Part shown: positions 1 to 31,517 of the stretch, piece after piece | Numbering within the stretch: position 1 is the stretch's first letter | Layout: the number at the start of each line of letters is the position of its first letter | Assembly: GCF_004010195.1 (NCBI RefSeq) | Contig: NC_057752.1 | Coordinates: 15,203,585 to 15,235,101 of the forward strand | Length of the DNA stretch: 31,517 nucleotides | From: Chiloscyllium plagiosum | Lineage: Eukaryota | Direction: 5' to 3' | Translations under genes and position numbers: made by a program | The notes under the pieces: generated by a model | Told to the model about the DNA's origin: nothing | The model's input: only the letters and a program-made list of their open reading frames with translations | Database searches by the model: none

Positions 1-170
1 GGTCCACGGACTCCACAACATCAAGCAGTTGGGCTGGGTGTCCGTGAACCACCACAATCTGCAGTTGCAGGGGATCGCTACATGCAGCACCCTCTGTCCC
101 AGATCCCCGAGAGAAAGGGGGAGAACTCCCACATAGAGAGCCCTCCACTGGGGATCCCCACCACCCGGTG

Positions 171-242
171 GGACACTCTCGTTTCTATCTGTCAGCCAGG
201 GCTCTCTGAGTGGATAAGATTAACAGCCCCAATCAGGGAACT
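171..242 (-). mobile_element. LTR fragment, same family as the LTR at 26958
   Basis: Reverse complement agttccctgattggggctgttaatc...ccctggctgacagatagaaac matches about 26988-27050. Confidence 0.75.
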
Positions 243-369
243 TGCATTGGAGGCAGTCCAGAGAGGTTCACTAGACCAGGTATGAGGGTCTATCTTGGAG
301 AGGTTGAGTAGATTAGGCCTGTACTTGTTAGAATATTGAGGAATTAGAGGAAACTGTAGTAATTCGAAC

Positions 370-895
370 AGAGGTAAGGCGAGAATAACTGCTCTCGTCG
401 TCAAGCCACATTTGACTGAATGTATCATGAAGAAGGTAAAACAATGACTGCAGATGCTGGAGACCAGATTCTGGATCAGTGGTTCAGGCAGCATCCGAGG
501 AGCAGTAAAATCGACGTTTCGGGCAAAAGGAATACCATGTATCATAAAGAAGCCATCGATAAACTAGAGTCAATGGGAATCCAGGGAAATTGGACTCCAT
601 TGGTTGGAGTCATACCTGGCACACAGGAAGATGGTTGCGGTTGTTGGAGAACCATCTTCAGCCGCTTCATGGGAACACCTCCACCTGCAAGTTTTCCTCC
701 AAGCCACTCTCCATCCTGACGATGTCACCATTCCTTCAGCGTTGCGGAGTCCAACCCCGGGAAGTTCCTCTCTAAAAGCACTGAGGGTGCAGCAACGCTG
801 CAGTTCAACAGGGCTACCCACTGCCAGCTCCACAGCAACGATGCGTGGGCAAGAAATGGTGGCCCTGCCAGCAGTGCCCACATCCTATGAATGAA
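370..895 (+). mobile_element. Decayed CR1/L2-clade LINE: RT fragment plus 3' tail
   Basis: Frameshifted ...KLESMGIQG / WLESYLAHRKMVAVVG RT segment. The tail (catgggaacacc...accatcctgac) resembles 16510-16770. Confidence 0.7.
436..536 (-). mobile_element. Short Penelope pseudo-LTR-derived insertion with 16-bp TSD
   Basis: Homologous to the Penelope 3' end at 15100-15212. Flanked by atgtatcatgaagaag (420-435) and atgtatcataaagaag (537-552). Confidence 0.75.
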
Positions 896-1296
896 CACCT
901 GTTTTTTACTAAAGGGTGGATCTGCTGACAGGGGTTCCTGCAGCCTGAACATAGTGCTCGCCATTTCACCTCACTCAGCTCAAACCAGCAGCAGAAATTG
1001 TCTTCTGACAGAGTTGTTTACACCTTCTCAATGATCCAAACAGCTTCACGGACAATGAAATGCTCTTGAAGCGCAGGCATTATTGCAAACAAGGCAGCCA
1101 AATTGTGCACAGCATGCTCCCACAACTAGCAGTGAGATCAGTTATCATACCATGTGATTTTTCTGACATTGGTTGAAAGATAAATATTGGCCAGGACACC
1201 AAGGATGATTTGCTTTCTCTTCTTCGAATCCGGGCCATGGAATTTTAAGGATCAAGCAAGCCTCAGTTTAATATCTCAAATGAAAGACAGCACTCT

Positions 1297-1990
1297 GGAA
1301 TACTAAATGGCCTGGACAGAGTGGATGTTGGGAAGCTGTAGGAGAGACTAGGACTCAAGGGCACAGCCTTAGAGTAAAGGGGAGACATTTTAGAATGGAG
1401 ATAAGGTGAAACATCTTCAGCGAGAGAGTGGTGAATCTCTGGAATTCACTACCACAGAAGGCTGTGGAGGCCAGGCCAGTATATTTAAGACAGAGGTCGA
1501 TAGGTTCTTGATTGTCAAGGAAATTAAGGGTTTAGATTAGATTAGATTCCCTAAGTGTGGAAACAGGCCCTTTGGCCCAACAAGTCCACACTGACCCTCT
1601 GAAGAGCAACCCACCCAGACCCATTCCGTTACCCTTTTACTCGACATTCACCCATGATTCATGCACCGAGCCTACACATCGCTGTACACTATGGACAATT
1701 TTGCCTGGCCAATTCACCTTACTTGCACATCTTTCAATTGTGGGAGGAAACCCACGCAGACATGAGGAGAATGTGCAAACTCCACATAGACAGTCGCCCG
1801 AGGTAGGAATCGAACCAGAGTCCCAGGCACTGTGAGGCAGCTGTGCTAACCACTGAGTCACCGTGCTGTCCGGTTATGGGGACAAAGTGGGAGAATAAGG
1901 TTGAGAAACTTATCAGCCATGATTGAATGGTGGAGCAGACTTGATGGGCTGAATGGCCTAATTTCTGCTCCTATGTCTTATGGTCTTATA
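1297..1990 (+). mobile_element. CR1 LINE 3' fragment inserted in the DeuSINE and interrupted by an HE1 SINE
   Basis: CR1 end motifs (gagagtggtgaatctctggaattc; gggctgaatggcct...tcctatgtcttatggtctta). Confidence 0.8.
1532..1868 (-). mobile_element. HE1-type tRNA-derived V-SINE
   Basis: Minus-strand A box ggtgactcagtggttagc, B box ggttcgattcc, V-domain ctatgtggagtttgcacattctcc, (tctaa)n tail. Confidence 0.9.
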
Positions 1991-2272
1991 CCTCTGACGG
2001 TCAAACACTTCCTCAGTGCTGCACTGCAATGTCAGCCTGGATTCTCATGCTCAAACCCCGGGAGTAGGAATTGAACCCAGTATCTCCTGACACAGAACTA
2101 GGAGTGCAACCAACTCAGTTCCAACCACCACTTCAATGCCAGAAGGGAATAGGAGGGTGCATGGCTGTTACAAGATCTGATCATTTATTCTTAATGCACA
2201 GATCACTTGCCCAATCCAAGCAAAAGGATGTGGGGTATTGACTGTTAGAGTGGTATTCCTGACAGTACCTAC

Positions 2273-2426
2273 CCCATCCAAGTATGTAGTACCAGAATAA
2301 TTGCTGCTGCTCCACAAACACAGCCACGATGATGAGAGTGTGCAGGTAGATTCCCTCACAAAGCATCCAGAAGTAAGTGCAGCTTGTCAAGTACAAATGA
2401 ATGAAGTTTAACACCTTACAGTCAAC
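2273..2426 (-). CDS. calcrl: Calcitonin receptor-like GPCR, TM3-ICL2-TM4 exon: [51 protein letters not shown](G); 154 nt
   Basis: Signature [14 protein letters not shown]...WYYxLGWG. Acceptor tgttctgtctgcag at 2427, donor G|gtaggt at 2272. Confidence 0.97.
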
Positions 2427-2699
2427 CTGCAGACAGAACACACACCGACACATCAGAGGCATCTGGCTCGAAGCAAAACACTGCGCACTGGCAAACATGG
2501 AGTACTGCGACCACAGCAGGGCTCTCAAAAATCAGAATCCACGACAAATGTAGAGAGGGCAAACGCAGACAATAGAAATAAACAAATGCTCCACAGACAT
2601 TATGCAGCTGGAATATGTGTCAGTCTCAGTTTGAAAGGTTTACACTGCACTGTCTTGCAGACAACGGTTTTATTGTTTCACATAGATATAAGGTACTGG

Positions 2700-2911
2700 C
2701 AACCCTATGTTATCCCTGTCCTGGGAGTGTTTGATGGGGACAGTGTAGTGGGAACTTTACTCTGTATCTAACCCCGTGTTGCCCCTGTCCTGGGAGTGTT
2801 TGATGGGGGACAGTGTAGAGGGAGCTTTACTCTGTATCTAACATTGTGCTATCCCTGTTCTGGGAGTATTCGATGAAGGGACAGTGTATAGTGGGCTTTA
2901 CTCTGTAGCTA
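2700..2911 (+). repeat. ~70-bp minisatellite, about 3 visible units, running into the gap
   Basis: Unit ctttactctgtatctaaccccgtgctgtccctgtcctgggagtgtttgatggggacagtgtagagggag. Confidence 0.9.
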
Positions 2912-3410
2912 NNNNNNNNNNNNNNNNNNNNNNNNNNNNNNNNNNNNNNNNNNNNNNNNNNNNNNNNNNNNNNNNNNNNNNNNNNNNNNNNNNNNNNNNN
3001 NNNNNNNNNNNNNNNNNNNNNNNNNNNNNNNNNNNNNNNNNNNNNNNNNNNNNNNNNNNNNNNNNNNNNNNNNNNNNNNNNNNNNNNNNNNNNNNNNNNN
3101 NNNNNNNNNNNNNNNNNNNNNNNNNNNNNNNNNNNNNNNNNNNNNNNNNNNNNNNNNNNNNNNNNNNNNNNNNNNNNNNNNNNNNNNNNNNNNNNNNNNN
3201 NNNNNNNNNNNNNNNNNNNNNNNNNNNNNNNNNNNNNNNNNNNNNNNNNNNNNNNNNNNNNNNNNNNNNNNNNNNNNNNNNNNNNNNNNNNNNNNNNNNN
3301 NNNNNNNNNNNNNNNNNNNNNNNNNNNNNNNNNNNNNNNNNNNNNNNNNNNNNNNNNNNNNNNNNNNNNNNNNNNNNNNNNNNNNNNNNNNNNNNNNNNN
3401 NNNNNNNNNN
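2912..3410. other. Assembly gap (499 N)
   Basis: Run of N. Confidence 1.
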
Positions 3411-5425
3411 NAATGTAGATTGGGAGCAGCTGTTTGAAGGGAAATCCACATTTGTTATGTGGGAGGTTTTTAAAGAGAGGTTGATTAGAGTGCAGGACAG
3501 ACATGTCCCTGTGAAAATGAGGGAAAGAAATGGCAAGATTACGAAACTATGGATGTCAGGCGAAATTGTGAGCCTAGCTAAGAGGAAAAAGGATGCGTGC
3601 ATATAGTCTAAGTGATTGAAGTCAGACAAAGCTTCGAAAGAATATCAGGAATGCAGGACCAATCTGAAACGAGGAATTAAGAGGGCTAAAAGGGGTCATG
3701 AGATATCCTTAGCGAGCAGGGTTAAGGAAAACCCCAAAGCCTCTTATTTGTATATAAGGAGTAAGAGGGTAACTACGGATGGCCCACTCAAAGACAAAGG
3801 GGGAAAGATATGTGTGGAGTCAGAGAAAATGGATGAGATTCTTAATGAATACTTTGCATCGGTATTCATCGAGGAGAAGGTCCTGGCGGATGTTGAGGTT
3901 AGGGATGGATCTTTATTTACTCTCAGTCAAGTTGGTTTAAGAAGGGAGGAAGTGTTGTGTATTCAAAAAGGCATTAAGGTTGCCAAGTCCCCAGGACCGG
4001 ATGGGATCTATCCCAGGTTACTGAGAGAAGTGAGAGAGGAAATAGCTGGGACTTTAACAGGTAACTTTGCAACATCCTTGAACATGGGGGAGGTTCCAGA
4101 GAACTGGAGAATTAGTAATGTTGTCCCCGTGTTTAAGAGGGGTAGCAGGAATAATCCAGGTAATTACAGACTGGTGAGCCTGATGTCAGTGATAGGGAAG
4201 CTACTGGAGAAGATACTAAGAGATAGGATATGTACCCATTTGGAAGTAAATGGGCTTATCATTGATAAGCAACAAGATTTTGTGCAGGCAAGATCATGTC
4301 TTACAAACCTAATAGAATTCTTTGAGGAAGTAACAAAGCTGATTGATGAGGGAAGCGCTGTAGATGTCATATACATGGACTTCAGTAAGGTGTTTGATAA
4401 TGTTCCCCATGGTGGGCTGATGAAGAAGGTGAGGTTGCATGTGGCTAGATGGATTAAGAACTGGTTGGGCAATAGGAGACAGACAATGGTAATGGAAGGG
4501 AGCTTCTCAAAATGGAGACCTGTGAGCAGTGGTGTCCCATTGGGATCCGTGCTGGGACCACTGTTGTTTGTAATGTACATAAATAATTTGGAGGAAGGTG
4601 TAGGTTGCTGCATTAACAAGTTTGCAGATGACACTAAGTTTGGTGGAGTAGCAGATAGTGAAGGGGACTGTCAGGGAATACAGCAGAATATAGATAGATT
4701 GGAGAGTTGGGCAGAGAAATGGCAGATGGAGTTCAATCCGGACAAATGCGAGGAAATACGTTTTGGAAGATCCAATTCCAGAGCGAACTAGACAGTAAAT
4801 GGAAATACCTTGAGGAAAATTGATGGACAGAGAGATCTGGGAGTTCAGCTCCACTGTACCCTGAACGTGGCAACGCAGGTCAGTAGAGTCATCAAGGAGG
4901 CATGCTTTCCTTCATCGGATGGGGTATTGAGTACTAGAGTTGGCAGGTCATGTTAGAGTTGTATGAGACTTTGGTTTGGCCACATTTGGAATACTGCGTA
5001 CAGTTCTGGTTGCCACATTACCAAAAAGATGTGGATGGTTCGGAGAGGATGCGGGGAGGTTCACCAGGATGAAGAGAGGTTGAGTAGATTAGGATTATTT
5101 TCATTAGGAAGAAGGAAGTTGAGGGGGGACCTGATTGAGGTCTACAAAATCATGAGAGGTATAGACAGAGAGGATAGCAAAAAGCTTTTTTCCCAGAGTG
5201 GGGAACTCAATTACTAGGGGTCATGAGTTCAAGGTGAGAGGGGGACATTTTAGGGGAGATATGCGTGGAAAGTTCTTTACGTGGAGGGTGGTGGGTGCCT
5301 GGAACATGTTGCTAGCAGAGGTGGTAGAGATGGGCACGATAGCGTTATTTAAGATGTATCTCGACATATACATGAATGGGCAGGGAGCAGAGGGATACAG
5401 ATCCTTAGAAACTAGGCGACAGGTT
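3411..5425 (+). mobile_element. CR1 LINE ORF2 (reverse transcriptase) fragment, 391-aa open stretch, otherwise disrupted
   Basis: KSPGPDGIYP, NYRLVSL, DFSKVFD, GVPLGSVLGPLLF, FADDTK. Stops and frameshifts on both sides; 3' UTR truncated. Confidence 0.95.
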
Positions 5426-5957
5426 TCAATGAAATAGTCATGATGCAAGCATGAATCACATGAAGATAAATGGCAGAGTTGAGACTCTTTGGAGAAACAG
5501 AGTGAAAGCTTTGTCCAAATCAAAAGCTGATCGAACATATTTCTCTCCTGTCAGGCTCAACCAGTGCAGGTGGAAATAAACTACAGTGACCCTCTGGTCA
5601 CCTTGCAGCAAATTGGGTCTGGCCTCGTCACCAATCAAAATGAACACGCTACCTGTCTCGGACAAGAATGCTCTGACCTCAGGTGCCAGACTGGGAGGTG
5701 CCTGCCAGACAGTCAGGGTGCAGATCCTGTCCTGCTTGTGTCAATTCTCAGCAGAAATTGCCATCACCCACAGCGTGGCACATTGACGATGGCATCATTT
5801 TCAAGTAATGGCACTGTGCTGCCTAAGATTGGTTCTGCCTGGCCACCTTATTTAAAGTAATATCGCAACAAACATGATATGCGATGACATGGTCTTGCCC
5901 AGTCAGCATGATTGACTCAGTATTTCCAGGAGAAAACTTGTCAAATTGTAAACTTAC

Positions 5958-6049
5958 TTGAAGTAGCAGAAGATAGACAAGGCAAGGAGTAAGCAGATGA
6001 TAGAAATCACATGACCTGTAATAGCCGAATAGTAAAGGTTCCATACTGT
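5958..6049 (-). CDS. calcrl: Calcitonin receptor-like GPCR, TM1 exon: TVWNLYYSAITGHVISIICLLLALSIFCYF(K); 92 nt
   Basis: Not in the ORF track; translated by hand. Resembles human CLR [31 protein letters not shown]. Acceptor tatatttgcag at 6050, donor AA|gtaagt at 5957. Confidence 0.94.
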
Positions 6050-6408
6050 CTGCAAATATAGAAAGACAAAAGTTAGAAAGAACAATTTGCATTCCTGTAT
6101 AGAAGATCAACAAAAGCACATGCTGCTAAACACCACAGTCCCCTGTCGTTTAATGTTAAACACTTCAGTCAGTAATGTTTACTCCTCTGCCCCAGACGAG
6201 ATGGTGAACACATGCTTCCGCCGCATCATTATGGTGCCATCCAGAACCAAGTTAACATGTGACAGCCTTGGACTGTCTCATTTGCAAGTAACCTTCCAAC
6301 ACAAACATCAAAGCAACACTAGTCAACAGAAACCCGCTGCAGCACATTTGGCTTGCTGTGCTCTGGTGAACAGAATGGATGATGGTCTCCAGAAGCTCAC
6401 TTCAAGCC

Positions 6409-6633
6409 CTTTCAGTCCTGGCAATGTTTGAGGGGGACAGTGTAGAAGGGGCTTTACTCTGTAGCTAACCCCGTGCTGTCCCTGTCCTGGGAGTGTTTGA
6501 TGGGGGACAGTGTAGAGGGAGCTTTACTCTGTATCTAACACCGTGCTGTCCCTGTCCTGAGAGTGTTTGGTGGGGGACAGTTTAGAAGGAGCTTTACTCT
6601 GTATCTAACCGCATACTGTCCCTATCCTGGGAG
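6409..6633 (+). repeat. ~70-bp minisatellite, about 3 units
   Basis: Same unit as 2700-2911. Confidence 0.9.
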
Positions 6634-8625
6634 TCAGAGAGTTATAGAGATCGATAGTACAGCGAAAGGCCCTTTGGCCCATTGCATCCATTCCAGTCAA
6701 AAACAGCCACCTAACTATTCCAATCCAGTGCTCCAGCACTTGGCCCACTGCCTTGTATGCCTCGGCATCACAAGTACACATCTAAATACTTCTTGAATGA
6801 TTTAAGGGTTTTTTACCAGTTTATCGGCAATAGATTTCAGATTCCCACCACCCTCTGAAAAAACTTTTCCTCATATCTCCTCCTGTCCCTTACCTTAAAC
6901 CTACACCCATGGTCATTCATCCTCCATCAAGGGGACAGTTTCTTCCTGTCCACCCTATCTATGCCCCTCAAATATACCACATCTCAATCAATATTCCCTC
7001 TCAATCTCCGTTGCTCTAATGAAATAAACATCAGTCTGTCCAAATTCTCTTCAAAACTGAAACCCATAGTAGATGCAACATTTGGAACACAGAACATTAC
7101 AGCACGGGCAGCACAGTACAAGCTCTTTGGCCCTCGATGCTGCGCCAACCTGTGGAACCAATCTGAAGCCCATCTCTCCTGCACGATTCCATATGCCCAT
7201 CCAATGACCATTAAAATGCCCTTAAAGTTGGCGAGTCTACTACTGTTGCAGGCAGTGCATTCCACGCTGCTACTACTCTCACAGTAAAGAAACTACCTCT
7301 GACATCTGCCCTATATCTATCACCCCTCAATTTAAAGCTATGTCCCCACATGTTAGTCATCACCATCCACTCTCCCTGTCCACCCTATCTAACCCTCTGA
7401 CTATCTTATATGTCTCAATTAAGTCACCTCTCAACCTTCTTCTCTCGAACGAAAACAGCCTCAAGTTCCTCAGCCTTTCCTTGTAAGACTTTCCCTCCAG
7501 ACCAGGCAACATCCCAGTAAAGTCTCCTCTGCACCCTTTCCAAAGCTTCCACATCCTTCCTATAATGCTGTGACCAGAACTGTATGCAATACTCCAAGTG
7601 CGGCCACACCAGAGTTTTGTACAGCTGCAGCATGACTTCGTGGCTCCAAAACTCAATCCCTCTACCAATAAAAGCTAACACACTGTATGCCTTCTTAACA
7701 ACCCTATCAACCTGGGTGGCAACTTGCAAGGATCTATGTACATGGACAGCAAGATCTCTCTGTTCTTCTACATGACCAAGAATCTTACCATGAGCCCCGT
7801 ACTCTGCATTCCTGTTGCTCCTTCCAAAGTGAATCACTTTGACCTTTCTGCATTAACCTCCATTTGCTACCTCTCAGCCCATCTCTGCAGCTTATCTATG
7901 TCCATCTGTAAAATACAACATCCTTCAGCATTATCCACAACTTCACCGACCTTAGTCTCATCTGCAAATTTACTAATCCATCCTTCTACATCCTCATCCA
8001 GATCATTTATAAAAATGACAAACAGCAGTGGACCCAAAACAGATCCTTGCGGTACACCACTGGTAACTGTACTCCAGGATAAACATTTCCCATCAACCAC
8101 CAGACTCTTGTATTCTTTCAGCTAGCCAATTTCTGATCCAAACCACTAAATCCCTCTCAATCCCAGGCATCCTTATTTTGTGCAATAGCCTACTGTCGTG
8201 AACCTTGTCAAACGCCTTACTGAAATTCATATGCACCACATCAACTGTTTATCCCTCATCCACCTGTTTGGTCACCTTCTCAAAGAACTCAATAAGCTTT
8301 ATGAGGCACGACCTCCCCTTCATAAAACCATGTTGATATCCCTCATCAACTTATTCCCTTCTAGATGATTATAAACCCTATCGCTTATAATTTAAAAGAA
8401 TTTGGATGTGTCCACGATCAGGAAAGGTTTAGAGGGAAATGAGCCAAATGCAGGCAAATGGGACTAGTTTACTTCGGGAAGCCAGTCAGCATGGACGAGT
8501 TGGATCAAAGAGCTTTATGACTCCAAGGCTCTGTGATTCCAGCCCACGCAATATCCTGGTAAAACCCCTTTGCATCCTCTCCAGCGCTATCACATCCCTC
8601 CTATAATGTGGTTTCCAGAATTGCA
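6634..8625 (-). mobile_element. Nested CR1 cluster: older minus CR1 3' end (6634-7068, resuming 8541-8625), younger minus CR1 RT (7085-8392) and a plus CR1 tail (8392-8540)
   Basis: ORFs with GVPQGSVLGPLLFVIFINDLD, FADETK, HLEYCIQFW, LRGDLIE. Confidence 0.85.
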
Positions 8626-8689
8626 CACAATCATCTCCCTGCTCTTAAACGCCAAGGCAAGTATACAATGTACCTTCTCAACCACTTTA

Positions 8690-9235
8690 AGTGGAGGTCA
8701 TGTCTGATTAACATGTTTGAATTTTTTGAAGGGGTGGACAGGTGTATAGATATTGCATGTGACATAGCCTACATGTCCTTCAACCAGGCTTTTGATAAGG
8801 TTCTGCATAGGAGACAGATTGCAAAGGTAAGAGCTGATGGGATCCAAGGAAATTTGTCAAATTGGACCCACATTCGACTGAGTGGCTGAAAGATGGTTGA
8901 GATGTGTTTTTGTGCCTGGAAGCTTGTGTCCAGTGGGGTCCCACTGTGTTAAGGCCCTTACTGTTTATGCATTATGTAGACTTGAATGTTGGAAGGTTGT
9001 TAAGTAAGCTTGCGGACAATACAAATATTTGTGGGGTGGTCAATAGTGAGGAGAATACCCTGAAATTACAGGAGGATATGGATGGGCTGGTCAGAATGAC
9101 TGATCAGTCGCAAGTGGAATTCAATCTAGATAAACATGAGGTGATGCACCTGGACAAGTCAAACAAGGCAAGGGAATACATGGTGAAAGGTAAGACCCTG
9201 GGAAACACTGAGGATCAGAGGGACCTTGGTGTACA
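8690..9235 (+). mobile_element. Old CR1 RT fragment
   Basis: RSCLINMFEFFE, FNQAFDKV, KLADNT, QRDLGV. Confidence 0.85.
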
Positions 9236-11335
9236 AAGGACAAAGAAAATTCCAGCACAGGAATCCAAGCCATCTAAGCCTGCGCTGATCCAGATCCTCT
9301 ATCTAAAAGTATCTCCCATCTAAGTACATTTCCAAGTATCTCTATCCCTCTGCTCCCTGCCCATTCATATACCTGTCTAGATACATCTTAATCGTGCCCG
9401 CCTCTACCATTGCTGCTGACAACGTGTTCCAGACTCTGCGTATTGAACTTTCCATGTATATCTCTCTTACCCCTCTCACCTTGAACTCGTGACCCCTAGT
9501 AATTGAGTCCCCCACTCTGGGAAAAAGCTTCTTGCTAATCACCCTGTCCATACCTCTCGTGATTTTATAGATTTTAATTAGGTCCCCCCCTCAACCTTTG
9601 TCTTTCTAATGAAAATAGTCCTAATCTACTCAACCTCTCTTCATAGCTGGCACCCTCCATAACAGGCAACACCCGAGTGAGCCTCCTCTGCACCCTCTCC
9701 AAAGCATCCACATCCCTTTGGTAATGTAGCAACCAGAACTGTACGCAGTATTCCAAATGTGGCCGAACCAAAGTCTTGTACAACTCTAACATGACCTGCC
9801 AACTCTTGTACTCAATACCCCGTCCGATGAAGGAAAGCATGCTGTATGCCTTCTTGACAACTCTATTGACCTGCATTGCAACCTTCAGGGAACAATGGAC
9901 CTGAACACCCAGATCTCTCTATACGCCAATATTTCCCTGGACTTTTCCATTTCCTGTAGAGTTCACTCTTGAATTGAATCTTCCAAAATGCATCACCTCA
10001 CATTTGCCTGGATTGAACTCCATCTGCCATTTCTATGGCCAACTCTCCAATCTGTCTATATTCTGTTGCACTCTCTGACAGTCCCCTTCACTATCTGCTA
10101 CTCCACCAATCTTGGTGTCATCTGCAAACTTGCTAATCAGACCATCGATACCCTCCTCCAGATCATTTATGTATATCACAAACAACAGTGATCCTAGCAC
10201 AGATCCCTGAGGAACACCACTGGTCACAGTTCTGTATTTTGAGAAACTCTCTTCCACTACAACTCTGTCTCCTGATGCCCAGCCAGAGCTCTGTGCATCT
10301 AGCCAGTACTCCCTGGACCCTAATTATGTTCTCCATCAGCCAATCATGGGGAACCTTATCAAACGCCTTACTGAAGTCCATGTCTCTAACATCTACATCC
10401 CTTCCCTCAACAATCAACTTTAACACCTCTTCAAAGAATTCTATTAAGTTTGTAAGACATGACCTTCCCTGCACGAAACCACATTGCCTATCACTAATAA
10501 GCCCTTTTTTAAAAAATTAGAATCCCTACAGCGTGGAAACAGGCCCTTTGGCCCAATATGACCACACCAACCCTCTGAAGTGTAACCCACCCAGACCCAT
10601 TCCTCTACCCTATATTTACCCCTGACTAATGCACCTAGCCTACACATACCTGAACACAATGGGCAATTTAACATGGCCACATCACCTAACCTGCATATCC
10701 CACACAGACACAAGGAGAATGTACAAACTCCACACAGACAGTCAGCTGAGGCTGGAATCGAACCTGGGTCCATGGTGCTGTGAGGCAGCAGTGCTAACCA
10801 CTGTGCCGCCCATTTTCTTCCAAATGGGAAGAGCTCCTATCCCTCAGTATCTTCTCCAGCAGTTTCCCGACCACTGACGTCAGATTCACCGGTCTATAAT
10901 TATCTGGATTATCCTTGCTACCCTTTTTAAACAAGAGGACAACATCATCAACTCTCCAGTCCTCCGGGACCTCACCCGTGTTCAAGGATGCCGCGGAGAT
11001 ATCTGTTAAGACCCCAACTATTTTATCTCGCTTCCCTCAGTAACCTGGGATAGATCCCATCTGGACCTGGGAACTTGTACATCTTGGTTATGCCTTTTAG
11101 AATAACCAATGCTTCCTCCCTCCTTATGCCGACTTGACCGAGAGTAATCAAACATTTATCCCTAACCTCAACATCCATCATGTCCCTCTCCTCGGTGAAT
11201 ACCAATGCAAAGTACACATTCAGAATCTCACCTATTTTCTCTGACTCCATGCGTAAATTTCCTCCTTTGTCCTTGAGTGGGCCAACACTTTCTCTAGTTA
11301 CCCTCTTGCTCCTTATATACAAATAAAAGGCATGT
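9236..11335 (-). mobile_element. CR1 ORF2 fragment, same subfamily as 3411-5425 but in opposite orientation; interrupted by an HE1 SINE
   Basis: PGPDGIYPRLLRE, NYRPVNLTSVVGKLLE, DFSKAFDKVPH, FADDTK; shared C-terminal MNGQGAEG. Confidence 0.93.
10510..10810 (-). mobile_element. HE1-type V-SINE inside CR1
   Basis: A/B boxes and V-domain; TSD-like gcccttttt (10501-10509) / gcccatttt (10808-10816). Confidence 0.9.
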
Positions 11336-11382
11336 CGGAAAGCTATTAGAAACATTTCTAAGGGACAGAATGAACCTGCATT

Positions 11383-11849
11383 TAGAGTCACAGAGTTATG
11401 GAGATGTACAACACACAGAAACAGACAGACTCTTCGGTCTAACTCATCCATGCTGACCAGATATCCTAACTTGATCCTAACCTAATCTAGTCCCATTTGC
11501 CAGAGGCCCATATCCATCTAAACCCTTCCTGGAGAGATTTGATAGATTCAATTCCCTACAGTGTGGAAACAGGACCTTCGGCCCAACAAGTCCACACCGA
11601 CCCTCCGAAGAGCAACCAACCCAGACCCCTACATTTACCACTTCACCTAACACTATGGGCAATTTAGCATGGCCAATTCACCTAACCTACACATTTTTGG
11701 ACTGTGGGAGGAAACTGGAGCAGCCGGAGGAAGCCCACGCAGACACGGGGAGAATGTGCAAACTCCACACAGACAGTTGCCTGAGGCGGGAATTGAACCT
11801 GGGTCTCTAGCGCTGTGAGGCAGCAGTGCTATCCACTGTGTCACCATGC
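11383..11849 (-). mobile_element. CR1 3' tail (11383-11530) followed by an HE1-type SINE (11536-11849)
   Basis: ctagtcccatttgcc...aaacccttcc tail; SINE head ggtgacacagtggatagcactgctgcctcacagc. Confidence 0.85.
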
Positions 11850-12026
11850 CGTGCAGTGCCGCTTGCTCTCCTAACTTCTTTCTAAAGTTCCCTCTTGCAT
11901 GTTTTATTCTCCTCGAGAGCTTCTGCTGCTTTGAGCCCTCGGTATCTGCCTTATATCTCCCTTCTTCTCTTAATCAGGTGCTACATCTCCAGAGTACACA
12001 GGATTTGAATGTCCCTCCCTTTCGCT

Positions 12027-14000
12027 TTGTGTTTGATGGGGGACAGTGTAGAGGAAGCTTTCCTCTGTATCTAACTCCATGGTGTCCCTGTCCTGGGAGT
12101 GTTTGATGGGGGAGAGTGTAGAGAGAGCTTTACTCTTTATCCAAACTCATGCTGTCCCTGCCCTTGGAGTGTTTGATGAAGGATAATGTGGAGAGAGCTT
12201 TACTCTGTATCTAACTCCGTGCCCTCCCTGTCTTGTGAGTGTTTGATGGAGACAATGTAGAAGTAGCTTTACTCTGTATCTAATCCTGTGCTGACAGTGT
12301 CCTGGGAGGATAGTGTAGTGGGAGCTTTACTCTGTATCTAACCCCGTGCTGTCCCTGTCCTGGAAGTGTTTGATGGGGGGACAGTGTAGAGGGAGCTTTA
12401 CTACTGCAAAAAATACGGAGGTATGGCATTGAGGGTGAGTTGGAGGTTTGGATTAGGAGTTGGCTGGCTGGAAGACAGAGGAGGGTAGCAGTTGATGGCA
12501 AAGGTTCATCTTGGAGTGCCGTCACTAGCGGTGTTCCGTAAGGATCTGTTTTGGGACCATTGCTGTTTGTCATTTTTATAAATGACCTGGAGGAGGGGGT
12601 TAGAAGGTTGGGTGAGCAAGTTTGTGGATGATACGAAAGTCGGAGGAGTTGTAGACAGTGAGGAAGGATGTGGCAGGTTACAGCGGGATATAGATAAGCT
12701 GCAGAACTGGGCAGAAAGGTGGCAAATGGAGTTCAATGTAGCTAAGTGTGAGGTGATTCACTTTGGTAAGAGTAATAAAAAGATGGGGTACTGGGCTAAN
12801 NNNNNNNNNNNNNNNNNNNNNNNNNNNNNNNNNNNNNNNNNNNNNNNNNNNNNNNNNNNNNNNNNNNNNNNNNNNNNNNNNNNNNNNNNNTCATTGGAGA
12901 AAAGAAGGTTTGGGGTGACTTGATAGAGGTGTATAAGATGATTAGGGGTTTAGATTGGGTCGACAGTGAGAATCTTTTTCCTCGTATGGAGTCAGCTATT
13001 ATGAGGGGGCATAGCTTTAAATTAAGGGGGGGTAGGTATAGGGCAGATGTTAGGGGTAGGTTCTTTACTCAGCGTGTCGTGAGTTCATGGAATGCCCTGC
13101 CAGTAGCAGTGGTGGACTCTCCCTCATTATGGGCATTTAAGCGGGCATTGGATAGGCATATGGAGGATAGTGGGCTAGTGTCGGTTAGGTGGGCTTGGAT
13201 TGGCGCAACATCGAGGGTCGAAGGGCCTGTACTGCGCTGTATTCTTCTATGTTCTATGTTCTATATTACTCTGTATCTAACCCCGTGCTGTCCCTGTCCT
13301 GGGAGTGTTTGATGGGGGACAGAGTAGAGAGAGCTTTACTCTGTATCTAACCCGTGCCGTTCCTGTCCTGGGAGTGTTTGATGGGGACAGTGTTAAGAGA
13401 ACTTTGCTCTCAGCTTAAAAGCGTTGAGGAAGTTTTAGTTTCAGTTTACTTTCAGATTAGAAGAGTAGAGAGAACTTTTCTTTCAGATTAAAGAGAAGGG
13501 ACAGCTTTACTCGGTATTTAACTTCCTGTTGTCCCTGTCTTAGGGTTGCTTCTTGGGGACAATGACGAGGGAGCTTTACTTCCTGTTACTTTTACTTTAA
13601 AAGAGTAGAGAGAGCTTCACTCTGCATTTAGCCCCATGCTGTAATTGTCCTGGGTCTGTTTGATAGACACAGTATTGAAGGACATTTACTTTCTGTTGAG
13701 AAGAGCAGAGACAGCTTTACTCTGTATCTAACCCGATGATGTCCCTGTCCTGGGAATGTCTGATCAGGCTGTTTTGAGGGAACTTTACTTTCTGTCTACT
13801 TATAGATAAAAGAATAGAGGGAGTGTTACCCTGTATCCAACGTCATGCTGTACCGGTCCCGGGAATGTTTGATCGGAACAGTTAAGAGGGAGCTTTACTT
13901 TCAATTTAAAAGTGTAGTGAGAAATTTACTCTGTATCTAATCTCATGCTGTACCTGTCCTGGAATTCTTTGATAGGAACAGTGTAGAGGAGATTTACTCA
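12027..14000 (+). repeat. ~70-bp minisatellite array split by a CR1 insertion; distal units (13400-14000) are degenerate
   Basis: Units at 12027-12402 and 13266-14000. Confidence 0.9.
12403..13265 (+). mobile_element. 5'-truncated young CR1 with intact 3' tail (ttctatg)n; contains a 91-N gap (12800-12890)
   Basis: FVDDTK, LQNWAERWQMEFN, FFTQRVVSSWN; 5-bp TSD ttact at 12398-12402 and 13266-13270. Confidence 0.93.
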
Positions 14001-14159
14001 GTCTCGAAATCCACTTTCCCAGATTTTGATATCCTTCTTAATCTTACATAAATCAAACATGATTCTCCAGCCTAATGGGTGCTTTGTAAAGTCCTGGCAT
14101 TACCCCCTAGCATTGGAGCTTGATATCTCTGCTGATAAATCCAAGGCTGTGATACGGAT

Positions 14160-15212
14160 TGTTAGCTGAAGACTCAACACTGACATTTTCGACAAACCCA
14201 CTGACTTCCACAGCTACCTGGACTACACCTCCTCCCACCCAGCCTGCTGTAAAAATGCTATCCCTTATTCCCAACACCTCCATCTGTACCGCATCTGCTC
14301 CCAGGAGGACCAGTTCCACCACAGAACATGCCAGATGGTCTCCTTCTTTAAAGACTGCAATTTCCCCTGCCGCGTGGTTGATGATGCCCTCCAGTGCATC
14401 TCCTCCACTTCCTGCACCTCCCCCCTTGAACCCCACCGCTCCAACCATAAGGACAGAATCCCCTGGTCCTCACCTTCCACCCCAACAACCTCCGTATACA
14501 TCGCATCATCCTCTGCCATTTCCGCCACCTAAAAACGGACCCCACTGCCAGAGATATCTTTCCCTCCCCACCCCTATCCGCTTTCCGTAAAGACCGTTCC
14601 CTCCGTGACTACCTTGTCAGATCCACGCCCCCCAACAACACACCTGCCCCTCTTGGCATCTTCCCTTGCCACCACAGGAATTGCAAAACTTGTGACCACA
14701 CCTCCTCCCTCACCTCCATCCAAGGCCCCAAAGGAGCCTTCCACACCCAACAAAGTTTCACCTGTACATCCACCAATGTCATTTATTGTATCCATTGCTC
14801 CCAATGCAGTCTCCTTTATGTTGGGGAGACTGGACGATTTCTTGCAGAGTGCTTTAGGGAACATCTCTGCGACACCCGCATCAATCAGCCCCACTGCCCT
14901 GTGGCTGAACATTTCAACTCCCCCTCCCACTTGCCACTTCCTCCCTCACCACTCAATGCCTGGAGAAAGAATGCCTCATCTTCTGCCTTGGAGCACTTCA
15001 ACCCCAAGGCATCAATGTGGACTTCACCAGTTTCCTCATTTCCCCTTTCCCCAATCTCTCCACCCCCGAGGTTCCTAGCTTCATTCCTGATGAAGGGCTT
15101 TTGCCCAAAACATCGATTCTCCTGCTCCTCAGATGCTGCCTAACCTGCTGTGCTTTTCGAGCACCACACTCTTGACTCGAATCTCCAGCATTTGCAGTAC
15201 TTACTTTCGCTT
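14160..15212 (+). mobile_element. Penelope-like element 3' part: RT C-terminus, GIY-YIG endonuclease, pseudo-LTR
   Basis: Frameshifted KPTDFHSYLDYTSSHP..NAIPYSQ..RICS and NVIYCIHCSQCSLLYVGET..VAEHFNSPSH. Confidence 0.88.
15083..15118 (+). ncRNA. Degenerate minimal type I hammerhead ribozyme in the Penelope pseudo-LTR
   Basis: attc-CTGATGA-a-GGGC tttt GCCC-AAAACATC-gatt. Other copies in the window read GAAACGTC, so two CpG-type G>A changes hit the core. Confidence 0.65.
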
Positions 15213-15596
15213 CTCAACATAACCACCCACATCCATTCAATTGTGATCATCTCCCTGTCCCAACCAGCATCCCATTTCAACTGTGCCTTCTATTTTATAT
15301 TGCCTCTCCAATTCTTCCTGCAAAATGCTATCAGTTCACACAGATCTGCATTAAATTTAATCTGGAACTTCTCAGGCCATTCCAGCAATCTGTCCATTGT
15401 CCCTTGATCTTTCACTGTTCTCCCTCAGTCTCTTAACAATGTGAAGTTTTGTATCGTTTGCAAAAGTTGTGGTGATGCCTGAGCCCATATCAATCTCGGA
15501 GGGGTGATAACGCCTTGCACCATTACCGCTACTCTGAAACACCAGGCTTTCTGTCCCACCTTTCATTTCATATGGTTGGTTCCTAAAGGACATGGG

Positions 15597-15700
15597 GGAA
15601 AAACAAGACTCCAGGTGCTGGAGATCAGAATCAAAACATGCGGTATTGGAAAAGGATAGCCGGTCAGGCAGCATCCGAGGAGCAGGAGAGTCAACATGTC
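15597..15700 (-). mobile_element. Penelope pseudo-LTR fragment
   Basis: ggtcaggcagcatccgaggagcaggagagtcaac, homologous to 15110-15212. Confidence 0.75.
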
Positions 15701-16460
15701 TGGGCAGAGAAATGGCAGATGGAGGTTAATCTGGATAAATGTGACATGATGCATTGTGGAAGCATCAACATACAGAGGGGTTGAGGCTTACAGCTCCACA
15801 CTTCTCTGTCAGTGACAACACAAGTGGATAAGGTGGTCAGGAAGGCATACGACATGCTTGCCTTCATCAGTAGGCACAGATTATAAGAATTAGCAAGGAA
15901 TGTTGCAGCTGCATGGAACTTTAATCAGGCTACATTTGGAGTATTGTGTGCAGTTCTGGTCGCCACATTCCCAGAAGGATGTGGAGGCTTTGAAGAGGGT
16001 ACAGAAATGGTTTATCAAGATGTTGCCTGTTTGGACGGTATTATCTATGAGGAGAGATTGGTTGCTTTTCACTTGAATGCCAAAGGATGAGGGGCAACCT
16101 GGTAGAAGCATATAAAATTATGAAAGGCATGGGTAGAATGGGTAATCGGAATCTTTTTTCCTAGAGTAGAAATATCAATTAGTAGGGGATATAGGATTAA
16201 GGTAAAAGTGGGTCAGTTTAAAGAAGATGTGAGAGGCAAGTTTTTTACAGAGGTTGGTAAGTACCTGGAATGTGCTGCCAGAGGAGGCGGTAGAGGTGGA
16301 TACAACAGCAATGTTTTAAAGAGTTCTTGAGAGATACATGAGGTAGGAAACGGAGGACCACGTGGAGACAAAAGTTTTTTTGTTTGGAAAGACACAATGT
16401 GTTAGCGCAGTCCTGGTGGGCCAAAGGGCCCATTCCTGTACTAGACTGTTCTTTGTTCTT
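15700..16460 (+). mobile_element. Decayed CR1 3' region
   Basis: tgggcagagaaatggcagatggag (WAEKWQME), HLEYCVQFWSP, tail ctgttctttgttct. Confidence 0.85.
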
Positions 16461-16509
16461 TATTGGACAATCAAGCCCACTTGATTGACACCATATCCCC
16501 AAATGACTC

Positions 16510-16770
16510 CTCCCTCCATTACTGACAGACAGTAGCAGTAGTATGTACCATCAAAAGATGCACGGCAGAAATTAACTGAAGATCCTTAGCACCTTCCAAA
16601 CCCACAACCACTTGCATTTAGAAGGACAAGGGCAGCAGCTACATGGGAATGTCACCACCCACACGTTCCCCTCCGAACCACTTACCATCCTGACTTGGAA
16701 ATGTATCATTGCTCCTTCACAGTTGCTGGGTCAAAATCCTGGAATTCTTTCCTCAAAGGCATAGATAGTG
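16510..16770 (+). mobile_element. 3' fragment of the LINE family seen at 370-895
   Basis: catgggaatgtcaccacc...ccatcctgacttggaa...gggtcaaaatcctggaattc. Confidence 0.65.
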
Positions 16771-16950
16771 ATGGGGTTGTAACAGGATGGGGATAGGAAC
16801 AGGGAGGAGGAAGCAGGGGCACCAAGGATGAGGAAGGGGAAGAGTGGGAAGAGGGAGGGGAATGGTTTACAGGCTGGGGAGGGGGGGTGGGAAGCAAGGG
16901 GGGTGGAGGTGGATACGGAGAGGGATGGGAAGTGGATGGCAATGAAGAGG
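16770..16950 (+). repeat. Low-complexity G/purine-rich tract
   Basis: Many GGG-G7 runs, e.g. ggggagggggggtgggaagcaagggggg. Confidence 0.85.
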
Positions 16951-17286
16951 CAGATGTCCAGCCATTCGAGACTCTTCAATGTACTCAAGGTTGGTCTGGA
17001 TTTCCTCTGCATGTGTTGGGTCCGTGCATTTCATTGGTTCAAATCCCTGTCCTCAACAGTGCAGTTACTAACATGTCCTAGAGCTCGGGAGATGCCAGAT
17101 CAATGACTAGCGATCTCACCACCTCCTCCTGAAGTGATTGGCACCATTCAAGTGGGGCCTGCTCAAAATGCCTATCCTTCTTTGATTGGGGCTGCCTTTC
17201 AATGTGACAAATTGCAGGCAAATGCCACCAGAGCAGACATCATGCACCATGTGCCATTCACTGCTAAATTCAGCAGAATCCCTCAC

Positions 17287-17399
17287 CTTGACCTGGCCCA
17301 TGGTTTGGGCTGTGCACTGGGTGTAGTTGGTCCATATTCGATTGCTCGAAGGGTGTCGATACCACTTCCCATTTTCAGTACAGATCTTGGTTGCCTTTT
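17287..17399 (-). CDS. calcrl: Calcitonin receptor-like GPCR, ECD exon: (E)[37 protein letters not shown]; 113 nt
   Basis: Resembles human CLR [38 protein letters not shown]. Acceptor ctctttttag at 17400, donor AAG|gtgagg at 17286. Confidence 0.96.
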
Positions 17400-18230
17400 C
17401 TAAAAAGAGAGTTGCAGACATGTCAAAGATGCCTTGCTATTCTTGAAGTAAATGGATCGAACAGAAAGGGCAATATGCAGGTCGACAATATTGCAGAGTT
17501 AGACCATAGGCTGTCTTTGTGATGTGTCTCAAGGTTTGGATTTGAGATTCAATCAGATGAATTGAGTTGAACGTAAGACGATATCCAGGTCAGGGCATGG
17601 ACTGGTGACAAGTGCGTACAGTGTGGGTGCAGCTGATATGGTGGCTTCAATCTTCCCTGAATGATTTTGTCACTAGGATATCAGATAATAACACAGAAGA
17701 TGCTGGAAATACTCAGCGGATCAATCGACATCTGTGGAGAGAGATAAACAGAGCTAACATTTGAGATTCCACAGAACCTGTCATCAGAACCGGGACAAGT
17801 TAGAAATCTGGTCAATTTTAAGTGAGGGAGAAGGAGAGGTAGGTTGGGGAAAAGAGACGTCTCTGATCGGATGGAGAGCAGGAGAGATTAAATAATGAAA
17901 GGCTTCATGATGCAAGGCCCAAGGGAATGTGAAGCGGCAAGAAGCTATGGATATGACTCGAGGAGGTGTGAATGGCAGAAAGTTGATTGGCTTTCGTCTG
18001 AAAGGAAATGAATAGAAAACAAGCGAGTGAACCCAAAACCCGCAAAAAATAAGGAAGCAGAATGGAGGTAGGCGTTACCATCTGAGTTTTGGTGAATTCA
18101 GTGTTGAACCCAGAAGGCTGTAAAGTGGCTCAGTGCGAAATGCTGTTCCTCAAACTTGACCTTCACTGGGACACTGCAGGAGGCAGAGGTCATTGAGATT
18201 CGAGTGGGACGAAAGAGAAGAAAATGACAG

Positions 18231-18421
18231 GCGAGAGAGTGGTGCTGGAAAAGCACAGATGGTCAGGCAGCATCCAAGAAGCAGGAGAATCGACGTTTCG
18301 GGCAAAAGCACTTCAATCCTGACCTGAAACGTTGATTCTCCAGTTCCTTGGATGCTGCCTGACCTGCTGCACCCCACTCTCGATTCTCATCTCCAGCATC
18401 TGCAGTCCTCACTTTCTCCTC
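18231..18421. mobile_element. Hairpin (fold-back) Penelope pseudo-LTR mini-element, 14-bp TSD
   Basis: Inverted arms ggtcaggcagcatcc..gagaatcgacgtttc / gaaacgttgattctcc..ggatgctgcctgacc; TSD gaagaaaatgacag at 18217-18230 and 18422-18435. Confidence 0.85.
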
Positions 18422-18759
18422 GAAGAAAATGACAGATGACTGGGAATTCAGAGGTCAGACTTGCAAATTGAATGGAGGTATTGCACAGAGCAGTCACCTC
18501 GTCTGTGTTTTATCTCCCCAGTGTTGAGGTGCACTGTGATCAGATCAGTAGATCAGATTGGAGGAAGTACAAGTGGATTGCTGTTTCACATCCCATAGAG
18601 TTTTTGAGGCCAAGGACAATGGAAAGATCAGATGATGCATCTCCTGCACTTGGCCAGGAAGCTGCTGTTGGGATGGAAGGAAGTTCAAAGTTTGTGAGAA
18701 AATTTGTAGCTCGGGTGCTCGTTGTTGTGGTTCTGTTCGCCGAGCTGGGAATTTGTGTT

Positions 18760-18799
18760 GCAGACGTTTCGTCCCCTGTCTAGGTGACGTCCTCAGTGT
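18760..18799 (-). ncRNA. Minimal type I hammerhead ribozyme, core intact
   Basis: aca-CTGAGGA-c-GTCaCCT agac AGGgGAC-GAAACGTC-tgc. Confidence 0.7.
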
Positions 18800-20518
18800 T
18801 TGGGCGCCTCCTGTGAAACGCTTCTGTGGTGTTTCCTCCGGCATTTGTAGTGGTTTGTACCTGCCGCTTCCGGTTGTCAGTTCCAGCTGTCCGTTGCAGT
18901 GGCTGGTATATTGGGTCCAGGTCGATGTGCTTATTGATTGAATCTGTGGATGAGTGCCATGCCTCTAGGAATTCTCTGGCTGTTCTCTGTTTGGCTTGTC
19001 CTATAATGGTAGTGTTGTCCCAGTCGAATTCATGTTGCTTGTCATCTGCATGTGTGGCTACTAAGGATAGCTGGTCGTGTCGTTTCGTGGCTATTTGGTG
19101 TTCATGGATGCGGACCGTTAGCTGTCTTCCTGTTTGTCCTATGTAGTGTTTTGTGCAGTTCTTGCATGGTATTTTGTAAACTACATTAGTTTTGCTCATG
19201 CTGGGTATCGGGTCCTTCGTTCTGGTGAGTTGTTGTCTGAGGATCCGCATCCATGAACACCAACTAGCCACGAAACGACACGACCAGCTATCCTTAGTAG
19301 CCACACACACAGATGACAAGCAACATGAATTCGACTGGGACAACACTACTATTATAGGACAAGCCAAACAGAGAACAGCCAGGGAATTCCTAGAGGCATG
19401 GCACTCATCCACAGATTCAATCAATAAACACATNNNNNNNNNNNNNNNNNNNNNNNNNNNNNNNNNNNNNNNNNNNNNNNNNNNNNNNNNNNNNNNNNNN
19501 NNNNNNNNNNNNNNNNNNNNNNNNNNNNNNNNNNNNNNNNNNNNNNNNNNNNNNNNNNNNNNNNNNNNNNNNNNNNNNNNNNNNNNNNNNNNNNNNNNNN
19601 NNNNNNNNNNNNNNNNNNNNNNNNNNNNNNNNNNNNNNNNNNNNNNNNNNNNNNNNNNNNNNNNNNNNNNNNNNNNNNNNNNNNNNNNNNNNNNNNNNNN
19701 NNNNNNNNNNNNNNNNNNNNNNNNNNNNNNNNNNNNNNNNNNNNNNNNNNNNNNNNNNNNNNNNNNNNNNNNNNNNNNNNNNNNNNAGGTGTTCTTCTTC
19801 CTCTTTTTGCAGTTCTGGTGTACTGCAGTATGTTGTGGCCCTTTTGAACACGCTGCAGTACACCAGAACTGCAAAAAGAGGAAGAACAACACCTATACAA
19901 TGTATTCGCCAAAAACGGATACCCGCGCAACTTCATCAACAAATGCCCAAGGGAAAGACAATGGAACGAGGACATGCCACAACCCAAAGGACTAGCCACA
20001 CTACCATACATCAAGAGCATCTCCGAACTGGCAGCCAGACTACTGCGACCACTAGGACTCATAACAGCACACAAACCAACAGCCACTCTCAGACAACAAC
20101 TCACCAGAACGAAGGACCCGATACCCAGCATGAGCAAAACTAATGTAGTGTACAAAATCCCATGCAAGGACTGCACAATACACTACATAGGACAAACAGG
20201 AAGACAGCTAACGATGAACACCAACTAGCCACGAAACGACACGACCAGCTATCCTTAGCAGCCACACACGCAGATGACAAGAACATGAATTTGACTGGGA
20301 CAACACTACTATTATAGGACAAGCCAAACAGAGAACAGCCAGAGAATTCCTAGAGGCATGGCACTCATCCACAGATTCAATCAATAAGCACATCGATCTG
20401 GACCCAATATGCCGGCCACTGCAACGGACAGCTGGAACTGACAACCGGAAGCGACAGATTCAAACCACTACAAATGCCGGAGGAAACAACACAGAAGCGC
20501 TTCACAGGAGGCTCCCAA

Positions 20519-20558
20519 GCACTGAGGATGTCACCTAGACAGGGGACGAAACGTCTGC
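20519..20558 (+). ncRNA. Minimal type I hammerhead ribozyme, core intact
   Basis: gca-CTGAGGA-t-GTCaCCT agac AGGgGAC-GAAACGTC-tgc; stem I gca/tgc; palindromic ACGT stem III. Confidence 0.75.
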
Positions 20559-21041
20559 AACACAAATTCCCAGTTCGGCGAACAGAACCACAACATGGAA
20601 GGAAGTGTCCGGGATGATGATGAATGGAGCAAGGGGTCACGAAGGGAACAGGCCCTTTAGGATTCTGAAAAAGGAAGGGCAGGTGAGGATATGGGAGGCG
20701 GAGGGACCACCTTGGAGAAGGCAGAAATGGCAGAGAATCATCTGTTGCATTTCGAGGTTGCTGGGTTAAAAGTGTGGATGAGAGAAGGAAAGGGAAAGGT
20801 GAGACCAGGAATGTAACCTATTTCTCAGACAGAGTAGAGGGGGCCCCTGTCAATCACAGTGGTTGAGAATTCTCTGCTGAGGGGAAAGGATGATATATCA
20901 GAAGCACTTGCGTGGAAGGTGGCATCATTAGAATGGAGGCAATGCAAACAGAGGAACAAGAAGAATAGAATGGATTCCTTACAGGAAGCAGAGTGTGGGG
21001 AAATATCATTGAAATTGCCATGAGCTTGTAGTGCTCATTCA

Positions 21042-21195
21042 TTTGGTGGTGGAATGGCAATGTCACTGAACTAGTAATTCAGCATTCCAGGGACATGGGT
21101 TCAAATCCCAACATGGCAGATCGTGAAATTTGAATTCAATGAACATTTGGAAAGTAAAAAGGCTAGTCTAATGGTAACCGTGTTGACTGTGGACT
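21042..21195 (+). mobile_element. 5' part of a second tRNA-derived SINE family
   Basis: A-box-like tggtggaatggcaatgtcact, B box gggttcaaatcc, then gaaatttgaattcaat. Confidence 0.55.
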
Positions 21196-21209
21196 TTCAG
21201 TTGGCAACT

Positions 21210-23070
21210 GATAAAATAACTCATAAGCGACTGTTAGCTTAAGTTCATGGAACCAAAGGCAAATTATTGACCGGATAGGAAACTGGCTGAGCAGAAGGAG
21301 ACCGAGAGTAGTGACAATGGACAAATCCTCCGACTGGCAGGACATGACTCATGGTGATCCATAGCAAACTGCATTGGGGCCTCAGCTGTTCGCTGAATTG
21401 ATGAGATAGGCATATCCAAATGTGTCAAGAACATAAAACATGGGCAGCATTGTAAACAGCGTAGTTGGAAAAGCAAAACTGGCAAATGGATTTGAATGTT
21501 GGAAAATGTGCACTCATCCATTTTAGACCTACAAAGGATCAAACAGGATTCTCCCTAAATGGGGAAAAGCTAGAAACGCGGAGGAACATAGAACATAGAA
21601 CATGGAACATAGAAGAATACAGCGCAGTACAGGCCCTTCGGCCCTCGATGTTGCGCCGATCCAAGCCCACCTAACCTACACTAGCCCACTAAAAGACTTG
21701 GGGATCCAGATACTTAGATCATTTAAATGTCATGACCAAGTACAAAAAAAACATTGAAAAGGTGAATGGAATACTGGTCTTTATACCTAGTGGGTTAGAA
21801 TACAAGCTTTAGTTACACTTAGCCCTGGCTAGATCATGAAACAAAGATAAAGAAAGAATTGCAGATTCTGGAAATCAGAAGCAAACGCAGAAATTCCTGG
21901 AGAAACTCAGCAGCTCTGGTAGCATCTGTGCAGAGAAATCAGAGTTAACGTTTTGGGTCCAGTAACCTGTCTTCAGAATTGAGTCTGCCAGACCTTCTGA
22001 GTTTTTCCAGCAATTTCTGTTTTTGTTCCTGGTTTGATGCCACCTGCAAAACTGTGAGCAGTTCTGGGCTCCAAACCTTAGCAAAGAGAAACTGGCTTTG
22101 GAGGGAGTGTACTACAGATTCACCAGAGTGATAACTGGACTCCAACTGGGTGAAGAGATGGGGAGAGATTAAGCAAATTTTAGCTGTCATCCCTGGAATT
22201 TAGAAGGTCAAGGGATGATTTGATCAAAGATTTCAAGATATGAAGAAGAGATAGGGGAGATGGAAACACTTTCCATTTATTGTGGGTGGGGGCAGGTGTT
22301 CAGGACTGAAGGTCATAATCAAAAATTAGAGACAGACCAGTCAGGAGTGAAATTGCATTCAATCCTGGTCTCCGTGCTATAGGAAAGACGTTACTAAACT
22401 TGGAATAGTTCAGAAAAGGATGTTGCCAGGGTTGGAGGGTTTGAGTCACAGGGAGAGGCTGAATAGGCTGAGGCTGTTTCCCCTGGAATGTTGGAGATTG
22501 AGGAGTGACTTTATAGAGGTTTATAAAATCGTGAATAGCCAAGGTCTTTTTTCTCAGGGTAGGGGAGTCCAAAACTAGAGGACAGAGGTTTAAGGTGAGA
22601 GGAGAAAGATTAAAAAGGGACCTAAGGGGTAACCTTTTCATGCAGAGGGTGGTGTGTGTATGGAATGAGCTGCCAGAGGAAGTGGTGGAGGCTGGTACAA
22701 TTACACATTTAAAAGATGGGTATATGAATAGGAAGGGTTTAGAGGGATATAGGCCAAATGCTGGCAGATGGGACTAGATTAGTTTGGGATATTTGGTCAG
22801 CATGGACAAGTGGGACTGAAGGGTCTGTTTCTGTGCTGTACAATTCTATGATTCTATACAGGACAGGAGGAGATTGTGATTCTCATGCTCTCATGGCGAT
22901 TGTGTGAAATCAATGATTAAACTTCAAAGTGACAATGATGGGTACTTGTTACAGCTGTTAAGTTAAAAGTGGACAATGGCAGACCTATAGAGTTAGGTCA
23001 CTGATCAGCCCTGATCTCACTGAATGGTGGGATAATTCAGGGAGCTAATGGTCTCCTTCTGGTCCTACAT
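21210..23070 (+). mobile_element. Old CR1 with nested inserts: minus CR1 tail (21585-21690), Penelope hairpin mini-element (21839-22030), younger plus CR1 3' end (22353-22858)
   Basis: WQMDLNVGKC motif; 21585-21690 is the reverse complement of the tail at 13170-13264; LFMQRVVCVWNELPEEVVEAG. Confidence 0.8.
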
Positions 23071-23227
23071 TCCAATGATCACTTCAGAATCCTTTAGGTG
23101 TTAGGGGATCGCTATTGTCTAACCAGCATGCACGGCAAAGCTGAAATCAGAAAGTTGATACGTGTATTTAATTTTTGATTATGCCCCTCAGTCCTGGACA
23201 CCTGCACCCACCCACAAGTGAAAAGTA

Positions 23228-23540
23228 GATCAGATTCCCTACAGTGTGGAAACAGGCTCATCGGCCCAACCAGTCTACACTGACCCCCCGAAGAGTAACC
23301 CACCCAGACCCACTACCCTCTGACTAATGCACCTATCGCTATGGGGCAATGTAGCATGGCCAATTCACCTGACCTGCACATCTTTGGATTGTGGGACGAA
23401 ACCAGAGCGCCCGGAGGAAACCCATGCAGACATGGGGAGAATGTGCAAACTCCACACAGACAGTCGCCCGAGGCTGGAATCGAAACTGGGACCCTGGTGC
23501 TGTGAGGCAGCAGTGCTAACCACTGAGCCACCGTGCCACC
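23228..23540 (-). mobile_element. HE1-type V-SINE
   Basis: ggcacggtggctcagtggttagcactgctgcctcacagc head and V-domain. Confidence 0.92.
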
Positions 23541-23545
23541 CCACC

Positions 23546-23790
23546 AAGTGTTTCCATCTCCCCTATCTCTTCTTCATATCTTGAAATCTTTGATCAAATC
23601 ATCCCTTGGCCTATTAATTACAGGGATGACAGCTAAAATTTGTTTAATCTCTCCCCATCTCTTAACCCTTGGAGTCCAATTATCACTCTGGTGAATCTGT
23701 AGTGCACTTCCTCCAAAGCCAGTGTCTCTTTGCTAAGGTTTGGAGCCCAGAACTGCTCACAGTTTTACAGATGGCATCTCACTAGGAACA
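23546..23790 (-). repeat. Inverted duplicate of 22024-22271
   Basis: Reverse complement matches closely, e.g. gatttgatcaaagatttcaagatatgaagaagagataggggagatggaaacactt is identical. Confidence 0.9.
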
Positions 23791-23933
23791 GAGTTTGTGT
23801 TTCTTTTCATTAGGAGCCTATTTGAGTATTTCCTCTTTGTGGTCATAGATCACAAAATAATGCGCTGAAGATGAAGATACGTTTGGGAGGTGGATGGGGA
23901 TGGAATTAGATAAATAGCAGTTAACAGACTTGC

Positions 23934-24044
23934 CTGCAGGATCAAAGACTTGATAGTAATCAGGGCAATGCTGTGCAGACATCGATTTGGCAGAAGCATC
24001 GTCCCAGCACAGCCATCCATCCCAGGTACGGTTACAGTAAGAAC
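23934..24044 (-). CDS. calcrl: Calcitonin receptor-like GPCR, extracellular-domain exon: (G)[36 protein letters not shown](E); 111 nt, phase 1-1
   Basis: Manual translation gives the class B ECD motif [11 protein letters not shown] and CPDY. Acceptor ttttactactttgcag at 24045, donor CAG|gcaagt (GC type) at 23933. Joins in frame to the 17399 exon (G+AA=E). Paralogue identity (calcrl vs calcrl2) is uncertain. Confidence 0.95.
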
Positions 24045-24219
24045 CTGCAAAGTAGTAAAAACAGCATATCAGATGTTTACTTTCTTCTTCACTGCTTTTC
24101 TGAATGCTCCTCTGAACCTCCCTGCCTTGGTGCTCCTCAAATGTGCCATGTTGCTCACTCAGCTCTCAGCTTCAGTCTCCAATCTTGTCTCTGAGACAGA
24201 AAGCGGTGGCAGTGTGATA

Positions 24220-24350
24220 CTGAAAGCTGTTCACACTTCACGTAGCTTGGCTCCATAGTCACCAACAATCTGCCACTTCATGTTTCAGCTGCTATGGTGA
24301 AGCTGAGTAAGAGAGTGTGGAACAACAGGAACCTGACTGAGAACACCATA
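24220..24350 (+). mobile_element. RTE-clade LINE fragment
   Basis: Degenerate FT*LGSIVTNNL and KLSKRVWNNRNLTENT. Confidence 0.65.
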
Positions 24351-24639
24351 GGCTGACTGTCCAGTGCAGGATTGCAGCACTGCTCCCCTGGCATGTCAGG
24401 GCAATGATTCCCACAGAGGCAGCTTCTCAAGACTTCCACCACTTAATTGCTGCTGGATCAAAGTTAGACAAGCTAACTATTCTCATGACTTCAGCACAAG
24501 AGCTGGTACTGATTTCTAGGCATGGGAATAGGGTCATCAGAAGGGATGGGGTTTGGGGTGTTAACAGCACTGGTCTCTTGCTGAAGTTATATGCTGAGCA
24601 GTGGATCATTTAAATAGTGAGTGACTGCAGAATGCTGAG

Positions 24640-24952
24640 ATTTGATAGATTAGATTCCCTACAGTGTGGAAACAGGACCTTTGGTCCAACCAGTCCACAC
24701 TGACCCTCTGAAGAGTAACCCACCCAGACCCATTTCCCTCTGACTAAAGTACCTAACACTATGGGCAATTTAGCATGGCCAATCCACACTAACCTGCACA
24801 CCTTTGGTTTGTGGGAGGAAACTGGAGCACCCGGAGGAAACCCACGGGGAGAATGTGCAAACTCCACACAGACAATCGCCCGAGGCTGGAATCGAACCTG
24901 GGTCCCTGGCGCTGTGAGGCAGCAGTGCTTTCCACTGAGCCACCGTGCCACC
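24640..24952 (-). mobile_element. HE1-type V-SINE
   Basis: A/B boxes, V-domain, tctaa tail. Confidence 0.92.
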
Positions 24953-24954
24953 CC

Positions 24955-25560
24955 CAAAGGTGCAGAGGGATCTGGGAATCCGAGTATGTGAATTGCAAAA
25001 AAGGTCAATTTGAAGGTACAAGTGACTAGGAAGGTAAGTGGAATGCTTTCATTTATTGCAGGGCTCATAGAGTATAAATGGAGGGAAGTTTTATGTCAGC
25101 TGTACAAGCCCGCAGTGAGACCGCATCTGGAGAACTATGTAGAGTTTGCTCTCCTTAGTTGAAAAGAGATATAAGTGGATTCGAGGCAGTTCAGAGGAGG
25201 TTCACTTGACTCCTTGCTGGAATGAAGGGCTTACCTTATGAAGAAAGTTGCGTCTTTACCTGTTGGAGTTTAGAAGAATGAGTGGTGATCTTATTGAAAT
25301 ATGGGACAGGGTGGATTCTGAAATGATGTTTCCTCTTATGAGAAAGACTAGGAGACACAGTTTAAGAATAAAACTTCCCCTTAAGAGAGCTCCTGTTTAA
25401 GACAATGATGAGGAGAATATTTTCCCCTCAGTTATTCTGTGGAATCCTCTTTCCCAGAAAACAGTGGAAGCTGAGTCTTTGAATGTATTCAAGGCTGAGT
25501 GAGGTAGATTTTTGATGGGCAAGGAATCCAAAGTTATTGGGGGGAGGCAGTTGAGCTTGT
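24955..25560 (+). mobile_element. Old CR1 3' fragment
   Basis: gtgagaccgcatctggagaac (VRPHLE), GDLIE, ctgtggaatcctct. Confidence 0.8.
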
Positions 25561-25899
25561 GGGACCTGAGCCCACTGTAGTATGGATGTGCCCACTCACT
25601 GTCTGAGCTGCTACTCATGATGACAATTGCTACTGCCGTCTCTTTTCTGGCAGAGAATGACAGGACCTGCTTGGTCGAGTGTTGCAGAGGAGATGCATTT
25701 CCTTGTCTAACTAGAAGAGACTGTTCCATTGAACAAGATTGAGTTTATTGCAGGTTGGCAATTCATTCCAGGTTACATTGATTAGGACAGGCCCCTGTAA
25801 AAGAGACTGAGGAAGATTTGGATGTTGGTTCTCACTCCTTTTGAGATGCTAAGTTGTTCTGTCCAGAAGACATCATCAGTCTTAACACTTACAGATCCA

Positions 25900-26420
25900 C
25901 ATAGTCATAGAGTCATAGTAATGTACAGCACGGAAACAGACCCTTCGGTCCAACCTGTCCATGCCAACCAGATATCCCAACCCAATCTAGTCCCACCTGC
26001 CAGCACCCGGCCCATATCCCTCCAAACCCTTCCCATTCAGGTGCCTTTTAAATGTTGTAATTTTACCAGCCTCCACCACTTCCTCTGGCAGCTCATTCCA
26101 TACACGTACCACCCTCTGCATGAAAAAGTTGCCCCTTAGGTCTCTTTTATATCTTTCCCCTCTCACCCTAAACCTATGCCCGCTAGTTCTGGACTCCCCC
26201 ACTCCAGGGAAAAGACCTTGTCTCTGTACCCCATCCATGCCCTGCATAATTTTGTAAACCTCTATAAGGTCACACCTCAGTCTCCGACGCTCCAGGGAAG
26301 ACAGCCCCAGCTGCTCAGCCTCTCCCTATAGCTCAAATCTTCCAATCCTGGCAACATCCTTGTAAATCTTTTCTGAACCCTTTCAAGTTTCACAACGTCT
26401 TTCCAATAGGAAGGAGACCA
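25900..26420 (-). mobile_element. CR1 (HER1-type) 3' fragment, same subfamily as 22353-22858
   Basis: RGNFFMQRVVRVWNELPEEVVEAG; (ctatgact)n tail. Confidence 0.9.
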
Positions 26421-26785
26421 GCAATCGAATATGCAGCAATCCAAATCAGCTGCAAACTTATTGAATAGCAGAACAGGCTCAAAGGGCTGAGTGGTCTTCT
26501 GCTCCCGAGTCTATGTTCCTATCCACAGTGAAAGTGGACACCCCATTGCATTAATGATGACGAGGCAACATTCAGGTCTTGGCTCGACCTCTCAACAAAA
26601 TGGATGAGTGGATCCAGAAACAACAGGATCTCCTTCATTGACAAGTCACCGCTGTGCGAGCTCAGAGACACACGAGACACTTTACTCAAGCAGTAAAGCC
26701 CAGAAACCCCAGTCATATTCAGACTGCCAGAGATTCAGTGACACCATGAAATCAACAGGTCCCAGTCTCTCAGTTCACACCAATC

Positions 26786-26957
26786 AGAGTCATCAAAGTT
26801 TACAGTACAGAACGAGGCTATTTGGCCCATCATGTCTGTACCAGCTCCCAGAAGAGCGACCCAGCTAGACGCATTCTCCAGCCCTATCTTTGTAGCCTTC
26901 TAGCTTCATCGCTCTCAAATATATATCCAGCTCTCTTTTGAAACCTTCGGTGGAATC
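26786..26957 (-). mobile_element. Old CR1 3' tail
   Basis: aggctatttggcccatcatgtctgtaccagctc motif. Confidence 0.65.
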
Positions 26958-29125
26958 TGTAGTGATTGCAAAAGAGGTCAGAGTCGGAGTTCCTTGATTG
27001 GGGCTGTTAACTTGGTCTAATCAGGGAGTCCTGGCTGACAGATATAAATAGGAGAGTTAGGGGTTCTGCTCACTCTGAGAGCCGGCTCTGTGCTAGCTGG
27101 GTTAGTGTCAGGTACTACGCAACTGGACTCAAAGAGGCACCGCAGCTGGCTTTGTTGTTAGAAAACGCAGCAAGTGGAGCTTCTGACTTACAAGGTACGT
27201 CAATGGAAGTAGACACTCTCGTCAGGCTGACTGAGGTTGGGAAACACCACTCGACTGACTGAGGGCATATCCTGAACAGAGGGACTTGAGGTCAGCCCAC
27301 AGCAAAACTCCAAAACAAAGCCGAACCTTGGCCAAATGGTTCAAATGTTCGTCAACAGGCCATTGTAGTCGCTGGTCCTTATTGTATGCAGACTCAGATC
27401 AGTGATCGCGAAACCAGTCTTTCTCAAAATTTGCTCTCGACTCCAACCCTTCAGTTTGCATGAGACCTCGGCCAGGCTGTGAACCTATCCTGGGGGTCCC
27501 CCACAGATTAAGGATACAACTTCAGTTCCAGTTCCTTATGAGAAGGAGCTGGCTCAGTTACCACTGGTTATAGTAAAAGGCTCAGGCCCAAGTGAGGTCC
27601 TAAGTAAATACCTAGAAGTTTTTCAGGAAGAGAGTCTGGTGCTGGGAAAAGCACAGTGGGTCAGGCAGCATCCGAGGAGCAGGAGAATCAACGTTTCAAG
27701 CCCTTCATCAGGCCCGATGTCCGAAACGTCGATTCTCCTGCTCCTCGGATGCTGCCTGACCCACTGTGCTTTTCCAGCACCACACTCTCGACTCTGATCT
27801 CCAGCATCTGCAGTCCTCACTTTCTACTAGTTTTTCAGGAAGGTCTAGGGACTATCCAAGGGGCCAAGGCCAGCCTGTATGTTGACTAGGAAGCAATTCC
27901 ATGATCCTGCAAGGCATACCTGGTGCCATTTGCCCTTAAGCACAAAAGTAGAGGCAGAAATGAGAAGGGCTGGAAAGCAAAGGAATCGTCAAACCAGCGG
28001 AGTTGGTGGAATGGGTAGCCTAATAGGTTGGTTCACCTTTGGGTGGATTAGAAACAAACATTAAACTGCTTTTCACAGCTGGACAAATACCTAATCCCAT
28101 GGATTACAGGATTTACATGCAGAACTGGCGGTGGGGTGGGGCTGTCCTTCACAAAACTGGATATGAGCCATGCATACCTGAAATTGCGATTCGTTGAGGA
28201 TTGCCAGAAGTGTGCTCCAGTTAATACCCCTAAGGGTTTGCAGCAATATGTGAGACTGTCATTTGGGGTAGCATCAGCCTGTGCCATTTTCAAGCAGACA
28301 AGGTCACCCGCAGGTTGCCATTTATCTGGATGATGTGCCAACAATTTGGAAGACCAATAAAGAGCACTTGGAGAACTTGGACGTGGTGCTTAAATGTTTA
28401 TCCTCGGCATGTGAAGGTCTTAGAGGGAAATATGTGTGTTCCAGTCACCCCAAGTAACCTACTTGGCCTATAGAGTTTACAAGACCAGCTTGCATCCATT
28501 GGAAAATAAAGTGAGGGTGATCAAAGGTGCCCTGGTTCCTACATCTGTACTGGAGCTTGGGTCTTTCCTTCAGTTGGTGAATTATTACGGAAAATTTCTA
28601 TGTAAGATGCCTCCATCTTAGCACCCTTATCTTTCATGTTCACAAAGGGTCAGCCTTCGAAATGGTCTGGTAGCCGATAAGTACCCTTTTGGTAAGTGAA
28701 AAAGCAGCTATTGTCATCTAAGGTGTTGGCCCACTGCGATCCCAAGTGAGATGTGATGCCAACATGCCTCCCTGTATGGTATTGGGGTAGTGTTGGCTCA
28801 CCCGTGGCCCAGCAGAGAGGAATGCCCGATAGCATATGCTTCCTGGACTTTGGCTGATGCCAAACAAAGGTCTGCCCAAAGAGAGATGGAAGGTTCGGTG
28901 GTCATCTTTGATGTGAGAAAGTTCTACCGATATCTTTACGGATGTAAATTGTAACAGTAATGGACCATGAACCCGTGCTCTGACTACTTAAAGAGGTCAG
29001 GGTTGTGCTGCACATGGCTTCAGGTCAGATTCAGCAGTAGGCTCTCATTTTAAGTGCATACAATGACAAGTTGGAACAATGTCCGGAAGACCAAGTGGCC
29101 AGAAGGTCCATACTCTCAGCTGTAA
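26958..29125 (+). mobile_element. Decayed Ty3/Gypsy LTR retrotransposon: partial 5' LTR (26958-~27120), gag/pro remnants, RT and RNase H; no 3' LTR
   Basis: Starts with TG; tataaa at 27043; FTKLDMSHAYL, YVRLSFGVASA, YLDD at 28323-28334, SFLQLVNYYGKF, PIAYAS; many frameshifts. Confidence 0.88.
27631..27828. mobile_element. Hairpin Penelope pseudo-LTR mini-element inside Gypsy pol, perfect 14-bp TSD
   Basis: TSD agtttttcaggaag at 27617-27630 and 27829-27842; ~65-bp inverted arms. Confidence 0.88.
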
Positions 29126-29169
29126 ACTAGACTGTCTATCCCTCGAGCTACTGAGTCAGCCACTCAGAA

Positions 29170-29700
29170 TCTACCTTTTAGAATCTACCTTACTAATCTG
29201 CCTCCCAGCCTCTCTGCCTTTTCTCAGAGTAACTTTGATTACCATGGCACTGTGGTTTTCCCCTGAGTCATCCACCCTTGATTCAATTGGGTTGTCCCTT
29301 AAATAGAAATCAAACATTTCAGACCTGTTAGACAGATCCAACAAATTCTGGGGTTCCGGGACCTGCAATTTCCTTTCCTTTTTGTGAATGGTCAGCCATT
29401 CCCCTGCCATCTCTGCACTCCGCCTTGCCTGCCTATCGTGATGTGGAGTGTCCACTCTCTGGTACAACTGTTCCAGAAACCTCCCTCCTTCTTGGATGAT
29501 ATGCAGTGAGGAGAGTCACTGCTCCAATTTGCCAGATGTTGTTCAATGACTGCTACCCTCTGGAACTTCATGCAGATGTGACAGTCCTGAATGTCTTGAG
29601 AATCGAAAACCTTCCACATTTTACCTGCCTCACACACCACAAGCTTTCCCAGAGTCCCTGCCATTTTTCCTGGCATGCTGTGGAGGCTCTGCTGTTTCTA
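29170..29700 (-). mobile_element. CR1 ORF1 N-terminal remnant
   Basis: VCEAGKMWKV..DCHICMK (zinc-finger-like start), WLTIHKK, LSNRSEMFD, ending near a degenerate esterase IGDS motif (KVDS). Confidence 0.6.
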
Positions 29701-30157
29701 AGCTCTTCTTGCTCTCTATTTTTGCGCAGAGGAGGAGGGAGGGAAGGAAACACTCCAGTAATATAATATTTGCGGTTTCACTGTTCTTTCACTGGGTCCT
29801 CCATCACTTCGGAGCCAACTTCTCCTAGAATCCTCCTCTGTCACTTCTCACAACAGCCTCCTGTTCCTCCCATTCTCAATCTTCAGTGTAGAGAGATCAA
29901 CAGTACTCACGGGGAAAGTCAAATTCCAGAAATATTAGCAGAGCATTTGAACCACATCTTCCAATGGCTTTCATTCATCAATGAACAACAGGGTGCCATT
30001 AGAGACCATCAAATGCTCACTTGATGACCTGTCAAGACTGTCAGAAATGACAATGCCAATGAACTCCAACCTAGTCGAAACTTTGTAGGGACTGATCTGA
30101 TCCTAGATGAGGCCTAAAAGACCATACAATGCTACAATACAGACAAGTGTCATACAT

Positions 30158-31517
30158 ACCCACTGCCCCACCCAGCCCCTCAGTGTGAGAGGACAGTGTG
30201 ATAACCCACTGCCCCACCCAGTCCCTCAGTGTGAAAGGACAGCGTGATAACCCACTGTCCCACCCAGTCCCTCAGTTTGAAAGGGCAATGTGATAACCCA
30301 CTGTACCACCCAGTCCCTCAGTGTGAAAGGACAGTGATAACCCACTGTCCCACCCAGTCCCTCAGTGTGAAAGGATAGTGTGATAACCCACTGTCCCACC
30401 CAGTCCCTCAGTGTGAAAGGACAATGTGATAACCCACTGTACCACCCAGTCCCTCAGTGTGAAAGGACAATGTCATAACCCACTGTCCCACCCAGTCCCT
30501 CAGTGTGAAAGGACAATGTGATAACCCACTGTCCCACCAGGTCCCTCAGTGTGAAAGGACAGTGTGATAACCCACTGTCCCACCCAGTCCCTTAGTGTGA
30601 GAGGACAGTGTGATAACCCACTGTCCCACCCAGTCCCTCAGTGTGAAAGGACAGCGTGATAATCCACTGTCCCACCCAGTCCCTCAGTGTCAAAGGACAG
30701 TGATAACCCACTGTTCCACCTAGTCCCTCAGTGTGAGAGGACACTGTGATAACCCACTGTCCCACCCAGTCCCTCAGTGTGAAAGGACAGTGTGATAACC
30801 CACTGTCCCACCCCACTGTCCCACCCAGTCCCTCAGTGTGAAAGGACAGTGTGATAACCCACTGTCCCACCCAGTCCCTCAGTGTGAAAGGACAGTGTGA
30901 TAACCCACTGTACCACCCAGCCCCTCAGTGTGAGAGGACAGTGTGATAACCCACTGTACCACCCAGTCCCTCAGTGTGAAAGGACAGCGTGATAACCCAC
31001 TGTCCCACCCAGTCCCTCAGTGTGAGAGGACAGTGTGATAACCCACTGTACCACCCAATCACTCAGTGTGAAAGGACAGTGTGATAACCCACTGTACCAC
31101 CCAATCACTCAGTGTGAAAGGACAGTGTGATAACCCACTGTACCACCCAATCACTCAGTGTGAAAGGACAGTGTGATAACCCACTGTACCACCCAATCAC
31201 TCAGTGTGAAAGGACAGTGTGATAACCCACTGTACCACCCAGTCCCTCAGTGTGAAAGGACAGCGTGATAACCCACTGTCCCACCCAGTCCCTCAGTGTG
31301 AGAGGACAGTGTGATAACCCACTGTACCACCCAATCACTCAGTGTGAAAGGACAGTGTGATAACCCACTGTCCCACACAGTCCCTCAGTGTGAAAGGACA
31401 GTGAGATAACCCACTGTCCCACCCAGTCCCTCAGTGTGAGAGGACAGTGTGATAACCCACTGTCCCACACAGTCCCTCAGTGTGAAAGGACAGTGATAAC
31501 CCACTATCCCACCCAGT
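30158..31517 (+). repeat. 46-bp tandem minisatellite, about 29-30 copies, running off the window end
   Basis: Unit acccactgtcccacccagtccctcagtgtgaaaggacagtgtgata; period of 46 seen at 30201 and 30247. Confidence 0.97.

What the first reader, a model, noticed from the sequence alone, without database searches (positions are those of the whole stretch)
18685..20594. Two core-intact hammerhead ribozymes on opposite strands in a fold-back Penelope insertion; one is sense in the receptor pre-mRNA
Seen: CTGAGGA-n-stem II-GAAACGTC at 20519-20558 (+) and 18760-18799 (-), inside one insertion with a 12-bp TSD. Established: Penelope pseudo-LTRs carry minimal type I hammerheads whose palindromic stem III (here ACGU, no loop) lets them cleave as dimers. 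Inference: the minus copy is transcribed with the GPCR intron ~1.4 kb upstream of an exon acceptor and could cut the nascent intron. The fold-back also supplies its own antisense arm, which could mask it.
Basis: partly seen in the sequence, partly recalled or inferred. Interest (0 to 1): 0.7.

Follow-up and report, generated by a model that had tools for sequence, protein, structure and literature searches.

The report
Decayed Penelope hammerheads in shark intron
The two small self-cutting RNA motifs are real, but they are the ordinary tail-end cargo of an old Penelope-type jumping-gene insertion in a shark receptor intron, and the copy that is transcribed with the gene is damaged, has no visible partner and is covered by its own mirror image, so it probably does not cut.

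Summary
Observation confirmed: two core-intact minimal hammerheads (+20522-20555, -18796-18763) inside one insertion with a 12-bp TSD, in a 6.5-kb intron of a minus-strand calcitonin/CGRP-receptor-family gene; the minus cut site is 1363 nt before the acceptor. The insertion is a textbook Penelope/Poseidon unit: 5'-truncated inverted and tandem arms, a 39-nt tail at one end only, and the family start codon on the hammerhead as in Anolis PAc. The inference that it cuts the intron is weak. The sense copy has lost one of three stem I pairs (family letter differs in 138 of 141 RNA reads). The two visible motifs lie on opposite strands, so they cannot dimerise in one transcript. The earlier-made antisense arm pairs 38 of 40 hammerhead bases in the folding model. 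Published minimal hammerheads are inactive alone, slow as dimers or protein-dependent, while polymerase reaches the exon within about a minute. Family-wide RNA reads show no ends at the cut site (poorly suited library). The left junction also appears in a related species, so the insertion is probably old. This scan has reported the same kind of motif many times in this and other shark genomes.

The parts
18673..18684 (+). left copy of 12-bp target-site duplication
18685..19241 (-). arm A: 5'-truncated Penelope/Poseidon 3' end (GIY-YIG endonuclease C-terminus in an open frame to a TAG inside hammerhead loop II, hammerhead, tail); sense to the receptor pre-mRNA
18685..18723 (-). 39-nt tail present only at this end
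   Evidence: 30-40-bp tail described in PMC8557442 and PMC11167929
18760..18799 (-). minimal type I hammerhead, core intact, stem II 6 of 7 pairs, stem I reduced to 2 bp (A at 18799 where the family has G); family ATG reads ACG (18789); cut site 18763/18762
19242..19433 (+). arm B: third, distinct endonuclease piece running into the gap (about 3% from A and from D)
19434..19786 (.). assembly gap of 353 N; if B is colinear with D it hides a third hammerhead on the + strand near 19562-19595 (inference)
19787..19846 (-). arm C: inverted piece of the RT C-terminus, folding back on the start of D across a 12-nt loop
19847..20594 (+). arm D: RT C-terminus, linker without Zn finger, endonuclease with two frameshifting indels, hammerhead, no tail; antisense to the receptor pre-mRNA
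20519..20558 (+). minimal type I hammerhead, core intact, stem I 3 bp, ATG at 20528-20530, cut site 20555/20556
20595..20606 (+). right copy of the TSD
17287..17399 (-). downstream exon of the calcitonin/CGRP-receptor-family gene (hormone-binding domain); acceptor AG 17401-17400
23934..24044 (-). upstream exon; GC donor at 23933; intron 6534 nt

Best explanation
An old, dead insertion of a Penelope/Poseidon-clade retrotransposon made in one event (one TSD). Reverse transcription started at the two tail sites and switched template or snapped back, leaving 5'-truncated arms in the order A(-), B(+), gap, C(-), D(+). Each complete 3' end brings its pLTR hammerhead along as a passenger. In the receptor pre-mRNA the antisense of D is made first and zips onto arm A as it emerges, giving a roughly 500-bp, 96% duplex that buries the hammerhead. 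The hammerhead also lacks a same-strand partner and has drifted. The intron is spliced out whole; any RNA-level effect is that of an intronic double-stranded stem, not of cleavage. Shown: anatomy, family letters, orientation, distances. Inferred: masking in vivo, absence of cleavage, age.
For: Anatomy matches the published PLE unit: inverted 5'-truncated copy next to a partial tandem, 30-40-bp tail at one end (PMC8557442). Here the ends fall at +67 and +106 from the ATG, 39 nt apart, and the ATG sits at the start of stem II as in Anolis PAc (PMC11167929). Endonuclease 80-92% identical to the five best carpet-shark PLE-derived proteins among 15 hits; no cysteine motif in the RT-EN linker. Arms A and D differ at 21 of 507 sites. 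A contig of a related species runs from the flank 23 nt into the element, with flanks 40 letters different in 881. Stem I: 138 of 141 family RNA reads and 75-88% of contig depth in three DNA runs carry the pairing letter that this copy lacks; relatives P0001 and P0002 read Ser where this copy reads Asn. Folding 18640-20650 puts 38 of 40 hammerhead bases in the inter-arm duplex at p>0.9; local duplex -261 kcal/mol against -3.7 for the hammerhead secondary structure; monomer stem I pairing probability <=0.002. A minimal hammerhead monomer showed no cleavage and dimers were slow (PMC4209133); PAc needs its protein and no RNA-seq ends were found at its cut site (PMC11167929). Slow intronic ribozymes do not affect splicing (Fong 2009 as cited in PMC10919898); 1363 nt takes about 20-55 s at 4.1-1.5 kb/min (the low rate is my assumption for a shark).
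Against: Both catalytic cores are fully intact after about 2% drift per arm, though for 12-13 positions per copy that is expected by chance most of the time. In a crossed dimer the 18799 change weakens A as enzyme but leaves A's own cut site able to form a 3-bp helix I with a family-type partner, so the mutation alone does not protect the intron. The gap is unread and its size is an estimate. The family is very abundant and its RNA reads are about 8-9:1 in one orientation over the hammerhead (element-sense if the library follows the usual convention), so partners in trans and element protein may exist. The related-species contig has only 23 letters inside the element, below the tool's 31-letter bridging rule. 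No read came from this locus, so nothing was observed in vivo.
Confidence: 0.88

Rival explanations
1. One reading: the sense hammerhead cuts the nascent intron, as a dimer with a copy hidden in the gap, fast enough to abort some transcripts and lower receptor mRNA, as the CPEB3 intronic ribozyme does.
For: Core intact, sense orientation, 1363 nt before the acceptor. Arm C is on the same strand and runs into the gap. A's substrate side is intact for a family-type partner. Precedent for intronic ribozyme control in PMC10919898.
Against: A full arm C needs about 700 nt and the gap is set at 353. If C were full it would itself be paired with the antisense of D across a 12-nt loop. CPEB3 has a 2-3 min half-life and 9931 nt of run-way; here the window is under a minute and the class is slow.
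Confidence: 0.03
2. Conditional cleavage in trans: where the Poseidon family is expressed, its RNA supplies the enzyme strand and/or its RT-EN protein chaperones folding, so a small fraction of pre-mRNAs is nicked at 18763/18762.
For: PAc hammerhead cleavage is protein-assisted (PMC11167929). Family RNA is present and strand-biased. Heterodimer geometry gives A's site a 3-bp helix I.
Against: Only 7 intermolecular base pairs compete with a 500-bp intramolecular duplex. No pile-up of read starts or ends anywhere on the stretch, including the cut site, at family depth 139-175 (table 6; poly(A) single-cell library, weak test).
Confidence: 0.05
3. Part of the four-arm structure is an assembly artefact around the gap, and the true allele is a simple two-arm fold-back.
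For: Gap in the middle; PLE inverted structures are known to trouble assemblies (PMC8557442).
Against: B differs from both A (6 of 189) and D (5 of 180) and has letters of its own, so it is not a duplicate of either. The left junction is reproduced without difference by a 310-nt contig of the same species. Either way the two hammerheads and the masking remain.
Confidence: 0.04

Closest known systems
Minimal hammerheads (min-HHR) in pLTRs of metazoan Penelope-like elements (Cervera and de la Pena 2014, PMC4209133; Lunse et al. 2017, known to me only through the review PMC6765202)
   Same: Type I, long stem II, unpaired base after A9, G10.1-C11.1 pair, palindromic 15.2-16.2 with no loop III, short stem I; pairs on opposite strands close together are already described there.
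   Different: Shark host: a term search of 2 of the supplement files found no shark, Callorhinchus, Leucoraja, Chiloscyllium or skate (one file not searched). The sense copy has a degraded stem I.
Poseidon from Anolis carolinensis (PAc), Frangieh et al. 2024, PMC11167929
   Same: ORF start codon at the start of stem II; cut 26 nt after the start codon there, 28 nt here; two end points a tail length apart; no RNA-seq ends at the cut site.
   Different: PAc is full length and active in vitro; this is a 5'-truncated, frameshifted relic. Here the stop codon of the endonuclease frame lies in loop II; the sections I read do not say whether PAc shares that.
EN+ PLE insertion architecture (Craig et al. 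2021, PMC8557442)
   Same: Partial tandem, adjacent inverted 5'-truncated copy, one-sided 30-40-bp tail, variable TSD.
   Different: Two successive inversions (A/B and C/D) under one TSD; a complex but expected variant.
Domesticated intronic ribozymes: amniote RECK/CTCL/DTNB hammerheads (PMC6155905) and CPEB3 HDV-like ribozyme (PMC10919898)
   Same: Ribozyme motif sense in an intron upstream of an exon.
   Different: Those are conserved single-copy motifs free of their element; CPEB3 cleaves with a 2-3 min half-life. This one sits inside a high-copy repeat, lacks helix III, is masked and carries a minority stem I change.

Membership tests
EN+ Penelope-like element, Penelope/Poseidon clade | [quoted passage not shown] | tested here: met
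   Translation VVYKIPCKNCTKHYIGQT; Pfam GIY-YIG E 0.013, below the curated cut-off; 15 homologues, several with RT domains
EN+ Penelope-like element, Penelope/Poseidon clade | No extra Zn-finger motif in the RT-EN linker (present in Neptune and Nematis, PMC8557442) | tested here: met
   Arm D frame has cysteines only at 3, 33, 106, 109; none in the linker
EN+ Penelope-like element, Penelope/Poseidon clade | RT phylogeny places it in the clade | not tested
   Only the RT C-terminus is present; no tree built
EN+ Penelope-like element, Penelope/Poseidon clade | pLTR with hammerhead, inverted/tandem truncated arms, one-sided 30-40-bp tail, TSD | tested here: met
Minimal type I hammerhead of PLEs | Core CUGANGA and GAAA..UH intact, G10.1-C11.1, palindromic 15.2-16.2 | tested here: met
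   both copies; no majority difference at core positions among the rows shown (210 rows not shown)
Minimal type I hammerhead of PLEs | Helix II | tested here: met
   6 of 7 pairs in both copies; covariation across families not measured on DNA
Minimal type I hammerhead of PLEs | Helix I | tested here: inconclusive
   3 bp in the plus copy and the family majority; 2 bp plus A.C in the minus copy; a 2-bp helix I exists in D. virilis Penelope
Minimal type I hammerhead of PLEs | Same-strand second copy for dimer formation | tested here: inconclusive
   None visible; 353-N gap unread
Minimal type I hammerhead of PLEs | Self-cleavage | not testable with these tools
   no assay; no end pile-up in one poly(A) run
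Rfam hammerhead families | Covariance-model match | tested here: not met
   no hammerhead family among 11 matches at E<=1; my inference is that the models expect helix III
Domesticated intronic ribozyme (RECK- or CPEB3-type) | Sequence of this copy kept by selection, able to fold and cleave as a monomer in pre-mRNA | tested here: not met
   minority stem I change and lost ATG, monomer stem I probability <=0.002, masked; cross-species conservation of the motif itself could not be read

The most novel reading that the evidence does not exclude
In shark cells that express Poseidon, family RNA or the RT-EN protein activates sense-oriented intronic hammerhead relics in trans, so thousands of host introns are nicked conditionally, and fold-back insertions like this one persist because their antisense arm silences the ribozyme. 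This predicts that intact, unmasked, sense-oriented copies are depleted from introns genome-wide while masked ones are not.
Probability: 0.05. Interest if true: 0.7.

Novelty: new member of a known kind. Interest (0 to 1): 0.13.

Why it matters
As it stands it matters little: one more decayed copy of a class described in 2014, in a genome where such motifs are among the commonest repeats. It is a clean example of Poseidon insertion anatomy (two end points 39 nt apart, snap-back at the 5' truncation) that fits the internal-initiation model from Anolis. It would matter only if PLE hammerheads in host introns cut under some condition; then transposon expression would be tied to host pre-mRNA survival, and shark genomes would be a good place to test the still open question of what PLE hammerheads do.

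Tried and rejected
Rfam scan: no hammerhead hit; the miRNA-family hits at 19792-19889 are below gathering scores and come from the C/D fold-back. Whole genome not held, so no copy count and no orientation statistics. Viral contigs: 2 pattern matches, 0 confirmed. Metagenome contigs: 3 of 117 candidates confirmed, 37-40% identical, no usable hammerhead downstream, so no DNA alignment or covariation count could be made. Run search: no RNA holder listed. RNA run X21 (about 2% read): depth 0 on the exon 17287-17399 and on unique intron, so expression, splicing and editing of this locus could not be seen; no excess of A>G/T>C sites over DNA runs, but the reads are family-wide. Contig of run X5 stops at 18674 inside the TSD, so it says nothing on presence or absence. 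The right junction and the gap were not examined with reads. Nearest-neighbour energies of dimers are unfavourable even for the intact copy (D:D +9.0, A:D +11.6, A:A +14.2 kcal/mol); the model lacks core tertiary contacts, so only the ranking is used. Lunse et al. 2017 was not held. Paper searches: 'shark'+'Penelope'+'ribozyme' gave 2 irrelevant papers; 'Penelope'+'bamboo shark'+'genome'+'transposable' gave 2, seen as listings only. A 2026 preprint reports retrozymes in one chondrichthyan (supplements closed), so sharks are not wholly unstudied. Sequence look-up in earlier findings gave nothing.

Full report
Observation. A scan of both strands finds two motifs with a perfect hammerhead core: plus 20522-20555 and minus 18796-18763. 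The core pattern has 2 matches against 0.02 expected, and 0 of 100 shuffles reach 2; the two are copies of one repeat. Both have stem II of 6 in 7 pairs with an A.G mismatch and the palindrome ACGU where helix III would be. The 12-mer ATGGAAGGAAGT flanks the insertion at 18673-18684 and 20595-20606 and occurs nowhere else in the window.

Host gene. Minus-strand exons match Pfam HRM and 7tm_2. The exon 17287-17399 is closest to CGRP type 1 receptor and then calcitonin receptor; the exon near 2274-2426 matches both about equally. The intron runs 6534 nt from a GC donor at 23933 to an AG at 17401-17400; the minus cut site is 1363 nt before the acceptor. The best protein relatives of the endonuclease come from carpet sharks at 80-92% identity for the top 5 of 15 hits.

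Anatomy. Self-comparison gives four arms: A on minus (18685-19241), B on plus (19242-19433, into a 353-N gap), C on minus (out of the gap to about 19846) and D on plus (19847-20594). A and D differ at 21 of 507 sites, A and B at 6 of 189, B and D at 5 of 180, so B is a real third copy. A ends 39 nt beyond D. In D an ATG is formed by A9, the unpaired base and the first G of stem II; D ends at +67 and A at +106 from it. The endonuclease frame stops at a TAG in loop II. PMC8557442 (passages and Introduction read) describes partial tandems, an adjacent inverted 5'-truncated copy and a one-sided 30-40-bp tail as typical. [quoted passage not shown] The linker has no Zn finger, which fits Penelope/Poseidon; no tree was built.

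Family and age. I laid four public runs on 17200-19236 at 88% likeness. Over the element the summed contig depth is about five orders of magnitude above the flanks; this is not a copy number but shows a very abundant repeat. At 18799, 138 of 141 RNA reads and 88, 75 and 81% of contig depth in three DNA runs carry the letter that completes the third stem I pair; this copy does not. Proteins P0001 and P0002 read Ser-Thr there where this copy reads Asn-Thr. At 18789, 149 of 149 reads carry the letter that makes the ATG. No core or stem II position appears among the listed differences, but 210 rows were not shown, so minority variants are unseen. A 325-nt contig of a related species aligns over 18401-18707, that is 23 letters into the element, and its flank differs at 40 letters in 881. 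This suggests that the insertion predates the split, but 23 letters is below the tool's 31-letter rule.

Can the sense copy cut? PMC4209133 (parts 1-2 of 4 read) found no cleavage by a monomer, low activity for dimers and trimers, and notes opposite-strand pairs 100-700 bp apart as common. [quoted passage not shown] 2017 was not held. The Anolis hammerhead cleaves only with the element's protein, and no RNA-seq read began or ended at its site. The two visible motifs here are on opposite strands and cannot share a transcript. In local folding the minus copy's stem I has probability at most 0.002 and its hammerhead secondary structure is -3.7 kcal/mol, against -261 for the duplex with the antisense of D. 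Folding the whole minus strand 18640-20650 places 38 of 40 hammerhead bases in that duplex at p>0.9 (gap bases unpaired, equilibrium model). The antisense of D is transcribed first. A full arm C, which could be a partner, needs about 700 nt where the gap is set at 353; B needs 201-240, so the simplest fill puts a third hammerhead on the plus strand (inference). Polymerase covers 1363 nt in 20-23 s at the mammalian rates quoted in PMC10919898 and in 55 s at an assumed 1.5 kb/min; that paper, citing Fong 2009 which I did not read, says slow intronic ribozymes do not affect splicing. In the RNA run no place shows a pile of molecule starts or ends, at family depth 139-175 around the site. That library is poly(A) single-cell, only about 2% was read and no read came from this locus, so the test is weak.

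Against my reading. In a crossed dimer the 18799 change weakens A as enzyme, but A's own site still forms 3 bp with a family-type partner. Family RNA exists and is about 8-9:1 in one orientation over the hammerhead. The gap is unread. These keep open a conditional cut in trans or with protein help, which I put at about 5%.

Context and novelty. The same window holds decayed hammerhead-bearing ends of at least two other PLE families, including a fold-back stub 300 nt downstream in the same intron. A 2026 preprint (10.64898/2026.07.22.740005, passages) finds over 40% of Xenopus retrozymes in introns and retrozymes in one chondrichthyan. Shark PLE hammerheads were not found in the supplement files searched for the 2014 paper (one file not searched) nor in two paper searches. 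Earlier notes of this scan describe the same kind many times in this and other shark genomes; they are unchecked AI notes and are not counted as support.

Verdict. Real motifs, known class, ordinary insertion anatomy, most likely silent in the host intron. New member of a known kind, interest 0.13.

Noticed in passing
window 23933 (minus) to 17400: The host intron appears to be a GC-AG intron (donor GCAAGT), inferred from the reading frame of the two exons.
   Followed up: partly
window 14451-15175 (+): 3' end of a second PLE with a Cys motif in the RT-EN linker (Neptune-like) and a decayed hammerhead at 15087-15114; its end stubs recur at 18236-18420 and 27631-27828 (both fold-backs), 481-529 and 15649-15707. 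Read depth over 18220-18423 exceeds that of the Poseidon family.
   Followed up: partly
window 17676-17810 and 21870-22035: Stubs of a third hammerhead-bearing repeat family with degenerate cores, on the minus strand of the same intron.
   Followed up: partly
window 20522-20555 and 18763-18796: [quoted passage not shown]
   Followed up: partly
proteins P0004, P0005, P0010, P0013, P0014: Predicted shark isoforms of MAP3K7, NT5DC1, CUEDC2, EYA3-like and WBP2-like contain this endonuclease piece at 67-92% identity: exonisation or gene-model artefacts.
   Followed up: no
window 18696-18831 (family-wide RNA reads): Depth rises from about 45-60 over the endonuclease to 139-175 over hammerhead and tail, with about 8-9:1 strand bias, which may reflect transcription from the pLTR of other copies.
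   Followed up: no
window 19787-19894: Arms C and D are truncated within about 12 nt of each other and form a 48-bp hairpin, as expected from snap-back priming at the 5' truncation point; it gives spurious miRNA-family matches in Rfam.
   Followed up: partly
window 22024-22334 and 23163-23790: Another long interrupted inverted repeat (arms of 122, 72, 53 and 55 nt, 89-96%) in the same intron.
   Followed up: no
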